Source: Candidatus Aminicenantes bacterium (GTDB lineage Bacteria; Acidobacteriota; Aminicenantia; Aminicenantales; CALLJL01). From it: a stretch of 64,000 nucleotides of DNA. A program made the position numbers and the translations under genes. The DNA lies in NCBI GenBank assembly GCA_037441905.1, contig JBBIRF010000006.1, positions 18,675 to 82,674 of the forward strand, in the 5' to 3' direction. Within the stretch, counting starts at the first letter, position 1. Each line of letters opens with the position of its first letter. Shown here piece by piece: positions 1 through 64,000 of this stretch. Under the pieces are notes generated by a model. The model saw only the letters and a list, made by a program, of their open reading frames with translations, made no database searches and was not told where the DNA came from.

Positions 1-1706
1 AAGGAAAGCTCCTTCCGGAGGAAGCCAAAAACCAAGGTTACGCCCAGGTTGGCCGGCAGCCCAAGAACTCCGCTGACCAATGGCGCAAGACCACGATTGA
101 TTAAGAAATCAACCCGGCTGAGCTGAAGGAGGCTCAAAACCAGGCTGCCAGCAATCAAAATCGGCCAGGCAAACTGGACAAAAGAGCGCAGCTGCCAGCC
201 GACCTTGGAAAAGATAATCCGGACTGAAGGGAGTTTGAGCGAGGGAATCTCGAGGATAAGTCCCGGGGAGGGGTCCTTGAAGAAAAAGGCTAAAAACCGG
301 CCGACCAATCCCACCACGGCTATCTGGAAAAAATAGAAGCCCATCGCCCACCAGGGACCAAGAAAGAAGGCAATAATGGCCAGGATAACGGTTGTCCGGG
401 CCGAACAGGGAATAAAAGGAATCAATAAGGAGGTCAGGAAACGGTCCCGGGGCGACTCTAAGATTCTGGTGCTGACCACAGCCGGGACGTTGCAGCCGAA
501 CCCGAGGATAAAAGGCGCCACCGACTTTCCATGCAGGCCTATCCGGTGCATCAGGGCATCGAGAAGGAACCCGGCTCTGGCTAAATAGCCCAGGTCTTCG
601 AGAAAAGCCATCAGGAAAAGCAACGGCAGGAAATAGGGCAAAACAATAGCTACCCCGGCCCCGAGCCCCTGGGTCAAGCCGTCGGCCAGCGAGAGAACAA
701 TTCCAGGCAAAGCAAGGCTATTCAGCCAGGATTGAAGTTTTGCCCAGGGTTGGAGCAACAACTGCTCCAGCGGGTTGCCGATAAGAAAAATCAGGAAGAA
801 AAAAAGACAGAAAACCAGGAAAAGGATGGGATAACCAAGAAGCGGGTGCATCAGCAAGCTGTCTATTTTCTCTTCCCAGCTTACCTTCGAACCCCGCTCC
901 ACGCGGGCAACTGCCTCGAGAATCTTGAGCGCTAAGTGGTGTCTCTCGGCCGCCAAAACTTCGTATGCAGGCCGTTGCCGCTTGGCTTCTAATTGGCGGC
1001 GGGCCTCTTCCACCTTTTTTTTCAGCGGAAGGCTTATTTCCTCGAGAATTTCATGACAAAAGGTCTCGCCAGCTTCAATCAGTTTGACCGCAGTGAAACG
1101 GCGGTTAGCGACGATGCAGAAATTTTCGGGAAGCGAGGCGGCGAGCTCGGCCACTATTTTTTCAACGTCGGCCGTCCAGGATAGGGGCTTGGGGAGACAA
1201 TTAAGCTTCAGACATTCGGAGCAGCGCGAGAGAAGCTCCTTAACTCCCCTCCCCCGGTTGGCCACAGTAACCACCACCGGAATCCCTAAAACCTCCTCGA
1301 GCTTCCGGGCGTTGATTTTGATTCCCTTTTTTTCCGCCAGGTCTACCATATTCAGGACAAGCACTATCGGCCTCTCTAACTCCAACAATTCCAGGGTCAA
1401 CTCCAGGCTCCGACCTAATAAGGAAGAGTCAATGACATTGACAATAAGGTCGGGCGGCTCCTGGAAAAGATGGCCGAGGGCGGCTTTTTCGGCCGGGTCT
1501 GAAGGGTTCAACGAATAAGTGCCAGGGAGGTCGACTATCCGCCAAACCTGGCCGTTGACATAAACCTGACTATGGGTGTGGGTGACGGTTGTCCCGGGGA
1601 AGTTGGACGTCTGGGCTTTAGGTCCGGCAATGGCGTTAAAGAGAGTGCTTTTGCCGCTATTAGGCTGACCGATGAAGACGATAACCGGACCATCAGGCCT
1701 GGCCAT
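1..1706 (-). CDS. feoB: Ferrous iron transporter FeoB (3' end beyond window edge; absent from ORF track)
   Basis: Hand translation from ATG 1706: MARPDGPVIVFIGQPNSGKSTLFNAI (G1), SNFPGTT (G2), DLPGTYSL (G3), NMVD (G4). The last codons in the window read ...VTLVFGFLRKELS (FeoB membrane domain). Overlaps the feoA end. Confidence 0.95.
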   Translation of the reverse strand, partial: MARPDGPVIVFIGQPNSGKSTLFNAIAGPKAQTSNFPGTTVTHTHSQVYVNGQVWRIVDLPGTYSLNPSDPAEKAALGHLFQEPPDLIVNVIDSSLLGRSLELTLELLELERPIVLVLNMVDLAEKKGIKINARKLEEVLGIPVVVTVANRGRGVKELLSRCSECLKLNCLPKPLSWTADVEKIVAELAASLPENFCIVANRRFTAVKLIEAGETFCHEILEEISLPLKKKVEEARRQLEAKRQRPAYEVLAAERHHLALKILEAVARVERGSKVSWEEKIDSLLMHPLLGYPILFLVFCLFFFLIFLIGNPLEQLLLQPWAKLQSWLNSLALPGIVLSLADGLTQGLGAGVAIVLPYFLPLLFLMAFLEDLGYLARAGFLLDALMHRIGLHGKSVAPFILGFGCNVPAVVSTRILESPRDRFLTSLLIPFIPCSARTTVILAIIAFFLGPWWAMGFYFFQIAVVGLVGRFLAFFFKDPSPGLILEIPSLKLPSVRIIFSKVGWQLRSFVQFAWPILIAGSLVLSLLQLSRVDFLINRGLAPLVSGVLGLPANLGVTLVFGFLRKELS

Positions 1707-1950
1707 CGAGGACTTCCACCAGGATTTTATGGGCTATTCCCCGACCGAGGGCAACCGTCGTATCGGAGCTAAGACTTTTCACCAGGAAAGGACCGCCAAA
1801 AATGGCCCCTGAGTTCCGCTCGACTAAATCACCCTTATGAAAACCCAGGGCCAGAAGGCGACGGCGGACGCCATGGCCGCCGAGGATGTCAACAATCCGC
1901 AGAGGCTTTCCTGGGGGTGCTTCGCTTAACCTAACCACCTTGTCGGCCAT
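1693..1950 (-). CDS. feoA: Ferrous iron transport protein FeoA
   Basis: 85 aa SH3-like FeoA pattern (RRLLALGF..G..V, VALGRGIAHKILVE), directly upstream of feoB. Confidence 0.93.
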   Translation of the reverse strand: MADKVVRLSEAPPGKPLRIVDILGGHGVRRRLLALGFHKGDLVERNSGAIFGGPFLVKSLSSDTTVALGRGIAHKILVEVLDGQA

Positions 1951-1965
1951 GGGTCTTCCCTGCCT

Positions 1966-1986
1966 AATTGAGAAAAATTCTCACTT
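1966..1986. promoter_or_regulatory. Palindromic Fur-like operator
   Basis: AAT-TGAGAA-AAA-TTCTCA-CTT lies between the -10 box and the feoA start; resembles the 7-1-7 Fur box TGA(T/G)AAT-N-ATT(A/C)TCA. Confidence 0.65.
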
Positions 1987-1988
1987 AT

Positions 1989-2017
1989 ATGATACCGCTT
2001 CCGGGGTCTCAAATCAA
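1989..2017 (-). promoter_or_regulatory. Sigma70-type promoter of feoAB
   Basis: Minus strand TTGATT (2017-2012)-N17-TATCAT (1994-1989). Confidence 0.7.
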
Positions 2018-2167
2018 GACTTCCTGGGTTTGTCTTTTTTAGGCGCTTAAGCCTAAAATAATATTCTAATTAGATGAGAACCATGGATTCTTCTTCAATT
2101 CTTTATTTTCTCCAGGGAAAAGGGCTTTGATCTTTAAGATTAGCGAGCGCTATTCAAGGAGGCAAGA

Positions 2168-4264
2168 ATGAAAAAGGGACGGTATTTGGTCATCTCATGG
2201 ATTCTAATCATTATCCTTTCCCTTTCGCTTAAAGCCGACGAAGGCCTGTGGCCTTTCAACCAGGTGCCGGTTGACTTGATCAAGAAAAAATACGGCGTTA
2301 CTCTGACCCAGGAATGGCTTGACCACCTCCGCCTGGCCTCGATTCGCTTCGGCGGAGCTTCGGCTTCCTTTGTCTCGCCTGACGGTCTGATTCTGACCAA
2401 CCATCATGTCGGCCAGCGGGCTATCCAGAACTTGAGCACACCCGAACGGGACTTGATGAAAACAGGGTTCTATGCCCGGACGAAAGAGGAAGAGCTGAAA
2501 TGCCCCGGCGTCGAGCTCTGGGTTCTTGAGGGAATCGAGGACGTAACCTCCCGCGTGCTTTCGGCTGAAAAGCCGGGGATGACGGCGGCTGAGGCGGCCG
2601 CAGCCCGCGAAAAGGTCATCGCCCAAATCGAAAAAGAAACGGCGGATAAGGCCGGGCTCAAAGCTTCTGTAGTTACGCTCTACTCCGGCGGTATGTATCA
2701 CCTGTATAAATACAAGGTTTATACTGATGTCAGGCTTGTTTTTGCGCCCGAGTTTGCCATCGCCTTTTTTGGCGGCGACCCGGACAATTTCACTTACCCG
2801 CGTTATGACCTTGACATCACTTTTTTCCGGGCCTATGAAAATGGCCAGCCCGCCAAGACACCCCACTATCTTCGCTGGAGCCAGAAAGGGGTCAAAGAAG
2901 GAGACGTGGTTTTCGTCTCTGGCAACCCCGGCTCGACCGGAAGGCTTCTTACTCTGGCTCAGCTGGAGTTCCTGCGCGACGTTAGCTATCCTTTCACTAT
3001 TGCCAATTATCAAAGAAGAAGAGCTCTCCTCCAGGCGTACAGCCAAAAAGGCGAAGAACAGGCCCGCATCGCCTTGAATACGCTTTTCGGCATCGAGAAC
3101 AGTCTTAAGGCCGTCACCGGGTATAATTCCGGGCTGCTCGACCCGAAAGTCATGGAAAAGAAGGCTAAGGAAGAGGCTGAGTTGAAGCGGGCGGTGGCCG
3201 CCGACCCGAATTTAGCTAAGGAGTTTGGCCGCGCCTGGGACGAAATCGCCGCCGCCCAGAAGGTTTATGCCGAAATATTCAAGCCACTGGCCTTTTTCGA
3301 GCGAGCCCAGGGTTTCAATTCAGTTTATTTTACCCTCGCCCGTAACCTTATCCGCTTAGCCGAGGAGCGCCTGAAACCAAACGAGCTTCGGTTGCGCGAA
3401 TATCGCGATTCTAACCTGCCCTCGGTCGAGCGGTCGATTCTCTCGCCCGCGCCGATATATGATGACTTCGAGATAGTGAAGCTTGCCGATTCTCTCTCGC
3501 AGCTTAAAGAAGAGCTGCCCGGTATGTGGGAAGTACGCTGGCTGCTTGGCGCTAAACCCGCTGATGAGCTTGCCCGGGAACTCGTCGCTCGAACCAAACT
3601 CAAAGACATGGAAGTACGGAAAAAGCTTCTTCAGGCGAAGCCCGAGGAGATATACCAGGTCGACGACGCCATGATTAAGCTCGCCCTCCTCGTCGACCCG
3701 GTCTCGAGGGGGTTAAGAGCCCGGTATGAAAAAGAGGTGGAATCTGTTGAAAACACTAACGGCGGTCTTATCGCCCGGGCTATCTTTAAACTCAAGGGGA
3801 CCTCGGTCCCTCCGGACGCAACCTCAACCTTACGGTTAAGCTTCGGGGTGGTCAAAAGTTACCGCGAAAACGGCCGCTGGATACCTTTCCAGACTAATTT
3901 TGCCGGCCTGTATGAACGAGCCAGACAGTTCGGTTTCAAGTTTCCGTATGAGCTGCCCGCGAGTTTCGTCGAGAAAAAGAACGCCCTTAACCTGAAGGTG
4001 CCGTTGAACTTCGTCGCCACGGCCGACTCAATCGGCGGAAACTCCGGCTCACCCGTGGTCAATGTTAAAGGAGAGCTGGTGGGTGTTCTTTTTGACGGCA
4101 ACATCCAATCCCTGCCGAACCGGTTCGTTTACACCGAGGAGCAGGCACGTTCGGTCATGGTGCATAGCCAGGGAATTATCGAGGCTCTGCTCAAGGTATA
4201 CGGCGCCAAGGAACTTGTGGCCGAACTCCTCGGAAAAATGGGGACAACTATGTGCGCCTCATAA
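2168..4264 (+). CDS. S46 family dipeptidyl peptidase, DPP7-type
   Basis: Signal peptide then DEGLWPFN, TNHHV (His) and GGNSGSPV (Ser). Gly lies 18 residues after the catalytic Ser (LFDGN), the DPP7-type position; DPP11 has Arg there. Confidence 0.93.
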   Translation: MKKGRYLVISWILIIILSLSLKADEGLWPFNQVPVDLIKKKYGVTLTQEWLDHLRLASIRFGGASASFVSPDGLILTNHHVGQRAIQNLSTPERDLMKTGFYARTKEEELKCPGVELWVLEGIEDVTSRVLSAEKPGMTAAEAAAAREKVIAQIEKETADKAGLKASVVTLYSGGMYHLYKYKVYTDVRLVFAPEFAIAFFGGDPDNFTYPRYDLDITFFRAYENGQPAKTPHYLRWSQKGVKEGDVVFVSGNPGSTGRLLTLAQLEFLRDVSYPFTIANYQRRRALLQAYSQKGEEQARIALNTLFGIENSLKAVTGYNSGLLDPKVMEKKAKEEAELKRAVAADPNLAKEFGRAWDEIAAAQKVYAEIFKPLAFFERAQGFNSVYFTLARNLIRLAEERLKPNELRLREYRDSNLPSVERSILSPAPIYDDFEIVKLADSLSQLKEELPGMWEVRWLLGAKPADELARELVARTKLKDMEVRKKLLQAKPEEIYQVDDAMIKLALLVDPVSRGLRARYEKEVESVENTNGGLIARAIFKLKGTSVPPDATSTLRLSFGVVKSYRENGRWIPFQTNFAGLYERARQFGFKFPYELPASFVEKKNALNLKVPLNFVATADSIGGNSGSPVVNVKGELVGVLFDGNIQSLPNRFVYTEEQARSVMVHSQGIIEALLKVYGAKELVAELLGKMGTTMCAS

Positions 4265-4281
4265 TTTATATTTCCTATTTC
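4236..4281 (+). repeat. Dispersed bipartite repeat, copy A (with 15-nt insertion)
   Basis: AAATGGGGACA + ACTATGTGCGCCTCA + TAATT + TATATTTCCTATTTT; overlaps the last codons and stop of the S46 gene. Confidence 0.7.
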
Positions 4282-4357
4282 TTAATCATCGCGCGCCGGT
4301 TATACTTCTATTAAGATCGGGACACGGTATCTTGCTAAAATGGCGCTATGTAGGCAA

Positions 4358-4388
4358 AAATCGGGACATGAACTATATTTCCTATTTT
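4358..4388 (+). repeat. Dispersed bipartite repeat, copy B
   Basis: AAATCGGGACA-TGAAC-TATATTTCCTATTTT. Confidence 0.85.
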
Positions 4389-5055
4389 TTGATAGCCAAA
4401 CAGGCAGCTCGTTTTTTGCGCCAAAACCCTGGCGGAAAAACTGGCCACTGAAAATTTAACTGTAATTTATTTTTTATATTTTTTAAATTTTATATCTAAA
4501 AAGGAAATTTTTGCCTGAAGAAACAAAGGCCCTTATTGCCTGTTTTTCTTGCCAGGTGCGCCCTTTTCTTCAAGGTCGAACGCGATTCCCCCCCTTCCTG
4601 TCGTGTCTTAAGTTTGCTGCATTATCTTATTTTAGATTTCAGACCACAACATTCCCTGTCGAATGATGTTAAACGGTTTATCCTATCGCGGCACGCTACT
4701 CACCTCCCCTTTATTTCTTTCCTTAGCCAATATTTGTTATGTTCCATGGATAAGTTTTTTCGTGATAAAAAATCAGCCATTGAATGCTTATCCTTCCGTC
4801 GCTCCAGATTGCTACTTAAGTATTGGCTTTTTGCCGATTTGACCCTATGAGTTCTTATTATTGAATATTACCGACGAAATAAACGCGGTAAGCTGGCTGC
4901 CCAGAATAGGCGGAGAAAGAAAACTATATCTTAAACAGTTATCGCACCACGGACATAGTGCTCAGTTACCAAAGCTCAGGGACTGCTCTGAAGATTGAGA
5001 TATTAAGATATAGAATCAGGATTCCCCTGAACCTGCTCGCCTGAGAAAACGTCAA

Positions 5056-5086
5056 AAAATAGGAAATATAAATTATGTCCTCATTT
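5056..5086 (-). repeat. Dispersed bipartite repeat, copy C (inverted)
   Basis: Reverse complement reads AAATGAGGACA-TAATT-TATATTTCCTATTTT; its last 22 nt are a perfect inverted match to 4260-4281. Confidence 0.85.
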
Positions 5087-5108
5087 AATCTAAAATAGGG
5101 GCAAGTAG

Positions 5109-5139
5109 AAAATAGGAAATATAGGTCATGTCCCTATTT
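5109..5139 (-). repeat. Dispersed bipartite repeat, copy D (inverted)
   Basis: Reverse complement reads AAATAGGGACA-TGACC-TATATTTCCTATTTT; self-complementary AAATAGG...CCTATTT ends. Confidence 0.85.
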
Positions 5140-5177
5140 AATTGACTTATCCAGGGTATTCTGTTAAATAATAAGAA

Positions 5178-7787
5178 ATGTATAAATGGGTTTTAAACAA
5201 GCTCTTCGGCACCAAGAACGAGCGCGACCTTAAGAAACTCCGTCCTTACGTTGCCGCCATCAACGAGCTTGAGCCCTCCGTCCGAAAGCTCACTGATGCC
5301 CAGCTCCAGGCTAAAACAGCCGAGTTTAAACAAAGGTTAGCTCAGGGGGCTTCGCTCGAAGACATCCTGATTGAGAGTTTTGCCGTTGTCCGCGAAGTAG
5401 CCCGCCGGACTATCAACATGCGACATTTCGACGTCCAGCTCATGGGCGGCATCGTCCTCCACCAAGGGAAAATTGCCGAGATGAAGACGGGTGAAGGGAA
5501 AACCCTGGTGGCCACGCTTCCTGCCTACCTTAACGCCCTCGAGGGCAAAGGCGTCCACATCGTTACGGTCAATGATTATCTGGCCAAAAGAGACGCCGAA
5601 TGGATGGGCCCAATCTATAAATTCCTGGGCCTGAGCGTTGGCGTCATCCAGCATGAAATGCCCGACGCCGACCGCAAGAAGGCCTATCTCAGCGACATCA
5701 CTTACGGGACGAACAACGAATTCGGTTTCGACTATCTGCGGGATAACATGAAGTTCAGGCTCGAAGACATGGTCCAGAGAGGCCACCATTATGCCATCGT
5801 CGACGAAGTCGACAGCATCCTGATTGACGAAGCCAGGACGCCGCTGATTATTTCCGGCCCGACCGAGGAATCAACCGACCTCTATTTCCGGATCGATAAC
5901 TTTGTCCGCCGACTCCAGAAAGACCGCCATTTCAAAGTGGACGAGAAAACCAGGACCGTCGCCCTACTCGAAGAAGGCGTGGCCGAGGCCGAAAAGTATT
6001 TCCGTGTTCCCAACCTCTACGACCTGGCATACATGGACCTTGTTCACCATATTAACCAGGCTCTCAAAGCTCATCATCTGTTTAAACGGGACGTCGATTA
6101 TATGGTCAAAGACGGCAAGGTCATCATCGTCGACGAGTTCACTGGCCGGTTAATGCCCGGCCGCCGTTATAGCGACGGCCTCCATCAGGCCCTCGAGGCC
6201 AAAGAAAGAGTGAGGGTAGAACAGGAATACCAGACCTTAGCCTCGGTCACTTTTCAGAACTATTTCCGGATGTATAAAAAGCTCGCCGGGATGACCGGTA
6301 CCGCGGCCACTGAAGCCGCCGAATTTATGGCCATCTACAACCTCGACGTCGTCGAAATTCCGACGAATAAACCGCTTATCCGTTATGAATATCCTGATGT
6401 CGTCTACCGAACGGCCAAAGAAAAATGGGAGGCTGTGGTCAACGAAATCATTCAGGCGCATGAAAAAGGTCGCCCGGCCCTTGTAGGCACGGTCTCGATC
6501 GAAAAATCAGAACATCTGAGCTCCCTCCTGCGCAAGCGAGGCATTAAACATGTTGTTCTTAACGCCAAGTACCACGAACAAGAGGCCAGAATCATCGCCC
6601 AGGCAGGACGGGTCGGCGCCGTAACCATCGCCACCAACATGGCGGGACGAGGTGTTGACATCCTCCTGGGTGGTAACCCAGAATTCATGGCCAAAGAAAA
6701 CCTGCGGAAAGCCGGCATCGAACCGGAAAAAGCCTCCCCCGAGCAGTGGGAAAAAGCTCTCGAGGAAGCCCGTCGAATTACCGAAGAAGAACACAAAAAG
6801 GTAGTTTCGCTCGATGGCCTTTATGTTATCGGGACAGAACGGCACGAGAGCCGTCGCATCGACAACCAGCTCCGCGGCCGGGCTGGCCGCCAGGGCGACC
6901 CGGGCGCCTCGAAATTTTTCCTGTCTCTCGAGGACGACTTGATGCGCATCTTCGGCAGCGACCGGCTGTCGGGGCTGATGGCCCGCATCGGGATGAAGGA
7001 AGGCGTTCCGATAGAGCATAAAATGGTCTCGAAGGCTATCGAGCGGGCGCAAAAACAGGTCGAAGCCCAAAACTTCTCCATCCGCAAGCACCTGCTGGAA
7101 TACGACGACGTGATGAACAAGCAGCGGGAGACTATCTACCGGATGCGCCGCGAAATTCTTGAAGGCAAGGATATGCGCTCTTATTTTGTCGAAGTGGTGG
7201 AAAACATCCTCGACTGGCTGCTTGATACCCATGCCAACAAAGATCGGCATCCCGAAGACTGGGACCGGGAAGCCTTGCGTAATGCTATCGGGTCGCAGTT
7301 TGGCCTGGACATCGAAACCCTCGGCATCAACTGGGACGAGGTAAATTACGAGGAGCTCCGCGAGAAGATCTTGATAGCCCTGATGGCAATTTATGAAGAA
7401 AAAGAGCGCCTGCTGACCCCCGCCCGAATGCGCGAGTTCGAGAGAATAATCCTCCTCCAGGTAATAGATAGTCAGTGGAAGGACCATCTTCTAGGAATGG
7501 ATTATCTGCGGGAAGGAATCGGGCTGAGGGGTTATGGTCAGCGTGACCCGTTGGTCGAGTACAAGAAGGAAAGCTTCGAAATGTTCCAGGCCATGTTAGA
7601 CCGGATAGAGGAAGAGGCTGTCCGTTATATCTTCCTCTTTCAACCGGTCATCGTCGAGCGAGAGGAAGCTCCGAGCCGACCGACCCGCCGGCTCTTCTAC
7701 GGCGCGCCGGAACAGGCCCTCGAAAGAGCGCCCTCTTTCCGCCGCGAAGCCCGGGCTGTCATTCCCAAGAAAAGGAAAAGAAGATAA
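5178..7787 (+). CDS. secA: Preprotein translocase ATPase SecA
   Basis: [57 protein letters not shown]; no C-terminal SEC-C motif. Confidence 0.99.
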
Positions 7788-7795
7788 TAAGATAA

Positions 7796-9277
<1,482 letters not shown>

Positions 9278-9293
9278 ATAGCGAGGGAGAAAA

Positions 9294-9722
9294 ATGAAAA
9301 AAAGCTGGCGTTGTTTCATCTGTCAGGACATTCATGTCGGCAATAAACCACCCGAAATTTGCCCGACTTGCGGCGCCAGAAACGCCTACGTGGAAGTATC
9401 CACGACCGAAGCCGTAGCCATTGCCCAAGCTTTTCCCCGGCAAGTAAACCAGGAAACTTTCTTGCGGACTGTCGAGGCGCTCGCCGCCGCGAACGAATTC
9501 CGCTTGAACCCCGACCGAGATAAAGTCAGCCTTTTACTCGAAGGTATTTTTAACAATGAAAAAAACCACGGGTACAAGTTCTGTCCGTGCCGCCTCCAGA
9601 CCAAAGATTTCCTCGAAGACATGAAGCTTATCTGTCCCTGCAATTTTTTAGTCCATGAAACCTACCGGGGTCGGCCTGACGGGGAATGCTGGTGCGGCCT
9701 GTTTCAAAGGAGGCAAGCATGA
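9294..9722 (+). CDS. Rubredoxin-like domain fused to ferredoxin-thioredoxin reductase catalytic subunit
   Basis: N-terminal CFIC-x12-CPTC; C-terminal CPCR, CPC and CWCGLF motifs of the FTR catalytic fold. Confidence 0.88.
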   Translation: MKKSWRCFICQDIHVGNKPPEICPTCGARNAYVEVSTTEAVAIAQAFPRQVNQETFLRTVEALAAANEFRLNPDRDKVSLLLEGIFNNEKNHGYKFCPCRLQTKDFLEDMKLICPCNFLVHETYRGRPDGECWCGLFQRRQA

Positions 9723-10015
9723 AAAAAATTATCATGTTTTATGCTCGGGAGTGTCCGCATTGTCGCGTCATGCTGCCGGTGGTTGACCGTCTCGAAAAGG
9801 AAACTGGCATCACCTTTGAGCGGCTGGAGGTCTGGCATGACGAGAAAAACGCTGACTTGATGCGCTCCTGGCGGCACGTCCTCGCTCCAGCCTGCGGGGG
9901 ACAGTTAAGGACACCAACTTTCTTTGAACCAGAAAGCCAAGCGGTGCTTTGCGGCGAAGTCCCTTATGAAAAACTAAAAGATTGGGCGGAAAAGGCTCTC
10001 AGCCTTAAAGCTTAA
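9719..10015 (+). CDS. Thioredoxin/glutaredoxin-like protein
   Basis: Start moved to ATG 9719 (AGGAGG SD, ATGA overlap with the upstream stop); FYARECPHC active site, RTPTF cis-Pro loop. Confidence 0.88.
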   Translation: MKKIIMFYARECPHCRVMLPVVDRLEKETGITFERLEVWHDEKNADLMRSWRHVLAPACGGQLRTPTFFEPESQAVLCGEVPYEKLKDWAEKALSLKA

Positions 10016-10072
10016 GGTTCGCCCGGCAACAACCTGGCTTCATTTCGAAAGGAAATCCCAACCTTAGACCTT

Positions 10073-11797
10073 TCAGCCGCCATCCTTTTGCTCCGCGAGA
10101 AACTGAAGAATTTCTAACTCATCAGCCGGAAACCAGACCAGGGAACAGTGATAACATTTATAAACGGGAAGAAGCAGCTGATAGTTAAACGGCTTAACCA
10201 TCATCTGCAACCCGCACTGCGGGCAGGAGCTAACGGGCTTGGCCAAAGCCTGCTTTTTTGCCAGGGAAAGCGATGCCATATTTTCCTTAATTTTCTTCGC
10301 TTTGGCCTGAAGCAGGAAAGAAAACCCGACTTCCCTCCTGGCCAAAATCTTATCCATTGCCTCGAGCGCCACCAATTTTCCCCGGCAGTAAGGGCAAACC
10401 TTGATTTTAACTCCCTCATAAAAGGTTTCGGTCAACTCCCGGCCACATTGAGGGCACTTGTCGACTCGCTGGGGGTCGATGGCTTGATGACGGAAAAGTC
10501 GGTTCAGAGCTGACCTGATGCTGGCGAACTCCCCAGCTCTTCCCTCCCGATTGTCCTTAATATTTTTTACCCTTGTCCCGGGCGAAAAACCAGGCTGGGC
10601 GAGGAGGGAAGATAAAGAATAAGGCCCACCCCACCCCCGGCCGCTTTTTACCAGCCAGATTTTCTCCTCCTGGCTGTCAACACCAGGCTGAAACCACCCC
10701 GCCTCCGTCGACCACTGAGGCTCCGGCGCGCCTATTTCTTCGCTCGCTCTGGCTTGCAGGCGGGCTTTTTCTCTCAGGGCCTCTCTTTCTCTAACTTCGG
10801 CTATCAATTCACCCACTGACTTTTGGGCCATCGCTGCCAGGATTCTCAACCTCGTGAGGACAGGAGGGTGAGTGTTAAATAACTTGCTCGGCAGGCTGTC
10901 GGTAATTTCCCGGGAATCCGGCGGAACTAAGAAAAGAGGGGTGTAAAGGCTAAAATCCCCAAGAAAAGAATTGGCGACATGAGCTTTGTAAATTATCCGG
11001 CCAAGGGCTAACGGGTCGCGACTGAATTCAACCGCCGTGGCGTCAGCCAGCAGTTCTCTCTGCCTGGTTACGAGCAGGCTCAGGAAACTCATCAAGCTCA
11101 AGCTCAGCCAACCGGCCAGAGACAACAGAGGATGAATCGTTCCTCTTTTTGACCGCGACCAGAGCACATCATCCGAGCCTTCTTCTGTTTCTCGCTCCAG
11201 GGAGCTCACCAGCCGTTCATAAAAACTCACCAGGCTACAAACCAGCGTCAGAAGGTGGGTATCGCCCCTGAGAATATGACTCATTTCGTGAGCTACCGCG
11301 GCTTGCAATTCATCCCGGCTGGCTTCAGCCAGCAGCCCTTCGGTTACGCTGATTATCGGCTGGTTACCAGGACCATTCAGAGAGAAAGAATTAATGTTCC
11401 GCGAGGGAACAATATAACCTTTAACTGCAGGCACCCCTGCGGCCAGCCTCATCTCCTCCAACACGTTCTGAAAAGTAAGATGATACCGGTCCTCAGGGGC
11501 GGGCGGATACGCCTTGAGCCGCTGCAGAATAAAATTGACTCCAGCTTTCTTTGCCTGCCTGAAATTAATAAAAGTGAGCAGGCCTGTTAAAACAAGCAGA
11601 AAAGTCAGATAAGGGAGAAAAACCGCGTTTTCCCAAAAATTGAACCCCGGGGAAAAAAGCCCGACCCCGAAGAGGACTGCCGCGGAAATTAAACCTGACG
11701 TGAGGAAATAGAAGAGGAAAACGAAGAAAAATAGCCCACCAGAAATTCTTTTTTGCCGTTCTTGCCACTCCCAAAAATCAGGTTGCCTGCACTTCAA
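10073..11797 (-). CDS. M48/HtpX-like zinc metalloprotease with two C-terminal zinc ribbons
   Basis: TM helices, NSFS, VTEGLL, HEMSH, RQRELLAD, THPP; then CPQC..CPYC and CPQC..CYHC; TTG start. Confidence 0.88.
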   Translation of the reverse strand: MKCRQPDFWEWQERQKRISGGLFFFVFLFYFLTSGLISAAVLFGVGLFSPGFNFWENAVFLPYLTFLLVLTGLLTFINFRQAKKAGVNFILQRLKAYPPAPEDRYHLTFQNVLEEMRLAAGVPAVKGYIVPSRNINSFSLNGPGNQPIISVTEGLLAEASRDELQAAVAHEMSHILRGDTHLLTLVCSLVSFYERLVSSLERETEEGSDDVLWSRSKRGTIHPLLSLAGWLSLSLMSFLSLLVTRQRELLADATAVEFSRDPLALGRIIYKAHVANSFLGDFSLYTPLFLVPPDSREITDSLPSKLFNTHPPVLTRLRILAAMAQKSVGELIAEVREREALREKARLQARASEEIGAPEPQWSTEAGWFQPGVDSQEEKIWLVKSGRGWGGPYSLSSLLAQPGFSPGTRVKNIKDNREGRAGEFASIRSALNRLFRHQAIDPQRVDKCPQCGRELTETFYEGVKIKVCPYCRGKLVALEAMDKILARREVGFSFLLQAKAKKIKENMASLSLAKKQALAKPVSSCPQCGLQMMVKPFNYQLLLPVYKCYHCSLVWFPADELEILQFLAEQKDGG

Positions 11798-11861
11798 TTT
11801 TGCGAGCCCAGTCTTTGCTTGAATCGGGTCAACATGCCGGAAATAAAATTAAGGGCATTTT

Positions 11862-12218
11862 CTACTTAACCTCTTTAACCTGGTTATCCGGGGTGAAAAT
11901 GACGATGCGGGGAGAATAGAACTCGACCTCGCCTTCATCCAGAATAGCGTAAGCCACCACAATCAGCTTATCCCCCACTTTCGCCTTGTGGGCGGCGGCA
12001 CCGTAGACGGCGCACACCCTCGAGCCTTTTTCCCCCTTAATCAAGTAAGTAGAAAACCTTTCGCCGGTGGTCACGTTATAAACATGGACTTTTTCGTAGG
12101 GAAGGAGACCAGCAACCTGGAGCCAGGATTCGTCCAGGCAGAGGCTGCCCTCGTAATCTTTCTGGCTTATGGTGACCCTGAGTCCGTGGAGCTTAGCTTT
12201 TAAGAAAATTCGTCTCAT
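11862..12218 (-). CDS. panD: Aspartate 1-decarboxylase
   Basis: KLH, YEG/S self-cleavage site, GERFSTY, GAAAH; in the pan cluster. Confidence 0.93.
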
Positions 12219-13074
12219 CTGATGCTCCTTTGGGGAGGATTTTCACGTTATCGATAAGCCTCGTCTGGCCGCAGTAGACGGCCACGGCGATTAAACAACC
12301 TTCGTCAACCACTTCCACCGGCGTGAGGTTTTCCGGGTGAACGATTTCGACATAATCAATCTTCAATTTCGGTTCGGCCTTGATTACCTTCTCTATTTGT
12401 GTCTTGATGGCCTCAGCCTTGTTTTCGCCCGAGGCGACCAGCCTGGCAGCCTGCTCTAAGCTCCGCGGAATGGCCAGGGCTGCCTGCCTTTCTTCCGGGC
12501 TGAGATAGGCGTTACGAGAACTCAAAGCCAGGCCGTCCTCATCCCGAACGACCGGCAGGACCTTGATTTTAACGTCCAGGTTAAGGTCTTTCACCATTTG
12601 CTGGATGATGACAGCTTGCTGGGCGTCTTTCTGGCCGAAATAAGCCAGGTCAGGCGAAACGATGTTGAACAATTTCAGGACGACCGTGGCTACCCCCCTG
12701 AAGTGACCGGGACGGCTCCGGCCGCAAAGGACATCCTGAAGCTCGGTCACCTCCACATAGGTCTTAAAACCGGGAGGATACATCTCCTCAGCCGAGGGAT
12801 AAAACAAGTAATCCACCCCTTCCGCCTCAAGCAAGGCTCGGTCTCGGCCTAAGTCTCGTGGATAGCGGTTGAAATCTTCCTTGGGGCCAAATTGAATAGG
12901 GTTGACAAAAATGCTAACTACAGTTACCGCGGCTTCGCCTTTAGCGGCCCGGACGAGACTGAGATGCCCGGCATGAAGGTAACCCATGGTGGGAACAAAC
13001 CCTATTGTCTTGCCCTGGCGCCGCCACCACCGCGCCGCTTCTTTCATGGCTTCAATTTTTTCCACTACCTGCAT
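12193..13074 (-). CDS. panC: Pantoate-beta-alanine ligase
   Basis: [47 protein letters not shown]. Confidence 0.98.
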
Positions 13075-13135
13075 TTTCCCTCTCCCAGGTCAATCTTTCC
13101 TGAGTTCTGGTTTTAATAACCTGTTATTTCTTTTT

Positions 13136-14020
13136 TTAGCGAGGGCGACGACCTTTCTCCCTGGCTAACTCCCGCCGCAACAGCCGTCGCAAACCGGGTT
13201 TAAGATGGTAAGAATGTTCTTCATCGGGATAAAGCCCGGCCTTTACTTCGCGCGCATAGTTCAAGAAAGCTTCTCTGATGAGGGTGCCCAGCTCAGCATA
13301 TTTTTTAACAAACTTGGGCAAAGAGCCATCGGTTAAACCCAGCAGGTCATGAAAAACCAGCACTTGACCGTCGCAGAAACGGCCGGCGCCGATGCCGATC
13401 GTCGGGATGCTAAGTTCTTTCGTGATTACTTCAGCCAACTCCTCAGGGATGCATTCGAGAACCACTGAAAAAGCGCCGGCTCGCTCAAGCGCTTTAGCCT
13501 CTTCGAGAATTCTCCTGGCTTCTTGAATTTCTCCGCCACGCATCCGGTACTGTCCGAAACGATGGATTGACTGCGGGGTTAATCCCACGTGCCCCATCAC
13601 GGGAATTTCCGCCTCCACCAGGGCTTCGACGGTCCGCAGCCGGCGGGAGGAAGCGCCTTCTATTTTTACCGCCTTGGCGCCAGCTTCCTTGACGAAACGG
13701 GAAGCATTTCGAATCGTGTCCTCTTCGGAAAGATGAAAGGAAAAATAGGGCATGTCACCTACGACCAGGGCCCGGCGAACCGCTCTGGCCACAGCCCTGG
13801 TATGGTGCAGCATCTCTTCCATCGTTACGGGTAGAGTTGTTTCATAGCCAAGGACCACCATACCCAGGGAGTCTCCGACGAGGATAATATCCACGCCGGC
13901 CTCCTCGGCCAACCGTGCCCCGGGAAAATCATAGGCGGTAACCGCCACAATCTTTTCGCCCGAGGTTTTCTTAGCCTTTAGCCAGGGGATAGTTACAGGA
14001 GGGTTTGGCTCTTGAGACAT
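13136..14020 (-). CDS. panB: 3-methyl-2-oxobutanoate hydroxymethyltransferase
   Basis: TAYD, ILVGDSLGM, GDMP, VKIEG, MGHVGLTPQS, IGIGAG..CDGQVLV. Confidence 0.98.
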   Translation of the reverse strand: MSQEPNPPVTIPWLKAKKTSGEKIVAVTAYDFPGARLAEEAGVDIILVGDSLGMVVLGYETTLPVTMEEMLHHTRAVARAVRRALVVGDMPYFSFHLSEEDTIRNASRFVKEAGAKAVKIEGASSRRLRTVEALVEAEIPVMGHVGLTPQSIHRFGQYRMRGGEIQEARRILEEAKALERAGAFSVVLECIPEELAEVITKELSIPTIGIGAGRFCDGQVLVFHDLLGLTDGSLPKFVKKYAELGTLIREAFLNYAREVKAGLYPDEEHSYHLKPGLRRLLRRELAREKGRRPR

Positions 14021-14034
14021 TTTTCTTCCTTTCT

Positions 14035-14103
14035 CCCCATCTCGCCTGAAAAATCGAGATTGAGGTAAAGTCTTTTTCTTCCCGGAATTTGTGTCCTCCC
14101 GGG
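14035..14103 (-). ncRNA. Two tandem hairpins upstream of panB (candidate pan-motif-like cis element)
   Basis: Minus strand CCCGGGA/TTCCGGG stem, then CCTC-(A)-ATCTCG/CGAGAT-GGGG stem with a 5' bulged A ending just before the panB SD. Confidence 0.35.
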
Positions 14104-14107
14104 AGGT

Positions 14108-14758
14108 TTATTTCTGGCCGTAACTCGAAGGGACATAATAAAGATGACCCTTTTTCAAGTTTTTAATCTGACGAATAATATCCGCCAATTCAGCCTCGTT
14201 GGTCAAATCGAGGTCGTCAGACTTGATGACGAGAAGAGGTGTCGCCTGGTAATTAAAAAAGAAATAATCGAAAGCTTGCAGCAAGTCGCTTAAATATCTC
14301 TCGGTTATATTTTTTTCAAGCTCGTTCCCCTCCCGGGCAATTCTCTTGAGTAAAGTCGGCAGCGAAATTTGTAAGTAAATTGCCAGGTCTGGCTTGGGAA
14401 TCCTTTCGGCTAAAATGGCAAAGATTTTTTCATAGACCAGGAGCTCGTCGTCAGTCAGGGTTTGATAGGCATAAATTTTGTCTTTTTCAAAAAGATAGTC
14501 GCAGATTATTCTCTCGGCAAAAAGGTCTCTCTGGCCGAGTCTCACCTGCTGATGATACCGATTAACCAGAAAGACCAGCTGCGCCAGGAAAGCTGCTCCT
14601 TCTTTTTCTTCGTAAAAATCCCGCAGATAAGGGTTATCTTTCGGGTCAAGCACCAGCCGACCGTTCAGGAGTCTTGCCATGACCTGGGCGAAGCGAGTTT
14701 TATGACTATGAGGCACGCCTTCGATGGCGATGTGCCGGAAGGGAATCTCTTCTTTCAT
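14108..14758 (-). CDS. Deoxynucleoside-kinase-family protein with degenerate catalytic motifs
   Basis: IAIEG, NPYL..FY, CDYLFEKD, PDLAIYLQ patterns; P-loop reads GVPHSHKT and LID reads RIAREGNELE. Confidence 0.85.
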   Translation of the reverse strand: MKEEIPFRHIAIEGVPHSHKTRFAQVMARLLNGRLVLDPKDNPYLRDFYEEKEGAAFLAQLVFLVNRYHQQVRLGQRDLFAERIICDYLFEKDKIYAYQTLTDDELLVYEKIFAILAERIPKPDLAIYLQISLPTLLKRIAREGNELEKNITERYLSDLLQAFDYFFFNYQATPLLVIKSDDLDLTNEAELADIIRQIKNLKKGHLYYVPSSYGQK

Positions 14759-14794
14759 CGCCTCCTCGACTCGGTGGCTAAGAACTTTGGCGGT

Positions 14795-14992
14795 TTACTC
14801 CGCTTTCTTGGCTGGAATTACAATCCAGGCGATGACGTAAAAAAGCAACATCGGCACCAGGGCGGTAATCAGGGTAATGCCGACAAAAATCAACCTTACC
14901 AACGAGACGTCGATATCAAAATACTCGGCCAGCCCCGCGCAAACACCGCCTATCATCCTGCCTTCCAAAGACCTGGTCAGTTTCTTGGCCAT
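14795..14992 (-). CDS. PspC domain-containing membrane protein
   Basis: [35 protein letters not shown]. Confidence 0.92.
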
Positions 14993-15423
14993 TCAATCCC
15001 TCCCGTGAAATTAGCCTTCCGATGAAACGCACCCTCGACCCTTCCCGGGTTTTATTCCGTCCAGCGCTTGCTCGCCCTCCAGCGGCTGATGCCCAAAGCG
15101 GCTTAAAGCCGCGGTCTTTTATTATACACAAAATAACTTTTTTCTCCATTGAAATCACTGGCGAGATTGTGATTATGAGCGGCCAATTTGACTTTTCGCC
15201 GCAGGTTAAATAAAAGAAAAGAGCTTGTTTTTTAACCGGAGGGGCTTTAAGCTTGAGGTTAAAGTGAGGCGAAGAGAAGCCCAGCCCGCTCGGGTCACCC
15301 CCGCCGGTTTGGCGATAAATCGCCCGAAAAACAATTCGTCGACCAAAAATTTTTATTTTCCTTTATGGCACACAAAGATAAATCAGCTCGCGAGACCCAG
15401 CGTGGTTATCACGAGGAGGCAGC

Positions 15424-16890
15424 ATGATTTCCCAGCCAGCAACTCCTGGTCTTGAGGTGGATAAAATTCTCGAAAGGGCGACGCAGGCCGCAGCCGCCTT
15501 CCGCCGGCTTAACCAGGAAGAGACAGATAATATCGTTAAGAGCGTCGCCGCGGCTGCTTTTAACGCCCGGGTCGAGCTCGCCCGGATGGCGGTCGAAGAA
15601 ACAGGCCTGGGAAAATGGGAGGACAAAGTTATCAAGAATGTCCTGGCCAGCAAAGTAGTCTACGAGGATATCAAGGATATTCCGACGGCCGGCGTCGTCG
15701 CCGTCGAAAAGGAAGCGGGTATCATTGAAATAGCTGAACCCGTAGGGCCGATTGTGGCCTTGACGCCAATAACTAACCCCACTTCAACCGTCATCTTTAA
15801 GGTCCTGACCGCCCTTAAAACTCGAAACCCGATTATCATCAGGCCGCACGGCGCTGCCCGACGCTGTTCCTGCGAGGCGGCCAGGATTTGCTACGAAGCC
15901 GCCGTCGCCGCCGGGGCGCCAGAAAACTGTGTCCAGTGGGTCAAGTTCTCGACAAGGGAGGAAGTTACCAATTTGATGGCCCATCCAAAGACAGCCCTGG
16001 TGATGGCTACAGGGTCGGTTGATGTCGTTAGGGGAGCGACGAGCTCGGGAAAACCCGTCATCGGAGTTGGCCCGGGTAATGTTCCGGTGGTAGTTGATTC
16101 AACGGCTGACCTGGAGGCCGCGGCCAAGGCCATCGCAGCTTCAAAAACTTTTGATTACGGGACAGTTTGCGCCAGCGAGCAGGCTGCCGTCGTCCTCGAA
16201 CGCGTCGCCGAGCCGTTCTGTCAGGAGCTAAGGAGCCAGGGGGCTTATTTTCTGTCGAAGGAAGAAATAAGAAGACTCGAACCCGTAGCCTTCAACTCCA
16301 GGGAAGGCTTAATGAGGGTTGAGGTCATCGGGCAGCCGGCCACGAAGATTGCCTCGCTGGCCGGGATTGAGGTGCCGGAAAACACCACGGTTCTGGTTGC
16401 CCCGCTTGATAAAGTCGGGCCGGAAGCGCCGCTTTCTCTCGAAATTCTCGCGCCAATCCTGGCTCTTTTTGTCGCCAAGGATGAAAATCAAGCTTTTGAC
16501 CTGGCCAAAAAAATCCTGCAGCATGGCGGACTTGGCCATACGGCCAGCATCTTTTCCCAGAACCCGGCCCAGATAGCCAGGTTTGCCCGCGAGATGCCGG
16601 TTGGCCGGGTTTTAATCAACACGCCGGCCTCGCTTGGAGCCCTCGGCGGAATCTATAACCTGCTTCGGCCCTCGCTGGTGCTCGCTTGCGGCCAGGCAGC
16701 CGGTAACAGCTTCATGGATAACATTTCGGTTTATCATCTTTTCAACCGCAAAAAGGTGGCTGAGCCGCGGCCGACAGCCTGGATGAAACAAGAATGGCAA
16801 TCTCTCTATCTTGATGAAACCATTTCCTGGGAAAAATTCGCCTCAAAGAGTGAGGGAGCGCTGCCCGGGGAAAAATCCCCGGTTAAATGA
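15424..16890 (+). CDS. Stand-alone CoA-acylating aldehyde dehydrogenase (AdhE N-terminal-like)
   Basis: GKWEDKVIKN, IAEPVG, TNPTST.IFK, SSGKP.IGVGPGN, FDYGTVCASEQ (catalytic Cys), GHT; no alcohol dehydrogenase domain; GAGGAGG SD. Confidence 0.9.
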   Translation: MISQPATPGLEVDKILERATQAAAAFRRLNQEETDNIVKSVAAAAFNARVELARMAVEETGLGKWEDKVIKNVLASKVVYEDIKDIPTAGVVAVEKEAGIIEIAEPVGPIVALTPITNPTSTVIFKVLTALKTRNPIIIRPHGAARRCSCEAARICYEAAVAAGAPENCVQWVKFSTREEVTNLMAHPKTALVMATGSVDVVRGATSSGKPVIGVGPGNVPVVVDSTADLEAAAKAIAASKTFDYGTVCASEQAAVVLERVAEPFCQELRSQGAYFLSKEEIRRLEPVAFNSREGLMRVEVIGQPATKIASLAGIEVPENTTVLVAPLDKVGPEAPLSLEILAPILALFVAKDENQAFDLAKKILQHGGLGHTASIFSQNPAQIARFAREMPVGRVLINTPASLGALGGIYNLLRPSLVLACGQAAGNSFMDNISVYHLFNRKKVAEPRPTAWMKQEWQSLYLDETISWEKFASKSEGALPGEKSPVK

Positions 16891-17259
16891 TTTTTCCCCT
16901 GATTCTCCGGGAGATTGGAGAAGAAAACCGAGGCGATAAGCTGCATGAATTTTCTTCAGGCTGTCCAGGCTTCAATTCATAACTTTAACCTTTTTTCGTT
17001 ATTAAAAATATTCTTGATTAAAATTCTTCTTATCTGTTCGTTAATTATCGCTGTCTTAGAATAGCCTTCTTTGTTTTTGTCGCCTAGTCTCGTTTCGGCT
17101 GGTCTTAAAAACCGCGCTGCTGACTCCCGGGCATACCTTGCCATTAAAGAACGACAAAATGCTAAATGCTAAGATGGCCGGAAGCAAAATTTTTGTTGGG
17201 GGCGACCCCTGCTTATGGTATAAAGGAAGAAATCCGACTTTAGCTTTAAGGAGGCAGGA

Positions 17260-18237
17260 ATGAAGGGATATTTTTCGCCAAATTATCCCCAGGTTTTCCG
17301 GCCGAGTTTTCGGTTAATCCGGAATGTGGTCGTCGCGGCTTTAGCTCTTTTCCTCCTTTTTACCTCAGTTTATCAAATCAGCCCGGAAGAAATTGGGGTT
17401 ATCCTTCGCTTCGGAAAATACGTCCGCTCGACCGAACCGGGCCTTCATTTCAAATTACCGCTTGGCATCGAAAAGCTCATCAGGGTTCCTGTCCAGAGGC
17501 AGCTTAAACTTGAGTTCGGGTTCCGGACGACCAGACCGGGAATCAGGTCAGAATACCGGGTTACGCCAGAAACAGCCAAAGAGTCGCTGATGCTTACGGG
17601 TGATTTGAACGTCGTCGTCGTCGAATGGATCGTTCAGTATAAAATCAAAGACCCTTATAGCTATCTGTTTAAAGTGAGGAACGTGGTGGACACTTTTCGG
17701 TATCTGAACGAGGCGGTTGTTAGACGGTTGGTCGGCGATAGCTCGGTCGACGAGGTGCTAACCATCGGCCGGACGAGGATCGCCAACGAGGCCAAAGAAG
17801 AACTCCAGATGCTCTGCGACCTGTACGAGCTTGGCATCGACGTGAACCAGCTGATTTTCCAGGATGTCAACCCGCCCGACCCGGTCAAACCGTCGTTTAA
17901 CGAAGTTAACGAGGCTCTCCAGGAAAAGGAAAGAAAAATCAACGAAGCCTGGTCTGAGTACAACCAGGAAATTCCGCGAGCCACCGGCGAAGCCGAACAG
18001 ATGATCCGGGCGGCTGAAGGTTATGCCACTGAAAGGGTCAACCGGGCGATGGGAGATGCATCGCTGTTTGCCTCGGTTTACAAAGAATATGCCCGGGCGC
18101 CGGTGGTGACCCGAAAACGGCTTTACCTTGAAACCCTGAACGAAATTCTGCCGAAAATAAAGAAGAAAATCATCGTTGACGAAAAACAACGGACGATTCT
18201 GCCTCTCCTCAACCTCGGCGAGGAGGTGAAGAAATGA
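17260..18237 (+). CDS. hflK: FtsH modulator HflK
   Basis: SPFH domain, GVILRFGKY, MLTGDLNVV, VNPPDPVKPSF; ATGA overlap with hflC. Confidence 0.95.
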   Translation: MKGYFSPNYPQVFRPSFRLIRNVVVAALALFLLFTSVYQISPEEIGVILRFGKYVRSTEPGLHFKLPLGIEKLIRVPVQRQLKLEFGFRTTRPGIRSEYRVTPETAKESLMLTGDLNVVVVEWIVQYKIKDPYSYLFKVRNVVDTFRYLNEAVVRRLVGDSSVDEVLTIGRTRIANEAKEELQMLCDLYELGIDVNQLIFQDVNPPDPVKPSFNEVNEALQEKERKINEAWSEYNQEIPRATGEAEQMIRAAEGYATERVNRAMGDASLFASVYKEYARAPVVTRKRLYLETLNEILPKIKKKIIVDEKQRTILPLLNLGEEVKK

Positions 18238-19181
18238 ACAAGAACTTAACCTGGCTTCTGGTGGCGGTGGGAATTGCTCTCGGGCTCTTTTTACTCATCG
18301 ACGCCGTTTATATCGTCTCGGAAACCAACCAGGTTATTATTACCCAGTTTGGGCAACCCGTCGGCGGGGCGGTCGTTGCCGCCGGCCTCCATGTGAAGGT
18401 TCCGTTTATCCAGAAAGCCCATTATTTTGACAAGCGCTGGTTAGAGTGGGATGGCGACCCAAACCAGATTCCCACCCGGGACAAAAAATACATCTGGGTA
18501 GATACTTATGCTCGCTGGCGGATAGCCGACCCGCTGGTGTTTTTTCAACGGGTGCGGGATGAACGCGGCGCTCAAAGCCGTCTCGACGACATCATCGACG
18601 GCGAAACCAGGAATACCATTGCCAAGTTCGATTTAATCGAAGTCGTTCGTTCCTCCAACCGGGAGTTCGAAACTACGGAAGAGGCTTTGCTGACTGAAAT
18701 TGAAGAAGCCGCCGGCGAGATTCAAGTCGGCCGGAACAAGATTGCTCAGATAATCCTCGAGAGTGCCTCGAAGGTTACTCCCCAGTTCGGGGTAGAGCTC
18801 AAGGATGTGCGGATTAAAAGAATAAATTATGTCGAGGAAGTCCAGCGAAAAGTCTTCGACCGGATGATCGCCGAAAGGAAAAGAATCGCTTCCAAGTACA
18901 GGTCGGAGGGAGACGGCCGGAGCGCGGAAATTCGCGGGGAAAAGGAAAAAGAGTTGAGACGAATCCAGTCTGAGGCCTACCGTAAAGCTCAGGAAATAAG
19001 AGGTAAAGCTGATGCGGAAGCGACGCGGATTTATGCTCAGGCGTATAACCTCGACCCCGAATTCTACCAGCTGCTGAAAACACTTGACACTTACCGCCAG
19101 AGCTTCGACAGCGAAACCTGGCTCATTCTTTCCCTGGAAAGCGAATTCTTGAAGTTTCTCCGCAGCCCGGAAAGAAAATAG
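18234..19181 (+). CDS. hflC: FtsH modulator HflC
   Basis: IITQFG.P, PFIQK, WRIADP, RMIAERKRIA..YRSEG, DPEFY. Confidence 0.95.
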   Translation: MNKNLTWLLVAVGIALGLFLLIDAVYIVSETNQVIITQFGQPVGGAVVAAGLHVKVPFIQKAHYFDKRWLEWDGDPNQIPTRDKKYIWVDTYARWRIADPLVFFQRVRDERGAQSRLDDIIDGETRNTIAKFDLIEVVRSSNREFETTEEALLTEIEEAAGEIQVGRNKIAQIILESASKVTPQFGVELKDVRIKRINYVEEVQRKVFDRMIAERKRIASKYRSEGDGRSAEIRGEKEKELRRIQSEAYRKAQEIRGKADAEATRIYAQAYNLDPEFYQLLKTLDTYRQSFDSETWLILSLESEFLKFLRSPERK

Positions 19182-19369
19182 AAATAACGGATTATTTTTT
19201 TCCGGAGAAAGAATCTCCGACCCAGGCCGAACGCCAAACAAAATCGTATGATATAATGTTTTTTTACTGGCCAGCTGGCCAAACCAGGTCCGCCCTGGAT
19301 AAAAGCCGGAGAAGAAAGCCGAAAGCCTCCTGGCCAGGAAGACAAAAACTTTACCAACAAGGAAGAAAG

Positions 19370-21376
19370 ATGCTCCTATTCTCGACTAATTTTTCCCTTC
19401 GCAAGAAAATCATCCTCCTTTTTCTAAGGTCCCTTGAGGTGCTTTTAACTCTGGTTTTAGCTCTTGGCCTCACCTCACTGGCTCGGCCTCTTAGAGGGTC
19501 GGACCTTGTTGACGTCCGGCAGGAAAAGCAAACTCAGGAGCTCCGCGAGGGACAAAAAGAAGAAAAGGAAGAGAGGGTTAGCCTCAAGGAAGAAATTGTC
19601 GTTATCGGAAAGACGCCACGGCAAGCGCCGCTGGCGACGGTTACTCGGCTCGAGCAGGCAGAAATCAGCCTTAACCGGCCGGCCAACCTGGCCGAGGTCG
19701 TCCGCCAGGCTCCTGGAGTGGCCGTGTCTTTAAACGGGAAGAATGAATTCAACCTCAGGTTGCGCGGAATGGATTCTCAGCGGTTAACGCTGCTTATCGA
19801 CGGCGCGCCCGTTTATGAACCATTCTTTGCTTCCTTCGACCTTAAAACTCTGCCGGCCACAGGACTGGAGGCAGTCCAGGTGACGACCGGCGCGGCTTCC
19901 GCCCTGTATGGTCCTAACACTTTCGGGGGTGTGGTTAATATCATCACCCAAAGGCCTTCCGCTGAACCGCGTCTCCGGTTGAGCGCCGCTCGCGGGGACC
20001 TGAAAACGACCGATTTGGGATTCGATGTTTCCCGCCTTTTTGGTCGAGTGGGCGTAGCCAGCTCGGTTAATTATCAATATTCCGATGGATTTTATATCCC
20101 CGATGGGAATAATAGAATAAAGCGGTCTCTGAGCGATTACGAACGCCTGAATTTCAACCTGAAACTTCTGGCGTATCCCAAGGCGGCTAACGAGTTAATG
20201 GCCACTTGCGGGTTCTACCGGTCGGCTTTTGGAATTCCGCCGGCGCTAAGTTTTGTCCGGCCGCGCTACTGGCGGTTTAAAGATTGGGACCGGGATTTGG
20301 TTACCCTGGGCGGACATCACGCCCTTGGCCCGGCGGCCACTTTGCTCTGGCGGGGTTTCTGGGTTAGATACCACAATGTTATGGAGCAATATAAGGATAA
20401 TTCGTTGAGCTCTCTCCAGGCTGTCAGCACTTACCGGAATGAACTCCGGGGAATTTTTCTCCTCGGCGATTATCGAGCTTCAGAGGACTGGCGATGGCGG
20501 ACGAGTTTTTCCTGGCGGCAGGAGTTAGCCCGGACTCAGGATAATACCAATCTTCCTTTTCAGTCGTTTCAGCATCAAATTGCTTCTCTGGGAATGGAAA
20601 CAGAACTAACCCTGACTCCTTCCTGGCGGCTGGTTGCCGGGAGCAGTTTAGACCGGCTGGACAAGAAGAACAGCTCGCCTTCGGTCCGACTGAACCCTTT
20701 GGCCGGAGTTTTGTTCTCCCCGGTCGAACATTTTAGCCTGCGGTTTTCCATCTCTCTCAAGTCTCGTTTCCCGTCGATGCAATCGCTTTATTCGAGCGTC
20801 GTGGGCAATCCCGACTTGATGAGCGAAAAGGGGAAGGCTTTGGAAGTGGGAATAAACTGGGAACGCTGGATCAGTGTTAAACTGACCGCTTTCGCCAACC
20901 ACTTCCGCGATATGATCGAGGCCGTCCGTCTGTCTGACGGGACCAGGCGCTTCCGGAACGTCACTTCAGCCCGGGTGAGCGGGGTCGAGTTTGAGGTGAG
21001 AAAACAGCTTCCGAAGTTATCGTTTTCAGTCCTCGGCACCTGGCTGAATCATCGCAATCAAACGGAAAACCGCCCCCTGGATACTTTGCCCTCGCGTCAG
21101 GTTAATCTTCAGGCGAGCTGGCGCCCCTCCACCTGGCTTCGGTTAAGCTGGTTCGGCCTGGCCGCCTCTCGCTCCTACTGGTATGATTTTTCGACGAATA
21201 AGCTTTTATCCATCCCGGCTTATGAAACCGCTGACCTGATTATTTCTTATGAAAGAAAATCGTTCCAACTTTTCTTTAAAATTACCAATATTTTCAATAA
21301 ATTTTATTACACTGAGCCCGGGTTTCCCTGGCGGGCCCGATATTTCGAAGCTGGCCTGAGTTACGACGTTTTCTGA
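19370..21376 (+). CDS. TonB-dependent outer-membrane receptor
   Basis: Plug motifs (RQAPGV, LRGMDSQR.TLLIDG, ALYGPNTFGGVVNIIT), beta-barrel pattern and C-terminal Phe. Start moved from 19256 to in-frame ATG 19370, downstream of an extended -10 (TG-a-TATAAT, 19249-19257). Confidence 0.9.
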   Translation: MLLFSTNFSLRKKIILLFLRSLEVLLTLVLALGLTSLARPLRGSDLVDVRQEKQTQELREGQKEEKEERVSLKEEIVVIGKTPRQAPLATVTRLEQAEISLNRPANLAEVVRQAPGVAVSLNGKNEFNLRLRGMDSQRLTLLIDGAPVYEPFFASFDLKTLPATGLEAVQVTTGAASALYGPNTFGGVVNIITQRPSAEPRLRLSAARGDLKTTDLGFDVSRLFGRVGVASSVNYQYSDGFYIPDGNNRIKRSLSDYERLNFNLKLLAYPKAANELMATCGFYRSAFGIPPALSFVRPRYWRFKDWDRDLVTLGGHHALGPAATLLWRGFWVRYHNVMEQYKDNSLSSLQAVSTYRNELRGIFLLGDYRASEDWRWRTSFSWRQELARTQDNTNLPFQSFQHQIASLGMETELTLTPSWRLVAGSSLDRLDKKNSSPSVRLNPLAGVLFSPVEHFSLRFSISLKSRFPSMQSLYSSVVGNPDLMSEKGKALEVGINWERWISVKLTAFANHFRDMIEAVRLSDGTRRFRNVTSARVSGVEFEVRKQLPKLSFSVLGTWLNHRNQTENRPLDTLPSRQVNLQASWRPSTWLRLSWFGLAASRSYWYDFSTNKLLSIPAYETADLIISYERKSFQLFFKITNIFNKFYYTEPGFPWRARYFEAGLSYDVF

Positions 21377-21533
21377 GCAAAGTCTAAGAAAGCTAACTTT
21401 GCTCCTTCCGAGCTCACTTTCAGCCAAACATTCGCTTTTTTTCTCACTCTCAGGCTGGTGATTCTTTAAGACAAGACGGCTCGTTTTCATGCCCGAGCGG
21501 GCCACCAGGAGTTAGCCGTTCTGCTTTTCTTGG

Positions 21534-22079
21534 TCAAAGGCCCAGCTCGGGGGCAATTCCCTGCATGGCTTTCAAGCAGAGAGAGATAAACTCATCCAGC
21601 TCGAGGCCGCAGTTGCGGCACATCTCGATTTCTTCTCTCCTGGCGCCGCGGGCAAAGCTCTTTTCTTTATACCGGCGCTTAATAAAATCGAGGTCGACGT
21701 TGGCCAGCTTTTTGGTCGGATGCATCAAAGCGGCGGCGACGATTAGCCCTGTTAGCGGGTCTATGGAGAAAATAGCCCAGTCGATCGCCTTCTCGCAGGG
21801 TACTTTGCCCGCATGGGCCTGGATAGCATGGAGCTGGTCGGCAGTCAGTTCCTTATCCTGAAGAATCTTGAGAGTCTCGGTAGTATGTTTTTCCGGGTCC
21901 TTCTGGGTAATCTCATAATCCAGGTCGTGAAGCAGTCCGGCAAGCCCCCACTCTTCTTCATCTTGTCCAAGCCTCTTCGCCACCTCCCGCATGCAGGCTT
22001 CGACAGCCAGGCAATGTTTAACCAGGTTGCGGTTTGATAAATGACTCTGGACGAGGTTCAAGGCTTCATCCCTTTTCAT
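21534..22079 (-). CDS. HDIG/HD-domain metal-dependent phosphohydrolase
   Basis: KHCLAVEACM, GLLHDLDYE, IQAH, KEKSFARG. Confidence 0.9.
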   Translation of the reverse strand: MKRDEALNLVQSHLSNRNLVKHCLAVEACMREVAKRLGQDEEEWGLAGLLHDLDYEITQKDPEKHTTETLKILQDKELTADQLHAIQAHAGKVPCEKAIDWAIFSIDPLTGLIVAAALMHPTKKLANVDLDFIKRRYKEKSFARGARREEIEMCRNCGLELDEFISLCLKAMQGIAPELGL

Positions 22080-22195
22080 TTAACTCTCTCCTTCCCGAGT
22101 TCATATTCGCCAAGGAAATGCCCTCGCTAAGCTCAAAATAATCAGGCTTTTCATTTTAGCATCCAAACCGCTTTTTTCCCAGTCAATCCGAAAAT

Positions 22196-22501
22196 TCAAG
22201 GGAGCGAGCGCGGGAGAACTAACTCCACATCGAGAGGGCCTGCCCCAAAATCAGGCGAAATTACCCCGATGAGCTTTCTTTTAGCTCCGCAAGCTGTCAT
22301 AGGATATCGCCGCGCTTTTTCAATGTCAGAATGAAAATTGGGCGAATAAATATCTTCCAAAATTTCCTCCAAAATATTGATGCTGTTCCTCACCCCTCTT
22401 GGAAGGAAATTTTTGCAAATCCACCTGCTCTCTTTTAACCAGTCTATCAAAAGTACTTTACGCTGCCTTTTTATAGACTCATCTTTTTTCGGAACAGCCA
22501 A
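22196..22501 (-). CDS. Hypothetical protein
   Basis: 101-aa ORF with TTG start and weak SD that fills the gap between two minus-strand genes; AT-richer than its neighbours; no recognised motif. Confidence 0.4.
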   Translation of the reverse strand: MAVPKKDESIKRQRKVLLIDWLKESRWICKNFLPRGVRNSINILEEILEDIYSPNFHSDIEKARRYPMTACGAKRKLIGVISPDFGAGPLDVELVLPRSLP

Positions 22502-22534
22502 TCTTTTTAGGTTAGAATTACTATCGAGTTACGA

Positions 22535-23893
22535 TTATTTTTGAATCACCTGGAAAGAGAGGCTTGCCCGCGATTTTCTTCTTTCATCCCTTACGTTGAC
22601 CACGAGGGTATAATCTCCGGGGTCGAGCGGCACCCAGGTCCAGGAGGCCTTCTGGTTTTCTTGCTGGACAACTTTTTTCCCCTCTCGCGAGAGCAGCGAA
22701 AACTCAAACCGCGGCCGGACAAAGCCCTTGGCCACCGCCGTAAAAGTCACCGTCTCGCCCGATTTTAGCGGCGGCGAGACGGAGGAAACGAGGGTTACTT
22801 CCTCCTCTGGTTCGAGAAAACGCCAGAATCCCTTGCCCGATAAAGGGTCAAAAGTAGCTATGGCCAGCAAATTATCGAGGAAAAAGACCGGCGAGCTGAT
22901 TTCCCCCTCGACTTCCCATCGGCCAAGCTCCCGGCCGCTTTCGCCGTCGAACCCAATAAGCGGCGGGTTGAGCGTGGCTACCAAAATCGTCTCGCCGCAA
23001 GCCAGCAACCCAAACACGGAGGGCGAAGGCAGAGGCCTCCACCACTTGATTTCGCCGCTCCGCAAGCTAAGGCAATAAAGCACGGCGTTCGAAGCCGGGA
23101 CATAGAGTTTTTTCTCGACCACCAAGGGGTTGGCAGTCACCTCCCCCCCTAATTTCAATTTCCAGGCCGGCCGCTTTTTCTTAAGATCCCAGCAGAGAAC
23201 AGACCTGTCGCCCGTGGCTAAAACAAGTTTGTCTTCCGAGCCAAAAACAAACGGCAAAAGCCCCTGACCAGTTGAACCAACAAGATTCTGGCGTCCGCTG
23301 GAAGAAAAAAGGTATATCTTGCCCAACGAGCTAAGGGCTGCAAGGCTGGTAGAAGAGAGAATCGCCAAGGCTCTGACAGGGCTATCCACTTCGGCCCGCC
23401 AGGCCATTTCTCCTGAAGAGGTCGTAAGGGCGACAACCTGATTCTTCCCCAAAGCCAGGATTAGCTTGTCATCCCAAACCACTTGTGGGCCTTCATGGGT
23501 TTCAGGAAGCTTTTTTCCCCATAACAACTTACCTTCCGGCGAAAAACAGGATAAGTTATTATCCTGGTCGACGACGAGCAAGTTATTATCGGCCAGGGAG
23601 GGAGCGGTAAGGATGGGATGGGATAAGCGAAATGTCCAGATAATTTTTTGCTCCTTGAGGTCAAAGCAGACTAACTCGCCCGCTTCACTATAGGCGTAAG
23701 CCCGATTCTGGCTATAAACCAGGTTTGGACCAGGCCTTCCTGATAAAGGAAAAAAGGTCCTTTCTTTTAAGGGAAAAGTCAGGAAGAAAGACAACGGAGA
23801 AGTTTTCTCCTCATCTTTACCCCAGGGGAAAGCCCAAACTACCAGGAAAAACACACCCAGCAAGAACGACCAGCGCCGCTTTTTCAAAGCCAT
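22535..23893 (-). CDS. PQQ-like beta-propeller (BamB-like) exported protein with C-terminal Ig-like/triple-tyrosine-type domain
   Basis: Start moved to MALKKRR (23893). Signal-peptide-like N-terminus, repeated G..W blades (GKLLW, GEMAW, GEIKW), C-terminal WTWVP..PGDYTLVVNVRD. Confidence 0.82.
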   Translation of the reverse strand: MALKKRRWSFLLGVFFLVVWAFPWGKDEEKTSPLSFFLTFPLKERTFFPLSGRPGPNLVYSQNRAYAYSEAGELVCFDLKEQKIIWTFRLSHPILTAPSLADNNLLVVDQDNNLSCFSPEGKLLWGKKLPETHEGPQVVWDDKLILALGKNQVVALTTSSGEMAWRAEVDSPVRALAILSSTSLAALSSLGKIYLFSSSGRQNLVGSTGQGLLPFVFGSEDKLVLATGDRSVLCWDLKKKRPAWKLKLGGEVTANPLVVEKKLYVPASNAVLYCLSLRSGEIKWWRPLPSPSVFGLLACGETILVATLNPPLIGFDGESGRELGRWEVEGEISSPVFFLDNLLAIATFDPLSGKGFWRFLEPEEEVTLVSSVSPPLKSGETVTFTAVAKGFVRPRFEFSLLSREGKKVVQQENQKASWTWVPLDPGDYTLVVNVRDERRKSRASLSFQVIQK

Positions 23894-23914
23894 ACCACCC
23901 CCAATAATAATAAA

Positions 23915-23945
23915 AAACCGGGACATGTTCTATATTTCCTATTTT
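23915..23945 (+). repeat. Dispersed bipartite repeat, copy E
   Basis: AAACCGGGACA-TGTTC-TATATTTCCTATTTT; same 15-bp right box as copies A-D, ~19 kb away. Confidence 0.85.
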
Positions 23946-23977
23946 TCTTGCCCTGGAAAGTAGGAACCCACAGATAG

Positions 23978-24010
23978 CTACACACCTATTTTTATCTACA
24001 CACCTATTTT
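23978..24010 (+). repeat. 15-bp direct repeat x2
   Basis: CTACACACCTATTTT at 23978 and 23996 (18-bp period); shares the CCTATTTT end with the bipartite repeat. Confidence 0.8.
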
Positions 24011-24171
24011 CTATCTTCTTAGCCTATTACTTACGGTGCGGGCGAAAGCTAAGTAATAGAATATGGCCATGTTGCCATCCCTCTTTTTTGCCTGAGCATC
24101 AAAATGCCAAGGATCAAATGGAGATGCTATTAGCCTGTTGACCTCCGAAACCCGCCGGAAAAACGGATGCC

Positions 24172-24200
24172 TTTACATCAATTGAGGAAGTTGGTATCAT
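24172..24200 (+). promoter_or_regulatory. Sigma70-type promoter of small CxxC ORF
   Basis: TTTACA-N17-TATCAT. Confidence 0.65.
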
Positions 24201-24224
24201 GCGAGCAAGATGATTAATTACATT

Positions 24225-24380
24225 ATGCTTTATAAAATTAGAAAAAAAGTTAAGAAGATTATTCAGGATAAAATCGAGGACGGCGAGCTGGCGACGACCG
24301 AAAAATCGTGCCTCGGCTGCCTGGCTGATGATATCAGCTGGGAAATTTATTACCTATTAAAAGAAAAAGAGGAAAAATAG
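24225..24380 (+). CDS. Small 51-aa protein with CxxC (below ORF-track cut-off)
   Basis: MLYKIRKKVKKIIQDKIEDGELATTEKSCLGCLADDISWEIYYLLKEKEEK*; has its own promoter; alternative in-frame ATG at 24210. Confidence 0.7.
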   Translation: MLYKIRKKVKKIIQDKIEDGELATTEKSCLGCLADDISWEIYYLLKEKEEK

Positions 24381-24442
24381 CCGCTTTTTGACCTGGATTT
24401 AATATTGGCCCCAGATTAGGAAGAGGCAAATTTCATCCTTCT

Positions 24443-25792
24443 TCAGGCATCTTCAGGTGGCTTTTTTTCCTCTCCGCCTTCCTCGGCGGCACTCTCTTTC
24501 CGTAATCTTTCTTTTATTTTCGCCCACCATTCGAGCCGCTTCTTAACCTCTTTTTCCAAGCCAAGCTCACCCGGGTGGTAGTATCTCTTTCCCTTTAACC
24601 GCGGGGGCATGGTTTCCATGGCTGAGGTGGCTTCATCGCGGTCATGGGCATACTCATACCCGCTGCCATAACCTATTTCTTTCATTAGCGAGGTCACGGG
24701 GTTTCGCAGATGAAGCGGCACGGGCTCATAAGGCCCTTCCTCTGCATCTCGCATGGCTTCTAAGAAGGCCAAATAAACGCGGTTGCTTTTCGGCGCCGCG
24801 GCCAAGTAAATCACCGCCTGAGCCAGAGCGAGTTCGCCTTCAGGCGTCCCGAGGAAATCATACACCTCCTTGGCTGCCAGAGCGATGTCCAGGGCCCGGG
24901 GGTCAGCCAGCCCGATGTCTTCAGCCGCAAACCTGACCAAACGCCGGGCAATGACCAAAGGGTCCTCGCCGGCCGCCAGCATTCTCGCCAGCCAGTAGAG
25001 CCCGGCGTCAACATCGCTGTTGCGCAAGCTCTTATGCAGAGCAGAAAGAAGGTTGTAGTGTTCTTCGCCGCTCTTATCATAGAGAAGCGTCTTTTTTTGC
25101 AGTGCCTCGCCGACCTCGTTCGGCCCTATCTCCTGGCCGCGGGCCAGGCTGGCGGCAATTTCCAGAGTGTTGAGGGCTCGTCGGCCATCGCCGTCAGCGT
25201 TGGCAATGATCATTTTTCTCGCCTCCGGCAGGAGGGAAAGCTTCTTTCGGCCGAGGCCGTTCTCTTCATCCGCCAGGGCATCATCAATAATCCGGTTGAG
25301 GGCGGTCTCATCAAGGGGTTTCAGGAGGAGGACTTTGGTCCTCGAAAGCAAAGGCCCGATGATTTCAAACGAGGGGTTTTCAGTCGTCGAGCCAAAAAGA
25401 ATTATGTCCCCCCGCTCGACATATGGCAGAAACGCCCCCTGCTGGGCCTTATTGAAACGATGAATCTCGTCGATGAAAATGATGCTCGGCTGACCGTAAA
25501 GCTTTTTGTGGTTCTCAGCCTGAGCCATTGCTTCTTTAATTTCTTTAATCCCGGCCAAAACCGCGCTGAAAAACAAGCAAGGAAGGTTAAAATGCTCGGC
25601 CAGAAGATATCCCAGGGTGGTCTTTCCCGACCCTGGAGGCCCCCAGAAGATGAGCGAGACCAATTGCCCTGTCTGGATAAGTTCGTTCAGGATTTTCCCG
25701 GGTCCAAGAAGATGGTCCTGCCCGTAAAAGCGGTCAAATCCCCGCGGCCTCATCCTCTCTGCCAGAGGAATCTGCGGGATATTCCGGTTCAT
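24443..25792 (-). CDS. rarA: Replication-associated recombination protein A (MgsA/RarA)
   Basis: PLAERMRP, WGPPGSGKTT, FIDEIHRFNKAQQ, TTENPSF, HKSLRNSD, EDIGLADP. Confidence 0.97.
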   Translation of the reverse strand: MNRNIPQIPLAERMRPRGFDRFYGQDHLLGPGKILNELIQTGQLVSLIFWGPPGSGKTTLGYLLAEHFNLPCLFFSAVLAGIKEIKEAMAQAENHKKLYGQPSIIFIDEIHRFNKAQQGAFLPYVERGDIILFGSTTENPSFEIIGPLLSRTKVLLLKPLDETALNRIIDDALADEENGLGRKKLSLLPEARKMIIANADGDGRRALNTLEIAASLARGQEIGPNEVGEALQKKTLLYDKSGEEHYNLLSALHKSLRNSDVDAGLYWLARMLAAGEDPLVIARRLVRFAAEDIGLADPRALDIALAAKEVYDFLGTPEGELALAQAVIYLAAAPKSNRVYLAFLEAMRDAEEGPYEPVPLHLRNPVTSLMKEIGYGSGYEYAHDRDEATSAMETMPPRLKGKRYYHPGELGLEKEVKKRLEWWAKIKERLRKESAAEEGGEEKKPPEDA

Positions 25793-25900
25793 TAATTTTT
25801 ATTATAAACCTTTCCTCGCCAAGCGTCTAATAGCGAAAACCCGCCTGTTTATCGCTCGGGGAATCCTTGACCTTAGAAGCTAAGAAGTGTTAACTTAAGC

Positions 25901-26305
25901 ATGTTTAAGCCTGAATCTGGGCGGAAAAACTGGTTTAGAATGAAAAACCCACGGCCGAAAGAAAAGCTAGTATATCGCTTGGAAGAGGTAAGCCGGCTCG
26001 CCCAGCTTCCACCCGACGTCATCAACCGCTGGGAAGAAGAATTTCCTTTTCTCCACGCCGGCCTAACTTCAAAAGGTCAGAAAGTCTTCCGGCGGCAAGA
26101 TGTCGAAATTATTCTCCGGTTAAAGGAGCTTCTGTACAAAGAAAAACTCACCCTCGCCGGGGCCAAAAGAAAAATCGAGGAAGAATTCGGTTGGCAAACT
26201 AAAAGCTCGATCCATCCCGATAAGCTGAGGAAGGTGCTGACAGAGCTAAGGGACCAGCTCCAGGAAATAAAGGACAGTCTTGAAAAAAATACGCGGAAAA
26301 GATAA
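25901..26305 (+). CDS. MerR-family HTH regulator
   Basis: YRLEEVS......VINRWEEEFP, YKEKLTLAGAK; directly upstream of tRNA-Pro(GGG). Confidence 0.88.
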   Translation: MFKPESGRKNWFRMKNPRPKEKLVYRLEEVSRLAQLPPDVINRWEEEFPFLHAGLTSKGQKVFRRQDVEIILRLKELLYKEKLTLAGAKRKIEEEFGWQTKSSIHPDKLRKVLTELRDQLQEIKDSLEKNTRKR

Positions 26306-26317
26306 ATTGAAAAAAGT

Positions 26318-26394
26318 CGGGACGTGGCGCAGCCTGGTAGCGCACATGCTTGGGGTGCATGGGGTCGGCGGTTCAAATCCGCCCGTCCCGACCA
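26318..26394 (+). tRNA. tRNA-Pro (GGG)
   Basis: Acceptor CGGGACG/CGTCCCG, anticodon arm CATGC-TTGGGGT-GCATG, T-loop GGTTCAAATCC, encoded CCA. Confidence 0.98.
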
Positions 26395-26523
26395 CCCTTA
26401 TCTTTTGGCCTAAAACAGCCCGCTCGAAATATCAGCGACGAGTTCTTATTTTTGCCTTCCACTCTGGTTTCCTGAATACTCAGGCTTTGGGAGGAACGCT
26501 CATCGATAAAAGGAGAAGGACCA

Positions 26524-26859
26524 ATGACAACTCAACGAGGCGAAGATATCAAAGCCCGTGTCCTCAGCCTTAAAGACCTGATAGCTTACCAGCCAGCGGC
26601 GGTCGTCAGCCGGGAAATCCTCAGACAAAAGACCGGCAGTGTCACCCTTTTTGCTTTAGCGGCCGGCGAGCAGCTTAGCGAGCACACGGCTCCTTTCGAC
26701 GCCCTGGTCTTTGTCCTCGAAGGTAACCTGGAAGTAACGATAAGCCACCAACCCCACTCGCTCCAGGCAGGCGAGATGATCATCATGCCGGCTCACCAGC
26801 CTCATGCCCTCCGCGCCCTGAACCAGACGAAGATGATGCTGGTGATGATTAGAGCCTGA
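26524..26859 (+). CDS. Cupin domain protein
   Basis: LSEHTAPFDALVFVLEG, AGEMIIMPAHQPHAL. Confidence 0.92.
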   Translation: MTTQRGEDIKARVLSLKDLIAYQPAAVVSREILRQKTGSVTLFALAAGEQLSEHTAPFDALVFVLEGNLEVTISHQPHSLQAGEMIIMPAHQPHALRALNQTKMMLVMIRA

Positions 26860-26865
26860 GCCAGG

Positions 26866-27627
26866 ATGGCGCCGTTAATTCTCTTAACGAACGACGACGG
26901 TTTTTTCTCTGCAGGCCTCGAAGCCCTGCGCCGCCACGCTGAAAGTCTGGGCACAGTTTATACCGTCGCGCCGGACCGGGAGCGAAGCGCCACCTCGCTC
27001 TCACTAACGCTCCACCGGCCCCTTCGCGTCCAGCCTATAAGGCAGAATGTCTTTGCCGTCGACGGGACTCCAGCCGACTGTGTTTACCTGGCAGTCCAGA
27101 AGCTCCTTCCTTGCCGGCCAGACCTTGTTCTCTCCGGAATAAACCGGGGCCCTAACCTGGGCCGGCAGGATGTGGCCTACTCGGGCACAGCGGCGGCTGC
27201 TCTGCAGGCAGCTTTTCTCGACCTCAGGTCGCTGGCTATCTCCCTCCTGCCCGATGTGACCGGTTTTTACGACTTCGAAAAAGCCGCGGCGACGGTATTC
27301 CCCCTTATATCCTACTTTCTCCAATTTCCCCTTCCCCCTGGCCTGGCTGTGAATATTAACCTTCCGCCGCCGCCGATTAAAGGCGTGAAAGTGGCTCCCC
27401 TGGGCGAAAAATGTTATCGCCCTCAAATCATCGAAAACATCGACCCTCGCGGGAAAGCCTATTACTGGATAGGTTCGGGAGACCCCGAGGTAAAGCAGTT
27501 CGAGGGCACGGATATCGAGGCTGTAAGAGAAGGATACATGGCCATTACGCCTCTAAGGGTTGATTTTACGGCAACTGATTATCTTCAGTCATCTTTCTGG
27601 GAAAAGGTCATTCAGCTTTTCTGTTGA
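26866..27627 (+). CDS. surE: 5'/3'-nucleotidase SurE
   Basis: ILLTNDDG, VAPDRERSATS, DGTPADCV, SGINRGPN, YSGT. Confidence 0.97.
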   Translation: MAPLILLTNDDGFFSAGLEALRRHAESLGTVYTVAPDRERSATSLSLTLHRPLRVQPIRQNVFAVDGTPADCVYLAVQKLLPCRPDLVLSGINRGPNLGRQDVAYSGTAAAALQAAFLDLRSLAISLLPDVTGFYDFEKAAATVFPLISYFLQFPLPPGLAVNINLPPPPIKGVKVAPLGEKCYRPQIIENIDPRGKAYYWIGSGDPEVKQFEGTDIEAVREGYMAITPLRVDFTATDYLQSSFWEKVIQLFC

Positions 27628-28274
27628 AGGGCGGGCGGTTTTTTCCGCCGCTGTCGCCAGACCTCGTGGACGACCGGAATCATAGAAAGCAAAATAATCG
27701 CAACAATAACCAGGCTGAAATTCCGCCGGACAAACGGAATATTCCCGAAAAAATAACCCCCGGTAACAAAAAGCGCGACCCACAAAATACCCCCAATAAT
27801 GTTATAACTTAAAAAACGGCCATAACTCATCCGGCCAATCCCGGCAACAAACGGAGCAAAGGAGCGGACAATAGGCACGAAGCGGGCGATAATTATAGTT
27901 TCAGCTCCGTACTTTTCGTAAAACTCGTGCGTCCGGTCTAAATACTCTCGCCGGAAAAAACGGCTGTTTTCTTTTTGAAAAACTTTCGGGCCGATAAAAT
28001 GGCCTATCCAATAATTGGCCGTGTCGCCGAGAATAGCCGCGGCGCTGAGAATGAAAAAAAGTAGCCAGGGGTTGAGGGCTCCGATGGCCGCAAAAGCGCC
28101 GGCGGCAAAAAGCAAGGAATCGCCCGGAAGAAACGGCGTGACCACAAACCCGGTCTCGAGAAAAATGACGAAAAAGAGAAGAAAATAGGTCCAGAACCCG
28201 TAGGTCTGGATCAGGCTACCAAGATGGCGGTCGAGGTGGAGGACAAAATCGAAAAACCGACTGATGATATCCAT
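27612..28274 (-). CDS. dedA: DedA family membrane protein
   Basis: FLETGFVVTPFLPGDSLLF, GDTANYWIG, ARFVPIVRSFAPFVAG. Confidence 0.95.
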   Translation of the reverse strand: MDIISRFFDFVLHLDRHLGSLIQTYGFWTYFLLFFVIFLETGFVVTPFLPGDSLLFAAGAFAAIGALNPWLLFFILSAAAILGDTANYWIGHFIGPKVFQKENSRFFRREYLDRTHEFYEKYGAETIIIARFVPIVRSFAPFVAGIGRMSYGRFLSYNIIGGILWVALFVTGGYFFGNIPFVRRNFSLVIVAIILLSMIPVVHEVWRQRRKKPPALQQKS

Positions 28275-28473
28275 TTTCTCTCGAACAGTCTTCCTCTTTT
28301 ATTCCAGGAAGGAGAAAAGTGTCAAGAGAAAAAAGAAAAACCTTTAAAGTTTCCGGCTCCGACCTCGGCTGAAAATTAAGCGGGAGCTACCCTTTTTTCC
28401 CGAGGAATAAGAAATTGGGCCTCGAACACTCTGCCTCCGAGATGAAGCGCAGCCTCGGGCTCCGCTTTGAAGC

Positions 28474-29286
28474 TCAATTGTTCGAAGCTTTCGCCTGATA
28501 ATAAAACGGCGCCGGAAGCCGGTACTCCGGGACGCCAAGGTTGAGGGCAATTTCCCTGAGCTTCATCTGGATAGCGGCTACGTTATCCGGCCCCATTCGC
28601 AGCAAGTGCTTCTGGGCCTCGCTCAATTCTTCGAGGACAGGGTCAACGATAGTGTAGTTAACCACGGCTCGCTCGACGAAAATTTCATTCTCGACGATGG
28701 GCGTTCGGAGAAGCTCGAGAATAGCCCGGACGAGCGTATCCTCAAAATCAGCCGTCGGATAGCCCAATTCCCGATAGGCTTCTTGAAAGAGTGGCTTCAG
28801 GCTGCGAAAAAGGCTGACACATCCCTTGGTATCGAGGCTGATAAAAACATCGACCACGGGGTCATAACGCCGATAACTGGCCGGGTTAATAACGAAGCGC
28901 TCGCCTCGCTTAGTTACCTGAAAAGGGCCACGCGGGCTAAAAAAGTCAACTTGCCGCCGTGGGCTCTGACCGTTAGCGATATTGTCAACGGCGGCGGCGA
29001 ACTTACGAACGATGTTCTTGGTTTTTAGCCAGGCGGCCAGGCGGGGGTGGGTGGAGATTTCCTTGGTAACTGTCCTGATATAATCATCGCTCAGTTCCAT
29101 GCTTACCGGAGCGACAACCTCAGGCTTAGCCTCCTCCTCGACTTCAGCTGCCTTTTCTTCAACTTTGGCCGCAGGCTCTTCAACCGGTGCCTTTTTTTTG
29201 GTCAGAAAGAAATAGCCGCCAACCGCAACCGCCAGGACGAGGAGGATGATTAAGGCATAACGGCCAACTTTTGTCGTCTCTTCCAT
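28474..29286 (-). CDS. DUF3014-like protein
   Basis: N-terminal TM anchor, RKFAAAVDNIA, NPASYRRYDP, FQEAYRELGYP, QKHLLRMGPDN. Confidence 0.8.
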   Translation of the reverse strand: MEETTKVGRYALIILLVLAVAVGGYFFLTKKKAPVEEPAAKVEEKAAEVEEEAKPEVVAPVSMELSDDYIRTVTKEISTHPRLAAWLKTKNIVRKFAAAVDNIANGQSPRRQVDFFSPRGPFQVTKRGERFVINPASYRRYDPVVDVFISLDTKGCVSLFRSLKPLFQEAYRELGYPTADFEDTLVRAILELLRTPIVENEIFVERAVVNYTIVDPVLEELSEAQKHLLRMGPDNVAAIQMKLREIALNLGVPEYRLPAPFYYQAKASNN

Positions 29287-29295
29287 GTCACCCCC

Positions 29296-30096
29296 TTATT
29301 CTATTTTTTTGAGCCTTATGTTTCCTTTAACGGCGGTAAGACTGACCCTCGCTTTGCCTTCGCCGAGGCGAAAATCAAGCTCGCTTCCCGGCTCGCTTCC
29401 CGTAGGAAAATCGGAGGTAATTCGGCCGTCGGCCGTCCGCGCCTGGATTGTCGCCTGAGCCTGAGGCTCCAACCATAGTTCGATGTCGCCTTCTTGCGTC
29501 CGGAGGTTAACCTCATCCTCCTCTCTTAAGTCCAGAACCTCGGCCTCAATGTCGCCGCCCGCTAAAGATGCGTCGACCGACCCCGAAAAATTATTTATTC
29601 GCAGGCTCGCTTTTTCGGCTCGAATCACCAGCGCTCCATAAAGGTCGTGAACGAAAATATCGCCGTCGTTTATCCTGATTTGCCTGAGCTCAACCTTCCG
29701 GGGCACCCGCAGTTCAACTTTTACCGGAAAAATGGCCTCTTTTCCTTCTTCCACCCGGATATAGATTGAAGAATCCCTGGTTTCAACCTCAAGTCGGGGC
29801 AGCCCGCGTCTTGTCCCGAAAACAACCGCTCCCCGGGTGGAAAAAGGCAATCCCTGGGAGGCGATAACGCGGAGTTCCTCTTTTTCCTGTCCTTTGATTT
29901 CCAGCGAGACTTCGCGAACCTCGGCCAGGAAATCCACCCTCTCCCCGGGTTTAAGCGGGAAGGTCCGGTCGTAAAATATCTGGCCTGGCCAGGAGGCTCC
30001 TGCTTGAGGATAAGGCACGATAACTATGGCGCAGGAGCCACTGAAAAGAAAAGCCGCGGCAACTAAAAGAAAAAACCTAACCTGATTTTCGCGCAC
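29296..30096 (-). CDS. DUF4097-like beta-strand repeat lipoprotein
   Basis: Start moved to GTG 30096 (GGAGG SD); lipobox-like FSGSC; repeats such as GDIEAE, GDIEL, GRITSDF, GNIRL. Confidence 0.7.
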   Translation of the reverse strand: MRENQVRFFLLVAAAFLFSGSCAIVIVPYPQAGASWPGQIFYDRTFPLKPGERVDFLAEVREVSLEIKGQEKEELRVIASQGLPFSTRGAVVFGTRRGLPRLEVETRDSSIYIRVEEGKEAIFPVKVELRVPRKVELRQIRINDGDIFVHDLYGALVIRAEKASLRINNFSGSVDASLAGGDIEAEVLDLREEDEVNLRTQEGDIELWLEPQAQATIQARTADGRITSDFPTGSEPGSELDFRLGEGKARVSLTAVKGNIRLKKIE

Positions 30097-30443
30097 TCGC
30101 CTGCCTCCGCCATTGCCATTTATCTGATGATTTACTAACTTTAAGTATATATATCTCAAATTGAAGAAAAAGGCTACTTGGTAGGCGAGGAAACTTTTTT
30201 AGCCTAAATTCATGATAATCTTTATAATCTTTTTATAATCCTTCTATGCCGACCCCTTCAGCTAACTGTGGGAGAGCTTAAAAAAAATTCCGTCGACCAC
30301 GCAAGTTTCAACCAGTTTCTTAAGTTTTCCTTAAACGCGATAAGTTCTCCCCCCGGGAAGAGGGCAAGGTCCAAAACAGTTTTTTGTTGCTTTATCGCCG
30401 CCTCTCTCCCCTTATATTTTTTGGAAGGAGCTAAGCCAAGAAA

Positions 30444-31196
30444 TTAACCGTAACGTCCGGTGATATAATCTTCTGTCCGACGGTCAGCCGGCGCGGTGAA
30501 CATCTGTTGGGTCTCGCCAAACTCGACCAATTCGCCCAGCAAGAAATAGCCAGTCCAATCAGAAACCCGGGCCGCCTGCTGCATGTTATGAGTAACGATG
30601 ACGATTGTATACCTTTTCTTCAACTCAAACATCAGCTCCTCGATTTTAGCCGTGGCCACCGGGTCGAGTGCCGAGCACGGCTCGTCCATCAATAATACCT
30701 CAGGTTCAACCGCCAGCAGGCGGGCCAGGCAAAGCCTCTGTTGCTGTTCGAGCGACAAGCTGAGGGCATTCTGCCTCAGCCTGTCTTTAAGCTCCTCCCA
30801 GAGAGAGACAGCCTCGAGACTTTTTTGTAATCTTTCCTGGATTACTTGCCCGTCCGCAATTCCATGAACTCTCAACCCATAGGTTATGTTGGCCTCGATG
30901 CTCAAAGGGAAAGGGTTCGGCCTTTGAAATACCATCCCCACCCGTCGCCGCAGCTCGAGAAGGTCTGTTTCTTTTTGATAAATATCCTGACCATCAAAGA
31001 TAACCTGACCAATAACTCTGGCGTCCTCAACCAGGTCGTTCATCCGGTTAAGGGAACGCAAAAAAGTCGTTTTGCCACAACCAGAAGGCCCGATAAGAGC
31101 TGTGATCTTTTGTTTTTCGATGTCCATCGTCACGCTTTTCAGCGCCTGAAACTTGCCGTAAAAGACCGACAAATTCTTAACCTGGATGGCAACCAT
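30444..31196 (-). CDS. pstB: Phosphate ABC transporter ATPase PstB, copy 2 (degenerate signature LSLEQ)
   Basis: [41 protein letters not shown]; signature LSLEQQQ. Confidence 0.95.
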
Positions 31197-31200
31197 CAGC

Positions 31201-31965
31201 TTACCCGAACCTTCCCGAAATATAATCGTTAGTTCTCTTGTCCTGAGGAGCCGTAAACAGCCTGTCAGTCCTGTCGATTTCGATTAGCTCGCCGGAGAGA
31301 AAAAAAGCGGTTCGGTCGGCCACGCGGGCGGCTTGCTTGGTGTTATTGGTCACGAGAATAATCGTGTAGTTCTTTTTCAGGGCCATCAGGGACTCCTCAA
31401 TCTTCATCGTCGAAACCGGGTCGAGACCCGAACAGGGTTCATCCAGAAGGATAAACTCGGGTTGCATAGCCAGCACCCGGGCGATGCACAGCCGTTGCTG
31501 TTGCCCCCCGGAAAGTTTAAGGGCGCTCGAATGGAGACGGTCCTTGACTTCTTCCCAGAGGGCCGTTTTCTGGAGAGAATCTACTACTCTGGATTCGACC
31601 AATTCTTTGTCTTTGATTCCGGCCATTCGGAGTCCAAAAGCTACGTTTTCGTAAATCGAGCGGGGAAGAGCCACTGGCAGGGCAAAAACCATCCCGAGCT
31701 TCCGCCTGAGTTCAACCACGTTAACCTCGGGGGAATAAATATTAACGCCGTCAACTTCAATCAAACCTTCGACCCTGTTCTCGGCCTCCTCTTCGTTCAA
31801 CCGGTTGAGGCAGCGTAAGAAAGTGGACTTGCCGCTTCCGGCCGGACCGATAATTCCGAGGATTTCATTTTTCATGACATCAAAACTAAGTTTTTTTAAA
31901 ACCTGGCGGCCACGGGTAAAGTAGCTAAAATCGCGTACTTTGATCACCACTTCCGGCAGGGCCAT
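31201..31965 (-). CDS. pstB: Phosphate ABC transporter ATPase PstB, copy 1 (His-switch replaced by Asn)
   Basis: True start MALPEVV at 31965 (ATGA overlap with pstA); [36 protein letters not shown]. Confidence 0.93.
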
Positions 31966-32807
31966 CAAGAGTACTTCCTTAAAAACCGATTCATTAAAGA
32001 ATAAGTTACCACGTTGATTAACAGGATGGAAATTATAAGCACCGCCGCTGTCCCGTAGGCCTGGCTCATCGAGATTCCTTCTCTGGCCAAAATGTAGAAA
32101 TGAACCGACATCGTCCGGGAAGAAGAAAAAAGCGAAGTCGGCAGCCGCAAGGCCGAGCCAGCCGTAAAGATGACAGCCGCGGTTTCCCCGATGCACCGGC
32201 CAATGCTCAGGATGATGCCGGTAGCAATCCCGGGCAAAGCCGCCGGGAGAACTACCCTGAAAACGGTCTGCCACTTTGTCCCGCCGAGAGACAGGCTCAC
32301 TTCGCGGTAAGCTTTGGGGACAAACCTGATCGCTTCCTCGCTCGTCCGGATAATCGTGGGTAAAACCATAAAAGTCAGGGTAAGCCCGCCACTCAGGATC
32401 GACCAACCCATTTTCATCTTGGTTACAAACAGAATAAACCCGAAAAGCCCGAAAATAATCGAAGGGATCCCGGCTAAGCATTCCGACCCAAACCGGATTA
32501 TCCGGGTGAGCCTGCCTTCAGTGGTGTATTCAGTTAAGAAAATGGCCGTCCCCACACCGATGGGCGTGGCAATGATAATGGCTAATAGGGTTAAAGCAAC
32601 AGTCCCGATTATAGTCGGAAAAATTCCCCCTTCCTTCCCCATCTCCACGGGGTTGCGGGTTAAAAAATCCCAGCTGAGTACGGGCAAGCCATGTTTGAGA
32701 ATAAAAGCAACAATAAAAGCCAGAAGGCAAACGCTCAGGATTGTAATGAACAAGAAAATTGTCCGGACAACCTTTTCTTCCTTGCGGGGAGCGAGCCAGC
32801 TTCTCAT
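31965..32807 (-). CDS. pstA: Phosphate ABC transporter permease PstA
   Basis: GGIFPTIIGT, LAGIPSIIFGLFG, LPTIIRTSEEA, GETAAVIFTAG. Confidence 0.96.
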   Translation of the reverse strand: MRSWLAPRKEEKVVRTIFLFITILSVCLLAFIVAFILKHGLPVLSWDFLTRNPVEMGKEGGIFPTIIGTVALTLLAIIIATPIGVGTAIFLTEYTTEGRLTRIIRFGSECLAGIPSIIFGLFGFILFVTKMKMGWSILSGGLTLTFMVLPTIIRTSEEAIRFVPKAYREVSLSLGGTKWQTVFRVVLPAALPGIATGIILSIGRCIGETAAVIFTAGSALRLPTSLFSSSRTMSVHFYILAREGISMSQAYGTAAVLIISILLINVVTYSLMNRFLRKYS

Positions 32808-33661
32808 GAGGACATTTTTCTCGAGGTTAGGTTAGCAATCGTGTTCAGAACCATGATGATGATGAAAAGAATCACGCCCGTGGCAAAAAGGGCCTGCCGG
32901 TGCTCGCCGCTCGCGTAGCCCATTTCGAGAGCAATGTTAGAAGTTAAAGTCCTCACCGGGTCGAGAATAGACCGGGGCAGGCTGGTGGCGTTACCGGCGA
33001 TCATGATTACGGCCATGGTTTCGCCCACGGCCCGACCCATCCCCAAAATGATGCTGGCGACGACCCCTGACCTGGCCGCGGGGAGCAGCACCAGGCGGAC
33101 GGTCTGCCATTGAGTCGCGCCCAAAGCAATCGAGCCCTCTCGGTAGGAAGGCGGCAATGCCATCAAAGAATCGATGGAAATACTCAAAATTGTCGGCAAA
33201 ATCATAATTCCCAGGATGACCGCAGCGGCCAGAACGGAAAGCCCCGGGCCGCCGAGATAAGTCCTGATCAAAGGAACGAGGATGACGACGCCAATAAAAC
33301 CATAAACCACTGAAGGGATGCCGGCCAATAATTCGATCAGCGGTTTGACCACGACTCTAACTTTTTTGGAAGTAAATTGGGTCAAATAAATGGCTCCGGC
33401 CAGACCAAGCGGCACGCCAACAAGCATTGCGCCGATGGTAACCAGGAGAGAACCGATGATCATCGGCAAAAGTCCAAAAGAACCTTCGGTCGGATACCAA
33501 TCAAGGTTGAACAAGAAATTTTTCAGCCCATGCCGGAACATGATGGGCAGGCCTTCGCTGAAAATAAATAGAGTGATCAGCCCGAGAACAGAAATTGCCG
33601 AAAAAGCAACGACGAGCAGGGATAAACGGATTAAACGTTCCTTCCCTTTTAATTTTCTCAT
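32804..33661 (-). CDS. pstC: Phosphate ABC transporter permease PstC
   Basis: FGLLPMIIGS, ELLAGIPSVVYG, GMGRAVGETMAV, HRQALFATG. Confidence 0.96.
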   Translation of the reverse strand: MRKLKGKERLIRLSLLVVAFSAISVLGLITLFIFSEGLPIMFRHGLKNFLFNLDWYPTEGSFGLLPMIIGSLLVTIGAMLVGVPLGLAGAIYLTQFTSKKVRVVVKPLIELLAGIPSVVYGFIGVVILVPLIRTYLGGPGLSVLAAAVILGIMILPTILSISIDSLMALPPSYREGSIALGATQWQTVRLVLLPAARSGVVASIILGMGRAVGETMAVIMIAGNATSLPRSILDPVRTLTSNIALEMGYASGEHRQALFATGVILFIIIMVLNTIANLTSRKMSS

Positions 33662-34536
33662 GCCCCTTCCTCTGGCGGCATCTTCTTTTCTTGATTGACT
33701 AAGCGGCCGGGAATCAACCCCTGTTTCGTAATAAGAGCCTGACCTTCTTCCGAGAGGACAAACTGGATAAAATCGGCGGCCAGTCCTTGGGGCGCTCCCG
33801 CCGTTAAAAGAAGAAAGGGCCTTATGAGTTTATACTTCCGGCTGATTACATTTTCTATCCTCGGCTCGACCCCGTCGAGGCGAACCGCCCTTACTCTTTC
33901 GTTTATCAGGCCAAGCGATATATAGCCAATTGCGTAAGGGTCATTGGCCACTACTTCGCGGACTGTCCCGTTTGAGTCCTCAACGATGGCTTTCTTAGCA
34001 ATTCTCGTCCGCCCCATCACCATCTCCTGAAAAGCGCCCCTTGTTCCTGAGCCTTCCTCTCGGGTGACGACATAAATCGGCCTATCCACCCAGCCCACCT
34101 GGCTCCAGGAGGTAATTACGCCGGCAAAAATCTCCCTGGTTGCTTCCAGAGTTAGGTTTCCCACCGGGTTGGTCGGATGAACGATAATAGCCACTCCGTC
34201 CCAGGCAACGACGAATTCAGTCAACACTTTTTCCTCCGGCTTTAGCTCGCGAGAACTCATCCCTATTTCGGCGGCTCCGGTTAACGCCGCCTGAATACCA
34301 GCGCTCGAGCCTCCCCCCTGAACATTGACTACCTTCCCTGGATTATGATGCATAAAGACTTCAGCCCATTGGTCAGCAAAAGGTTGAACACTCGTCGACC
34401 CGGCAACGGTGAGGCTTCCTTCTCTTGACCCCCGGGCGCAAGATAAAAGGCTTGTAAAAATCAAGCAAATTAAGATTACTAGCCCGCCAACCACCGCCTG
34501 CGGCAGACTAGAATTTCTTACACTCTTCTTTTCCAT
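33658..34536 (-). CDS. pstS: Phosphate-binding lipoprotein PstS
   Basis: Start moved to MEKKSVR (34536); lipobox LLSC; AGSTSVQP, GGGSSAG, REEGSGTRGAF. A TTGACA-N17-TATATC promoter candidate lies in the end of the upstream gene. Confidence 0.93.
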   Translation of the reverse strand: MEKKSVRNSSLPQAVVGGLVILICLIFTSLLSCARGSREGSLTVAGSTSVQPFADQWAEVFMHHNPGKVVNVQGGGSSAGIQAALTGAAEIGMSSRELKPEEKVLTEFVVAWDGVAIIVHPTNPVGNLTLEATREIFAGVITSWSQVGWVDRPIYVVTREEGSGTRGAFQEMVMGRTRIAKKAIVEDSNGTVREVVANDPYAIGYISLGLINERVRAVRLDGVEPRIENVISRKYKLIRPFLLLTAGAPQGLAADFIQFVLSEEGQALITKQGLIPGRLVNQEKKMPPEEGA

Positions 34537-34576
34537 GGGTTTTAGGCTAAAGATATATCCTACCAGCATAGAGGTG

Positions 34577-36472
34577 TCAATTTTGAGAATCATCTGCGGA
34601 CAATTCCTCTGGGCTGAGGCTTGATTCAAGCAAACTCAGCTTCGCCTCGAATTCTTGTTTTTTTGCCTCGTATTCCTTGAGCAGCCGGTCCATTTCTTCG
34701 AGCGAGGCATCAAGAGCTCGCTGGGCTGCCTGCCATTTTTTCGTCAGCTCGCCAACTTCCCGGCCTCTTCCCTCTTGAGAAGCCTGGATGATGGCCTCTT
34801 TGAGTCCCTGAGCCTCGCGGTCAAGTTCGCTGATTTGCTTTTCTAACCGTTCAAGCCTCTCTTCAACCGGCCGGAGGGCTGAAGCCCTGGCGGCTATAAG
34901 CAATGACCGCTGGCGGCGAAGCATTTTTTTTGAAGAGGTCGAACGCTGAGCCGGCTTCTGGGTGGAAACCGCTCCCTTCTCCTCCCTCTCTTCTTCCCAG
35001 CCGACCTTTTCCAAAAACCGGTTATAATCTCCTTCGTAAACAAAGACTCGGCCGCTTTCAAAGACCACAAGCCTCTCTGCCAGCGCCCGCAGAATCATTT
35101 CATTATGAGTCACCACCACCACGGCGCCGTCAAAATTGTCGAGGGCGGCAAGCAAGGCGTCGCACGACTCAAGGTCAAGATGGTTGGTCGGCTCATCCAG
35201 GAGAAGCAGGTTCACAGGCCGGACCAATATTTTCGCCAGCAACACGCGGCTCTTTTCGCCGCCCGAGAGCACGGCTATCTTTTTTAAGGCCGCCTCGCCC
35301 TCAAACATCATTAAACCGCAGATTTGCCTGGCTCGCTGGGGGTCAGCCTCAGGGTCGGCAGCCATTACTTCTTCGAGGACAGTCCGTTCAGGGTTGAGCT
35401 CGGCGATCCCTGACTGCTCATAAACCCCGACAGAAACTTTCGGGGGAAGAACCACTTCCCCTTTTTGCGGCCGCAAAATTCCAGCCATGAGCTTCAGAAG
35501 AGTCGTTTTTCCCTGGCCGTTTTTCCCGACAATGAAAACCCGGTCCTTGGCCCCTACGGTCAAGCTGAAGTTGGTGATAATCAGCTTATCACGTTGATAG
35601 CCAAAGCTTACGTCCTCCAGGCTTAGAACATACTTGCCGTGATAAGCCTCGCTCCGGAAAGAAAAATCCAGCGTGGCCAGCTTTTCTAATTTTTCCTTTT
35701 TTTCCATCTTGGCCAGGGTTTTAACCCTTGATTGAACCAGGTTGGCCAATCTTGCCTTAGCTCGAAAACGGCTGATAAATATTTCGATTTCCCGGCGTTT
35801 CCTTTCGTCGTTAATTCTTGTCTTCTCATAAGTCTCTTCCTCCAGAGCCACCTGCTGGTAGTATTTTTCCGTATTGCCCTTTATTTTTTTTACCTTCCGG
35901 CGGTGAATTCCTAAGATGTCGGTGACGACCGCATCCATGAAGCTCCGGTCGTGAGTAACCAGCATCAGCTCTCCTGGCCAGTCCACAAGATAACGGGTGA
36001 GCCAGCGAATAGAAGTGATATCAAGGTAATTATTAGGTTCGTCGAGAAGAAGAAGGTCGTACGGGGTAAGAAGGGCGCGGGCTAAGTTCAGCCGCACCTG
36101 AAACCCTCCTGAAAGCGCCGCGGGCGGCAAGGAAAAATCCTCTCGAGAGAAACCCAGCCCGGCCAGGACTTTTTCGACGCGCCACGTCTCGCCGGCGGCT
36201 TCACCCCGGAGTCCGCGGGCGGCCTCTTCCAGGACAGTTGGCGCCTCGAAGCGCGGCTCTTGTTCGACATAGCCGATAAGATATCTCTTGGGAATGATAA
36301 TTTTTCCCTCGTCTGGCTCCTCCAGGCCGGCGATTAAACGAAAAAGCGTTGATTTACCGTGGCCGTTGCGACCGACAACCCCGACTTTTTCATGGCGATT
36401 CACCTTGAAAGAAACCCCGGCAAAAAGCACCTGCTGGCCGTAGCTTTTCCAGAGGTTCTCGACAACGACCAT
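34577..36472 (-). CDS. ABC-F family ATPase (translation-associated)
   Basis: Two NBDs (GRNGHGKST/LSGG/LLLDEPNN and GKNGQGKTT/LSGGEK/LLLDEPTNHLD), inter-domain linker, C-terminal coiled coil, no TM. Confidence 0.95.
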   Translation of the reverse strand: MVVVENLWKSYGQQVLFAGVSFKVNRHEKVGVVGRNGHGKSTLFRLIAGLEEPDEGKIIIPKRYLIGYVEQEPRFEAPTVLEEAARGLRGEAAGETWRVEKVLAGLGFSREDFSLPPAALSGGFQVRLNLARALLTPYDLLLLDEPNNYLDITSIRWLTRYLVDWPGELMLVTHDRSFMDAVVTDILGIHRRKVKKIKGNTEKYYQQVALEEETYEKTRINDERKRREIEIFISRFRAKARLANLVQSRVKTLAKMEKKEKLEKLATLDFSFRSEAYHGKYVLSLEDVSFGYQRDKLIITNFSLTVGAKDRVFIVGKNGQGKTTLLKLMAGILRPQKGEVVLPPKVSVGVYEQSGIAELNPERTVLEEVMAADPEADPQRARQICGLMMFEGEAALKKIAVLSGGEKSRVLLAKILVRPVNLLLLDEPTNHLDLESCDALLAALDNFDGAVVVVTHNEMILRALAERLVVFESGRVFVYEGDYNRFLEKVGWEEEREEKGAVSTQKPAQRSTSSKKMLRRQRSLLIAARASALRPVEERLERLEKQISELDREAQGLKEAIIQASQEGRGREVGELTKKWQAAQRALDASLEEMDRLLKEYEAKKQEFEAKLSLLESSLSPEELSADDSQN

Positions 36473-36898
36473 TTTGCCTTTCTTTAAACCTCGAACGAGC
36501 TAAAAGGTTAGAAGAGAAATTATAGCGAAAAATTCAGGTCTCGTCGCCTGGAAGGAAAAACCCCCTGAAATTCAGCCATATGGGAACAACTCCGAAACTC
36601 GGCAGTTTAAGGCGAAAAAACTTGGCCAAACCCTCTGCTTGAAAAAACAAGCCGGAAAGGGATGAATCTCGCCTCGGGTCAGTTTGCTTCTAATAGCGCT
36701 TGCCATTTCACTTTCAGTTTCCCGAATCTTTGGGAAACGTCTAAACTTAGACGGCCAACCATCGTTGAGATTAACCAAGAAAACGATTATAATGAAAAAA
36801 ACAAATAGCAAGATACCAAGTCGGGTGAATCGCTTGCCTAATTATAATGATTTAATGATTATAGAAAACCAACGCCCATCTTTAGGGGAAAAAAATTA

Positions 36899-38167
36899 AT
36901 GAGACAAAAACTTAAATCAATTCTCGGCGTTTGTTTATTGGTGATTATAGCCGCTGGAGAACCGGTTGCCGCGAACCATCCAGCCGAAGGCCTGAAGGCG
37001 GCCTCAACCTTGCCAACCACCAAAGCGGCCGAAGAAAGGCTCGTTCCTCTCGCCGTCAGGGTCTACGATTCGGGTGAATTCGTGACTGACCTCAGCCTGG
37101 ATGATTTCGATGTCGCCGTTGAAGCAACTCTTCAGAAACCCGTTGGCTTGGTTCTAATCAACAAACAGACTGTCGAAAGACAGGAAGGAACCACGCCCGA
37201 AGCCCTCGACCTTTCCCGACGGATTATCATCTTGATGCAGATGATTGATTACCATCCGCAATTAGCCCAAGCCATCCAGGACCTCTTTGAAACGGAGCTG
37301 ATGCCCGGAGATATCCTTGAGCTCCAGACGCCGATGAAAAGTTATCGCCTGAACCCAAAAGCTTTAGAGAGAGCGCCCAAGCCTGAGCTCGTCCGGAACA
37401 CTCTCGAGTTAGTCCGCAAGGATATTCTCCAGGGAAACATGCTTTACAACAGCCTGCTGAATGAACTCAAGCGGTTTGTCCGCCGGATCGGCGGCGTCAA
37501 CCCGATGGCGGCGGAAGAGCTTGACGGCGTGAGCGAGGACCTCGGTCTACCGTTTCTTTTCCAGAGCTATCGAACTAACATGCAAAAACTCGAAGCTCTC
37601 CGCCGGATAGACGAACGCCGTTTAATCCAGTTCGCCGAAGCTCTGGAGACTCAGCCTGGCCAAAAATTCGTCTTCTTTGTTTACCAGAGGGAGTTCCTGC
37701 CGGAAATCAGTCCGATGAAAATGAACGAACTGATGACAATGTACCAGGATGAGCCGAACATTGTCGGCGACCTCCAGGAGCTGTTTCATCAGTTTCACCG
37801 CGAAACCTCTTTTGACCTGCCTGCCCTCGAGGCTTCCTACGCTTCCGCCAACGCCCAGGTAAATTTTTTGTTCCTGAACAAGGATGCGCCTAAAATTGCC
37901 GGCCTGGTGATGCGCGAAAGGTCGGAAGATGTTTTCAAGATAATGTCGAAAATCGCCCAGGCAACCGGCGGGGTCGTCGATGCTTCCCAGAACCCTGAGG
38001 CCTCGCTCCGGAAGGCTTTTTCCCAGGCCGAAAGATATTATCTCCTCTATCTCCAGCCGCAGCCAGACGGCTGGAAAAGAGGCTTCAACTCCGTGAGCGT
38101 CAAGACCAGGCGGCCAAACCTTACTGTTTTAACCCGGGCCGGGTTCTCGACGGCAGCTGCCTTTTAG
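36899..38167 (+). CDS. Exported VWA-like protein of the Acidobacteria type
   Basis: Signal peptide, VYDSGEFVTDLSLDDFDV, IAQATGG, YYLLY.QP, C-terminal R..VLTRAG; no clear DxSxS MIDAS. Confidence 0.6.
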   Translation: MRQKLKSILGVCLLVIIAAGEPVAANHPAEGLKAASTLPTTKAAEERLVPLAVRVYDSGEFVTDLSLDDFDVAVEATLQKPVGLVLINKQTVERQEGTTPEALDLSRRIIILMQMIDYHPQLAQAIQDLFETELMPGDILELQTPMKSYRLNPKALERAPKPELVRNTLELVRKDILQGNMLYNSLLNELKRFVRRIGGVNPMAAEELDGVSEDLGLPFLFQSYRTNMQKLEALRRIDERRLIQFAEALETQPGQKFVFFVYQREFLPEISPMKMNELMTMYQDEPNIVGDLQELFHQFHRETSFDLPALEASYASANAQVNFLFLNKDAPKIAGLVMRERSEDVFKIMSKIAQATGGVVDASQNPEASLRKAFSQAERYYLLYLQPQPDGWKRGFNSVSVKTRRPNLTVLTRAGFSTAAAF

Positions 38168-38416
38168 GTATCGCCATCGCGAAAATTTGGTTTCGTTTTT
38201 TCGAGGGAAAACCTCTGACTCATGTCCTCGGAGAGCTCCTTTAATCTTAGGGCTCGAAGTTTACCCCCGAAGCAAAAGTTGTATTCGAAGAAAGAATAGC
38301 CGCCTCGGGCTCAAAAAATGAGGGCAAGTTTTTTCTCGCTGGCAGCTCAACCTGTGTAAAAAAACGACCTTTTTCAATTGAGGGAAAAATCGAATTTCGC
38401 TATAATTTAGAGTCTG

Positions 38417-38491
38417 CGGGGAGTAGCGCAGCCTGGTTAGCGCACAGCGTTCGGGACGCTGGGGTCATGGGTTCGAATCCCATCTCCCCGA
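38417..38491 (+). tRNA. tRNA-Pro (CGG)
   Basis: Acceptor CGGGGAG/CTCCCCG, anticodon arm CAGCG-TTCGGGA-CGCTG, GGTTCGAATCC; CCA not encoded; TTGAGG-N17-TATAAT upstream. Confidence 0.97.
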
Positions 38492-38495
38492 TTTT

Positions 38496-39608
38496 TTATT
38501 CTCTTCGCTCGGCGCGAGGGGCGGTTTTTTCTGGCTTAAAATCGATTTTTCTTAACTCATACTCGAGAAAACCGAGCCCGACCTTTTCCCCGTATGCAAG
38601 CTGAACTGACCAATCTAAATCATAGCCTTCCCGGAGGACATCACGGCCCGCTCTCTCAAGAACAAGGTCGACCGAGGCTTTATCCACGGCCACCGGGTCA
38701 AAGGAGGCCAGAATTCCGATATCCTCAACTACGGCCGGCTGGTTCTTGGCCAGGCAGTCGCAATCCTTCGTCACCTGGAGAAGAAAATTTAAAAAGACCG
38801 ATTTTGGGCCGAAGTAGTTCCGGACAGCCAGGGCATACTCCACCATTTTTTCCTGGACACGGCGGGAATCGTCGTCCCAGCGCATCTTAACCGCGCCAAC
38901 TTTACAGACTACCAGGCATTCGCCGCAACCAATACACCGCTCATCGATAATCTTAGCCGCTCCTTCGACCTGAATAATGGCTTTGGCCGGACAGTAATCG
39001 AGACAAAGCCCGCAATTAGTGCAGGTTTTTGGGTTAACCCGGGGATGAACCTCAGAATGCTGCTCGAGTTTACCCGCTCGCGAGGCGCAACCCATCCCGA
39101 GGTTCTTAATCGCACAGGCAAGGCCGGTAGCGACATGACCTGTAAAATGGCTTAAAGCAATAAGGGCGTCAGCATGGAGAATAGCCCGGCCAATCTTGGC
39201 CGTCTGGATTCTTTTCCCGGAGACTTTAATTTCTTCATCGTCGGCCCCGAGAAGCCCGTCAGCAATGACCACCGGCAGACCGGTGCTTTCAAGAGTGAAC
39301 CCGTGGTCGGCCGCCTGGCGCAGATGGTCGACGGCGTTCGACCTCTGGCCGACGTAAAGAGTGTTGGAATCGGTGAAAAAGGCCCGCGTGGTTTTTTGCT
39401 GGACTTGCTGAATAAGCCCTTTAAGCCAGGCTGGTTTAATATATCCGGTATTCCCCTTTTCGCCGAAATGAATTTTCAGGGCGACAAAATCATCCGCTGC
39501 GACCAGTCGCTCGAATTTTGTCGCCAGATAGAGTTGCTCGACCTTGGCGGCCAGAACTTCGGCTCCCTCCTCGCGGGTTGCTGGGATGAAGTAAACTAAA
39601 CTGGCCAT
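38496..39608 (-). CDS. DUF362 family protein with 2x[4Fe-4S] ferredoxin domain
   Basis: KIHFGEKGN, FFTDSNTLY, HFTGH, IKNLGMGCASR, CTNCGLCLDYCP and CIGCGECLVVC. Confidence 0.92.
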   Translation of the reverse strand: MASLVYFIPATREEGAEVLAAKVEQLYLATKFERLVAADDFVALKIHFGEKGNTGYIKPAWLKGLIQQVQQKTTRAFFTDSNTLYVGQRSNAVDHLRQAADHGFTLESTGLPVVIADGLLGADDEEIKVSGKRIQTAKIGRAILHADALIALSHFTGHVATGLACAIKNLGMGCASRAGKLEQHSEVHPRVNPKTCTNCGLCLDYCPAKAIIQVEGAAKIIDERCIGCGECLVVCKVGAVKMRWDDDSRRVQEKMVEYALAVRNYFGPKSVFLNFLLQVTKDCDCLAKNQPAVVEDIGILASFDPVAVDKASVDLVLERAGRDVLREGYDLDWSVQLAYGEKVGLGFLEYELRKIDFKPEKTAPRAERRE

Positions 39609-39616
39609 CTCACTCC

Positions 39617-40774
39617 CTACGAAGGCAATTTCTCTTCAAGATAAGAGCGGGCAGCCTCAACCGCCTGACCGGGTTTGACTGAATAATTGAGAGAACCAAG
39701 CGTTTTTTCGACCGCGTTCATGGCGAAAAGAACCTGGTCGGCGGAAAGGTTTCCCATGTGTCCCATCCGGAAAACCCCGCCGGCCGTAGGCCCCAGCCCG
39801 CCGGCAACTACGACTCCGTTCTCGTAAAGCAGGGCTCGAAAGCGGCGGTCATCGATGCCGGCAGGATAGCGGACGACCGAAAGAGTCGGCGCCAGGAACG
39901 GTTCGGCTGTAAAGAAAGAAAAACCGAGCTCTCTGAGGGCTGCCCGCACCGCCCGGGCTGTCCGGCGGTGGCGCTCGAACCTCTTCTCCAGGCCTTCCTC
40001 GAGGACGAGCAAGGTTGACTCGTAAAAGGCCCTGATTTCGTTGACGCACGGAGTCGAAAAATATTTTGCCGGGTCCTGCATAATTGGTAACCAGCGCAGA
40101 AGGTCAGAATAATAGGCAGGAATGGAAGGCATCCTCTTCCTTTTCTCCATTGCCCGCCGCGAGACGACAAGAATGGCCAAACCCGGCGGCGCTCCGAAAC
40201 ATTTCTGGGCCGCGGTCAGGACGACATCAATCCCCCAGGAATCCATGAATTCTTCTATTCCGCCCGTCGCGCAGACTCCATCGACGATGAATAACTCTTC
40301 CCTTCTCTTCAACAACGAAGCGTAGGCTTCAACCGGAGCGCAGGTTCCAGTGGCGGTATCAACATGCGTACAGATGACGGCGGCGTAAGTTGATTCCTTT
40401 AGCTTTTTAGCCAACTCTTCAGGCAGGACTGCCTGTCCCCAGGGAGGCTTGAGGACATCCGCTTGCAAATTAAAAGCGGCAAAGATATCAGCCATCCTAT
40501 CCCCAAAATACCCATGAGATAGAATAAGAGCCTTTTCTCCCGGGCGAACGGTATTGAGGACCGCCATCTCCATGGCCAGGGTGCCAGCCCCCGCAATGAT
40601 AAACGCTTCGCCATCCTTACAATCGACAATCTTTTTTAAATTGGCGACGGCACCCCTTAACTCTTCGACCATTTCGGGACCGACATGCGAGACAGTAGGT
40701 ATTGAAAGACGGTTAATAATCCGCGGATGAACCGGACTCGGGCCGGGAATTAATAACAGCTTTTCTTGCGGCAT
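39617..40774 (-). CDS. Class V PLP aminotransferase (alanine-glyoxylate/serine-pyruvate family)
   Basis: LLIPGPSPV, GTLAME, HVDTATG, VDGV, AAQKCFGAPPG, FRMGHMG. Confidence 0.93.
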   Translation of the reverse strand: MPQEKLLLIPGPSPVHPRIINRLSIPTVSHVGPEMVEELRGAVANLKKIVDCKDGEAFIIAGAGTLAMEMAVLNTVRPGEKALILSHGYFGDRMADIFAAFNLQADVLKPPWGQAVLPEELAKKLKESTYAAVICTHVDTATGTCAPVEAYASLLKRREELFIVDGVCATGGIEEFMDSWGIDVVLTAAQKCFGAPPGLAILVVSRRAMEKRKRMPSIPAYYSDLLRWLPIMQDPAKYFSTPCVNEIRAFYESTLLVLEEGLEKRFERHRRTARAVRAALRELGFSFFTAEPFLAPTLSVVRYPAGIDDRRFRALLYENGVVVAGGLGPTAGGVFRMGHMGNLSADQVLFAMNAVEKTLGSLNYSVKPGQAVEAARSYLEEKLPS

Positions 40775-40885
40775 TTTCTTTTCCTTTCTTTAGATTAAGA
40801 TAAAACATTTTGGCTTACGAGGTTTCATAAATCAAGACAAAACTATTATAATCTTCTCCAAAGAAAAGGGAGAAAGGAGGCCGCC

Positions 40886-42202
40886 ATGAGGCACACCCGC
40901 CTGTTAAATGGGATAACCCTGGTTTTCATCTGGGCCCTCCTCTGGAGTCAGGCTCAAGCTTTCGGCTACAACCCGGCCGAGAGCAACCTTAAAGCCCGCG
41001 AATGGTTCAAGGCAGCCAAGTTCGGCCTTTTCGTCCATTGGGGACTCTATTCCATCCTGGGTGACGGTGAATGGGTCATGTTTAACCGAAGGATTCCGGC
41101 CGCTGATTATGAAAAATTAGCTTCGTTTTTTAACCCCACAGCTTTTGACCCGAAAGAATGGGTTTCTCTGGTCAAGAAAGCCGGGATGCGCTACATCGTC
41201 ATCACTTCCCGCCATCATGACGGGTTCAGTCTTTTTGATTCCAAAGCCACGAGTTATGACGTTGTCGATGCCACCCCTTTTGGCCGCGATATCCTTAAAA
41301 TGCTGGCTGAAGAATGCCATCGTCAAGGAATAAAACTGGGGTTTTATTATTCTCTTCTCGACTGGCATCATCCCGACTATGCCCCGCGGACAGCCTCGGG
41401 AGAACTTCTAAGAAGAGGGTCCCAGGGTGATTGGTCGCGCTATTTGGAGTTCATGAAAACGCAGCTTCGGGAATTACTTACTAATTATGGAGAAGTGCTC
41501 AGCATCTGGCTTGACGGCCACTGGGACGCCGGGCAGGCTGACTGGCGCTACGACGAGCTCTACGGTTTAATCCACTCACTTCAGCCCCAAACCCTTATCG
41601 GCAATAATCATCATCTAACCCCTTTTCCGGGAGAGGATTTTCAGATGTTCGAGAAGGATTTGCCCGGAGGACGAACTCAAGCTTTTAACCGCGAGCAGCC
41701 GGTAAGCCCCCTGCCGCTCGAGATGTGCGAAACCATCAACAACTCCTGGGGTTTTAACATCAACGACCGTCGTTATAAGAGCCCTGAGGAATTAATCCAG
41801 CTCCTGGTCAGAGCAGCGGGTTATGACGCCAACCTCCTGCTTAACGTCGGCCCGATGCCCAACGGAAAAATTCAGCCGGAATTTGTCGACCGACTGGTTG
41901 CGGTCGGCCAATGGCTCGAGACGAACGGCGAGACGATTTATGGGACAAGAGGCGGCCCGCTCCGGCCTCAGCCATGGGGCGTGACTACCCAAAAAAAAGG
42001 AACCATCTTCCTCCATCTGCTTGATTACCAGGAGGAAGCCATTCTTCTTCCTGGATGGAAACAAAAAGTGGCCGCAGCAACTCATTTCAGGAGCGGCCAG
42101 AAAATAAGTTTTCGTTCTCTGGATGAAGGTTTAGTCCTTAACCTTAAAGGCCTGCGGCGCGACCCGGTTGATACGATTATCCGCTTAGAAATAACCAAAT
42201 AA
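40886..42202 (+). CDS. Alpha-L-fucosidase (GH29)
   Basis: Signal peptide, KFGLFVHWG, TSRHHDGF, WLDG (nucleophile Asp), LLLNVGP. Confidence 0.93.
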   Translation: MRHTRLLNGITLVFIWALLWSQAQAFGYNPAESNLKAREWFKAAKFGLFVHWGLYSILGDGEWVMFNRRIPAADYEKLASFFNPTAFDPKEWVSLVKKAGMRYIVITSRHHDGFSLFDSKATSYDVVDATPFGRDILKMLAEECHRQGIKLGFYYSLLDWHHPDYAPRTASGELLRRGSQGDWSRYLEFMKTQLRELLTNYGEVLSIWLDGHWDAGQADWRYDELYGLIHSLQPQTLIGNNHHLTPFPGEDFQMFEKDLPGGRTQAFNREQPVSPLPLEMCETINNSWGFNINDRRYKSPEELIQLLVRAAGYDANLLLNVGPMPNGKIQPEFVDRLVAVGQWLETNGETIYGTRGGPLRPQPWGVTTQKKGTIFLHLLDYQEEAILLPGWKQKVAAATHFRSGQKISFRSLDEGLVLNLKGLRRDPVDTIIRLEITK

Positions 42203-42222
42203 GGAACTTGCAGGAGATAAAA

Positions 42223-44508
42223 ATGAAATCAAAGCGGACCCTCCGGGTTAGAGTTTTTCCGTACTTGTTGGCGGGTTTTCTTTTTTCTTTAATTCTTCTG
42301 GCCGCGTCACCACCCCCGCCAGAATTAAACTTAATCCCCCGGCCATACCGGGCAGAGCTCAGCCGCGGCTCACTGAGCTTAACCGCCGCCAGCACCATCA
42401 TCATCAACCAGGAAGTGCCCGCGCTCCTTAGCCTGGCTGAAACCCTTCGCTGCGACCTCGGCCGGCTCACGACCTGGGCGTGGGAAATAAAATCAGCTCA
42501 CGAAATAAAATCATTACGAGGTACCATCTACCTCCGGCTTCTTCCGAGAAAAAAAGAGGAAAACCCCGAAGCCTACGAGCTTCGAGCGAATCCTGACTAT
42601 CTCTTGATCGATGCCTGGACCCCGGCCGGCCTCTTCTACGGGATTCAGACTTTCTGGCAGCTCTTGTTTCCAGAAATGAAGGGCCAAGCTCCAGGGGCGT
42701 TGAAGGAATTAAAGGTCCCGAGGGTAAAAATTATTGACCGGCCTCGTTTCCGCTGGCGGGGAGTTCATCTGGACGTCAGCCGGCATTTTTTCCCTAAAGA
42801 GTGGGTCAAGAAACTGCTTGACCTGGCCGCCGCCTATAAACTAAACACTTTCCACTGGCATCTCACCGACGACCAGGGTTGGCGGCTGGAAATCAAGAAA
42901 TATCCCCGGTTAACCGAAATTGGTGCTTGGCGCCGGGAGACGATGGAAGACGGCCAGCCTTACGGAGGCTTCTACACTCAGGAGGATATCAGGGAAATCG
43001 TAAGCTATGCCCGCGAGCGGTTCATTTCTGTCGTCCCGGAAATCGAAATGCCCGGTCACTGCCAGGCCGCCCTGGCCGCTTATCCTGAGCTCTCCTGCTC
43101 TGGCGGTCCTTTTCGAGTGGCTACAGAGTGGGGAGTAATGAACGACGTTTTTTGCGCCGGCTCCGAGGCGACTTTCGAGTTCCTGGAAAATGTACTAAAT
43201 GAAGTCATCGATATGTTCCCGGGGGAGTTTGTCCATATCGGCGGAGACGAAGTCCCGAAGGTTCGCTGGAAAAACTGCGTTCGCTGCCAGACTCGCATCA
43301 AAGAAGAAGGCCTTAAAGACGAGGGCGAGCTCCAGAGTTATTTTATCCGGCGGATAGAAAAATTTCTTAACTCTAAGGGCCGAAGGCTTATCGGCTGGGA
43401 CGAGATTTTAGAGGGAGGTTTGCCGGCTGGAGCTGCGGTGATGAGCTGGCGGGGGACAGCCGGAGGCATCGAGGCGGCGCGCGGCGGCCACGATGTCGTC
43501 ATGAGCCCGACTTCCCATTGTTATTTTGATTATTACCAGGGACGTGTTGATGAACCCCGGGCGATTGGCGGCTTCCTGCCTGTCGAAAAAGTCTATTCCT
43601 TCGAACCAGTCCCGGCTGAACTTAAACCGGCCGAAGCCACCCATGTCTTAGGCGCCCAGGCTAACCTCTGGACTGAATACATCGAAACCCCGGAGCATGC
43701 CGAATACATGCTCTTTCCCCGTCTGCTCGCTTTAGCCGAGGTCGTTTGGAGCCCGAAGGAGAAAAATTGGCCTGACTTTGCCCGTCGTCTCCTGGCTCAT
43801 TATGACTTCCTGGCCGAGAAAGGGGTAAACTTCCGGGTGCCGCCTCCTGAGGGAATCGGCGGCCGGCAAAGGCTCAAGGAAAAATTCAAGCTAAGCCTGA
43901 CTCCTCCTGTTCCCGGAGCTAAAATCCTTTATACGCTCGACGGCCAGTTCCCGGACGAGAGTTCTTTAATTTATACTGACCCGATAGAAATAGAAGGAAA
44001 TAAAATCCTCCGGGCCGTTACTCTCTTGCCCAACGGTCGGCTCAGCCATCCGGTCTCGATGTATTTTTTCCAAGTTGACGAAACCCAAAACGGGCTTTTT
44101 TATGATTACTTCGAGGGCAACTGGGAACGGTTACCCAGCCTGGACAATGAGACTCCCTTAAGGTTGGGCATTACCTATGACTTAACGCTTGAAGGGATTT
44201 TCACCCGGCCGGATTACTTCGCCCTCCGGTTCAGGGGATGGTTGGTCCTGGATGAAGCGGGTGAATACACCTTCATCACCCGGGCGAATGACGGGTTGCG
44301 GCTGCTGGTCGATGACCGGGTGGTCGCCGAAAATTGGGGCATTTTCGGCCAAAGAGAAGTTACGGGGAAAATATATCTTACCTCAGGAAAGCATCGTCTT
44401 GAGGTGGAATATTTCGAAAAAACCGGTGGTCAGTTCTTGGAAGTTTTTATTCAAGGCCCGTCGCTCCCCTACCAGCCTCTGCCGCCAAGCCGACTTTTCC
44501 GCGAATAA
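42223..44508 (+). CDS. Beta-N-acetylhexosaminidase (GH20) with C-terminal PA14 domain
   Basis: RFRWRGVHLDVSRHF, HWHLTDDQGWR, PEIEMPGH, HIGGDEVP, QANLWTEY; PA14-like tail; ATG 42223 with CAGGAG SD. Confidence 0.95.
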   Translation: MKSKRTLRVRVFPYLLAGFLFSLILLAASPPPPELNLIPRPYRAELSRGSLSLTAASTIIINQEVPALLSLAETLRCDLGRLTTWAWEIKSAHEIKSLRGTIYLRLLPRKKEENPEAYELRANPDYLLIDAWTPAGLFYGIQTFWQLLFPEMKGQAPGALKELKVPRVKIIDRPRFRWRGVHLDVSRHFFPKEWVKKLLDLAAAYKLNTFHWHLTDDQGWRLEIKKYPRLTEIGAWRRETMEDGQPYGGFYTQEDIREIVSYARERFISVVPEIEMPGHCQAALAAYPELSCSGGPFRVATEWGVMNDVFCAGSEATFEFLENVLNEVIDMFPGEFVHIGGDEVPKVRWKNCVRCQTRIKEEGLKDEGELQSYFIRRIEKFLNSKGRRLIGWDEILEGGLPAGAAVMSWRGTAGGIEAARGGHDVVMSPTSHCYFDYYQGRVDEPRAIGGFLPVEKVYSFEPVPAELKPAEATHVLGAQANLWTEYIETPEHAEYMLFPRLLALAEVVWSPKEKNWPDFARRLLAHYDFLAEKGVNFRVPPPEGIGGRQRLKEKFKLSLTPPVPGAKILYTLDGQFPDESSLIYTDPIEIEGNKILRAVTLLPNGRLSHPVSMYFFQVDETQNGLFYDYFEGNWERLPSLDNETPLRLGITYDLTLEGIFTRPDYFALRFRGWLVLDEAGEYTFITRANDGLRLLVDDRVVAENWGIFGQREVTGKIYLTSGKHRLEVEYFEKTGGQFLEVFIQGPSLPYQPLPPSRLFRE

Positions 44509-44747
44509 GCCAGAAGCAACCGAGAGACGGGAAAATGAACTTAAGATTAGCCCCAATAATAGAATTAAAAGATATTATCCAGGCCGTATTATTTTAGCCT
44601 TATCGCTACCGAGGACAGGAGGCTAAAGAAAGGAAAAATTAAAACGGGAATTAATTGTTGGCCAGCGGCAAATACTGCCAACAAAAAAACGAAACGCCGG
44701 AAAAAGCTCGCAACGGAATTTCCGGCAAACGAACTCGACGGAGGTCG

Positions 44748-46172
44748 ATGATGGTTAAAGATACCAAAGAGCGGCCAGGAAAGATGGTTATGGCTTTTAG
44801 AATTTCTTTGCGGACAAAAAAATTGGTTGGGAAAATCAGCCTGTGGCTTTTCCTCCTGAGTTTGAGCCTGCCTCTCATCGCTCAACCTTCGGCCGAAGAC
44901 CCGGGCTCAAAATTAGATGCTTATCTGGAGATTCAAACGAAGCTGGGCCGTTTTTCAGGCGTCGTCCTCATCAGCCAGAATGGAAAAATTATCTTTGAAA
45001 AAGCTTACGGGCTGGCGAATTACGAGCTCAACGCGCCGCTCCGGGTGAGGTCAAAGTTTCGCATCGGGTCTTTGACCAAGTCGTTCACGGCGGCGGCCAT
45101 TCTCCAGCTGGCTGAAAAGGGAGCTCTCAGGCTTGAAGACCCGCTGGCCCGTTTTTTTCCCGATTATCCTAACGGTGAGAAAATTACCATCCACCACCTT
45201 CTGACTCACACTTCGGGCATCCCGAACTTCACCAGCCTTCCCGAATACGCAAAATTTAAACTGAACCCGGCCACTCTTTCCCAGACTATCAGCCTTTTTC
45301 GCCAGCTTCCCCTTCAGTTCGAGCCCGGGACCAAGTTTGCCTATTCTAATTCGGGATATATCCTTCTAACGGCTATCATCGAAAAGGTTGCCGGAAAGAC
45401 TTACGCTGATTATTTAAGAGAAAATATTTTCTTGCCGCTTAACATGCTGGACACCTCCTACGACGACCTGAATGCCGTCATCAAATACCGGGCTCTGGGC
45501 TATAGTTTAAAAGACGGCGAAATGGTCAACGCGCCCTACATCGATATGAGTGTGCCGGCTGGAGCCGGCGGGCTTCTCTCAACCGTCGAAGACCTTTTTG
45601 CCTGGGACCAGGCGCTGCGGACTGACCGGCTGCTGAGTTCTTCTTCTCGGGAAAAAATGTTTACTCCCTTTCTTCAGAACTATGGTTATGGCTGGGAAAT
45701 AACCGAAGTAGACGGGAAAAAGATAGCTCAACATAGCGGTGGTATCGAGGGTTTTGTCTCCCACTTCACCCGCTTTTTGACCGAAGACGCTTGCCTGATT
45801 ATCCTGAGCAATTTTGACTTCGCGCCTCTTTCCCAGGTCAAGCAAGACCTGATGGCCATCCGCGCCGGCAAGCCTATTGTCTGGCCCCGGGAAAGGAAAG
45901 CTATCCACCTGGCCCCAGAAATTTTTGACCGTTATTGCGGCGATTATGAGATAGCCCCAAACCTCATTCTTCATGTCAGCCGGGAAAACAACCGCTTCTG
46001 GGCCCAGGTGGCCGGCCAGCGCCGGATAGAAATCTTACCCGAGAGCGAAACCAGGTTCTTCGGTCGGTTTATCGAGGCCGAGGCAGTTTTTATCCTCGAC
46101 CAGGAAGGAAAAGTGTCTGAGCTTGTGATTTATCAGGCCGGAAAGGAGACCAGGGCCAGGAAAATAAAATGA
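44748..46172 (+). CDS. Serine hydrolase (AmpC/beta-lactamase-like) with DUF3471-type tail
   Basis: SLTK (SxxK), YSN, HSG motifs; signal peptide; start uncertain (ATG 44748 has a GGAGG SD). Confidence 0.88.
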   Translation: MMVKDTKERPGKMVMAFRISLRTKKLVGKISLWLFLLSLSLPLIAQPSAEDPGSKLDAYLEIQTKLGRFSGVVLISQNGKIIFEKAYGLANYELNAPLRVRSKFRIGSLTKSFTAAAILQLAEKGALRLEDPLARFFPDYPNGEKITIHHLLTHTSGIPNFTSLPEYAKFKLNPATLSQTISLFRQLPLQFEPGTKFAYSNSGYILLTAIIEKVAGKTYADYLRENIFLPLNMLDTSYDDLNAVIKYRALGYSLKDGEMVNAPYIDMSVPAGAGGLLSTVEDLFAWDQALRTDRLLSSSSREKMFTPFLQNYGYGWEITEVDGKKIAQHSGGIEGFVSHFTRFLTEDACLIILSNFDFAPLSQVKQDLMAIRAGKPIVWPRERKAIHLAPEIFDRYCGDYEIAPNLILHVSRENNRFWAQVAGQRRIEILPESETRFFGRFIEAEAVFILDQEGKVSELVIYQAGKETRARKIK

Positions 46173-46186
46173 CCGGTTTGGAAATC

Positions 46187-47305
46187 CTAAGTCACGAGGG
46201 AGCTAAGAACTCGTTGGATTTCTTTCTCTTGCTCTTCCATCGAACTCAACAACTGGAATTGAGCCAGGGCCCGCTCAAGGTTATGCTCCGGCCGGCTAAT
46301 CTTGAAATAAACATCACCTTCCAGATAATCAGTTAGGAAGCGAAGACCAATAGTAAAGGTCAGCAGTCTACCCGCCAGAGGCAACAATTCTTTTTCGGCG
46401 GGCGTGAGGAGGTCAGCAGTCTGAGAAAGATAGCCCTCGGCCACCGCCCGGAAAAACTCGAGTTCGAATTTCACCCGGGAAAGGTCAACCTCATCCTCCG
46501 CCGCCCGGCACGTAGCCGTCCTGACCAGGTCGCCAAAATCATAAAGAGGTGAACCAGGCATCGTCGTATCTAAGTCTATTACACACACTCCTTTTCCTGT
46601 TTCGTCGTCGAATAAAACATTATTAATCTTGGTATCATTATGGGTTACCCGGCGAGGCAAACGGCCCGAAGCCATCCCCTCTGTGACCACGCTGACGATG
46701 GTTTCTCTCTCGAGGGCGAAACTGACCGCTGAACCAGCTCGCTTCCTCCGCTCCGGGTTAGCGGCTTGAAGAGCCTGCAAGAAACGTTCGAAGCGCCGCG
46801 GCGTGTGATGAAAATGTGGAATGGTCTCAAAAATTTCTGCCGGGTTAAGGTCAGCCACCAATTTCTGGAAAAGGCCAAAGGCCTTGCCGGCTTCATAAGC
46901 TTGTTCAGGGTTCTTGGGCGCTTCGACCGTGTGACAGCGGTCAATATAATGATAAGCTCGCCAGTATTCGTTTTGCGCCGAACGGTAAAAACTCCGGCCA
47001 TCTTTACCGACAAGCAGGCGCAAACTCTGCCACTGACCTTTCTTGCCTGAGGCCGCGGTCAGCTTTTCTCTCAGGTGCCGGGTGATTTTTTCCCAGTTGG
47101 CCATCATTAATTCGGGTTGCCAGAAGACAAGGGTGTTGATGTGCTGAAATGTGTATTTTTTCGGACCGTCGCTGCCGGCAACCTCAACCAGATAGGTGTC
47201 GTGGATGTGGCCATGCCCGAGGGGCTCATACCTAAGAAGCGAATTACCGGGGTCAAAATGAGAAAGTACTTCGATGATTTCTTCCGGGGAATGTTTCCTC
47301 GTCAT
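46187..47305 (-). CDS. APH-family sugar kinase (N-acetylhexosamine 1-kinase-like)
   Basis: GHGHIHDTY, FQHINT..F, HNDTKINNVLFD, VIDLDT, GLRFLTDYLEGDVYF; start moved to MTRKHSP (47305). Confidence 0.85.
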   Translation of the reverse strand: MTRKHSPEEIIEVLSHFDPGNSLLRYEPLGHGHIHDTYLVEVAGSDGPKKYTFQHINTLVFWQPELMMANWEKITRHLREKLTAASGKKGQWQSLRLLVGKDGRSFYRSAQNEYWRAYHYIDRCHTVEAPKNPEQAYEAGKAFGLFQKLVADLNPAEIFETIPHFHHTPRRFERFLQALQAANPERRKRAGSAVSFALERETIVSVVTEGMASGRLPRRVTHNDTKINNVLFDDETGKGVCVIDLDTTMPGSPLYDFGDLVRTATCRAAEDEVDLSRVKFELEFFRAVAEGYLSQTADLLTPAEKELLPLAGRLLTFTIGLRFLTDYLEGDVYFKISRPEHNLERALAQFQLLSSMEEQEKEIQRVLSSLVT

Positions 47306-47309
47306 CGGT

Positions 47310-48284
47310 TCATTCCGTTGCCAGGGAGCCCTTGATGTCGGGCGGATAAACACCCGCCGTCACCAGCTCAGCGATACCCTGGCGAACTCCGGGTAAGTCC
47401 TGGGGATAGGTGATCCCGAACCATCTTTCCTCGGTCGGCAAATAGCGCACCCTGGCCTTACCCGAACGGGTCAATTCGCCGATAAGGTCAGGAATTAGAA
47501 ATTCGGCCCGGGGGTCATGTCTATAAGTTTGGAGAAAAAGGTCGAAACCCTGGCGTAAAAAAGGAAAAATACTGGGGTCAAAACCCCAGAAGTTCATCGA
47601 AACCACCTCTTTTCCCGAAAGCTCCACCCAGGTGCCGTCTTCTTGTCGGGCTCGGACCTTATCCCCTGCCTTTTCGATGTGCTTCATCTCCTTAATGTCG
47701 TTAACCATGCCGCCGTCCAGACGGCACAACCCCCGGCAGACCGGGCCGAACGGAGAAAGGGTGTTTTCCAGGCGATAGCCGGCAAGGCCATATTCGGGCC
47801 CAAGGTTATCCTCGGCCGAAGAGGGCTCGACGGATTTTTTTTTTAGATAGGCCGCCATTGACCTAAAAGCCTCGCGGCCATAAAAGTCGTCGGCGTTAAT
47901 GACCCCGAATGGGCCGTCGACAACTGGCTCTACCATCATTAGGGCATGACCAGTGCCCCATGGTTTTTGCCGGGCGGCCGGTGGCGACCAGTTGGCGGGC
48001 AAACCAGAATGAAGCTCTTGAAAAACATAGGAAACATCGAGAATTTTTTCCCAGAAGGCGCCCACCAGCCGGCGAAAATCAGCCTCGATTTCTTGCCTGA
48101 TGATAAAAATTACTCGGTTGAAGCCGGTGATATGAGCATCATAGATGGAATAATCAATGATGGTTTCCGCCGCCGGGCCGACAGCGCTCAGCTGTTTTAT
48201 CCCTCCGAACCGGCTGCCGATACCCGCGGCTAAGACGACCAAGCTGAGCTCGCTTTCTCGAAGTTTACTCATCTTTGACCCCAT
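47310..48284 (-). CDS. Sugar-1-phosphate nucleotidyltransferase family protein
   Basis: LAAGIGSRFGGIKQ, KPWGTGHA, INADDFYG, VSMNFWGF, WFGITY. Confidence 0.9.
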   Translation of the reverse strand: MGSKMSKLRESELSLVVLAAGIGSRFGGIKQLSAVGPAAETIIDYSIYDAHITGFNRVIFIIRQEIEADFRRLVGAFWEKILDVSYVFQELHSGLPANWSPPAARQKPWGTGHALMMVEPVVDGPFGVINADDFYGREAFRSMAAYLKKKSVEPSSAEDNLGPEYGLAGYRLENTLSPFGPVCRGLCRLDGGMVNDIKEMKHIEKAGDKVRARQEDGTWVELSGKEVVSMNFWGFDPSIFPFLRQGFDLFLQTYRHDPRAEFLIPDLIGELTRSGKARVRYLPTEERWFGITYPQDLPGVRQGIAELVTAGVYPPDIKGSLATE

Positions 48285-48587
48285 CCTGAAAAAAGCTTAT
48301 AGTTTAGTCGCCATAAAGGTTCCCATGGTTTTTGGCTTGGGGTTTTATCATTCCTGAGGCCCCGCTTGGCCACTTCATTCTCCGATTTACTTTTTTCCTC
48401 CCACCTGGCGATATCGGACCCACGCCTTTTTCCTGAAAATCAAAACCAGGCTCAAGAAAAACGCCTTTCTATATAGCATACAGGATAAAAAACTGTCAAA
48501 GGAACGCAAATTCTGTTTGCTCAGCCGAAATCCATATGTTATAATCAGCTTCCTTTTTAAATAAAAAATCAAAAGGGAGGAAGGCCC

Positions 48588-48827
48588 ATGGGAAAATATC
48601 TGGCCATCGTCGGCGGAATCATTGCCATGGCTGGAGGGATTGTTCTCGTCATTTTTGTTTGGTGGCGGGAGTTTTATGAGCTTATTTTTGGCTGCATCCC
48701 TCCACTCCTTTTCTTTGGCGGGTTGATTGCTGTCGTTGCCGGCATCAGCAGCATCAAGGACGCGATTCGAACCAAGAAACTCGAAGAAGAGGCCAAGAAG
48801 CAGACCGAAACCGAAGAGAAAAAATAA
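48588..48827 (+). CDS. Small two-helix membrane protein
   Basis: GGGAGGAAGG SD, two hydrophobic segments, charged C-terminal tail. Confidence 0.75.
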   Translation: MGKYLAIVGGIIAMAGGIVLVIFVWWREFYELIFGCIPPLLFFGGLIAVVAGISSIKDAIRTKKLEEEAKKQTETEEKK

Positions 48828-49002
48828 GCGGTAACTAAACCGCTGCCGCCTCAGGGCCTTTTCTACAGTTTAAAAATAGAGTTTCACCTTTTTTATTTAG
48901 ATAAAAAGACCAGATTTCTTAAAGATTAAACTGCTTCCAGTTCAAAGTCTGGAAGGAAAACAAGCTTTTTTTAAGGACATCAATACCCGAGGTTTCTCTT
49001 CG

Positions 49003-49062
49003 GTTATTTTTTAGGCTATTTCTTAAGCTATTTCTTAAGCTATTTCTTTAGCTTTTTGCTTC
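49003..49062. repeat. Five tandem 12-bp degenerate repeats
   Basis: GTTATTTTTTAG, GCTATTTCTTAA, GCTATTTCTTAA, GCTATTTCTTTA, GCTTTTTGCTTC. Confidence 0.85.
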
Positions 49063-49136
49063 GCCATTCATTCAGGTCGTTTATTTCCCAAGATAAAGCG
49101 GCCGAAAACCCTGATCCACGGGTGGTAATTTTTCTA

Positions 49137-49181
49137 TTGACACGGGGTAAAAAATTTAGTAGTTTGTAATTAGCTTACAAA
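49137..49181 (+). promoter_or_regulatory. Promoter with overlapping palindromic operator
   Basis: TTGACA-N17-TAGTTT; TTTGTAA-N5-TTACAAA (49163-49181) overlaps the -10 box and the expected transcription start. Confidence 0.7.
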
Positions 49182-49197
49182 TTACAGGAGGACGGCC

Positions 49198-49566
49198 ATG
49201 GATGGTGAAAAAGAAAGGGAGCAGATTGTGGCCAAGATTGAAGAGATAGGTTCGCAGGTAGAAAAACTGGCGATCAAGACCACCGCCTCGATAAAAAAAG
49301 CTATCGACCAGGCTTTAGCTAATCGAAACATCGTTCTCACCATCCGGGTCAACGAAGAAAGCAATAAGAAGCTAAACATGCTGGTCGATGCCGGGCTTTT
49401 TAAAAGCCGGTCAGAAAGTGCCGCCTTTCTGATCGAAGAAGGCATCCGCAGCCAGGCCCCGTTGTTCAAGAAAATTACCGAACGTCTGGAAAAGATCGAC
49501 CGCATCCGGGAGGAACTGAAAAACATTGTCACCGAGGAAATGGAGAAAACCAAAGACAAGGAATAG
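49198..49566 (+). CDS. CopG-like ribbon-helix-helix protein flanked by coiled coils
   Basis: LTIRVNEE..KKLNMLVDAGLFKSRSESAAFLIEEGI pattern; CAGGAGG SD. Confidence 0.75.
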   Translation: MDGEKEREQIVAKIEEIGSQVEKLAIKTTASIKKAIDQALANRNIVLTIRVNEESNKKLNMLVDAGLFKSRSESAAFLIEEGIRSQAPLFKKITERLEKIDRIREELKNIVTEEMEKTKDKE

Positions 49567-49608
49567 CCGGTTTCTCTGCCGGAGCAAGACGTCAGAAGAA
49601 AAGAAGCG

Positions 49609-50040
49609 GTGTGGCGGTTAAACTTCTGGTTCTTTCCTCTTTCGCTTTGCTTGCTTACTTTAACCACCAGGGACATCGAGCGAGCGTTTCTTCAAAACAA
49701 GGCTGAGCTTCTTTCGAGCCTCTGCCGGCAAGATGCGGCCATCCAGGTTTCTTTGCCCGACCCTATTTCGTTTTCTGATATTCTGACAGCGGGGCAAACC
49801 CGGGTTTTTTTCGGCCGGCTTTTTGCCTCATATCCCACCTTCGAGTTCCTGGTTGAATCGCCTCTGCCTGCCTATCCTCCAGCCCCGACGTGGGTAATCC
49901 AGTCAAGATGGTCGTTCCTGGCCAAGAAAAACCTCAGTCAGCATGTCCTGCGGGTCTATTTCTTGCTTAAAATGACGACTGAGGAAGGCAGGAGAGACGG
50001 CGGGTGGAAGATTATCGAAATCCGGGCGGAAAAAATTTGA
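49609..50040 (+). CDS. Exported hypothetical protein (possibly NTF2-like fold)
   Basis: GTG start, signal-peptide-like N-terminus, C-terminal WKIIEIRAE; overlaps the kinase start. Confidence 0.55.
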   Translation: MWRLNFWFFPLSLCLLTLTTRDIERAFLQNKAELLSSLCRQDAAIQVSLPDPISFSDILTAGQTRVFFGRLFASYPTFEFLVESPLPAYPPAPTWVIQSRWSFLAKKNLSQHVLRVYFLLKMTTEEGRRDGGWKIIEIRAEKI

Positions 50041-53000
50041 GCCTAAAAAAATTTCTTTTTTGGAGCCCGGCTTGGCGACGGGTGCTCCTCTCTCTTGGGT
50101 TAGCCTCAGCTCTTAGTTTTTCGGCCGCTGCTTTTGTCCCGGGTTGCTTATTCCGGTATCGGCCGCCTGCCCAGGTGGACTTACTCCGGAAGCAAGAACG
50201 AGCGATTATAACGAGGTTAACCACCCTCAGGACTCAGCTTGCCCGCCAGGGCCATCAACTAGCATCATCTCTCCCGTCAGGGCTCGAAAACATCTGGCAA
50301 ACCTTCGAAAAGCTCCATTTTGACCGGGAAAAGGAGGGAATCGCCTACCTGAGAGGCAGCGAAATGCTTCTCTGGCAAGGTCAAATTGTTCCGCCTGAGT
50401 TGCTCCCGCCGGCCGATGGCCGGACCCATATTATGAAATATAAAGCTTCTGTTTTTTTAACCGCGGTTTTTCCGGTCCGCAGGGACGAGAAAATCGCCCG
50501 CCTCCGGCTTCTGAGTTTTAAGCCTCCGCTGGCGACCCCGCTTCTTCCGGCATATTCTTTCCTTTCAGAAAAGGAAAAAGAGAATGCGCTCCTCGATTTC
50601 TATTCCGACGACGAGGATACCTCGGGGCTGGAAGAGATTTTTAAACGGCACCGGGATGAATACATCAGCCAGCCGAGGTCAGCCAGCGACATCTTGACTA
50701 TCTTTTTCCCGCTTCGTAACGAAGAGAAAAGAATAATCGGTACGGTCAACCTCAGGTCGCCCACGCCGGCAGCTCTCTTGTCCAGCCAAAAAAACCTCTG
50801 GCTGAGGTTAGTCTGGATTTTTGGGCTTGCCTTTTTTCTCAGCCTTTCGGCAAGCAGTTTTTTCGCCTGGAAAAAAGCTGACTTCCAGGCTCCCCGAGCC
50901 TTGGTGCCCCTCGTGGCAGGCCTGCTTGGCTGCCGCGCAGCCTGCTGGCAGTTGGTCGAGCTCGGCGGATTTCCGGCGGGCCTGAGTTCTCCCGCCTCCT
51001 TCTCGCTTCCTTTTGTCGCCAATTTCCTTGCCTCCCCGGTTGATATTTTTCTGACCTCTTTCTTTTTTCTTTTGAGCCTGGGAGCCTTTTTTATGGACCG
51101 CCGGGCATTTTTCGCTTCCTCCTCCCCCGCTCGGGTGCGGCGCAGCCGCGTGGGCGGCTTTTTCCTGTCCCTGGCCGCCTCTTTCCCGCTTTTTGGCTTT
51201 TATTTTCTGGCCTCGGCCGTTGTTTTTAATAGCGGAGCTAACCTCCTTCGTTTCTCTCCTTTTCTTGTTTCTCTCCTGCTTTTTCTTAGCCTGGTCTTCT
51301 TCCTGGCTTCGGCTCTTTTAGCCAGCTGGCTGCTTCTCACGCTCGGCCAAAAAATCTGGCCTGTTTCTCCGGCTATTCTCCGCCTGCTAACTTTGTCGCT
51401 CCTTTTCTTGCTTTTGGCAGTTTCCTTCCCGGCCCTCTCCTGGGAGAAGAAATTGCTTCTGGTTCTACCCCTTGCTGGTTTAGGCTTTATCCTCTCGCTC
51501 CTGGGATGGAAGAAAAAACCGGGGTATCGATTTCTGGGATTAGCCCTCCTCGTAGCTTTCCTCCATCTGACGCTCCGTTTTAACCTTAACCTCAAAGAAA
51601 AAAACTTGACCGAGAAATTCCTCCAGGAATCTGTCCTTTCCCAGGAAAAGTGGGCCCAGCATTTCCTGGAGAATTCTCTCGCCCTCGTTGACGCCGACAA
51701 CCAGGCTATCGCCAATTTTCTTCGCGACGGAAAAGAAGGGTCGATAGCCCGGACTATATGGGAGAGAACCTCGCTCGGCCGGTGGAATTGGTATTCGAGC
51801 CTCGAGATTCTTGACCCTGCCGGACGCCTTCTTTCCCGTTTTTCGCTTAACATTCCGCAGTTTTTCCGTCCGCCCTTATCTTTGCCGCCGAGCTCTGAAT
51901 GGAGTCTTCTAAGGGCCTCTCTTCCTTTTCCCGGAAAAGATAGAGATTTCCTCGTCGGATACCGCGACATCGAAGAAAACCAGCATCTCCTCGGCCGCGT
52001 AATCTTCTATGTCTTACTGGACGAAGAGATGCTGCCTTTCCTCTATTCGGCCGTTCCGTACTTTGACTTGCTCCGTTTTCCGTCAGTTCCTTCTTTAAAG
52101 GACTTTCCGTTCGGCGTGGCTGTCTTTAAGTCTGACGGCCAGATAACCTTTAACCCTTCCCGTCTGACTACGGGCATTTCAGTCGATGACCTGAAAAAGT
52201 TAGCCACTGCTCCTGAGAAAAAAATCTGGTCTTCCCTGGTCGACCGCGGCCGGCACTTTAAGGTTTATTATTTCTGGAACCGGGATAAAATTGTGGCCGT
52301 TTTCTGGCCGAAACCCGGTTTTATCTCGCTGGCTGTCGAATACCTGAAGCTCCTTTTCCCCTGTCTTCTGTTGGTCTACCTGCCTTTGTTCATAATCGAC
52401 AGTTTCAGCCGCCGCCGGCGTCTGGTGGCTCTATTCTGGGCCTTTTCAAGCCGGGTCTATGCGTCTTTCCTGGCCATCATCGTCATCCTGTTAATCCCCT
52501 CGAGCATCCTTATCCAGAGTTTTTTTAACCGTCTGGCGACTGAGCGCTTCCGGGAGAAGGCTGAAATTCAAGCGAGAGTGGCGCGAAACATCATCGAGGA
52601 TTTCCTGTTTCTTCAGAATGAGGAACCGGAAGCTCCGGTGCCGCTTCAGGACCTCGTCCTCTGGGTAAGTACGGCCGTGAGTAACGACGTCAATGTTTAT
52701 GAAAAGGGAAAACTGGCGGCTTCGAGTCGCCAGGAGTTTTTCGAGTCAGGAATTCTTTCTGAATGGCTTGACGGCGGCGTAGCCCACCAGCTGCTTCAGG
52801 AGAAAAAACCGTACGTCGTCTGGCGGAAAAAAATCGGCAGCTATTCTTTCGAAAACCTGGCCGTCCCTTTCAGTCTGAACGGTTCACTCCTTTTAATCAG
52901 CCTTCCTTTTCCGCTCGAGCGGCGGGAAATGGCCCGCTTTCAGGAAGAACTCTTCGAGTTTATCAGCTTCATCGCCGCCCTATCGCTCGGCCTCGTTTTC

Positions 53001-53870
53001 CTTTTTGCCCGTAGCATCGGGTCTCTGGTTATCAACCCGGTGAAAAAAGTTTTGGCCGCCACCAAAGAAGTGAGCTCCGGAAACCTCGATGTTTTCATCG
53101 ACCACCAGGGCCACGACGAATTGCAAACCCTGGTCGACGGGTTCAACCGAATGGTCTTTAACCTGAAACAGCACGAGAAAGAGCTGGCGGCAATGAGCAA
53201 GAAGGCAGCCTGGGCGGAGATGGCCCGCAAAGTGGCTCACGAAGTTAAAAACCCATTAACTCCGATAAGGCTTTCGGCGGAACACCTGCTGCGGGTTTAT
53301 GAAGAAAGGCCGGAAGAAATGGCCGCCGCTTTGCGGGAGTCTGTTGCCTACATCATCAGCGAAGTAGAGAACCTCCGGCGGATTGCCCAGGATTTCTTAG
53401 CTTTTTCCCGGGAAGGCGCGCTGGAAAAAAAGTCTTTTTCCTTGGCCGACTTAATCAAGGAGATCACCTCACCCTACGAAAAGGTCCTGCGGAGCCGGGT
53501 GGAATTCCGCCTCGAGTTGCCCGAAGAAATTCAGGTTACCGGCGACCGGGAAAAGCTCAAGGTGGCTTTTCGCAACCTCGTGGTCAACGCCGTTGAGGCT
53601 ATAAAAGGCAAGGGAAGAATAAGCGTCGAAGCCAGGCAAGAGGAAGGGGGAGTAGTAATCGAGGTTAAGGATACAGGAGAAGGCATCGACCCGAAAACCA
53701 TCGACCGGGTATTCGAGCCGGATTTTTCGACCAAAGACCTGGGCACAGGGCTTGGATTGCCGATCGCCAGGAAGATAATCGAGGACCACGGCGGAACGAT
53801 TCACCTTGAGAGTGAGTTGGGAAAGGGAACAAAGGTGAGGGTTTTTCTCCCCCAGCCTCCGTCTGACTGA
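50004..53870 (+). CDS. Large multi-TM sensor histidine kinase (NtrY-like HAMP-HisKA-HATPase core)
   Basis: HAMP (DELQTLVDGFNRM), H-box AHEVKNPLTPI, N-box NLVVNAVEA, DTGEGI, TKDLGTGLGL. Confidence 0.93.
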   Translation: MEDYRNPGGKNLSLKKFLFWSPAWRRVLLSLGLASALSFSAAAFVPGCLFRYRPPAQVDLLRKQERAIITRLTTLRTQLARQGHQLASSLPSGLENIWQTFEKLHFDREKEGIAYLRGSEMLLWQGQIVPPELLPPADGRTHIMKYKASVFLTAVFPVRRDEKIARLRLLSFKPPLATPLLPAYSFLSEKEKENALLDFYSDDEDTSGLEEIFKRHRDEYISQPRSASDILTIFFPLRNEEKRIIGTVNLRSPTPAALLSSQKNLWLRLVWIFGLAFFLSLSASSFFAWKKADFQAPRALVPLVAGLLGCRAACWQLVELGGFPAGLSSPASFSLPFVANFLASPVDIFLTSFFFLLSLGAFFMDRRAFFASSSPARVRRSRVGGFFLSLAASFPLFGFYFLASAVVFNSGANLLRFSPFLVSLLLFLSLVFFLASALLASWLLLTLGQKIWPVSPAILRLLTLSLLFLLLAVSFPALSWEKKLLLVLPLAGLGFILSLLGWKKKPGYRFLGLALLVAFLHLTLRFNLNLKEKNLTEKFLQESVLSQEKWAQHFLENSLALVDADNQAIANFLRDGKEGSIARTIWERTSLGRWNWYSSLEILDPAGRLLSRFSLNIPQFFRPPLSLPPSSEWSLLRASLPFPGKDRDFLVGYRDIEENQHLLGRVIFYVLLDEEMLPFLYSAVPYFDLLRFPSVPSLKDFPFGVAVFKSDGQITFNPSRLTTGISVDDLKKLATAPEKKIWSSLVDRGRHFKVYYFWNRDKIVAVFWPKPGFISLAVEYLKLLFPCLLLVYLPLFIIDSFSRRRRLVALFWAFSSRVYASFLAIIVILLIPSSILIQSFFNRLATERFREKAEIQARVARNIIEDFLFLQNEEPEAPVPLQDLVLWVSTAVSNDVNVYEKGKLAASSRQEFFESGILSEWLDGGVAHQLLQEKKPYVVWRKKIGSYSFENLAVPFSLNGSLLLISLPFPLERREMARFQEELFEFISFIAALSLGLVFLFARSIGSLVINPVKKVLAATKEVSSGNLDVFIDHQGHDELQTLVDGFNRMVFNLKQHEKELAAMSKKAAWAEMARKVAHEVKNPLTPIRLSAEHLLRVYEERPEEMAAALRESVAYIISEVENLRRIAQDFLAFSREGALEKKSFSLADLIKEITSPYEKVLRSRVEFRLELPEEIQVTGDREKLKVAFRNLVVNAVEAIKGKGRISVEARQEEGGVVIEVKDTGEGIDPKTIDRVFEPDFSTKDLGTGLGLPIARKIIEDHGGTIHLESELGKGTKVRVFLPQPPSD

Positions 53871-53933
53871 ACCTTAATTAGCCTGTCCCGGCTAAGGAAA
53901 ATCCTAAAAAAAGAAAATGGAAATTGCCGGCGG

Positions 53934-53946
53934 GATAATCATTCTC
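53934..53946. promoter_or_regulatory. Fur-like box upstream of flavodoxin
   Basis: GATAATCATTCTC, ~115 bp before the flavodoxin ATG. Confidence 0.5.
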
Positions 53947-54060
53947 GCTCCTTGAAACTCAATCGGGCGGATGTTTCATTGGACTGAACGCTCGCCTGAG
54001 AAAAAGACCCTGGGACAAAAAAGCCTTCCTTTTTTCCCCTGTTTTTAGGAAAATTAGGGC

Positions 54061-54561
54061 ATGGCCAAGATATTAGTTACCTATTACAGCTTAACTGGAA
54101 ACACCAAGAAGGTGGCTGAGGCCATCTTCGAGGCTCTGGAAGGCGAAAAAGAAATCTTACCGCTAAAAGAAGTCCAGGACGTATCAGGCTACGACCTTAT
54201 CTTCGTCGGGTTCCCGGTGCATAGCCATTCAGTCCCTTATAAAGTTGAATCCTTTCTCAAGCAAATCCCGGCCGGGAAAAAAATTGCCCTTTTCTCGACG
54301 CATGGCTCGCTGACTGGCGGCGAGCTCTCCCGGCAAGCTCTGGAACACGCGGCGGTTGTGGCCTCTCAAGCCAAGATAGTAGCGACGTTTTCCTGTCGAG
54401 GCCGGGTTTCAACCGCGGCCTTAGAGATTCTTTCCCGGTTGCCGGAACATGAGGCCTGGGTAGAAATGGCGGCTTCAGCCCATCATCATCCAGACGAGCA
54501 TGACCTCGAAGATGCCCGGAGCTTTGCCCGCTGGGTGATGACCATTCATCATTTGCGCTGA
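54061..54561 (+). CDS. Flavodoxin family protein
   Basis: YYSLTGNTKKVAEAI (FMN phosphate loop), DLIFVGFP, ALFSTHG. Confidence 0.9.
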   Translation: MAKILVTYYSLTGNTKKVAEAIFEALEGEKEILPLKEVQDVSGYDLIFVGFPVHSHSVPYKVESFLKQIPAGKKIALFSTHGSLTGGELSRQALEHAAVVASQAKIVATFSCRGRVSTAALEILSRLPEHEAWVEMAASAHHHPDEHDLEDARSFARWVMTIHHLR

Positions 54562-54737
54562 AGACTTGATAACGCTAAACCCAATCGCGGGAAAGCTTAA
54601 AGCTTTTAAAAAGAAACTTCGGACTTTTTTCTTTTTTCCGACGTTCGCCGCAAAAACAAGAATAAGACGACGCTTTTTCTTTTGGCTGCAAAAATCGCCT
54701 TCCGCTTGCATAACCTCCGCGTTAGCCAACTCAGGGT

Positions 54738-54962
54738 TTACCGCCCCAACAGCTTAAGCAGCACCCAGAGAAGCAAACTCAACCCGAGGCTTAAAAGGAG
54801 GCAGGTCGTTAACGGGAAAATAAAAGTGAAAGATTCTTTGCGGATAATAATATCACCGGGAAGCCGGCCTAACCATTTTATCTTCCCGGCGAGGTTAAAA
54901 ATCACTCCGAGAAGGATGAAGAAAAAACCGAGGAGCAGGAAAAGAGTGCCGACGCTTTTCAT
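54738..54962 (-). CDS. DUF2905 family small membrane protein
   Basis: WLGRLPGDI, FIFPLTTCLLLS. Confidence 0.88.
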   Translation of the reverse strand: MKSVGTLFLLLGFFFILLGVIFNLAGKIKWLGRLPGDIIIRKESFTFIFPLTTCLLLSLGLSLLLWVLLKLLGR

Positions 54963-55417
54963 TCTTCTTCCCTGCTTTTCTTCTCTTTTTCTTTCTCTCT
55001 CTTTCTCTCTTTTTCTTTTTCTTTGAATTCAATCAAAACACCGTTGAAGACACGGGGATGGATAAAAGCGACCCGGCTGCCACCGGCTCCCCTGACTGGA
55101 TCTTCCTGAAGAAAAGAAATTCCGGCGGCTTTAAACTCAGCCATCAATTGTTCGAGGTCTTTAACCTGGAAACAGATGTGGTGCACTCCTTCTCCCCTGT
55201 TTTCCAGGAATTTCTTTACCGGACTTTCCTCCCCCAGGGGCGTGATCAGCTCTATAGCCGGGCCTTTTTCTGGATAAAGATAGGCCACTCTCACACCCCG
55301 CTCGGGAATCGCTTCGCTCTCGCTCTTCTCGAGCCGAAAGCTCCGAGCCCATAACTTTAGGCTTCCCTCTAAATCCTCGACGGCAATCCCGACGTGGTCA
55401 ATTTTCTTGATTCCCAT
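54959..55417 (-). CDS. mce: Methylmalonyl-CoA epimerase
   Basis: IDHVGIAV, IELITP, RGEGVHHICF, VAFIHP...GVLIE; adjacent to meaB. Confidence 0.92.
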   Translation of the reverse strand: MGIKKIDHVGIAVEDLEGSLKLWARSFRLEKSESEAIPERGVRVAYLYPEKGPAIELITPLGEESPVKKFLENRGEGVHHICFQVKDLEQLMAEFKAAGISFLQEDPVRGAGGSRVAFIHPRVFNGVLIEFKEKEKERKREKEKEKKSREEE

Positions 55418-55418
55418 T

Positions 55419-56426
55419 TTATTCTCCTTTCCTTCTCCCCTTGGTTCTTAGTTTTTGACAAAGATAGTCGGCTGCCGTGTAAGGGTCCAATTGCCGCTCG
55501 CTAATCTTTTCAACCAGCGAATCCACCTCTTCCGGCTTCACCTGGTCGAGAAGCAAGGAATAGAGTTTTTCCCGGACCAGCTCGCGCAACATCCAACTGA
55601 TGAGCTGTTTCCTCCGGCTACGAGCCCGGACGTTATCCCTCTCCCTATGGATTTCCTTGATGGTGGCCTCGAGTTCCTCGATTCCTTCTCCCCGGGTTGC
55701 CACGGTTTTGATGATAGGGGGAATGGAATCGCCAGAGCCGGCTAACTCAAGCATGCTCCGGAGTTGCCTTTCCGCCCGGTCAGCTTCGGGTAAATCAGCC
55801 TTGTTCAGGACAAAAAGGTCGCCAATCTCCATCACGCCGGCTTTAAAGGCTTGAATATCGTCTCCAGCTCCAGGAGTTAAGACCACTACCACCAGGTCTG
55901 AATGGCGGACGACGTCGACTTCGTCCTGTCCCACGCCGACGGTTTCGACAAGAATATATTCTTTCCCCGCAGCCTCGAGAATGGTGATAACATCGCCGGT
56001 CGCCTTCGCCAGCCCCCCAAGATACCCCCGCGTGGCCATGCTCCGGATGAAAACGCCGTCGTCGGCGCTGTGACGCATCATCCGGATACGGTCACCGAGA
56101 ATCGCGCCGCCAGAAAACGGCGATGAAGGGTCGACCGCGACCACACCCACGGGAATTTTGGCCGCTCGAAACTTCTCGATTAGCTGGTCCACGAGGGTGC
56201 TTTTCCCAGTTCCAGGGGCACCAGTGATGCCGATGACGAGGCTCTCTTTTCTCAACGGATAGAGTGCTCGCAACAGGGCATCAGCTTCTGGGCCGTTATC
56301 CTCGACCAAAGAAATCGCCTGGCCGATAGCCCGAGAATTTCCCCGGCTGACAGCCCTAACCAGTGAACGGAGGGAAGCTGATAACCTGGAATTTTTTCCG
56401 GAAATGTTTTTTCCTTTTTGCCTCAA
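55419..56426 (-). CDS. meaB: Methylmalonyl-CoA mutase-associated GTPase MeaB
   Basis: GITGAPGTGKST, AVDPSSPFSGGAILGDRIRM, FIRSMATRG, VETVGVGQDE, NKAD. Confidence 0.95.
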   Translation of the reverse strand: MRQKGKNISGKNSRLSASLRSLVRAVSRGNSRAIGQAISLVEDNGPEADALLRALYPLRKESLVIGITGAPGTGKSTLVDQLIEKFRAAKIPVGVVAVDPSSPFSGGAILGDRIRMMRHSADDGVFIRSMATRGYLGGLAKATGDVITILEAAGKEYILVETVGVGQDEVDVVRHSDLVVVVLTPGAGDDIQAFKAGVMEIGDLFVLNKADLPEADRAERQLRSMLELAGSGDSIPPIIKTVATRGEGIEELEATIKEIHRERDNVRARSRRKQLISWMLRELVREKLYSLLLDQVKPEEVDSLVEKISERQLDPYTAADYLCQKLRTKGRRKGE

Positions 56427-56453
56427 GACCGCTCCTTATGCGTTTTCCGTGGG

Positions 56454-57599
56454 TTAGTATTCAGCAAGCACTTTTTGAGCGATTATCCACCGCTGAATTT
56501 CAGACGTCCCTTCGCCGATCGTCGCCAGCTTGGCGTCTCGATAAAACTTTTCCACCGGGTAATCTCTGGTAAACCCGTAGCCGCCGAATATCTGGACCGC
56601 GGTCGAAGCCGCGCGCACAGCCAGCTCGCTGGCGAAGAGTTTCGCCATGGCCGATTCTTTGGGCACCTTAAGACCCTGGTCTTCGAGGTAAGCCGCCCGC
56701 AACGTCAGGAGCCTGGCGGCCTCGAGCTCCGTAAACCCGTCGGCTAACATCCATTGGATCGCTTGGAAGTTGATGATCGGCTGGTCAAACTGAACCCGCT
56801 GCCGGGCGTAAGCCAGGCTGGCTTCGAGAGCGCCAGCAGCAATTCCCAGGGAAAAGGCGGCAATGCTCACCCGGCCGCCGTCGAGCACTGTCATCGCCGC
56901 CCGGTAACCAGTCCCTTCCTGGCCGAGCAGGTTCTCTTCGGGCACTTCGACGTCTTCAAAAATAAGCTCTGAGGTGTCGGCCGAACGAATGCCGAGCTTG
57001 TCCTCTTTCTTGCCAGCCCGGAAGCCCTTCATTCCTTTTTCTAAGATAAAAGCCGAAATTCCATTCCGGCCTTTAGTCGGGTCGGTGACTGCCATTACGA
57101 CAGCAATCTCCGCCAAAGAGCCGTTGGTGATAAACATTTTCGACCCGTTCAGAATCCACCGGTCGCCTTGCTTAACCGCCCTGGTCTTAATCGCCGCCGC
57201 GTCGGACCCCGCCCCAGCCTCGGTCAGGGCCCAGGCGCCCAAAGTCTCTCCTGAGACCAGCCGCGGCAGGTATTTTTGCTTCTGGGCTTCGTTCCCGAAA
57301 AGGTTAAGATGATTGCAGCAGAGAGAGTTGTGGGCGGCCACGACCAGCCCGACCGACGGGTCAACTTTGGATAATTCTTCGAGGATTAAGACGTAGTCAA
57401 CGTTGGAGTAACCAGTGCCGTTATACTTGGCCGGGATGATTATTCCCAGAAGACCCATACCCCCGAGCTTCCGGGTCAGGCCTTCTGGCCATTCTCCTTT
57501 GAGGTCAGCTTCTTTCACCAACGGTCTGATTTCCTTCTCGGCAAAATGGCGGATGGATTCTTTTAAGGCCTTCTGTTCTTCCGACAACCTAAAATCCAT
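56454..57599 (-). CDS. Acyl-CoA dehydrogenase (short/branched-chain type)
   Basis: [51 protein letters not shown]. Confidence 0.96.
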
Positions 57600-57624
57600 A
57601 ATTGCTCCTTTCCCAAAAATTAAT

Positions 57625-57750
57625 CCTCCTCCATCTTACTCAACCTAAGGGGGTGAGCGCAAGAGGTCCCGGCGATAGCGCCGTTCCTGCATCGCCTCCC
57701 AATATCCGCTTCGGCCTGAATACTATGTCTCAACTTGGAAGAGGTGTCGG
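57625..57750 (-). ncRNA. Candidate 6S-like (SsrS) rod-shaped RNA
   Basis: Closing stem CCTCTTCCA/TGGAGGAGG, large asymmetric bubble, inner stem GGGAG.../...CACCC followed by CCT-T-AGG-TTGA, apical CGGCG/CGCCG hairpin. Shorter than typical 6S; strand not certain. Confidence 0.45.
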
Positions 57751-57751
57751 T

Positions 57752-57780
57752 TTGACAGTTATTCGGGATTAGGCTAAAGT
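57752..57780 (+). promoter_or_regulatory. Sigma70-type promoter of YHS-domain gene
   Basis: TTGACA-N17-TAAAGT, ATG 10 nt downstream. Confidence 0.7.
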
Positions 57781-57789
57781 CAACGAGAA

Positions 57790-58050
57790 ATGCTTCGTTT
57801 CTTGTTCCTCGCTGCTTTAATCTACGGGCTCATCCAATTATGGCGCTTTTTTCATAATATCCAAAAATATTCCCAACCAAAGGTCAGCCCGCCTCGGCTA
57901 ACCGGCCGGATGGTTAAAGACGAAATTTGTCAGACCTACCTGTCCGAAGAAGACGCCCTCAAAGAAAAAGTCGGGGGTAAAATCTATTATTTTTGCTCTG
58001 AGGCCTGCCGGCGTTCTTTCCTCGAAGCAAAGAAAAAGCCAAAAAATTAA
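57790..58050 (+). CDS. Membrane-anchored YHS/TRASH domain protein
   Basis: N-terminal TM; MVKDEICQTY...YYFCSEAC. Confidence 0.85.
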   Translation: MLRFLFLAALIYGLIQLWRFFHNIQKYSQPKVSPPRLTGRMVKDEICQTYLSEEDALKEKVGGKIYYFCSEACRRSFLEAKKKPKN

Positions 58051-58331
58051 TCAAACGTAAAACGGATGGTGAAATCAGGAAATTCGGCTTTATATTCTTC
58101 CCAGCTTACTTCGACCTTCTCAACCCTGGCTGCCGGCGGACCCTCTTTCAGTTTTTCCACCAGAGTCTCGAGCGCTTCCTGGCTTCCTTCAGCCAGGACT
58201 TCGACCCGGCCGTCAAAAACATTCCTTACCCAGCCGGTTAGGCCCAACGTCTGAGCCCATCTTCTGGTGAAGTCACGAAAAAAGACCCCTTGAACCCTTC
58301 CGGAAATAAAAGCATGTAATCGCGCTTTCAT
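58047..58331 (-). CDS. acyP: Acylphosphatase
   Basis: ISGRVQGVFFR, GWVRN..DGRVE, GPPAARV. Confidence 0.96.
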   Translation of the reverse strand: MKARLHAFISGRVQGVFFRDFTRRWAQTLGLTGWVRNVFDGRVEVLAEGSQEALETLVEKLKEGPPAARVEKVEVSWEEYKAEFPDFTIRFTFD

Positions 58332-58371
58332 CGTCCTTTCAATTTTCTGATGGCTATATTAGCATATTTCT

Positions 58372-59154
58372 GTGAGAAAAAAAATTTTACTCACAGTGGC
58401 CGGTTTTGACCCTTCAGGCGGCGCCGGTGTTATTCTCGACCTGCACGTTTTCCGGTCCTTAGGGTTCCAGGGAACAGCAATCGTCACGACCATGACCAGC
58501 CAGAACATCCGCCAGGTTCTGGCGATAAAGCCTTTGCCGGCCCCTTTTGTTTGGTCTCAATATCAGGCTTTAAAGAAAGATTTTTCCTGGCAGGGAATGA
58601 AAATCGGGTTAGCCGGCGGCAGAGCTCTTTTCCCGCTCCTCCGGCGCTTCCTGGAAGAACAAGCCGCCTGCCCCCGGGTAGTTGACCCGGTCTTCCGCTC
58701 GAGCTCCGGCGCCTGGTTCTTAGACCCAGAATCCATTCCCGCTTTCTTAAAAACAATCGCTGGCCGTGCTTCAGTTATCACCCCTAACTTACCCGAAGCT
58801 CAGTTGATAACCCGGATGAGAATCAGGGAAGTCGCGGATATGGAAAAGGCAGCCAGAAAGATATTTGAACTTACAGGCGTTCCTTGTTTGCTCAAGGGAG
58901 GTCATCTCCCCGGGGAGTTAGCCGACGTGCTCTTTGCCGGCCAGAAAGCAAGAGTCTTTATTGCGAGGAGAATTCCGGCTGACGTTCACGGAACCGGCTG
59001 TTTTCTTTCGGCCTCACTTCTGGCTTATTTATCCCGCGGCCATGGGTTAGAGGAGGCCTGTCAATCGGCCATCAGGTTTACGCAGCGGGCAATCGCCAAA
59101 GCCAGTAAAGGACAAGGCGGCCGGACTATCTTTTCTTTCGTCGGCGAAGCTTGA
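58372..59154 (+). CDS. thiD: Hydroxymethylpyrimidine/phosphomethylpyrimidine kinase
   Basis: AGFDPSGGAG, VVDPV, ITPNLPEA, LLKGGH, HGTGC; GTG start. Confidence 0.88.
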   Translation: MRKKILLTVAGFDPSGGAGVILDLHVFRSLGFQGTAIVTTMTSQNIRQVLAIKPLPAPFVWSQYQALKKDFSWQGMKIGLAGGRALFPLLRRFLEEQAACPRVVDPVFRSSSGAWFLDPESIPAFLKTIAGRASVITPNLPEAQLITRMRIREVADMEKAARKIFELTGVPCLLKGGHLPGELADVLFAGQKARVFIARRIPADVHGTGCFLSASLLAYLSRGHGLEEACQSAIRFTQRAIAKASKGQGGRTIFSFVGEA

Positions 59155-59157
59155 GGC

Positions 59158-60219
59158 TCAGAAATTATGATTTGCAACCGTGGCCGGCTTCAGCTGGGTT
59201 TCGGCGGTGATAATCTCGTCAGCCCTTTTGAGGATATCAGCCGAAAAACTTATTCCTTGTTTCTTGGCGGCTAAAAGGTTCAGGTAAAGCTTTACCTCTT
59301 TGGGGTAGATGAAAGGGATGGACGCCGGGTTTTCGCCATTCTTAACCCTAATAGCCAGCTTTCCCGCCTCATACCCCATGGAAAAGAAATCAAGCCCTAA
59401 AGCAGCGCAAGCGCCGTTATAAGCCGCCAGAAGAAAACTGCCAAAAAGCGGCAGCGAGTTTTCTTCAGCCACTCGAGCGATAGAAGCAAACGAGGCATTT
59501 ATCGTGTTATCCGAAATCGGAAAAAAACAATCGATTTTTCTCGAGACTAACACCTGGGCGCCGACGAGAACATCGTGGGGCGAACTCACGGGCACGGCGA
59601 TGATTTCGAGGTTTAGCTCCGCCGCGGCTTCCCGGGCTAACTGGAAATAATATTCAGAGTTAAGCTCCGAAGGCGTCCAGAGAGTGCCAATTCTTTTCGC
59701 CCGGGGCATGACTTCCTTGATAAAAACCAGAGTCTGTTTGATTGGGCCGGTGGAAGCTACTCCCGTCACGTTAGGCAAGTGGTCGTCCGGAGTCCGGCCA
59801 GCATTTATCAAATAGGGGTTGGCGACGGCCAAAAAGATAATCGGAATATCGCGGGTAACCATCATCGCTGCCTGGAGGCAGGGAGTTGAATGGGCGATGA
59901 TTAAGTTCTTTTTCTTTTCGACAAATTCGGCGGCGATCGCCTGCACCTTGTTGATTTCACCCAAAGCGTTCCTCACTTCGATATCAACCCCGGGACTCGG
60001 CCACAGACCGCTATCCTGAAGAGCCTGTAAAAAGCCCCGACGGGCTTCGTTAGCCGTCACCGAATCAACCACCTGGAAATAACCAATCCGGTAGGTGGAC
60101 GCCTGCGGTTCCCGGCAAGCCGCCAACGCAATTAACAAAAATAAAACCGGAAAAGAAAAAAACAGGCGAATCCCGTACCCGCCCCTAATGCAAAGCCTGT
60201 GAGAAAAAAATCTCGCCAT
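59158..60219 (-). CDS. ABC transporter substrate-binding lipoprotein (aromatic amino acid-binding-like family)
   Basis: Lipobox LAAC, NALGE, HSTPCLQAA, DIPIIF, NVTGV, AALGLDFFSMGYEAG; no permease gene adjacent. Confidence 0.88.
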   Translation of the reverse strand: MARFFSHRLCIRGGYGIRLFFSFPVLFLLIALAACREPQASTYRIGYFQVVDSVTANEARRGFLQALQDSGLWPSPGVDIEVRNALGEINKVQAIAAEFVEKKKNLIIAHSTPCLQAAMMVTRDIPIIFLAVANPYLINAGRTPDDHLPNVTGVASTGPIKQTLVFIKEVMPRAKRIGTLWTPSELNSEYYFQLAREAAAELNLEIIAVPVSSPHDVLVGAQVLVSRKIDCFFPISDNTINASFASIARVAEENSLPLFGSFLLAAYNGACAALGLDFFSMGYEAGKLAIRVKNGENPASIPFIYPKEVKLYLNLLAAKKQGISFSADILKRADEIITAETQLKPATVANHNF

Positions 60220-60253
60220 CTTTTCAGCCGCCCTTTTAACTCTTTTTCTTTCC

Positions 60254-61255
60254 CTAAGGCTTTACTCCTAAGTGGGAAAACAATTGCGGGGAAACATTCC
60301 CGCCGCTAATGACCAGAGCTACCCGCCGGCCGAAAAATTCCTGCGCATGGCTGATAATCCCGGCCAGAGCCAGAGCCCCGGCTCCTTCGACCATCCGGCC
60401 GTGTTCTAAATAAATCAAGTCCATAGCCCGCCGAATCATCGCCTCGGAGACCGTCAATATTTTATCTACATACTGGCGGCAAAGGCCAAAGGTGATTGCC
60501 CCCGGCTCTATCCCGCCAGCCACGGCGTCGGCCAGGGTTTCCTTTTCCTCTATCTCGACAATCTCGCCAGCTTCAAGCGAAGCGGTCATAAAGGCAGAAT
60601 TGGCCGGCTCGACGCCGACCACCCTGATTTCTGGCTTGACTGATTTCACCAACCCGGCAATCCCGGCGATTAACCCGCCGCCGCCAACAGGAACAACGAC
60701 TACTTCCACTTCTGGCCAATCTTCGAGAATTTCGCAACCTATCGTCCCCTGACCATGAATTATCTCCGGGTCGTTATAGGGAGAAATAAAGCTCTTGCCT
60801 TCCGCTGCCGCGAATTTTCGGCCGTAGATTTCAGCCTGCTCGCAACTTCCCTCATACCGCACGACGGGAGCTCCGGCCTCAGCCAGCCTCTCGAATTTCT
60901 CCAGAGAAGCAGACTGAGGGACGAAAAGAAGAAGCGGCACTTCTTCCAGCTGGCAAGCCCAGGTTAAACCGAGGCCGTGATTTCCCGTCGAGGCGGAGAC
61001 AACCCCCCGGGCTCTTTCTTCTGGCGAGAGCGTCCTTAACTTGTTGAGGGCCCCGCGGAACTTAAACGAGCCTGTAACCTGTTTGCTCTCCCACTTCAGC
61101 CTGAGTTCAGCCTGGGCCACCTGGCTCAACCCGGGAGAGGGGGAAAGGGGCGTATGAAAAACCTCGGGAAAGATGCGCTCGCGAGCGGCCAGGACGCCTT
61201 CGGGAAAAGATACGCCCTCCATTCCATCCTCCTCACATCTTCCACTCTTCCTCAA
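60254..61255 (-). CDS. PLP-dependent threonine/serine dehydratase-like enzyme without ACT domain
   Basis: KWESKQVTGSFKFRGA, ASTGNHG, VPVGGGGL, ISGGN; true start may be MEGVSF. Confidence 0.9.
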   Translation of the reverse strand: MRKSGRCEEDGMEGVSFPEGVLAARERIFPEVFHTPLSPSPGLSQVAQAELRLKWESKQVTGSFKFRGALNKLRTLSPEERARGVVSASTGNHGLGLTWACQLEEVPLLLFVPQSASLEKFERLAEAGAPVVRYEGSCEQAEIYGRKFAAAEGKSFISPYNDPEIIHGQGTIGCEILEDWPEVEVVVVPVGGGGLIAGIAGLVKSVKPEIRVVGVEPANSAFMTASLEAGEIVEIEEKETLADAVAGGIEPGAITFGLCRQYVDKILTVSEAMIRRAMDLIYLEHGRMVEGAGALALAGIISHAQEFFGRRVALVISGGNVSPQLFSHLGVKP

Positions 61256-61515
61256 TATTAACCTTACCCGAGAGAAAAGCCAAGCTTTATCTTCAGACCT
61301 GGTTATCCTGTTAATTCTTTTTTTGTTAATCCTGTTTTTAAAAAGAACTGTTTTTTTCCTTATAATTCCAGCCCCGCAAGCCGATGAACTGCGGTTTACA
61401 ATCTTCAGCCAGAATAAACTCTCGGTATTTTTCTGATAAATTCATAATCCCACTGCCTAAATCAGCGGCCAAAAATAAAATTGTTTCTGGAGCCAGGTTT
61501 TCTTACAATAGGCGT

Positions 61516-62451
61516 ATGGCAAACTTCTATATCGGCCCGGCGGGCTGGAGCTATGAGGACTGGGAAGGGGTGGTTTATCCTCTTAAAAAAGGGCCGGGTT
61601 TTCATCCTTTAACCTTCCTCGCTGGCTACGTCAATTTTGTCGAGGTTAATAGCACTTTTTACCGACCTCCTTCGGTGGTGGTCTCACTTTCCTGGGTGCG
61701 CCGGATTTCGCCTTTCCCCGGTTTCCTCATGGCCATAAAGCTCCATCAGGTTTTTACCCATGAACGTCAGGGCTTTAGCGCCAAAGAGGTTGACGAGTTT
61801 AAGTTAGGCATAGAACCGCTCCGGGCGAAAGAAAAGCTGGCCGCCATCTTGATTCAATTTCCCTGGTCGTTCTATCTCAGCGCCGCTAACCTTGATTATT
61901 TGACCAGCCTTTTTCAGGCTTTTTCTGGCTATCCGCTGGCCGTCGAAGTCCGGCATGCCTCCTGGAATCGGCCTGAATTCTTCGCCCTCCTGAGGGAGTA
62001 TGACGTCGCCTTTTGCAACATTGACCAGCCGGTTATTAACCGTTCCCTCCGGCCGACAACTATTTCTACTCGCTCGGATTTTTCCTACGTCCGGCTGCAC
62101 GGCCGCAATTACCGGGACTGGTTCCGGGAAAATGCTGGCCGGGATGAGCGGTATAATTATCTTTATTCGCCCGAAGAGCTGGAGGAATGGGTCGAGCGGA
62201 TAAAAAAACTGGCCGAAAACACGGACCGGGTCTACATTGTAACTAATAACCATTACCGGGGTCAGGCGCTGACGAATGCGCTTCAACTGCGCCACCTTTT
62301 AACCGGCGAAAAAATCCCGGTGCCGCCGCTTCTTCTTGAAAAATACCCGGTCCTGGCAACCATTGCCCAGGAAGTGACCTCAGGCGAAATTCCTCTTTTT
62401 CCGAAAAAAGAAAAGCCAGAAGAAAATAAACCAAAAGATGCTCCGAAGTGA
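61516..62451 (+). CDS. DUF72 family protein
   Basis: IGPAGWSY, VEVNSTFY, QFP, EVRHASW, YVRLHGRN, YLYS, NNH; start moved to MANFY (61516). Confidence 0.92.
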   Translation: MANFYIGPAGWSYEDWEGVVYPLKKGPGFHPLTFLAGYVNFVEVNSTFYRPPSVVVSLSWVRRISPFPGFLMAIKLHQVFTHERQGFSAKEVDEFKLGIEPLRAKEKLAAILIQFPWSFYLSAANLDYLTSLFQAFSGYPLAVEVRHASWNRPEFFALLREYDVAFCNIDQPVINRSLRPTTISTRSDFSYVRLHGRNYRDWFRENAGRDERYNYLYSPEELEEWVERIKKLAENTDRVYIVTNNHYRGQALTNALQLRHLLTGEKIPVPPLLLEKYPVLATIAQEVTSGEIPLFPKKEKPEENKPKDAPK

Positions 62452-62460
62452 GGCTGAGGA

Positions 62461-63699
62461 ATGTGGTGGGAGAATGAGTTCTTGCGCTGGCAAAAAGGCG
62501 AGCTCTATCTCGATGCGCGGCCGGCTCGTCAGCTGGCCGCCGAATACGGCACCCCTCTGTTTGTTTACAGTCGCCGCCAATTGCTCGCTAACCTCGAAAA
62601 ACTAAAGCGAGCCTTTTCTTCTCATACGGAGTTCGAGCTGCGGGTGGCCTATGCCATGAAAGCTAACCCTCACGAGGAAATTCTCAAGTTACTCAGGGAC
62701 CAAGGAGCGTTGGTTGACGCCGTTTCTCCCGGTGAAGTGCAGGCTGCCCTCAAGGCCGGGTTTCCGGCTGAAAAAATTATTTTCACTGGAACCTCGGTTT
62801 CCGAGGAAGACCTGCGAGAAGTTATGAACTATCCGGGAATAATCATTAATATCGACGCGGCAGAACAAATCCCCTTGATGAAAAGGGTCCGGGATGCTTA
62901 TTTCCCGGGAAGAAAATACAGGGTGGCGGTGCGCTGGAATCCTGGGGTCGGGAAAGGATTTAACCCCAAGGTGACAACAGCCGGCAAAAGGTCGCCTGAC
63001 GGCACGCCGATTAAGTTTGGTGTCGAGGCGGGAAAAGTGGCGGCTGTTTTCAACCAAGCCAAGAAGGCCGGGTTCAGCGTGGTTGGGTTCCACCAGCACT
63101 TGGGCTCGGGCTGGACGGCCGCAGATTGGCCGGTGGTCAAGGAAGCAGTCAGCCGCATGGTGAAAAAGGCGGCCGAATTACACGCGCTTGGGTTTAACCT
63201 TGATTTTCTCGATTTCGGCGGCGGGATTTCGCCTGCCTATGAGGAAAAACAAAAAGCTTTTCCGGTCAATCAGTATGCCAGTTTTATCTGCGAGGAAATA
63301 AAAAGAGCTTGCCTTCCGGTGAGGCACATAATCCTCGAGCCAGGGAAGTTCCTGGTGGCCGATGCGGGCGTCCTGCTGGTCAAAGTTGTTTATCTTAAAA
63401 AAAGCTACGGAAACTATTTTGTTTGCGTCAACGCCGGGACCTATAACACCGTGCCGCGGCCGGCTATCTACGCCGAGGCTTATCATGAAATCATCAACTG
63501 CGTAACAAGAAGAACAGCCAGGCGAAAAGTGACGATTGCCGGCCATCTCTGCGAAACCGGCGACGTCTTTGGCACCGACCGGTTGATGCCTCTGCCGCGG
63601 CCGGGCGATATCTTAGCAATCCTTCATGCCGGCGCCTACGGCTACTCGATGGCTTCCCGTTTTAACCTGAGACAAATTCCGGCCGAAATTATTATTTAA
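62461..63699 (+). CDS. lysA: Diaminopimelate decarboxylase
   Basis: YGTPLFVY, YAMKAN (PLP Lys), KFG, HLGS, DFGGG, EPGK, LCETGD, AGAYG..M. Confidence 0.92.
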   Translation: MWWENEFLRWQKGELYLDARPARQLAAEYGTPLFVYSRRQLLANLEKLKRAFSSHTEFELRVAYAMKANPHEEILKLLRDQGALVDAVSPGEVQAALKAGFPAEKIIFTGTSVSEEDLREVMNYPGIIINIDAAEQIPLMKRVRDAYFPGRKYRVAVRWNPGVGKGFNPKVTTAGKRSPDGTPIKFGVEAGKVAAVFNQAKKAGFSVVGFHQHLGSGWTAADWPVVKEAVSRMVKKAAELHALGFNLDFLDFGGGISPAYEEKQKAFPVNQYASFICEEIKRACLPVRHIILEPGKFLVADAGVLLVKVVYLKKSYGNYFVCVNAGTYNTVPRPAIYAEAYHEIINCVTRRTARRKVTIAGHLCETGDVFGTDRLMPLPRPGDILAILHAGAYGYSMASRFNLRQIPAEIII

Positions 63700-64000
63700 T
63701 GGCCATCTCCCGATTAGTTGATAAAAGTAAATGCTTTATTGAATAACTATAAGATTTGATTGAGGTAATCATTGAGATTTAGGTCAAGAATGACAACGAG
63801 AGGATAGAGAGAGTCTTTTCTGTTGGGTAATCAATCTTAGCTTAACTTATTTCATATGTTTTCATTCTTCGGGGGTCATATTTCCAGCGACCAATTTGGA
63901 GAAGGGCCTAAATTTATTTTTTTCTTAGAATCGTTACCTCGTTCAATATCCGGCAGGATGTGGGAAAAGAAGGGAAAAATTTTTTAAAAAAGAATGGCCA

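Follow-up and report, generated by a model that had tools for sequence, protein, structure and literature searches.

TIRYT genes, which encode RAYT-like Y1/HUH transposases, are framed by inverted repeats that carry the motif GGGGWSAS and are not REP hairpins, and the resulting units, which also exist as gene-less copies (single, dimeric or clustered), have been called TIRtrons (Di Nocera, De Gregorio and Rocco 2013, BMC Genomics 14:522, PMC3733652); an Acidobacteria-specific TIRYT group was described in the same paper. In REP/REPIN-RAYT systems (Bertels and Rainey 2011, PMC3116915; PMC3337134), a tyrosine transposase gene that is single-copy and fixed in the chromosome is flanked by short extragenic repeats, which occur as singlets, clusters and hairpin-folding inverted doublets with A/T flanks, and which are patchily distributed among relatives. 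The single REP unit is an imperfect palindrome with a GTAG (or CGTC) tag at one end. IS200/IS605 elements and their miniature derivatives also use a Y1/HUH enzyme (PF01797) and insert beside a short, specific sequence with no obligatory target duplication. Their left and right ends are dissimilar and have subterminal hairpins, and their transposase gene is multi-copy and travels as part of the element. The phylum Acidobacteria now includes Aminicenantes, and here we report a 36-bp repeat, nearly invariant in many uncultured Aminicenantales, that is tied to the RAYT-like tyrosine transposase class (TIRYT type). The repeat was recognized in a 64-kb stretch of DNA from a Candidatus Aminicenantes bacterium (the window). 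Exact look-ups for the SecA and the last gene of the window returned no entry.

The window contains four full copies of the repeat (B, C, D and E; 50-55 bits each on a weight matrix) and several partial ones (Table 1), an abundance far above chance. In particular, the right box TATATTTCCTATTTT with at most two mismatches occurs seven times against 0.18 expected, a number reached in none of 100 shuffles, and the bipartite pattern occurs six times against 0.61 expected. An earlier note made from the sequence had counted five copies; B, C, D and E stand as full copies, while its copy A is a variant unit followed by a lone right box. The boxes had also been described as separated by a variable 5-nt spacer, whereas we found a 4-nt spacer whose sequence (AATC) is fairly conserved across the family. 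Copy D has the 7-bp outer inverted repeat noted earlier, and the window is indeed free of transposase genes by regex and tblastn searches. The copies in the window comprise 31-36 bases, the A-run being an outward extension of the unit, and the unit edges are sharp: contigs of a sediment metagenome are similar to the window only over 4357-4389 and 23913/14-23946, beyond which they pass into unrelated flanks. Metagenome X1 includes a strain 98% identical to the window and served for a copy-number estimate; about 16 X1 contigs carry the unit at a depth of about 6-8.5x, the same as that of the window-like strain. In this near-identical strain, the half-site at 4313-4327 is missing, and its contig has 18 nt (AAAAACCGGGACACAATT) instead of 4298-4373.

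Table 1. Positions of repeat units and associated features in the window and in a related contig with a transposase gene (L142)
Sequence	Feature	Position	Strand	Remarks
Window	Variant unit ("copy A" site)	4236-4264	+	AAAAAT-GGGGACAAC-TATGTGCGCCTCA-TAA; reads AAAAATGGGGACAACTATGTGCGCCTCATAA
Window	Lone right box TATATTTCCTATTTC, 1 mismatch	4267-4281	+	After the variant unit
Window	Lone left/outer half-site AAGATCGGGACACGG	4313-4327	+	From sequence
Window	Copy B, full unit	4356-4390	+	Outer end towards the S46 gene
Window	Island interior	4391-5053		663 bp; diverged ancestral S46-secA spacer
Window	Copy C, full unit, inverted orientation	5054-5089	-	Box search, bipartite pattern, weight matrix
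Window	Copy D, full unit	5107-5142	-	Box search, weight matrix
Window	Copy E, full unit, singlet	23912-23947	+	Weight matrix
L142	Forward copies	5883-5918, 6666-6701		
L142	Gene	6001-6663		
L142	Inverted copies	6882-6917, 6979-7014		

These copies belong to a dispersed, non-autonomous intergenic repeat family, as had been proposed earlier; exact matches were found in several Aminicenantes/Acidobacteriota MAGs, and metagenomes yielded at least 120 matching stretches. The family consensus is AAAAA(A/C)T-GGGGACAC-AATC-TATATTTCCTATTTTT (unit of about 33-36 bp), in which four consensus positions of the outer box GGGGACAC were fixed by the search pattern. The weight matrix gave about 370 matches in 0.96 Mb of Aminicenantes/Acidobacteriota contigs versus one in shuffled sequence, a density biased upward since the loci were gathered via the motif itself; the higher conservation of the motif than of its flanks across these loci (92% vs 79-86%) is likewise biased by locus choice. 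Throughout the family, the flanks are random and the unit edges sharp, and the units are arranged as singlets, tandem copies and facing pairs. Facing pairs lie 25-400 bp apart in 75 of 84 cases and tandem copies at most 100 bp apart in 27 of 86, and only one of 39 back-to-back pairs is closer than 600 bp. Entire doublets, interior included, recur as paralogues on the same contig with 82-95% identity. Nearly all copies are intergenic (only 11 of about 300 lie within ORFs of at least 100 aa), and the median distance from the outer end to a gene end is 0.5-17 bp; a gene end lies on the outer side of about half of the copies, and many are located between two converging genes.

The single unit is not the REP-type palindrome that had been suggested. 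Folded as single-stranded DNA, it reaches only -0.5 to -3.8 kcal/mol, which in five of six cases was no better than shuffles, and the consensus folded as RNA gave -3.9 kcal/mol (z about -1.3). The main-family consensus also lacks both GTAG and CGTC, whereas a minor sub-family (...ATGTAGGGCGTCCC) has both strings. For doublets of 132 and 192 bp, the folding energies were -49.6 and -67.4 kcal/mol, respectively, versus -24 and -41 kcal/mol for shuffled sequences. A literature search with the repeat sequence itself returned no match.

The repeat is physically associated with a transposase gene in three related lineages. In one related contig (L039), the product of a gene at 6144-6803, 220 aa long, matches Y1_Tnp (PF01797) with an E value of 4.4e-12, above the Pfam cut-off, and E. 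coli TnpA-REP (PDB 4ER8) with an E value of 4e-5; its score against the NCBIfam model REP_Tyr_transpos (67.8 bits) is below the cut-off of that model. Repeat copies are placed 2-3 nt past the stop codon and 83 bp before the ATG of this gene, and inverted copies are found farther out. An identical protein occurs in one context, between genes for DUF5916 and Peptidase_M28, on 14 contigs. In a second contig (L004), a truncated RAYT-like homologue ends within a variant copy, GGGGACAACTATGTGTGCTCC, which overlaps its stop codon and is the same variant as the S46-end unit of the window at 4236-4264. In a third (L087), a C-terminal relic of the transposase gene is located inside a facing pair. The earlier note had asked whether any copies flank an HUH gene, and a RAYT-like HUH/Y1 gene is so framed in these relatives. 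Because the repeat flanks an HUH/tyrosine transposase gene there, the specific repeat family is new but belongs to a known kind of selfish DNA, and it reveals no new kind of system.

Among the known systems, the TIRtrons are matched most directly, and the earlier suggestion of an undescribed class is thereby superseded. Like TIRtrons, the family combines a RAYT-like Y1/HUH gene, here in relatives of the window only, with inverted repeats distinct from REP hairpins, and its gene-less copies are single, dimeric or clustered (PMC3733652). The outer box GGGGACAC fits GGGGWSAS, and the window copies, which read GGGACAT or GGGGACAA, match seven of its eight positions. Unlike the TIRtrons of that study, in which neither this 36-bp sequence nor the host order Aminicenantales appears, the family is common to many species and metagenomes and nearly unchanged among them, its doublets have 60-300-bp interiors that form paralogous sub-families, its outer half-sites are duplicated in tandem, and A-runs are its apparent insertion target. 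The likeness to REP/REPIN-RAYT systems extends to the extragenic singlets, clusters and hairpin-folding doublets with A/T flanks, to the chromosomally fixed, repeat-flanked transposase gene and to the patchy distribution among relatives; however, the single unit lacks the imperfect palindrome, GTAG is missing from the main family, and the spacers within doublets exceed the 71-110 bp described for Pseudomonas fluorescens SBW25 and vary more. The Y1/HUH enzyme and the apparent insertion beside a short, specific sequence with no obligatory target duplication are shared with IS200/IS605, but terminal inverted repeats and a gene in one fixed context are not.

Taking these comparisons together, we consider it probable that the repeats are non-autonomous copies of the inverted repeat found at the termini of a TIRtron, with its RAYT-like HUH/Y1 (TIRYT) gene. 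The putative TIRYT, presumably encoded once per genome, would act on single-stranded DNA, where it would recognize the 33-36-nt unit, and would move or copy units that lack the gene, whether singlets, tandem copies or facing doublets. The doublets are able to form long hairpins. Insertion would take place intergenically, immediately 3' of an A-rich sequence, AAAA[A/C][T/A], a target rule suggested by three comparisons only. The A-run at the target would then become the outer edge of the unit, which would account for the frequent overlap of copies with TAA stop codons. A more elaborate proposal appears doubtful to us: the 36-nt unit would be a non-palindromic bipartite site that an Aminicenantales-wide TIRYT reads in a way undescribed for HUH transposases and whose insertion is placed exactly behind A-runs at gene ends, the host would have co-opted some copies (E, perhaps D) as terminator modules or promoter-proximal ones, and the tandem partial outer half-sites would be footprints of abortive nick-and-extend events.

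Gain and loss of copies were observed between relatives, in comparisons between diverged genomes that are not always polarizable. The empty-site alleles that the earlier note had called for were found: a site filled in L117 is empty in L128, and both copy B and the S46-end unit are missing from the relative L131. One orthologous site carries a singlet in one genome and a full doublet in the other, the closest relatives have zero copies in 22.6 kb, and some orthologous copies decay at a neutral rate (e.g., L046, 24 of 36 positions kept). The filled site of the L117/L128 pair is accompanied by a 7-8-bp direct repeat (CAGAAAC), which suits DDE-type cut-and-paste better than a Y1 enzyme and in this respect speaks against the TIRtron reading.

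An ordinary MITE family, that is, deletion derivatives of a DDE-type IS with 36-bp terminal inverted repeats that spread by cut-and-paste with target-site duplication, is in our judgment an unlikely source of the repeats. The layout of two inverted repeats enclosing 60-300 bp, the recurrence of complete units as paralogues and this one filled/empty pair with its direct repeat all agree with MITEs. However, copy B was inserted without duplication and the paralogues show no consistent duplication, plentiful singlets and duplicated outer half-sites are atypical of MITEs, and about 1 Mb of repeat-bearing DNA yielded neither a DDE transposase nor any recurrent gene family near the repeats other than housekeeping genes. 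The sole transposase-like genes found were Y1/HUH genes directly adjoining the repeats.

The history of the S46-secA island was traced by comparison with L131, which has no repeats there. Copy B is a clean insertion of about 30 bp following GGCAAAAA, without duplication, and homology restarts exactly at the outer edge of copy D (5140). The last 9-10 codons and the stop codon of the S46 peptidase gene in the window are encoded by the variant unit; in L131, this gene ends ...ELQK*, with AAAAATAG at that place and without GGGGACAACTATGT. The island interior has partial homology to the S46-secA spacer of L131. Judged from these alignments, the window copies were inserted separately, on either edge of an old spacer, and the interior is not element cargo. 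They do not mark the ends of a single lost element, which had been considered; the 663-bp interior is diverged native spacer common to a repeat-less relative. The interior had no similarity to interiors of other elements and contains no convincing ORF (all unsupported and at most 104 aa), and Rfam searches of the window, island included, and ten loci at gathering and E-value thresholds gave nothing relevant. We also considered a pseudogene of the SH3/OMP gene that occupies the slot in L133, for which a tblastn search found nothing. In L135, a variant motif is present at the same locus in the same layout (forward, forward ... inverted).

The possibility that the repeat is chiefly a host cis-regulatory site, i.e., an operator of a conserved DNA-binding protein, a terminator or an insulator under selection whose spread is secondary, also appears improbable, although individual copies offer it some support. 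The outer end of copy E is 19 bp upstream of the start of a minus-strand PQQ/BamB-like gene. In L137, the orthologous copy is located at the same place with 27 of 30 positions kept, and the short leader from copy E to the PQQ gene is conserved as well; homology ends at the inner unit edge, and the next ~220 bp are unalignable. The protein encoded next to this copy is only 71% identical. Thus, copy E seems to have been retained by selection or homogenization, which points to host-level constraint and not to purely selfish DNA. Furthermore, the outer end of copy D adjoins TTGACT, a -35-like hexamer before secA (ATG at 5178), the layout shared with L135 would suit a maintained site, and the A-run/T-run flanks with doublet folds of -50 to -67 kcal/mol are terminator-like; REPIN A/T flanks of a similar kind have been interpreted as co-option for attenuation (PMC3337134). 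On the other hand, the distance and orientation to promoters are not fixed, the outer side faces a gene end in about half of the copies and many copies separate converging genes, the single unit is a poor hairpin, and some orthologous copies decay neutrally, as in L046. Close relatives are also without any copy at the same loci, and copy E itself is absent from L139 and L140. A search for RNA-seq runs returned none.

Invertons, in which a site-specific recombinase flips a promoter segment enclosed by inverted repeats, would account for the conserved inverted repeats that frame 50-300-bp intergenic segments at many loci, but this reading has a negligible chance of being correct and is effectively refuted already, as the interior orientation was identical in all ~25 independent orthologous comparisons, and the copies are far too dense, often lie between gene ends and are commonly singlets. 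Four further candidates were rejected. The GG...TATA of the unit resembles the -24/-12 elements of a sigma-54/sigma-70 promoter, but the invariant GC is missing, and there is neither a conserved -35 nor a fixed distance to genes. A leaderless mini-ORF (ATGTCC...) is not conserved in length or frame and is often antisense to gene ends, the copies are too many and their arms mismatch for a dif/Xer site, and long facing pairs (640-814 bp), considered as autonomous elements, only bracket ordinary small genes.

With the TIRtron reading, the TIRYT becomes a candidate for the enzyme that drives at least one of the numerous intergenic repeat families in Aminicenantales, and the unit and the transposase constitute a defined putative substrate-enzyme pair for studying how TIRYTs recognize non-hairpin ends. 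The repeats also matter for annotation. They change gene ends, here extending the S46 peptidase gene by nine codons, adjoin promoters (secA and the PQQ gene) and yield false start codons; the ATG within copy E is one of these and misleads the ORF call of the PQQ gene.

In the window, the right box TATATTTCCTATTTT occurred seven times with up to two mismatches against 0.18 expected, and the bipartite pattern six times against 0.61 expected. Sequence reading combined with a weight-matrix scan called four full copies of the unit, which consists of an outer GGGG box, a 4-nt spacer and a right box, with an A-run at its outer edge. Copies B, C and D lie in the spacer between the S46 peptidase gene and secA, and copy E beside a PQQ/BamB-like gene. 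The earlier note had described a family of five copies; B to E are full units, while copy A resolved into a variant unit followed by a lone right box. A weak intragenic match at 13739 is probably due to chance.

Coordinates of the repeat features in the window and of tandem outer-end repeats at related loci
Feature	Locus	Position	Strand	Description
Copy A	window	4236-4264		variant unit AAAAATGGGGACAACTATGTGCGCCTCATAA
Lone right box	window	4267-4281		after copy A
Lone outer half-site	window	4313-4327		
Copy B	window	4356-4390	+	full unit, weight matrix
Copy C	window	5054-5089	-	full unit, weight matrix
Copy D	window	5107-5142	-	full unit, weight matrix
Copy E	window	23912-23947	+	full unit, weight matrix
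Tandem outer-end repeats	L083	5600-5660		
Tandem outer-end repeats	L102	6790-6815		
Tandem outer-end repeats	L020	600-640		
Tandem outer-end repeats	L015	5020-5045		

The exact pattern was also present in several species-level Aminicenantes/Acidobacteriota MAGs and in at least 120 metagenome stretches. The 174 exact-seeded copies gave the family consensus AAAAA(A/C)T GGGGACAC AATC TATATTTCCTATTTTT, in which positions set by the search pattern are uninformative, and the flanking sequence was random on either side. Scanned with a weight matrix, 0.96 Mb of repeat-bearing loci yielded approximately 370 hits of at least 12 bits, against one in shuffled sequence. In a sediment metagenome (X1) containing a strain approximately 98% identical to the window, the summed contig depth rose from about 8 to 65-145 exactly within the unit, which lay on about 16 contigs of 6-8.5x each with unrelated flanks. 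Thus, roughly 16 copies or more are estimated for this strain, a number that refers to the strain and not to the window's genome itself. One contig (L001) of a MAG labelled 'uncultured Eubacteriales' held five near-consensus copies in 8 kb; metagenome loci L092 and L127 have the identical sequence, and L001 may be an Aminicenantes contig mis-binned into that MAG.

With forward defined as GGGGACAC to TATATTTCC, facing pairs (forward then inverted; doublets) were spaced by 25-400 bp in 75 of 84 cases, back-to-back pairs by less than 600 bp in only 1 of 39, and tandem copies by at most 100 bp in 27 of 86. Doublets, including their interiors, group into several sequence families, and paralogues of 82-95% identity were found together on one contig. 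The copies sit between genes: of about 300, 11 fell inside ORFs of at least 100 aa. The median distance of the outer GGGG end is 0.5-17 bp to the end or 56-131 bp to the start of a gene, with about 200 bp of non-coding DNA ahead of the inner side. At many element ends, the outermost 10-17 bp (A-run and GGGGACAC(CC)) form 2-4 tandem repeats, the number of which varies between orthologous loci. A single unit folded into a poor hairpin and doublets into long hairpins (-50 to -67 kcal/mol). Invertible switches were rejected because doublet interiors kept their orientation, no inversion being seen between orthologous loci. At two loci (L077, 142-546; L081, 206-830), repeat copies bracket small gene pairs of ~105 aa and ~95-134 aa, the second containing ...EIEIERAINFGGFDYIKEV..., which resemble a pair of the toxin-antitoxin or nucleotidyltransferase type.

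The suggestion that the repeats flank a RAYT-like HUH gene was borne out in relatives. A scan of every ORF at every locus for the HUH...Y signature gave one match, a 220-aa protein (L039, 6144-6803, minus strand) with an above-cut-off match to Pfam Y1_Tnp (E 4.4e-12) and a match to E. coli TnpA-REP (PDB 4ER8). It scored 67.8 bits against NCBIfam 'REP-associated tyrosine transposase', below the cut-off of 80. Its family is large, with 576 clusters at E <=1e-30. Near-consensus copies are located 2-3 nt past its stop and 83 bp ahead of its ATG, and a doublet and an additional inverted copy lie farther out. Fourteen contigs from different samples encode the identical protein between the same neighbours (DUF5916 - gene - Peptidase_M28) and with the same copies, and the orthologous locus L122 is without the transposase gene and one copy. 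By tblastn, we found two more homologues. The one in L004 (MAG-75; 56% identity) is truncated at its N-terminus, and its stop falls within a variant unit of the copy A type; the other, in L087 (48% identity), is a C-terminal relic enclosed by a facing pair. Apart from these, no gene family that is recurrent or resembles a transposase was found near the repeats at the repeat-bearing loci.

RAYT-like genes with long terminal inverted repeats, not REP hairpins, have been named TIRYTs and their units TIRtrons (Di Nocera et al., 2013; PMC3733652). The motif GGGGWSAS is common to many TIRYT inverted repeats, some of the repeats make up moderately abundant families that include singles, dimers and clusters, and an Acidobacteria-specific TIRYT group exists (PMC3733652). 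The outer box GGGGACAC of the Aminicenantales unit fits this motif. The family also shares doublet/singlet/cluster logic and A/T flanks with REPINs, whereas REP units are palindromic and carry a GTAG tag (PMC3337134), features that the Aminicenantales units lack. Because TIRtron features are shared and the REP palindrome and GTAG are absent, we assigned the family to the TIRYT repeat class as a new member; by analogy, it would work in a REPIN-like manner, yet is not REP. Literature searches gave no mention of the unit sequence or of such repeats in Aminicenantes; the class itself is already known (PMC3733652).

Judged from SecA homologues, the window is assigned to Ca. Aminicenantales. Because the syntenic loci were fetched by protein, they are unbiased as to motif. 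The closest relatives, L131 (SecA 95% identical) and L133 (91%), had no copy in 22.6 kb, and L135 (89%) carries between S46 and secA a variant shortened to GGTGACACAAAC-ATTTTT and arranged as in the window (forward, forward ... inverted). The empty sites that the earlier note had envisaged between S46 and secA orthologues do exist, since copy B is absent from L131 and forms a clean ~30-bp insertion right after GGCAAAAA in the window. The other proposal, that the copies are ends left by a lost element, was contradicted by the 663-bp interior between copies B and C (4391-5053), which aligns with L131 as diverged native spacer. In L133, a gene for a 328-aa SH3 + OMP beta-barrel protein (8853-9839) occupies the slot, with no remnant in the window's S46-secA spacer, and the slot otherwise consists of unrelated spacer (484-913 bp), indicating that this spacer turns over fast. 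At the end of the S46 gene, the window has AAAAAT then GGGGACAACTATGT in place of the TAG stop of L131, so that its protein ends in ...ELLGKMGTTMCAS and not ...ELQK. The ORF runs on into the repeat unit (4223-4264), whereas relatives stop at ...ELQK* or ...ELLK*; the S46 peptidase has thus acquired a 9-codon C-terminal extension from mobile DNA.

Comparison of an empty (L128) and a filled (L117) locus again revealed an A-rich junction, with the heptamer CAGAAAC on either side of the element. One orthologous site holds a singlet in L015 and L046 and a full 282-bp doublet in L051. The empty allele already had the outer A-run in all three comparisons. The L046 copy kept 24 of 36 positions, and some copies such as this one decay at the neutral rate. 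Copy E is also found at the same position in L137 (RarA 90% identical, PQQ protein 71%, coding DNA 77-83%), which retains 27 of 30 motif positions and the short leader before the PQQ start codon. Homology does not extend past the unit's inner edge, the following ~220 bp being unalignable. No copy was found at this site in L139 and L140. Because copy E is kept in L137, certain copies are old and seem constrained or homogenised.

When the longest ORF is taken for the PQQ/BamB-like gene, its start (ATG at 23926) falls within copy E. The true start is likely ATG at 23896, which is preceded by GGGGGTGG and gives MALKKRRW..., a signal-peptide-like N-terminus; the CATG of the repeat creates an annotation trap in the form of a false start codon. 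Just inside copy E, CTACACACCTATTTT occurs twice in tandem (23982-24010); its ...ACAC and CCTATTTT strings recur in the unit's two boxes, and the tandem pair may be a collapsed unit variant similar to the shortened form (GACACAAACATTTTT) of L135. A small CxxC microprotein gene (24172-24380) with the promoter TTTACA...TATCAT is, together with this promoter, ~88% conserved at the nucleotide level in L137 (5197-5367). Gene calling in L137, L140 and L141 picks it up at 56-58 aa, and it looks like a real gene.

Follow-up and report, generated by a model that had tools for sequence, protein, structure and literature searches.

The window analysed here, a stretch of 64,000 nucleotides from a Candidatus Aminicenantes bacterium, carries two overlapping genes, the first of which encodes a rubredoxin (Rd) domain joined to a catalytic domain of the ferredoxin:thioredoxin reductase (FTR) type (hereafter Rd-FTR), and the second a thioredoxin-fold protein with four cysteines (the redoxin). 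The pair is real, conserved and uncharacterised, and its reductase is a member of the FTR superfamily that lies outside both plant FTR and the ferredoxin:disulfide reductase (FDR) of Methanosarcina. Most probably (we would put it at roughly 85%) Rd-FTR is a one-/two-electron transducer of the FTR family with a [4Fe-4S] cluster and a disulfide, in which the tethered rubredoxin would be the one-electron partner and the co-translated redoxin the dithiol partner, reached via C99-C12.

The Rd-FTR gene occupies positions 9294-9722 of the forward strand and encodes 142 amino acids; its identification is based on profile, homologue and model evidence. A Shine-Dalgarno-like GAGGGAG, recognized from the sequence (9283-9289, forward strand), lies 4 nt 5' of the ATG. 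It is preceded on the same strand by the gene of a guaB-like IMP dehydrogenase (7814-9277, stop codon at 9275-9277; named from the translated sequence), and guaB is a conserved landmark 5' of the pair locus in the compared genomes of the order. Scans for promoters and terminators at the locus produced no more matches than shuffled sequence. The original prediction placed a rubredoxin-like site ahead of an FTR catalytic domain with CWC as its third motif, and both the Pfam positions and the motif agree with this. The predicted short rubredoxin domain of the rubrerythrin type (9306-9389, forward strand) corresponds to residues 5-32, which match Pfam RUBY_RBDX (PF21349, E 1e-8, above the cut-off), and contains C7-x2-C10-x12-C23-x2-C26. 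The FTR catalytic-type domain (9468-9707, forward strand; residues 59-138) matches FeThRed_B (PF02943, E 4e-14, 52.8 bits against a cut-off of 22) and has the layout CPC-x14-CPC-x15-CWC, i.e., C97-P-C99, C114-P-C116 and C132-W-C134. All ten cysteines and W133 are invariant among 121 aligned homologues, and CPC-x14-CPC-x13/15-CWC was found in 120/120 homologues. The six conserved cysteines of the catalytic domain suggest a [4Fe-4S] cluster with an adjacent redox-active disulfide, and C99 is the interchange thiol predicted from the model. The modelled structure (pLDDT 84) has the FTR fold, and in fold comparison the Rd domain resembles those of rubrerythrins (Z 5.2-5.6); it also carries the CxxC-x-D-x-H-x-G signature, common with the free rubredoxins and di-rubredoxins that adjoin unfused CWC FTRs.

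The partner gene (9719-10015, forward strand) encodes 98 amino acids with C12, C15, C59 and C78 and invariant W39 and P66. Its ATG (9719-9721) overlaps the TGA of the Rd-FTR gene (9720-9722), and the junction (9706-9722, forward strand) comprises an internal Shine-Dalgarno sequence, AAAGGAGG, at 9706-9713 and the ATGA start/stop overlap at 9719-9722. Because AAAGGAGG is located 5 nt ahead of 9719, this position is a likelier start of the redoxin than the in-frame ATG at 9686. The four cysteines (C12-P-H-C15, C59 and C78) are all present in 120/120 homologues. The model of the redoxin (pLDDT 94) is a thioredoxin fold (Z 11.2, rmsd 1.6, 82 residues aligned to Trx y1), with C12-C15 at the start of helix 13-29 and the invariant P66, so that it has both the CxxC and the Pro loop of this fold. 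The predicted ATGA coupling to a CPHC thioredoxin-fold protein with two extra cysteines thus holds, given the overlap, the invariance of C59 and C78 and the modelled fold. Among Pfam families only weak matches of the thioredoxin type were obtained, and every NCBIfam score was far under the cut-off; no NCBIfam model exceeded its cut-off for Rd-FTR either. Canonical TrxA, glutaredoxin and NrdH were rejected as identities of the redoxin in view of these NCBIfam scores and of its site, which is CPHC and not of the WCGPC or CPYC type. The extra C59 and C78 are specific to this family; our guess is that they form a structural disulfide, and their absence from the listed interface residues of the complex model described below counts neither way. 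Convergent with the redoxin gene, an HtpX-like M48 peptidase with two C-terminal zinc ribbons is encoded on the reverse strand (10073-11797); it is also found near the pair in a related locus (L001).

The full-length fusion is present in 68/108 sampled genomes of the order to which the window belongs and in 0/93 genomes from elsewhere in the class; the FTR matches examined there were FDRs with a C-terminal rubredoxin. A second group of carriers belongs to an archaeal order (Thermoplasmatota among Atlas taxa), in which 49/81 genomes have the fusion. The redoxin directly follows the fusion in 41/41 bacterial loci, a few of which are duplicates, and adjoins it in 20/20 archaeal ones; the genes overlap or nearly abut, with a spacing of -8 to +35 nt in the loci measured. 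No redoxin was found in the 40 genomes of the order without the fusion. Such an arrangement is not due to chance, considering this conserved spacing, the numbers of homologues (394 for the fusion, 632 for the redoxin, the named ones being mostly from Aminicenantes) and the dN/dS values of ~0.05 for Rd-FTR and ~0.03 for the redoxin, obtained against a same-genus genome at dS near saturation; the pair is under purifying selection in this genome. The modelled Rd-FTR/redoxin complex scored 0.89, with the best control at 0.00, against a mark reached by 58/80 solved pairs and 2/110 mismatched pairs. The runs agreed in at least 96% of contacts, partner pLDDT was at least 92, and C99 of the FTR domain contacts C12 of the redoxin, with W133 at the interface, in the canonical FTR-Trx geometry. 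Since FTR-Trx complexes have already been solved, this result may mirror likeness to them, and the model is a matter of likeness and compatibility, not a proof of specificity. Taken with the adjacency and the absence of the redoxin from fusion-less genomes, it supports the dedicated partner that had been proposed for the reductase. Several loci deviate from the common arrangement. In one genome (G113:C31:7430-7567, locus L069) only a short part of the catalytic domain is left, between guaB and panC, and the redoxin was not found, an apparent decay of the pair; in another (L156, G273) the FTR gene and E2 are both frameshifted or split, by decay or assembly error. In L004 (3416-3877) and in L007-L009, a DUF6529/cytochrome c membrane protein and a signal-bearing DUF2769 protein are encoded between guaB and the fusion. 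These inserts are missing from the window, and DUF2769 recurs beside the archaeal redoxin.

Rd-FTR has the PF02943 profile, the three CxC motifs and the fold of the FTR superfamily and lacks the defining features of plant FTR and Methanosarcina FDR. Its catalytic domain is closest in fold to the glutaredoxin-FDR fusion of Desulfotalea psychrophila (7PWE; Z 9.3, rmsd 3.5, 88 residues aligned), followed by the FDR of Methanosarcina acetivorans (4TPU; Z 8.7, rmsd 2.6, 85 aligned) and by plant and cyanobacterial FTRs (1DJ7, 2PUK, 7BZK; Z 6.3-6.8), and the best PDB sequence matches are 4TPU (E 1.2e-13) and 7PWE (E 1.4e-11). In the D. psychrophila protein, as here, the reductase is physically tied to a redoxin, but there the N-terminal fusion partner is the redoxin itself and the motif is CYC, while in Rd-FTR the N-terminal partner is rubredoxin and the redoxin is encoded by a separate overlapping gene. 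The M. acetivorans enzyme shares with Rd-FTR the six-cysteine FTR domain, the first spacing of x14, a short rubredoxin in the same chain, the lack of an adjoining variable subunit (neither gene neighbour of the pair is FTRv) and action, predicted in the case of Rd-FTR, together with a non-canonical thioredoxin. Unlike Rd-FTR, it has the rubredoxin at the C-terminus (the Rd of Rd-FTR, N-terminal at 5-32 and of other subtype and origin, aligns to its residues 137-166), Tyr in the third motif (CYC; CFC in relatives) instead of Trp and a second spacer of 12 instead of 13-15; Rd-FTR, for its part, belongs to a separate clade, has its own four-Cys redoxin and is linked to lipoyl and oxygen-defence genes. 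Plant FTR is defined by a CHC third motif with a catalytic His and by x16/x8 spacing. With plant and cyanobacterial FTRs, Rd-FTR has in common the three CxC motifs and the predicted docking of the second Cys of the first motif on the nucleophile of thioredoxin, and it differs in the lack of His in the third motif, in the spacings, in the built-in rubredoxin and in the non-photosynthetic host.

The residue W133 occupies the position of His in plant FTR and of Tyr in FDR. These two are thought to act as proton donors, which Trp cannot do, so W133 cannot fill the role attributed to them. H121, which lies at the modelled interface and is invariant in this order (19/19), was considered as a clade-wide replacement for the lost His and rejected as such, because Gln is found there in 19/26 other CWC rows. 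The CWC motif itself, emphasized in the original prediction, is genuine; its contrast with the plant CHC alone was overstated, given the CYC of the 4TPU FDR and the wide variation of the middle residue among relatives. In the literature that we searched, to which the FTR classification of Balsera et al. 2013 did not belong, no description of an FTR with an N-terminal rubredoxin or a CWC motif, or of the Aminicenantes system, was found.

The reversed order of the same two Pfam domains, together with 4TPU as the best PDB sequence match for both parts, had suggested a circular permutation of the Methanosarcina-type FDR. The domain-architecture search and phylogeny, which the original prediction had set as a test, place the catalytic domain of Rd-FTR in a separate Trp clade (CPC-x14-CPC-x13-CWC), in which a profile search of representatives found fusions with one Rd, fusions with two and catalytic domains that stand alone; Nanoarchaeota are represented in it. 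Fused and stand-alone rows are mixed within this clade (support 99/94), and the branch of FDRs with a C-terminal rubredoxin (100/99) is separate from it, in a quick tree and an unrooted 42-row LG+G4 tree (66 rows left out) where 4TPU was represented by homologues of the same architecture. A single clade of all Rd-bearing rows was rejected (p-AU 6e-6, 88 columns), under a constraint that also shuts out the nested stand-alone rows. The rubredoxin is of another subtype as well: an HMM of the fused Rd gave a median of ~50 bits for free di-rubredoxins and split-locus Rds as against 23 (maximum 32) for the Rds of FDRs. Free Rd genes lie no more than 650 nt upstream of the unfused FTR in 43/52 metagenome loci, in 38 of them with the Asp/His signature, and intermediates were found in the form of an Rd gene with an FTR gene, an Rd-Rd gene with an FTR gene and an Rd-Rd-FTR fusion. 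On the grounds of the tree, the Rd HMM and these upstream genes we reject the permuted FDR, which appears very improbable. Since the fused Rd matches the free Rd genes located just 5' of unfused relatives, the simplest reading of these comparisons is that a stand-alone FTR of the Trp type became fused to the free rubredoxin gene lying upstream of it; this would have happened repeatedly (at least three label changes are forced by starred branches), converging on the domain content of FDR. The FTR domain fuses promiscuously, and Trx-FTR, Grx-FTR, Grx-FTR-Rd and a 306-aa Rd...FTR with CAC are found among the representatives (P0160, P0187, P0188, P0205, P0214, P0238). Two genomes of the same genus (G026 and G131; loci L065 and L066) lack the pair and encode elsewhere a canonical CYC FDR with a C-terminal Rd, a possible displacement of the pair by this FDR.

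The N-terminal knuckle might also be structural or a sensor, binding Zn, or Fe as an oxygen or redox switch, with the catalytic domain fed directly by ferredoxin. A CxxC-x12-CxxC site can bind Zn, weak zinc-ribbon matches were obtained, and there are unfused relatives in which one of the tandem Rd domains is devoid of its cysteines; the best matches of the knuckle are, however, the Fe domains of rubrerythrins, and we regard this explanation as unlikely. As 43/52 unfused loci retain the Rd gene next to the FTR and fusion happened more than once, we expect an electron-transfer partner, and an obligate one, considering also the signature in 38 of the 43 upstream genes.

The genomic contexts of the fused and unfused forms differ: the former adjoin lipoyl E1/E2 and lipoate-ligase genes (lipoate enzymes lie near the pair in the relatives' loci L005, L006 and L058), and the latter oxygen-defence genes. 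With a search cut of 1e-30, which misses degenerate E2 domains, E2 was found in 34/68 pair-bearing genomes of the order versus 1/40 pair-less ones; in 32 of the 34 E2-bearing genomes it is located within 5 kb downstream of the pair, as E1a-E1b-E2, and the order includes genomes with these genes directly after the redoxin. The archaeal operon consists of the fusion, the redoxin, LplB and LplA and is convergent on E1/E2; LplA adjoins the pair in 19/20 archaeal loci, and the FTR is present in 40/42 archaeal E2 genomes, one of the two exceptions having it frameshifted. The dependence of E2 on the pair is one-way: E2 almost never occurs without the pair, and half of the pair-bearing genomes are without E2. 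The link between E1/E2 and the pair may represent one inherited cassette, kin not being independent. Four archaeal genomes (G220, G215, G210 and G229; L157-L160), in which no CWC FTR, full E2 or E3-like match was found, have the four-Cys redoxin tail-to-tail with a gene of a 201-aa lipoyl-less degenerate E2 catalytic domain and two DUF2769-like genes. Here the link between redoxin and E2 outlasts the reductase.

The near-absence of E2 without the pair, the lack of an E3 gene within the E1/E2 clusters examined and the failure of all 80 archaeal genomes to pass the TIGR01350 cut-off would be in line with the pair replacing E3 in an E3-less 2-oxoacid dehydrogenase. Against this, the present genome (93.5% complete) encodes a full E3 (468 bits at a cut-off of 409, with the redox motif and the His-Glu dyad preserved) and lacks E1/E2, for which tblastn at 1e-4 gave no match either. 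E3 is above the cut-off in 63/67 pair-bearing and 37/40 pair-less genomes of the order, each of the 42 archaeal genomes with E2 encodes an E3-like flavoprotein (the two copies scanned exceed the NF004947 dihydrolipoyl dehydrogenase cut-off), and the E2s retain an E3-binding domain. As a general rule, the replacement of E3 is ruled out by the E3 encoded here without E1/E2 and by its presence in nearly all carriers, and we deem it improbable.

Among the neighbours of the unfused FTRs (52 loci) we found SOR (17), rubrerythrin-type proteins (14), YruB-type Grx (9), TrxR-like proteins (7) and SOD (6), and no NADH:rubredoxin-reductase-like (NROR-like) protein, FDP, NrdD, peroxiredoxin or TrxA. SOR or rubrerythrin occurs in 19/52 of these loci (15/35 sequence clusters), and small ORFs with a ferredoxin motif in 2/52, on the opposite strand. 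Twelve unfused loci contain this four-Cys redoxin, with SOD (6) or cupredoxin neighbours and never with SOR or rubrerythrin, which assigns the SOR link to a sister branch. Most of the TrxR-like neighbours are without the usual NADPH motif; in L181, L194, L209 and L213, GGSDS/A and YRK replace the NADPH-binding GGGxxA and HRR. The present genome has a GcvT/H/P cluster, E3, lipoate ligase, rubrerythrin, an FDP-like protein, an NADPH-type TrxB beside TrxA and an NROR-like flavoprotein beside a rubredoxin-bearing protein; no SOR match was obtained. It also encodes (G000:C11:27491-29566) a class III ribonucleotide reductase (NrdD) with vicinal cysteines (CCRL), which we take to be of the redoxin-dependent type and which is a candidate target of the pair if electrons flow forward.

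Gene context and redox potentials fit a net direction reverse to that of plant FTR, i.e., from a dithiol via the redoxin and FTR to rubredoxin, at least as well as the forward one, and we slightly favour this reverse flow, at somewhat less than even odds, over ferredoxin-driven forward reduction. According to it, the redoxin would be reduced by a cellular dithiol, namely dihydrolipoyl on E2 or on the H protein of glycine cleavage (formed upon oxidation of a 2-oxoacid or glycine, or from NADH via E3), or by a thioredoxin reductase; the reduced redoxin would reduce the FTR disulfide via C99-C12 exchange, and the FTR would pass single electrons to rubredoxin and on to rubrerythrin, a flavodiiron protein or superoxide reductase. 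The pair would be a thiol:rubredoxin oxidoreductase free of flavin that taps the lipoyl pool as a side route, without taking the place of E3. Rubredoxin potentials are ~0 mV or higher, far above those of disulfides and lipoamide (~-290 mV), so that electron transfer from thiol to rubredoxin is downhill and from rubredoxin to disulfide uphill. E1/E2 can yield dihydrolipoyl only. Reverse flow joins both gene contexts, because E1/E2, E3-lipoyl and TrxR are dithiol sources and SOR and rubrerythrin are rubredoxin-fed sinks. A functional analogy is provided by Mycobacterium tuberculosis, where reduced E2 lipoate, obtained from E1 or from NADH/E3, drives the thioredoxin-like AhpD in peroxide defence (E1/E3-DlaT-AhpD-AhpC, PMC12995895). 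As in the route proposed here, a small thiol adaptor diverts lipoyl electrons into defence against oxidants in the presence of E3; that system ends, however, in a peroxiredoxin, and the proposed one in an Fe-S/rubredoxin step, and no sequence relation is claimed.

Several facts speak against the reverse flow. To our knowledge, every characterised FTR or FDR runs forward, the rubredoxin-bearing FDR of M. acetivorans included. The present genome has neither E1/E2 nor an SOR match and already possesses the NROR-like flavoprotein; half of the pair-bearing genomes lack E2 and yet the pair is kept under purifying selection; the unfused loci with the four-Cys redoxin never carry SOR or rubrerythrin; the usual NADPH motif is missing from most of the TrxR-like neighbours; the E1/E2 link may go back to a single cassette; and rubredoxin shuttles electrons less well when tethered than when free. 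Forward flow, from reduced ferredoxin to rubredoxin, the cluster/disulfide, the redoxin and target disulfides (for example, those of a class III ribonucleotide reductase of the redoxin type, or lipoyl/E1-E2 thiols that have become oxidised, in repair or regulation), is the default by precedent and a real possibility, which we rank somewhat lower; the ferredoxin-dependent disulfide reductase of the original prediction corresponds to it. All biochemical precedent (PMC6262447, PMC9025218, PMC7278568) is in its favour, including the reduction of a non-canonical Trx by the M. acetivorans rubredoxin-bearing FDR (PMC6262447). So are the catalytic Cys set and docking geometry, which are the same as in FTR-Trx, the NrdD with vicinal cysteines, and the canonical FDR in the two pair-less genomes of the same genus, as if the two systems were interchangeable. 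Anaerobes are, moreover, rich in reduced ferredoxin. On the other hand, this genome already has its NADPH-type TrxB beside TrxA, ferredoxin genes are almost absent nearby, and unfused loci have no peroxiredoxin, NrdD or TrxA neighbour; a high-potential rubredoxin would be an uphill relay, canonical FDR is present in only 4/40 pair-less genomes of the order, and reduction of the lipoyl arm would oppose the E1/E2 flux. That the widespread Trp-type FTR clade as a whole is reversed in vivo, draining lipoyl and thioredoxin dithiols into rubredoxin-dependent reduction of O2, superoxide and peroxide in anaerobes, we propose tentatively, with less assurance than the reverse flow in the pair itself.

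What is new here is the origin of the architecture by fusion of adjacent genes, the finding that E2 depends on the pair but not the pair on E2, the reverse-flow model and the genome-level refutation of the E3-less premise. The FTR-fold enzymes known to us are all disulfide reductases driven by ferredoxin, and what rubredoxin does in FDR has, as far as we know, been postulated but not proven. The clade, in which Rd exists as a separate gene, in tandem or in fusion, offers natural constructs for studying the rubredoxin role and the direction of electrons, and Trp at the His/Tyr position makes it a test of the FTR mechanism. If the flow is forward, the pair represents a new subfamily of modest importance, whose four-Cys partner has no name. 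If it is reverse, it would fill the missing slot of rubredoxin reductase in the oxygen-defence clusters of small genomes, would account for the retention of the pair next to lipoyl dehydrogenase genes in anaerobes, and would give the FTR fold a new physiological role and lipoate-dependent complexes a new outlet.

Follow-up and report, generated by a model that had tools for sequence, protein, structure and literature searches.

A remodelled deoxynucleoside kinase-like protein encoded ahead of the pantothenate genes in the Aminicenantes

The dNK-like gene, its constraint and its relatives

The window, a stretch of 64,000 nucleotides from a Candidatus Aminicenantes bacterium, contains a block of genes on the reverse strand in which a deoxynucleoside kinase (dNK)-like gene lies directly before panB, panC and panD (Table 1). 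The dNK-like gene thus heads the pantothenate genes, as the preliminary description of this DNA had it. The order dNK-like gene, panB, panC is found in every sufficiently long locus among those of 80 Aminicenantes species. The first gene of the conserved block encodes a small membrane protein with a PspC domain (dN/dS 0.042) and is present upstream in 61 of the 80 loci, some of the others having no upstream sequence. A search of the window and of 5 kb on either side of the 80 loci gave neither folK nor a second dNK gene.

Table 1. Features of the dNK-like locus in the window
Feature	Position	Strand	Details
PspC-domain small membrane protein	14795..14992	-	PF04024, E 9.4e-24; 36 nt upstream of the dNK-like gene
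dNK-family ORF	14108..14758	-	216 aa plus stop; remodelled orthologue of FolK/Pan-linked deoxynucleoside-kinase-like proteins
Altered P-loop GVPHSHKT, residues 14-21	14696..14719	-	Codons read by hand; aligned to solved kinases
LDP, residues 37-39	14642..14650	-	Asp38 at the catalytic Glu position; HMMER alignment
LID RIAREGNELE, residues 139-148	14315..14344	-	Codons and alignments
First hairpin	14080..14104	-	Just after the dNK-like stop codon; folded
Conserved panB-leader hairpin	14027..14072	-	GACUUUACCUCAAUCUCG-loop-CGAGAUGGGGAGAAAGGA; bulged A; folded
panB, ketopantoate hydroxymethyltransferase	13136..14020	-	PF02548, E 1.8e-112
panC, pantoate-beta-alanine ligase	12193..13074	-	PF02569, E 7.3e-114
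panD, aspartate 1-decarboxylase	11862..12218	-	PF02261, E 7.8e-39; overlaps the end of panC

The dNK-like ORF is intact and of full length, as previously described, and matches the Pfam dNK profile (PF01712) over positions 1-201 of 203 with 89.8 bits, where the curated cut-off is 27 bits. A strong Shine-Dalgarno sequence, GAGGAGG, is located 4 nt 5' of the ATG. The AF2 model of the protein (pLDDT 91, pTM 0.88) has a confident dNK/NMP-kinase-like fold, in which the P-loop is a normal strand-loop-helix with a pLDDT of about 95. The top 50 Foldseek matches to this model are dAK, dCK, dGK, dNK and NDUFA10 chains (TMq 0.64-0.80), with TMq values of 0.70-0.80 to dAK, dCK and dGK structures.

Intact copies of the ORF are present in the 80 species genomes and in more than 100 metagenome stretches, and mean column identity of the protein is 74% across the class Aminicenantes. 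The window sequence itself was found in DNA metagenome runs only. Synonymous sites are saturated between the 80 species loci, making pairwise dN/dS unusable, and a 95%-identical relative was used instead. In this comparison the dN/dS of the dNK-like gene is 0.043 at a dS of 0.66, and the values for panB (0.118), panC (0.110) and panD (0.073) are all higher. In deeper pairs, the dN of the dNK-like protein is likewise below that of PanB and PanC. Purifying selection on this gene is strong, and stronger than on panB, panC or panD. Because of this low dN/dS and the strong conservation, the gene encodes a remodelled working protein and is not decaying. The changes in its motifs are common to orthologues across the class, and the possibility raised in the preliminary description that this copy is simply decaying is refuted.

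The nearest relatives, with 33-48% identity, are FolK/Pan-linked dNK-like proteins with canonical motifs from other Acidobacteriota and unnamed lineages, such as P0127 from Candidatus Fischerbacteria and the HPPK-dNK fusions P0153, P0154 and P0168; the Aminicenantes proteins nest within these in the tree. The relatives share the same genomic place, ahead of panBCD or after folK, and are arranged as folK-dNK-panBCD, as dNK-panBCD or as FolK-dNK fusions. Fusion of HPPK to dNK occurs in at least five representative clusters, and each of the eight distinct non-crown contexts examined has folK, pan genes or both adjacent to the subfamily member or close by. In the Aminicenantes, in contrast, folK is not nearby and the PspC-domain gene precedes instead. 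The relatives keep the P-loop GPIGVGKT and most also keep the LID arginines, whereas the protein in the window has GVPHSHKT and lacks Arg143 and Arg145. Since canonical-motif relatives occupy the same position, the place ahead of the pan genes is older than the motif loss. The location before panBCD therefore does not speak for regulation by the degenerate form, canonical relatives being found there too and some of them fused to FolK. The literature search returned nothing specific on a link of dNK to folK or panB, on HPPK-dNK fusions, on bacterial dNK pseudokinases or on pantothenate metabolism in the Aminicenantes. A functional link between folK and panB has been published (PMC4814558).

Motif states and their history

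Reading of the codons by hand confirmed GVPHSHKT, LDP and RIAREGNELE as reported in the preliminary description. The canonical motifs used for comparison are GxxGxGK[ST], [E]P and RxxxRxRxxE. In HMMER alignments, the three motifs of the window protein correspond to GTVGAGKS, EP and RIkkRGRseE of the Mycoplasma mycoides dAK and to GLIGAGKT, EP and RIkeRsRncE of the Giardia dAK. The Walker A consensus GxxGxGK[ST] is not matched by GVPHSHKT, in which G1, K7 and T8 are present and positions 4 and 6 are His instead of Gly. In the LID, the arginines of RxxxRxR are absent, the canonical Arg143 being Glu and Arg145 being Asn; R139 and E148 are kept and there is an additional R142. The A81-E82-R83 sequence is aligned one residue out of step with DRT of 2JAQ, which represents the [DE]-R-[ST] motif with its Mg-binding acid and catalytic Arg. 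E/D82 and R83 are conserved in the Aminicenantes clade. Across the subfamily at large the canonical ERS Arg position varies, with Q in 35 and R in 20 of 133 representatives.

The window protein shares its fold and HMM family (PF01712) with the characterised dNKs, including M. mycoides dAK (2JAQ/2JAS/2JAT), Giardia dAK (8PUU) and human dCK and dGK, yet differs from them in having lost two of the three Walker A glycines and LID Arg143/145, in having Asp for the catalytic Glu, and in having its E-R pair one residue off ERS. The residues that align in these enzymes are Q60, R67 and D87, which we take from published dCK, dGK and dNK structures to contact the base, and Y49 and E148, which we likewise take to contact the sugar. 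All five are retained in alignment with dAK, the first four being invariant and E148 nearly so. Q60 and R67 have the same Q-x7-R spacing as in dAK and dCK, and Q60, R67 and D87 are also invariant when the canonical Acidobacteriota relatives are considered together with the Aminicenantes.

Of 201 Aminicenantes sequences compared, 200 span the loop, and every one of these has G14 and K20. No variation is seen at D38, Y49, Q60 or D87. R83 is conserved in 189 of the 201, R139 in 195 and E148 in 192, and a basic residue is found at position 142 in 186. Position 4 of the P-loop is K, R or H in 199 of 200 sequences, with no Arg at 143 or 145. The region around the P-loop is unusually basic, with K/R/H17, often Q/R/K/H19, K20 and, in most sequences, K/R22. 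The loss of catalytic residues that had been described stands for the P-loop glycines and the LID arginines. Asp38 is not diagnostic: Asp occurs at the catalytic Glu position in 34 of 133 representative relatives, many of which have a fully canonical P-loop. The LID is weakened yet not empty, R139 and a basic residue at 142 being widely retained.

A species tree made with the P-loop columns left out was used to follow the history of the loop. The Gly at position 6 has been lost at least four times, with Q, R, K, H, Y and N as the only replacements. The Thr/Ser at position 8, the Mg ligand, has also been lost at least four times, to A, G, N, K or R. Basal and many crown Aminicenantes retain GxxxxGKT; across the tree GxxxxGK is kept in 44 of 74 species and Thr/Ser at position 8 in 68 of 74. 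As these were kept despite saturated synonymous divergence, both are still partly constrained. The sub-clade with GVPHSHKT or GVPHSYKT, to which the window belongs, is the most derived, with no Lys or Arg at position 4 and no Gly at position 6.

The state of the P-loop is associated with that of the LID. Arg is absent from both 143 and 145 in all 12 representatives whose P-loop has K, R or H at position 4, and 92 of the 105 representatives with Gly at this position have at least one of these arginines, although the 12 go back to no more than one or two evolutionary events. The remodelling proceeded in steps: position 4 of the P-loop became basic while the LID arginines disappeared, and the Walker Gly and the Mg-binding Thr/Ser were lost afterwards. 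In proteins that are otherwise strongly conserved, the donor site is not bound by the Walker rule.

The panB-leader hairpin

Two hairpins downstream of the dNK-like gene were noted in the preliminary description as possible binding sites for its product. The one next to panB is conserved and the other is not, and variants of the conserved hairpin also occur where the kinase is canonical or is not adjacent. The first hairpin is kept in the closest relative (L208) and is absent from L001, L002 and others. It has no U-tract and is therefore not a terminator by the scan used; the scan for promoters and terminators gave nothing usable in the stretch from the dNK-like gene to panB. Folded in its entirety, the 101-nt spacer is barely better than shuffled sequences (z = -1.8), the signal being confined to the panB-proximal hairpin.

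A single copy of this leader hairpin is found in 79 of the 80 species loci, with a 3' arm that extends into the ribosome-binding region of panB. It has a 4-bp stem and a 6-7-bp stem with A12 bulged between them. Six pairs have double compensatory changes, a level of covariation reached by none of 500 shuffles. In metagenome sequences the hairpin is directly upstream of panB in all 113 matches with room, and in a scan independent of the protein it occurs together with the dNK-like gene in 112 of 113 stretches. With a single copy per locus and every match at panB, a wider regulon marked by this hairpin was rejected within the limits of the scan. An association specific to the degenerate kinase was also rejected, related hairpins being present beside canonical kinases. 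Bulged-A hairpins precede panB in L081 and L083, where the kinase is canonical, in L082, where it is 4 kb away, and in L161, where it is absent from the upstream position. Conversely, in a deep Aminicenantes lineage the dNK-like gene overlaps panB and there is no hairpin.

The pan RNA motif (RF01749; Weinberg et al. 2010) is a hairpin with a bulged A located upstream of panB, panC and panD, and a dimeric protein, not yet named, has been proposed as its binding partner (PMC2864571). The leader hairpin resembles it in its position upstream of panB and in being interrupted by a conserved bulged A. It differs in being single, whereas most published members are a tandem pair, and there is no report of the pan motif from the Acidobacteriota or the Aminicenantes. 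The Rfam search of the window found two tRNAs only, with nothing credible in the intergenic region. The pan model had no match at its gathering score, nor on positions 13980-14140 at E up to 10, and at that threshold no Rfam model was matched by the leader hairpin.

Function of the remodelled protein

The fold, orthology, motif states and their history, selection and synteny are established. The gene belongs, as its Aminicenantes orthologue, to a subfamily of P-loop proteins with a dNK fold whose link to folK and panBCD is ancestral. The phosphate-donor site has been remodelled in the class through loss of LID Arg143/145 and fixation of a basic residue at P-loop position 4, and in several sub-lineages, including that of the window, the last Walker Gly gave way to a bulky polar residue, here His. 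The putative nucleoside-acceptor site is intact, with Y49, Q60, R67, D87 and E148 retained as well as D38, E82-R83 and the Walker Lys. A purine or cytosine (deoxy)nucleoside moiety may therefore still be bound in the acceptor pocket. Its phosphates would rest on the now very basic loop, as do those of a feedback-inhibitor dNTP in dNKs and of dGTP in NDUFA10, and phosphate transfer would be poor or nil. A nucleotide-binding protein with little or no phosphotransfer is our best reading of these sequence data, and it is held tentatively. An effect beyond binding, for instance on the regulation of pantothenate synthesis, is speculative.

The repeated loss of the position-6 Gly and the position-8 Thr/Ser under strong overall constraint argues indirectly for such a binder. 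NDUFA10, an accessory subunit of mitochondrial complex I and itself a sequence and fold match to the window protein, is a fair precedent, as had been suggested: it uses the dNK fold as a tight binder of dGTP in the feedback-inhibitor mode, with the nucleoside in the substrate site and the phosphates on the P-loop, and kinase activity was not detected (PMC9226000). It is, however, a eukaryotic protein in a membrane complex that keeps most P-loop and ERS residues, whereas the window protein has lost motif residues and is encoded by a free-standing bacterial operon gene. Several features count against the binder. D38 presumably corresponds to the catalytic base, E82 to the Mg-binding Glu and R83 to the ERS Arg, and all three show the conservation of a working enzyme. 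GxxxxGK and the position-8 Thr/Ser are retained in the majority of tree species as counted above, K/R142 and K149 maintain a positive charge in the LID, and the modelled P-loop is normal and confidently predicted. The basic P-loop residue with an Arg-poor LID is, moreover, the arrangement of active type I thymidylate kinases.

A close rival, possible although we doubt it, is that the protein would be an active (deoxy)nucleoside kinase of non-canonical layout that salvages nucleosides, the annotated role of its canonical relatives. The charge of the LID would be supplied from P-loop position 4, sometimes position 6, together with K/R142. We know of no active P-loop kinase without the Walker Gly before the Lys, which counts against this reading, as do the two histidines of the window protein, one replacing that Gly at position 6 and the other at position 4 in place of Lys or Arg. 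The Mg-binding Thr/Ser has been repeatedly replaced, even by Lys or Arg, which argues that parts of the clade can do without Mg-NTP chemistry. On the other side are the strong purifying selection, the invariant or nearly invariant K20, D38, E/D82 and R83, and the GxxxxGKT of the basal and many crown Aminicenantes. The exchange of charge between P-loop and LID also favours an active enzyme, tempered by the few events behind the 12 sequences. The same swap divides the active type I thymidylate kinases (GVDRAGKS; GxxRxGK[ST]) from type II (GIDGSGKT), the catalytic Arg being in the P-loop or in the LID with a mutual exclusion like that in this subfamily (PMC3169407). These belong to a different family of the same fold class, and have Arg where the window protein has His and a GK glycine that it lacks. 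The catalytic death asserted in the preliminary description is not established, given this parallel and the roughly 60% of Aminicenantes tree species that still have GxxxxGK[ST].

By analogy, the binder could in a special case be a ligand-sensing regulator of pantothenate synthesis, which we consider unlikely. PyrR is an RNA-binding attenuator with an enzyme fold, encoded at the head of its operon, and the protein might act in a similar way on the panB-leader hairpin, or on a Pan enzyme as PanZ does, with a nucleotide or a CoA-type molecule as ligand. The gene is directly before a covarying conserved hairpin whose 3' arm abuts the panB ribosome-binding site, and the two almost always occur together in the metagenome stretches, although within one clade this may be simple inheritance. 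The unusually basic P-loop region is consistent with the suggestion. Enzymes of the dNK family are typically dimers. The protein proposed to bind the pan motifs would likewise be dimeric (PMC2864571). In enterobacteria, a CoA-sensing pseudoenzyme, PanZ, binds CoA and inhibits PanD (PMC4410942). Against such a role, related hairpins with a bulged A are also found before panB in loci whose kinase is canonical, distant or missing upstream, the deep lineage with overlapping genes has no hairpin, and the dNK-like protein has no RNA-binding domain. The regulation of PanB/C/D or the binding of RNA by this protein, as first proposed, is pure inference. A broader version, and a long shot, is that the FolK/PanBCD-linked subfamily as a whole would be a nucleotide- or CoA-sensing module, and not a salvage enzyme, through which the synthesis of pantothenate and folate is coupled to the state of cofactors or nucleotides; the Aminicenantes form would be a pure sensor with the bulged-A hairpin or a Pan enzyme as its target, much as for PyrR or PanZ.

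It is improbable that the whole FolK/Pan-linked subfamily acts on a substrate other than a deoxynucleoside, such as a pterin or a CoA-pathway intermediate, the changed donor site then reflecting a changed reaction. The proximity to folK and/or pan genes in the contexts examined, the HPPK fusions, the published folK-panB link and the poor conservation of the ERS Arg, a hallmark of true dNKs, would fit this. However, Q60, R67, D87, Y49 and E148 of the dAK/dCK/dGK-type enzymes are conserved, housekeeping genes can be syntenic without sharing a pathway, and the literature search gave no assay of any subfamily member. A decaying pseudogene or chance ORF, for which nothing but the deviant motifs themselves speaks, is refuted by the selection and conservation data, the intact ORFs, the strong Shine-Dalgarno sequence and the confidently predicted fold.

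Both synteny and gene fusion connect a sizeable dNK-like subfamily with folK and panBCD, and no mention of this tie was found in the literature searched; database names such as 'deoxyadenosine/deoxycytidine kinase' may therefore be wrong or incomplete in hundreds of genomes. Within it, the Aminicenantes provide a natural Walker A series under purifying selection, from the canonical loop to GxxKxGKT and on to GxxKxQKT and GxxHxHKT, which could be used to probe the P-loop features that phosphotransfer really needs. Control of pantothenate synthesis is known for enterobacteria, through PanZ-CoA acting on PanD. The partner of the pan-type leader RNAs has been a question since 2010, and this locus offers a testable candidate pair of conserved protein and hairpin. 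If the sensing-module reading is true, a protein partner would be named for these leader RNAs.

An intact gene with altered kinase motifs

The ATG of the dNK-like gene is preceded at 4 nt by GAGGAGG. The Pfam dNK model PF01712 covers the protein across the entire profile at 89.8 bits (cut-off 27), and none of the NCBIfam models scored above cut-off. Codon reading bore out all three motif deviations of the preliminary description, in the P-loop, the LID segment and the usual catalytic Glu position. In HMMER alignments to solved enzymes, the M. mycoides dAK counterparts of GVPHSHKT, LDP and RIAREGNELE are GTVGAGKS, EP and RIkkRGRseE, and the corresponding residues of Giardia dAK align to them as well; the E-R pair is shifted by one residue against the solved kinases. 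A confident AlphaFold2 model from a 119-sequence input (pLDDT 91, pTM 0.88) has the normal order of strand, P-loop and helix in this region. Its top structural matches are dAK, dCK, dGK, Dm-dNK and NDUFA10 (TMq 0.64–0.80).

Coordinates of features in the window and, where named, in compared loci
Feature	Position (nt)	Strand	Remarks
dNK-like ORF	14108-14758	-	Uninterrupted, 216 residues
P-loop GVPHSHKT	14696-14719	-	Codon reading
LDP, Asp at usual catalytic Glu site	14642-14650	-	Codon reading
LID segment RIAREGNELE	14315-14344	-	Codon reading
First hairpin	14080-14104	-	Conserved in closest relative only
Leader hairpin	14027-14072	-	46 nt: GACUUUACCUCAAUCUCG, loop, CGAGAUGGGGAGAAAGGA
PspC-domain membrane protein gene	14795-14992	-	65 aa; 36 nt upstream of dNK-like gene
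M48 peptidase gene, zinc-ribbon domains	10073-11797	-	Downstream of panD
tRNA gene	26318-26391	+	With the next, sole Rfam match in window
tRNA gene	38417-38491	+	
dNK/panB overlap, L084/L085	5671-5684		14 nt
Cys-rich ferredoxin-like ORF, L161	~1268-2352 (oriented)		334 aa

Conservation and polarity of the motif change

The genes lie on one strand in the order PspC-domain gene, dNK-like gene, panB, panC, panD and M48 peptidase. Among 80 species-level Aminicenantes genomes, panB and panC follow the dNK-like gene in that order in every locus extending far enough, and the genes flanking the dNK-like/pan block vary from locus to locus. The P-loop is deviant in all 120 of the closest protein clusters, and mean column identity among 17 spread members is 74%. 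Synonymous sites are saturated between Aminicenantes species, and dN/dS was taken against a 95%-identical relative (dS about 0.5–0.9), giving 0.043 for the dNK-like gene, 0.118 for panB, 0.110 for panC and 0.073 for panD. In deeper pairs, too, dN of the dNK-like protein is below that of PanB and PanC. The preliminary description had allowed for a copy that is simply decaying; this is ruled out because of the low dN/dS, the low dN in deeper pairs and the class-wide conservation.

Of the 80 loci, 61 have the PspC gene upstream of the dNK-like gene, and selection on it is just as strong (dN/dS 0.042). Canonical lineages do not have it at this place, which is occupied by folK, glyA or unrelated genes. 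The M48 peptidase gene is missing from the 95%-identical relative, where a thioredoxin-like gene directly follows panD (compared loci L208, this relative, and L209), and is a recent gain or loss among close relatives.

Among 201 Aminicenantes sequences, G14 (P-loop position 1) and K20 (position 7) are present in all 200 having the loop, and position 4 is basic (K/R/H) in 199 of these. D38, Y49, Q60 and D87 are invariant; E/D82 is found in 199, R139 in 195, E148 in 192 and R83 in 189. Position 6 holds Gly in just 52, the other residues being Q (99), R (26), H (11), K (9), Y (2) and N (1), and 12 sequences are without Thr/Ser at position 8. On a species tree of PanB, PanC and the dNK-like protein minus its P-loop columns, the position 6 Gly was lost at least four times, three of these forced by well-supported branches, after which the position went on switching from one polar or basic residue to another. 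Position 8 likewise lost its Thr/Ser at least four times, Lys and Arg being among the replacements. The window falls in an eight-species Q/H/Y clade; the most derived sub-branch is its own, with GVPHSHKT and GVPHSYKT.

Searched exhaustively with HMMER, the family yielded 3,910 relatives. The closest outside the clade have 33–48% identity and mostly a canonical GPIGVGKT-type loop, and a maximum-likelihood tree places all Aminicenantes in a single clade (SH-aLRT 99) nested among canonical Acidobacteriota sequences. Tree polarity has GPIGVGKT as the canonical state, followed by a basic position 4 with GxxxxGK[ST] intact, both in neighbouring lineages (GPLRVGKT, GPLKAGKT, GLVKSGKT) and in basal Aminicenantes (e.g. 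GILKSGKT). The last glycine is then gone in the crown groups (GxPKSQKT, GVFRSRKT and the window's GVPHSHKT). In full-length representatives, all 12 with K/R/H at position 4 are without Arg at LID 143 and 145, and 92 of 105 with Gly there have at least one. The same exchange distinguishes type I thymidylate kinases, whose P-loop carries the catalytic Arg (GVDRAGKS), from those of type II, whose Arg is in the LID (PMC3169407). The pattern is suggestive rather than statistical proof, because it represents only one or two evolutionary events here.

Position ahead of the pan genes and the panB leader hairpin

The examined relatives outside the crown groups also adjoin pan genes and/or folK or lie near them. 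The order is dNK-panB-panC-panD in L081 (Fischerbacteria), folK-dNK-panB-panC-panD in L083 and dNK-panBCD in L210. HPPK and dNK overlap by 4 nt in L211, and a fusion of the two is followed by panC in L086/L087; HPPK (FolK)-dNK fusions make up five representative clusters. In P0153, P0154, P0168, P0212 and P0189 and in the loci L086, L087, L211 and L083, FolK is either fused to the dNK-like gene or directly before it, and the P-loops are canonical; with the dNK-panBCD order, this marks out a FolK/Pan-linked dNK subfamily. The dNK gene is ~4 kb from panB in L082 and ~1 kb in L212. The deep Aminicenantes loci L084/L085 (GLVKSGKT) have glyA-dNK-panBCD, with glyA (SHMT) first, a PfkB kinase gene after panD and, in the dNK-like protein, 15 inserted residues following the Asp motif. 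Since these relatives share it, the pan-proximal position is older than the motif loss and inherited from canonical ancestors, and is a trait of the whole FolK/Pan-linked dNK subfamily. The folK-panB link is already published (PMC4814558), and a literature search found no mention of a dNK link to folK or pan genes. This association is apparently unreported and, as a by-product, worth follow-up. The representative search also found P0255 (769 aa), a fusion of calcineurin-like phosphoesterase, TIR and dNK domains, whose architecture looks like that of an anti-phage defence protein, not a salvage enzyme.

The whole spacer folds only marginally better than shuffles. Within it lies the leader hairpin, which 79 of the 80 species loci share, with a single copy in the window and in each locus. 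Its arms are almost invariant, with compensatory changes in the inner stem, which is part of a stem broken by a bulged A. Double changes occur at six pairs over 51 cells, pairing holds in 96.7% of cells, and none of 500 shuffles matched this covariation. The 3' arm extends into the AAAGGA ribosome-binding region of panB, with which the distal CUUU can pair. A protein-independent pattern scan returned 120 metagenome stretches. In all 113 with room, panB directly follows the hairpin, and in 112 the dNK-like gene precedes it; in the exception, L161, a Cys-rich ferredoxin-like ORF does so, which makes this stretch a natural example of the hairpin with no dNK-like gene beside it. Shorter bulged-A hairpins ending GGGGAGAAAGGAG precede panB beside canonical kinases (L081, L083), and in L082 the hairpin ahead of panB is similar but has GGGCAGAGGAG at its 3' end. 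No hairpin was found ahead of panB in L084/L085. The leader hairpin matched no Rfam model; it resembles the published pan motif in its location upstream of pan genes and in its bulged-A stem (PMC2864571). It is a further by-product worth follow-up.

Likely function

The nucleoside-site residues are fixed in Aminicenantes and canonical relatives alike. These are a Gln, the Arg seven residues on, the Asp that follows the ERS strand, and a Tyr and a Glu. Published structures assign all of them to the nucleoside site of dAK, dCK and dGK, with the Tyr and Glu holding the 3'-OH. The donor site has retained its lysine and gained positive charge. Mg-NTP binding sets two rules on Walker A, which this site has ceased to follow, and this in proteins otherwise more constrained than the neighbouring Pan enzymes. 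The simplest reading, tentatively preferred, is a binder of nucleoside plus phosphates. The protein would still bind both parts of the ligand, and phosphate transfer would be weak or absent. The mode would resemble that of the feedback-inhibitor dNTP, which binds real dNKs with its nucleoside moiety plus phosphates, and that of dGTP in NDUFA10. The latter, in which dGTP is bound and no kinase activity could be detected (PMC9226000), is a model for the proposed mode.

An active kinase with a layout like that of type I thymidylate kinases is a close, somewhat less probable rival. It is favoured by the conserved D38, E82 and R83 and by Gly6 and Thr8, which are still present in most species. The Asp that the preliminary description counted against catalysis does stand at the Glu position, but it discriminates poorly: of 133 relatives 34 have it, and the P-loop of many of these is canonical. 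As a special case of the binder reading, binding of the hairpin RNAs has adjacency as its one support and PyrR as a precedent; it is possible, at a low probability. Regulation of PanB/C/D by the protein, which the preliminary description put forward, is speculative.

The Arg of the ERS motif is regarded as a hallmark of deoxynucleoside kinases. At this position (82 in the numbering of P0001, the alignment reference; P0122-P0271) the 133 relatives have Q in 35 and R in 20, and it is unconserved across the subfamily. Because it varies also where the P-loop is perfect, the annotation of such members as deoxyadenosine/deoxycytidine kinase may fail. The label 'pseudokinase' is plausible for the dNK-like protein, which is a variant form within a known family.

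Follow-up and report, generated by a model that had tools for sequence, protein, structure and literature searches.

The Pst system is the textbook high-affinity importer for phosphate and provides input to Pho-regulon signalling. To our knowledge, depictions of it have always shown a symmetric PstB homodimer. Firmicutes and cyanobacteria are known to possess tandem pstB genes. As far as we know, ATP-binding cassette (ABC) systems that pair one consensus ATP site with one degenerate site have been studied almost only among exporters and channels.

In its subunit families (PstS, PstC, PstA and PstB) and its gene order, the locus described here resembles PstSCAB of E. coli (PDB 9k3x, 9k3y, 9k3s; PMC12976172). 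Cryo-EM of the E. coli complex (2026) revealed a type I importer with two identical PstB chains, one of which is located under PstA and the other one under PstC (PMC12976172). E. coli possesses a single pstB gene and two identical consensus sites, whereas our locus contains two paralogues with 52% identity and complementary motif deviations. Adjacent, non-identical pstB genes inside a pst operon are found in Firmicutes, e.g. in E. faecalis (PMC12096839) and in B. subtilis (PstBA/PstBB, PMC11466899). For E. faecalis, genetic evidence from 2025 showed that the two PstB copies are functionally unequal (PMC12096839). The tandem PstBs of E. faecalis are nonetheless motif-canonical. Our locus shares the tandem layout, but both of its copies are deviant, each having lost a different half of one ATP site.

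Systems with two nucleotide-binding domains (NBDs), in which one site collects the deviations and the other one is consensus, include TM287/288, TmrAB, TAP1/2, BmrCD, PatAB, MRP1 and CFTR (PMC7756269, PMC3971661). According to reviews, such combinations of a consensus with a degenerate site are frequent in exporters (PMC3971661, PMC7756269). These systems differ from our locus in being exporters or channels with another transmembrane fold. They also differ in their hallmark, the loss of the Walker B Glu, which is kept in PstB-1 of our locus. In PMC7544095, loss of the catalytic Glu is likewise termed the hallmark of degenerate sites. In the degenerate site of yeast Pdr5 (signature LNVEQ; PMC7756269) the fourth signature residue is Glu, like that of LSLEQ, LSGEQ and LQLEQ, and the switch His is replaced. 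In contrast to our pair, Pdr5 has lost the Walker A Lys and catalytic Glu as well, and it is a single-chain eukaryotic exporter. Among bacterial importers, RbsA and NupO of B. subtilis have one ATP site that was termed degenerate from sequence (PMC11466899). They differ from our locus by being type II importers according to the same source, by carrying both NBDs fused in one polypeptide and by other losses (Walker A Lys, Walker B).

A full-text literature search, outside of which most subscription journals lie, returned no paper tying PstB to a degenerate site. The only importers described as degenerate at one site in the literature searched were RbsA and NupO with their fused NBDs (PMC11466899). 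The first-pass annotation of this DNA had supposed that such an asymmetry was undescribed for Pst, and within the reach of this search we found no published description either. A Pst importer with an exporter-style motor of one consensus and one deviant site would thus, as far as found, be undescribed.

We analysed a stretch of 64,000 nucleotides from a Candidatus Aminicenantes bacterium, which is called the window in the following. Its minus strand carries the gene order pstS-pstC-pstA-pstB1-pstB2 (Table 1). As is characteristic for a Pst importer operon, pstS, pstC and pstA lie beside the ATPase genes on the same strand and score above their NCBIfam cutoffs. PstB-2 passes the PstB equivalog test as well, matching positions 2-248 of the 248-position TIGR00972 profile. 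It also aligned end to end with E. coli PstB (PDB 9k3x) at 306 bits, which confirmed the register of the motifs. PstB-1 fails the equivalog cutoff, yet TIGR00972 is by far its best match and is covered over the full length, such that PstB-1 can be regarded as a divergent PstB paralogue. The translations of PstB-1 and PstB-2 are both full length and align with each other without gaps.

Two gene starts require correction. The listed pstS open reading frame begins at a TTG codon, and the true start is likely located at approximately 34536, ahead of the lipobox LLSC; PstS proteins of relatives are 287-314 aa long. For PstB-1 an open reading frame of 426 aa was listed, which represents an in-frame upstream extension into pstA; the gene itself begins with the ATG at 31965. 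The stop codon of pstA and the start codon of pstB1 overlap as ATGA, the spacer between pstB1 and pstB2 comprises 4 nt, and the reading frames of the two pstB genes are offset by one base. Because of the overlap and the short spacer, pstA, pstB1 and pstB2 are probably translationally coupled, an arrangement that would fit a 1:1 production of the two PstBs. A promoter and terminator scan of positions 29900-34900 gave matches that were no more numerous than in shuffled sequence and provided no operon boundary. A search for RNA sequencing runs covering the stretch showed that it is carried by DNA metagenomes only.

Table 1. Coordinates within the window of the pst genes and of the ATP-site motifs in the two PstB paralogues.
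Feature	Coordinates	Strand	Evidence
pstS, phosphate-binding lipoprotein	33658..34629	minus	TIGR02136, 234.8 bits (cutoff 206.6)
pstC, permease	32804..33661	minus	TIGR02138, 289.5 bits (cutoff 196.45)
pstA, permease	31965..32807	minus	TIGR00974, 286.7 bits (cutoff 193.45)
pstB1 (P0001, 254 aa), canonical signature with deviant own catalytic pocket	31201..31965	minus	TIGR00972 best match, 337.4 bits (cutoff 343.2)
pstB2 (P0002, 250 aa), canonical catalytic pocket with deviant signature	30444..31196	minus	TIGR00972, 391.1 bits (cutoff 343.2)
PstB-1 Walker A; Lys kept, family-specific Cys to Ser change	31822..31848	minus	translation and family comparison
PstB-1 Ala95 at the Q-loop Gln position (GMVFALP)	31681..31683	minus	translation, alignment
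PstB-1 canonical signature LSGGQ, completing the consensus site	31501..31515	minus	translation
PstB-1 Walker B ILLDE; Asp and catalytic Glu176 both kept	31438..31452	minus	translation
PstB-1 Asn207 at the switch-His position (VTNNTKQA)	31345..31347	minus	translation, alignment
PstB-2 Walker A GPSGCGKTT	31065..31091	minus	translation
PstB-2 Q-loop Gln91 (VFQRP)	30924..30926	minus	translation
PstB-2 deviant signature LSLEQ (L147-Q151); Leu149 and Glu150 replace Gly-Gly	30744..30758	minus	translation
PstB-2 Walker B LLMDE (Glu172)	30681..30695	minus	translation
PstB-2 switch His203	30588..30590	minus	translation

Neither of the two proteins combines all motifs of a canonical ABC NBD in one chain: PstB-1 is devoid of the Q-loop Gln and the switch His, and PstB-2 is devoid of the signature Gly-Gly. 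The first-pass annotation had assigned LSLEQ together with intact Walker A/B motifs and an intact switch His to PstB-2, and LSGGQ together with an Asn in place of the switch His to PstB-1. Codon-level translation reproduced both assignments exactly. While both of these defects are real, the list was incomplete: it had missed a third one in the same site, the replacement of the PstB-1 Q-loop Gln by Ala95 (GMVFALP versus GMVFQRP in canonical PstB). In addition, PstB-1 of the window carries a Thr at the aromatic position of the A-loop. Independent metagenome assemblies from sediment and subsurface contain the region, with no change listed at the key codons.

In an NBD dimer, one chain contributes its Walker A/B motifs and its A-, Q- and H-loops to an ATP site, and the partner chain contributes the signature (PMC7756269). 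Due to this head-to-tail geometry the three deviations, Ala95, Asn207 and LSLEQ, share one composite site. When the motifs are mapped onto the geometry, the deviant site combines the PstB-1 pocket, with its Ala Q-loop and Asn switch, with LSLEQ from PstB-2. The consensus site combines Walker A, Q-loop, Walker B and switch His of PstB-2 with LSGGQ of PstB-1. It had been proposed earlier that the two defects then known fall into the same composite site and leave one fully canonical site, and this follows from the NBD geometry (PMC7756269). By this mapping the pair corresponds to the heterodimeric type, i.e. two different NBDs with every deviation in the same composite site. The usual hallmark of a degenerate site, a lost Walker B catalytic Glu, is absent: the Glu is kept in the window and in all 73 PstB-1-type sequences among the matches listed.

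Co-occurrence of the two deviant paralogues in relatives had been set beforehand as the test on which the proposal could fail. It was found for every testable pair in two independently seeded samples, in each case with PstB-1 followed by PstB-2, among the matches listed. The first sample was seeded with PstB-1 and comprised one genome per GTDB species. It was based on an alignment of the PstB-1 family and on the patterns KLSGGQQQ and VTNN[TI]KQA, every PstB in 80 loci was classified, and the signature of the partner PstB-2 played no role in choosing the loci. In 43/43 loci among the matches listed, the gene immediately after an intact Asn-switch PstB-1 encoded a PstB-2 whose signature is acidic at position 4. 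Three more loci, in which genes are broken or truncated, are in line with this; another one runs out at a contig edge. Single PstBs of this sample (28 among the matches listed) were fully canonical, and locus L052 holds a tandem pair of which both copies are canonical. The reciprocal sample was seeded with PstB-2 and taken from metagenome contigs, using search patterns that left out the signature. An Asn-switch PstB-1 was located upstream of the acidic-signature PstB-2 in all loci with enough upstream DNA (27/27 among the matches listed); four acidic-signature PstBs of this sample sit at contig starts. The 36 canonical PstBs among the matches listed here were all single. The order pstS-pstC-pstA-pstB1-pstB2 was constant in all relatives among the matches listed. 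In a representative library clustered at 50%, a PstB-1 search found the Asn switch in approximately 12 of the 150 best representatives, the rest being dominated by canonical PstB. A homologue search with a type B PstB-1 from Pirellulales, carried out for named cultured hosts, returned only proteins from metagenome-assembled genomes and metagenomes.

To characterize the conservation of the motifs we retrieved the 119-120 nearest homologues of each paralogue from a collection of 5.8 billion proteins. Nearest homologues of PstB-1 (67-94% identity) had a Q-loop residue other than Gln, mostly Ala, and an Asn switch of the VTNN type in 119/119 cases, and LSGGQ in all but one (119/120). For PstB-2, signature position 4 was Glu in 119 of the 120 nearest homologues, and the catalytic motifs were all intact. 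Signature variants among them were LSGEQ, LTGEQ, LSLEQ, LPDEQ and others. Literal LSLEQ was restricted to 19 nearest relatives and some distant lineages, the general feature being the acidic residue at position 4. Since near homologues of both paralogues share the motif deviations, these represent more than chance.

The same division of motifs was seen across the loci, where all counts refer to the matches listed. The Q-loop position of PstB-1 was Ala in 51/59 type A and Pro in 14/14 type B sequences and Gln in none, versus Gln in 143/143 PstB-2 and canonical PstB sequences. PstB-1 carried LSGGQ in 71/73 cases and an aromatic A-loop residue in 63/73, and the Walker A Lys and Walker B Asp were, like the catalytic Glu, kept in 73/73. 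Walker A Lys, Q-loop Gln, Walker B Asp-Glu and switch His of PstB-2 were present in 74/74. Family-specific changes of PstB-1 surround its pocket: Cys to Ser in Walker A, Gln to Ala, Phe to Leu, Ala to Gly in the D-loop, His to Asn, and Gln to Lys three residues past the switch. Those of PstB-2 cluster at the signature, where positions 2 (S/T/P/Q) and 3 (G/L/D/E/A/P) vary freely and position 4 is almost invariably Glu or Asp. Such a near-invariant acidic residue next to variable positions looks like selection at position 4 rather than simple decay. A separate 'VPH' subtype has the catalytic Glu replaced by Asn in only 2/6 members among the matches listed, and one Saccharicenans relative (L083) carries a nearly canonical PstB-2 signature, LTGGQ, beside a deviant PstB-1.

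In a maximum-likelihood tree of 130 PstB sequences, the 45 PstB-2-type sequences formed one clade (SH-aLRT 99), as did the 46 PstB-1-type sequences (SH-aLRT 98), and the canonical PstBs were located outside of both clades. Given this topology, one old duplication would be the simplest history of the pair. Within a locus PstB-1 and PstB-2 share 35-55% identity. Across loci their pairwise identities are correlated (r = 0.85), with PstB-1 being the faster-evolving partner, i.e. the one with lower identity, in 92.5% of the comparisons. Records bearing the pair name more than 15 phyla among the matches listed, with bin labels that are not all reliable. They comprise Planctomycetota, Verrucomicrobiota, Omnitrophota, Thermodesulfobacteriota and other 'delta' groups, Nitrospirota, Bdellovibrionota, Gemmatimonadota, Poribacteria, Lentisphaerota, Myxococcota, Deferribacterota/KSB1, Firestonebacteria, Wallbacteria, Desantisbacteria, WOR-1 and Aminicenantes. 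A nested, more extreme subtype occurs in Verrucomicrobiota, Pirellulales, Poribacteria, Gemmatimonadota and Bdellovibrionota. Its PstB-1 has the Q-loop V-x-P-L-P, CLDEFSIAID as Walker B and D-loop, and the switch VTNL, and its partners carry LQLEQ or LTLEQ. Judged by these sequences, the asymmetric PstB pair is ancient and widespread, recurring across many bacterial phyla.

The locus encodes a high-affinity PstS-PstC-PstA importer for phosphate, and we consider it quite probable that this is driven by an obligate PstB-1/PstB-2 heterodimer with one consensus site and one deviant, slowly or non-hydrolysing site as a latch. The motor would then be a heterodimer instead of the usual PstB homodimer. 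We infer its formation, the loss of hydrolysis and the latch role from the distribution of the motifs. A PstB-1 homodimer would contain two altered pockets and a PstB-2 homodimer two altered signatures, such that only the mixed dimer would provide a complete site. PstB-1 keeps LSGGQ despite its altered pocket and PstB-2 keeps its pocket despite its altered signature, which argues that each must complete the other. The deviant site probably still binds ATP, since PstB-1 keeps the Walker A Lys, the Walker B Asp and Glu and usually the aromatic A-loop residue, and it would hydrolyse ATP slowly or not at all. It may serve as a latch, keeping the dimer together as ATP is turned over in the consensus site. 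With turnover at the consensus site alone, approximately one ATP would be spent per transport cycle. The parts of this proposal differ in strength: the odds are high for an asymmetric heterodimer in which a consensus site is paired with a deviant one, and lower for a deviant site that is strictly non-hydrolytic.

That the motifs deviate could also indicate a decaying PstB-1 duplicate or assembly errors. This was rejected and is hardly conceivable: the reading frames are full length, the deviant residues are kept in hundreds of homologues from many phyla, and independent assemblies contain the region. The relatives showed neither frameshifts nor random motif states. A different explanation accepts the heterodimer but lets both sites hydrolyse ATP usefully, with the substitutions being tolerated variants that tune the kinetics. 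The Walker A Lys, Walker B Asp and catalytic Glu, which PstB-1 retains throughout the matches listed, would agree with it. So would MRP1, where His to Asn and His to Gln mutants in the consensus site of NBD2 kept wild-type-like transport (PMC7756269), from which it follows that an Asn switch alone is no proof of a dead site. We nevertheless regard useful hydrolysis at both sites as unlikely, since changes to three γ-phosphate contacts, namely the Q-loop Gln, the switch His and (to acidic) the second Gly of the signature, coincide in one site and never affect the other one. The acidic residue that replaces the second signature Gly in PstB-2 corresponds to G551D of CFTR. An acidic residue at this Gly is also found in LNVEQ of the Pdr5 degenerate site (PMC7756269). 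Furthermore, the faster evolution of PstB-1 is what a relaxed catalytic constraint predicts.

Alternatively, a PstB-2 homodimer might be the motor, with PstB-1 as an accessory or regulatory pseudo-ATPase, e.g. a partner of PhoU/PhoR, rather than a stoichiometric subunit. There is a precedent in E. faecalis, where PstB2 is essential, whereas PstB1 has an accessory role and can be substituted by an excess of PstB2 (PMC12096839). A tandem pstB pair alone is thus no proof of an obligate heterodimer, and the score of PstB-1 below the equivalog cutoff points in the same direction. In a PstB-2 homodimer, however, the acidic signature would sit in both sites, and only a role in completing a catalytic site would explain why LSGGQ of PstB-1 is near-invariant. 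Further points against a PstB-2 homodimer, which we therefore find quite improbable, are the strict 1:1 tandem order and the translational coupling. More tentatively, and still doubtful, the deviant pocket could be a purpose-built regulatory site that holds ATP or ADP, or senses cytoplasmic phosphate or adenylate charge, gates the catalytic site and could pass the conformational state of the transporter on to PhoU/PhoR signalling. The pocket keeps its nucleotide-binding residues, and the gains around it, i.e. the near-invariant acidic residue of the partner, the switch Asn and the Lys three positions after this Asn, have the look of selection rather than drift.

An iterated PhoU profile detected no PhoU in the 64-kb window. 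In the E. coli-type Pst-PhoU operon phoU lies downstream of pstB, and it is absent from this position in the window as well as in relatives L164-L166. Instead, in the window and its nearest relatives (79-90% PstB-2 identity) pstB2 is followed by genes for a DUF4097 'toastrack' protein, a DUF3014 protein, a VTT-domain protein and SurE. In the sister lineage Saccharicenans this position is occupied by phoU-VWA-OmpA, and another Aminicenantes relative has a convergent phoU there. Of 45 more distant pair loci among the matches listed, 33 carry phoU in the flank. It lies immediately downstream in 20 of these, immediately ahead of pstS in 10 and elsewhere in the flank in 3; the other 12 loci have none in the flank. 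The earlier statement that the operon has no phoU thus stands for the window but does not describe a trait of the PstB pair. Since most relatives have phoU beside the pair, its lack is a trait of this Aminicenantales subclade. For the same reason the idea that the PstB pair replaces PhoU was ruled out. Three loci (L003, L017 and L027) contain a second set of pst genes beside the pair-type operon; in L017 and L027 this second operon has a canonical single pstB and phoU.

If the heterodimer with one deviant site exists as proposed, it would provide a direct test of whether an importer needs one or two ATP hydrolyses per transport cycle. From it one could also learn what role the second site plays, and how an asymmetric motor is connected with the asymmetric PstC/PstA pair and with PhoU. 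Should the regulatory reading of the deviant pocket be true, the pair would represent a widespread natural type I importer that spends one ATP per cycle and has a built-in allosteric sensor. Since PstB-1 falls below the equivalog cutoff and is generically named, pathway tools may score operons with the pair as carrying a redundant duplicate. Carriers of the pair, among them Planctomycetota, Verrucomicrobiota, Omnitrophota, Aminicenantes and sulfate-reducing or syntrophic 'delta' groups, are abundant in settings limited in phosphate and energy, namely sediments, the subsurface and the ocean.

The mechanically called open reading frame of PstB-1, the ATPase paralogue with Asn at the switch His, spans 426 aa because its frame remains open upstream through pstA; the gene truly begins with the ATG at 31965, in overlap with the stop codon of pstA. 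The gene preceding pstS in the window encodes an ABC-F type protein, and this neighbour is likewise present in L083, the locus of the sister lineage Saccharicenans, and in two of the nearest relatives (L164 and L166). On the other side of the operon, genes for a DUF4097 (toastrack) protein and a DUF3014 protein follow pstB2, an arrangement conserved in the window and in its nearest relatives L164, L165 and L166. In L083 their place is occupied by phoU-VWA-OmpA. Flanking genes for VTT-domain, SurE and MerR proteins are common to the window, the nearest relatives and L083.

Coordinates of features in and around the pst operons of the window and of other loci
Feature	Location	Strand	Remark
ABC-F type protein	window 34577-36472	-	two ABC domains and ABC_tran_Xtn linker; directly upstream of pstS, same strand
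PstB-1, mechanical ORF	window 31201-32481	-	426 aa
DUF4097 (toastrack) and DUF3014 genes	window 28474-30159	-	after pstB2
DUF4097 (toastrack) and DUF3014 genes	L164 8079-9701		nearest relative
DUF4097 (toastrack) and DUF3014 genes	L165 7839-9463		nearest relative
DUF4097 (toastrack) and DUF3014 genes	L166 7811-9432		nearest relative
PstB-2	L083 4941-5762		Saccharicenans
Third PstB-like gene	L044 8560-9363		Poribacteria
Third PstB-like gene	L056 8441-9238		Poribacteria

The Saccharicenans PstB-2 carries the signature LTGGQ, while the PstB-1 beside it still has VFATP and VTNN. Since the PstB-2 signature in close relatives is LTGEQ, the LTGGQ looks like a Glu-to-Gly reversion. It is a natural variant.

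A third kind of PstB pair was observed in seven metagenome loci (L121, L126, L133, L136, L142, L150 and L154), some with the two genes side by side and others with 2-3 kb between them. One copy has the signature L[ST][LP]GQ or LNAGQ, in which position 3 is altered and the second Gly retained. Its partner retains the switch His as VPH[NS] and has Asp or Ala in the Q-loop; in two cases this copy also shows the Walker B motif LLDNP (catalytic Glu to Asn). In Poribacteria (L044 and L056) the PstB-1/PstB-2 pair is followed by another permease-like gene, a third, highly divergent PstB-like gene (GPTN[CS]GKST, VFRKP, LS[TI]GQ, IFDEPCGELD and ATNK) and phoU.

The PstB pairs of L003 and L004 are 66-70% identical to those of the window and cluster on the tree with sequences from Aminicenantes; 'uncultured Eubacteriales bacterium', the taxonomic label of both bins, looks doubtful. 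L003 is also one of three loci, together with L017 and L027, that have two pst gene sets arranged head to tail. One of the two operons in L017 and in L027 carries a canonical single pstB with phoU, and the other contains the deviant PstB-1/PstB-2 pair with phoU. In L003 the pair operon with phoU precedes another pstS-pstC-pstA set, which reaches the locus end. Because both Pst designs coexist within one genome, a division of labour between the canonical and the deviant-pair design is suggested, rather than a replacement.
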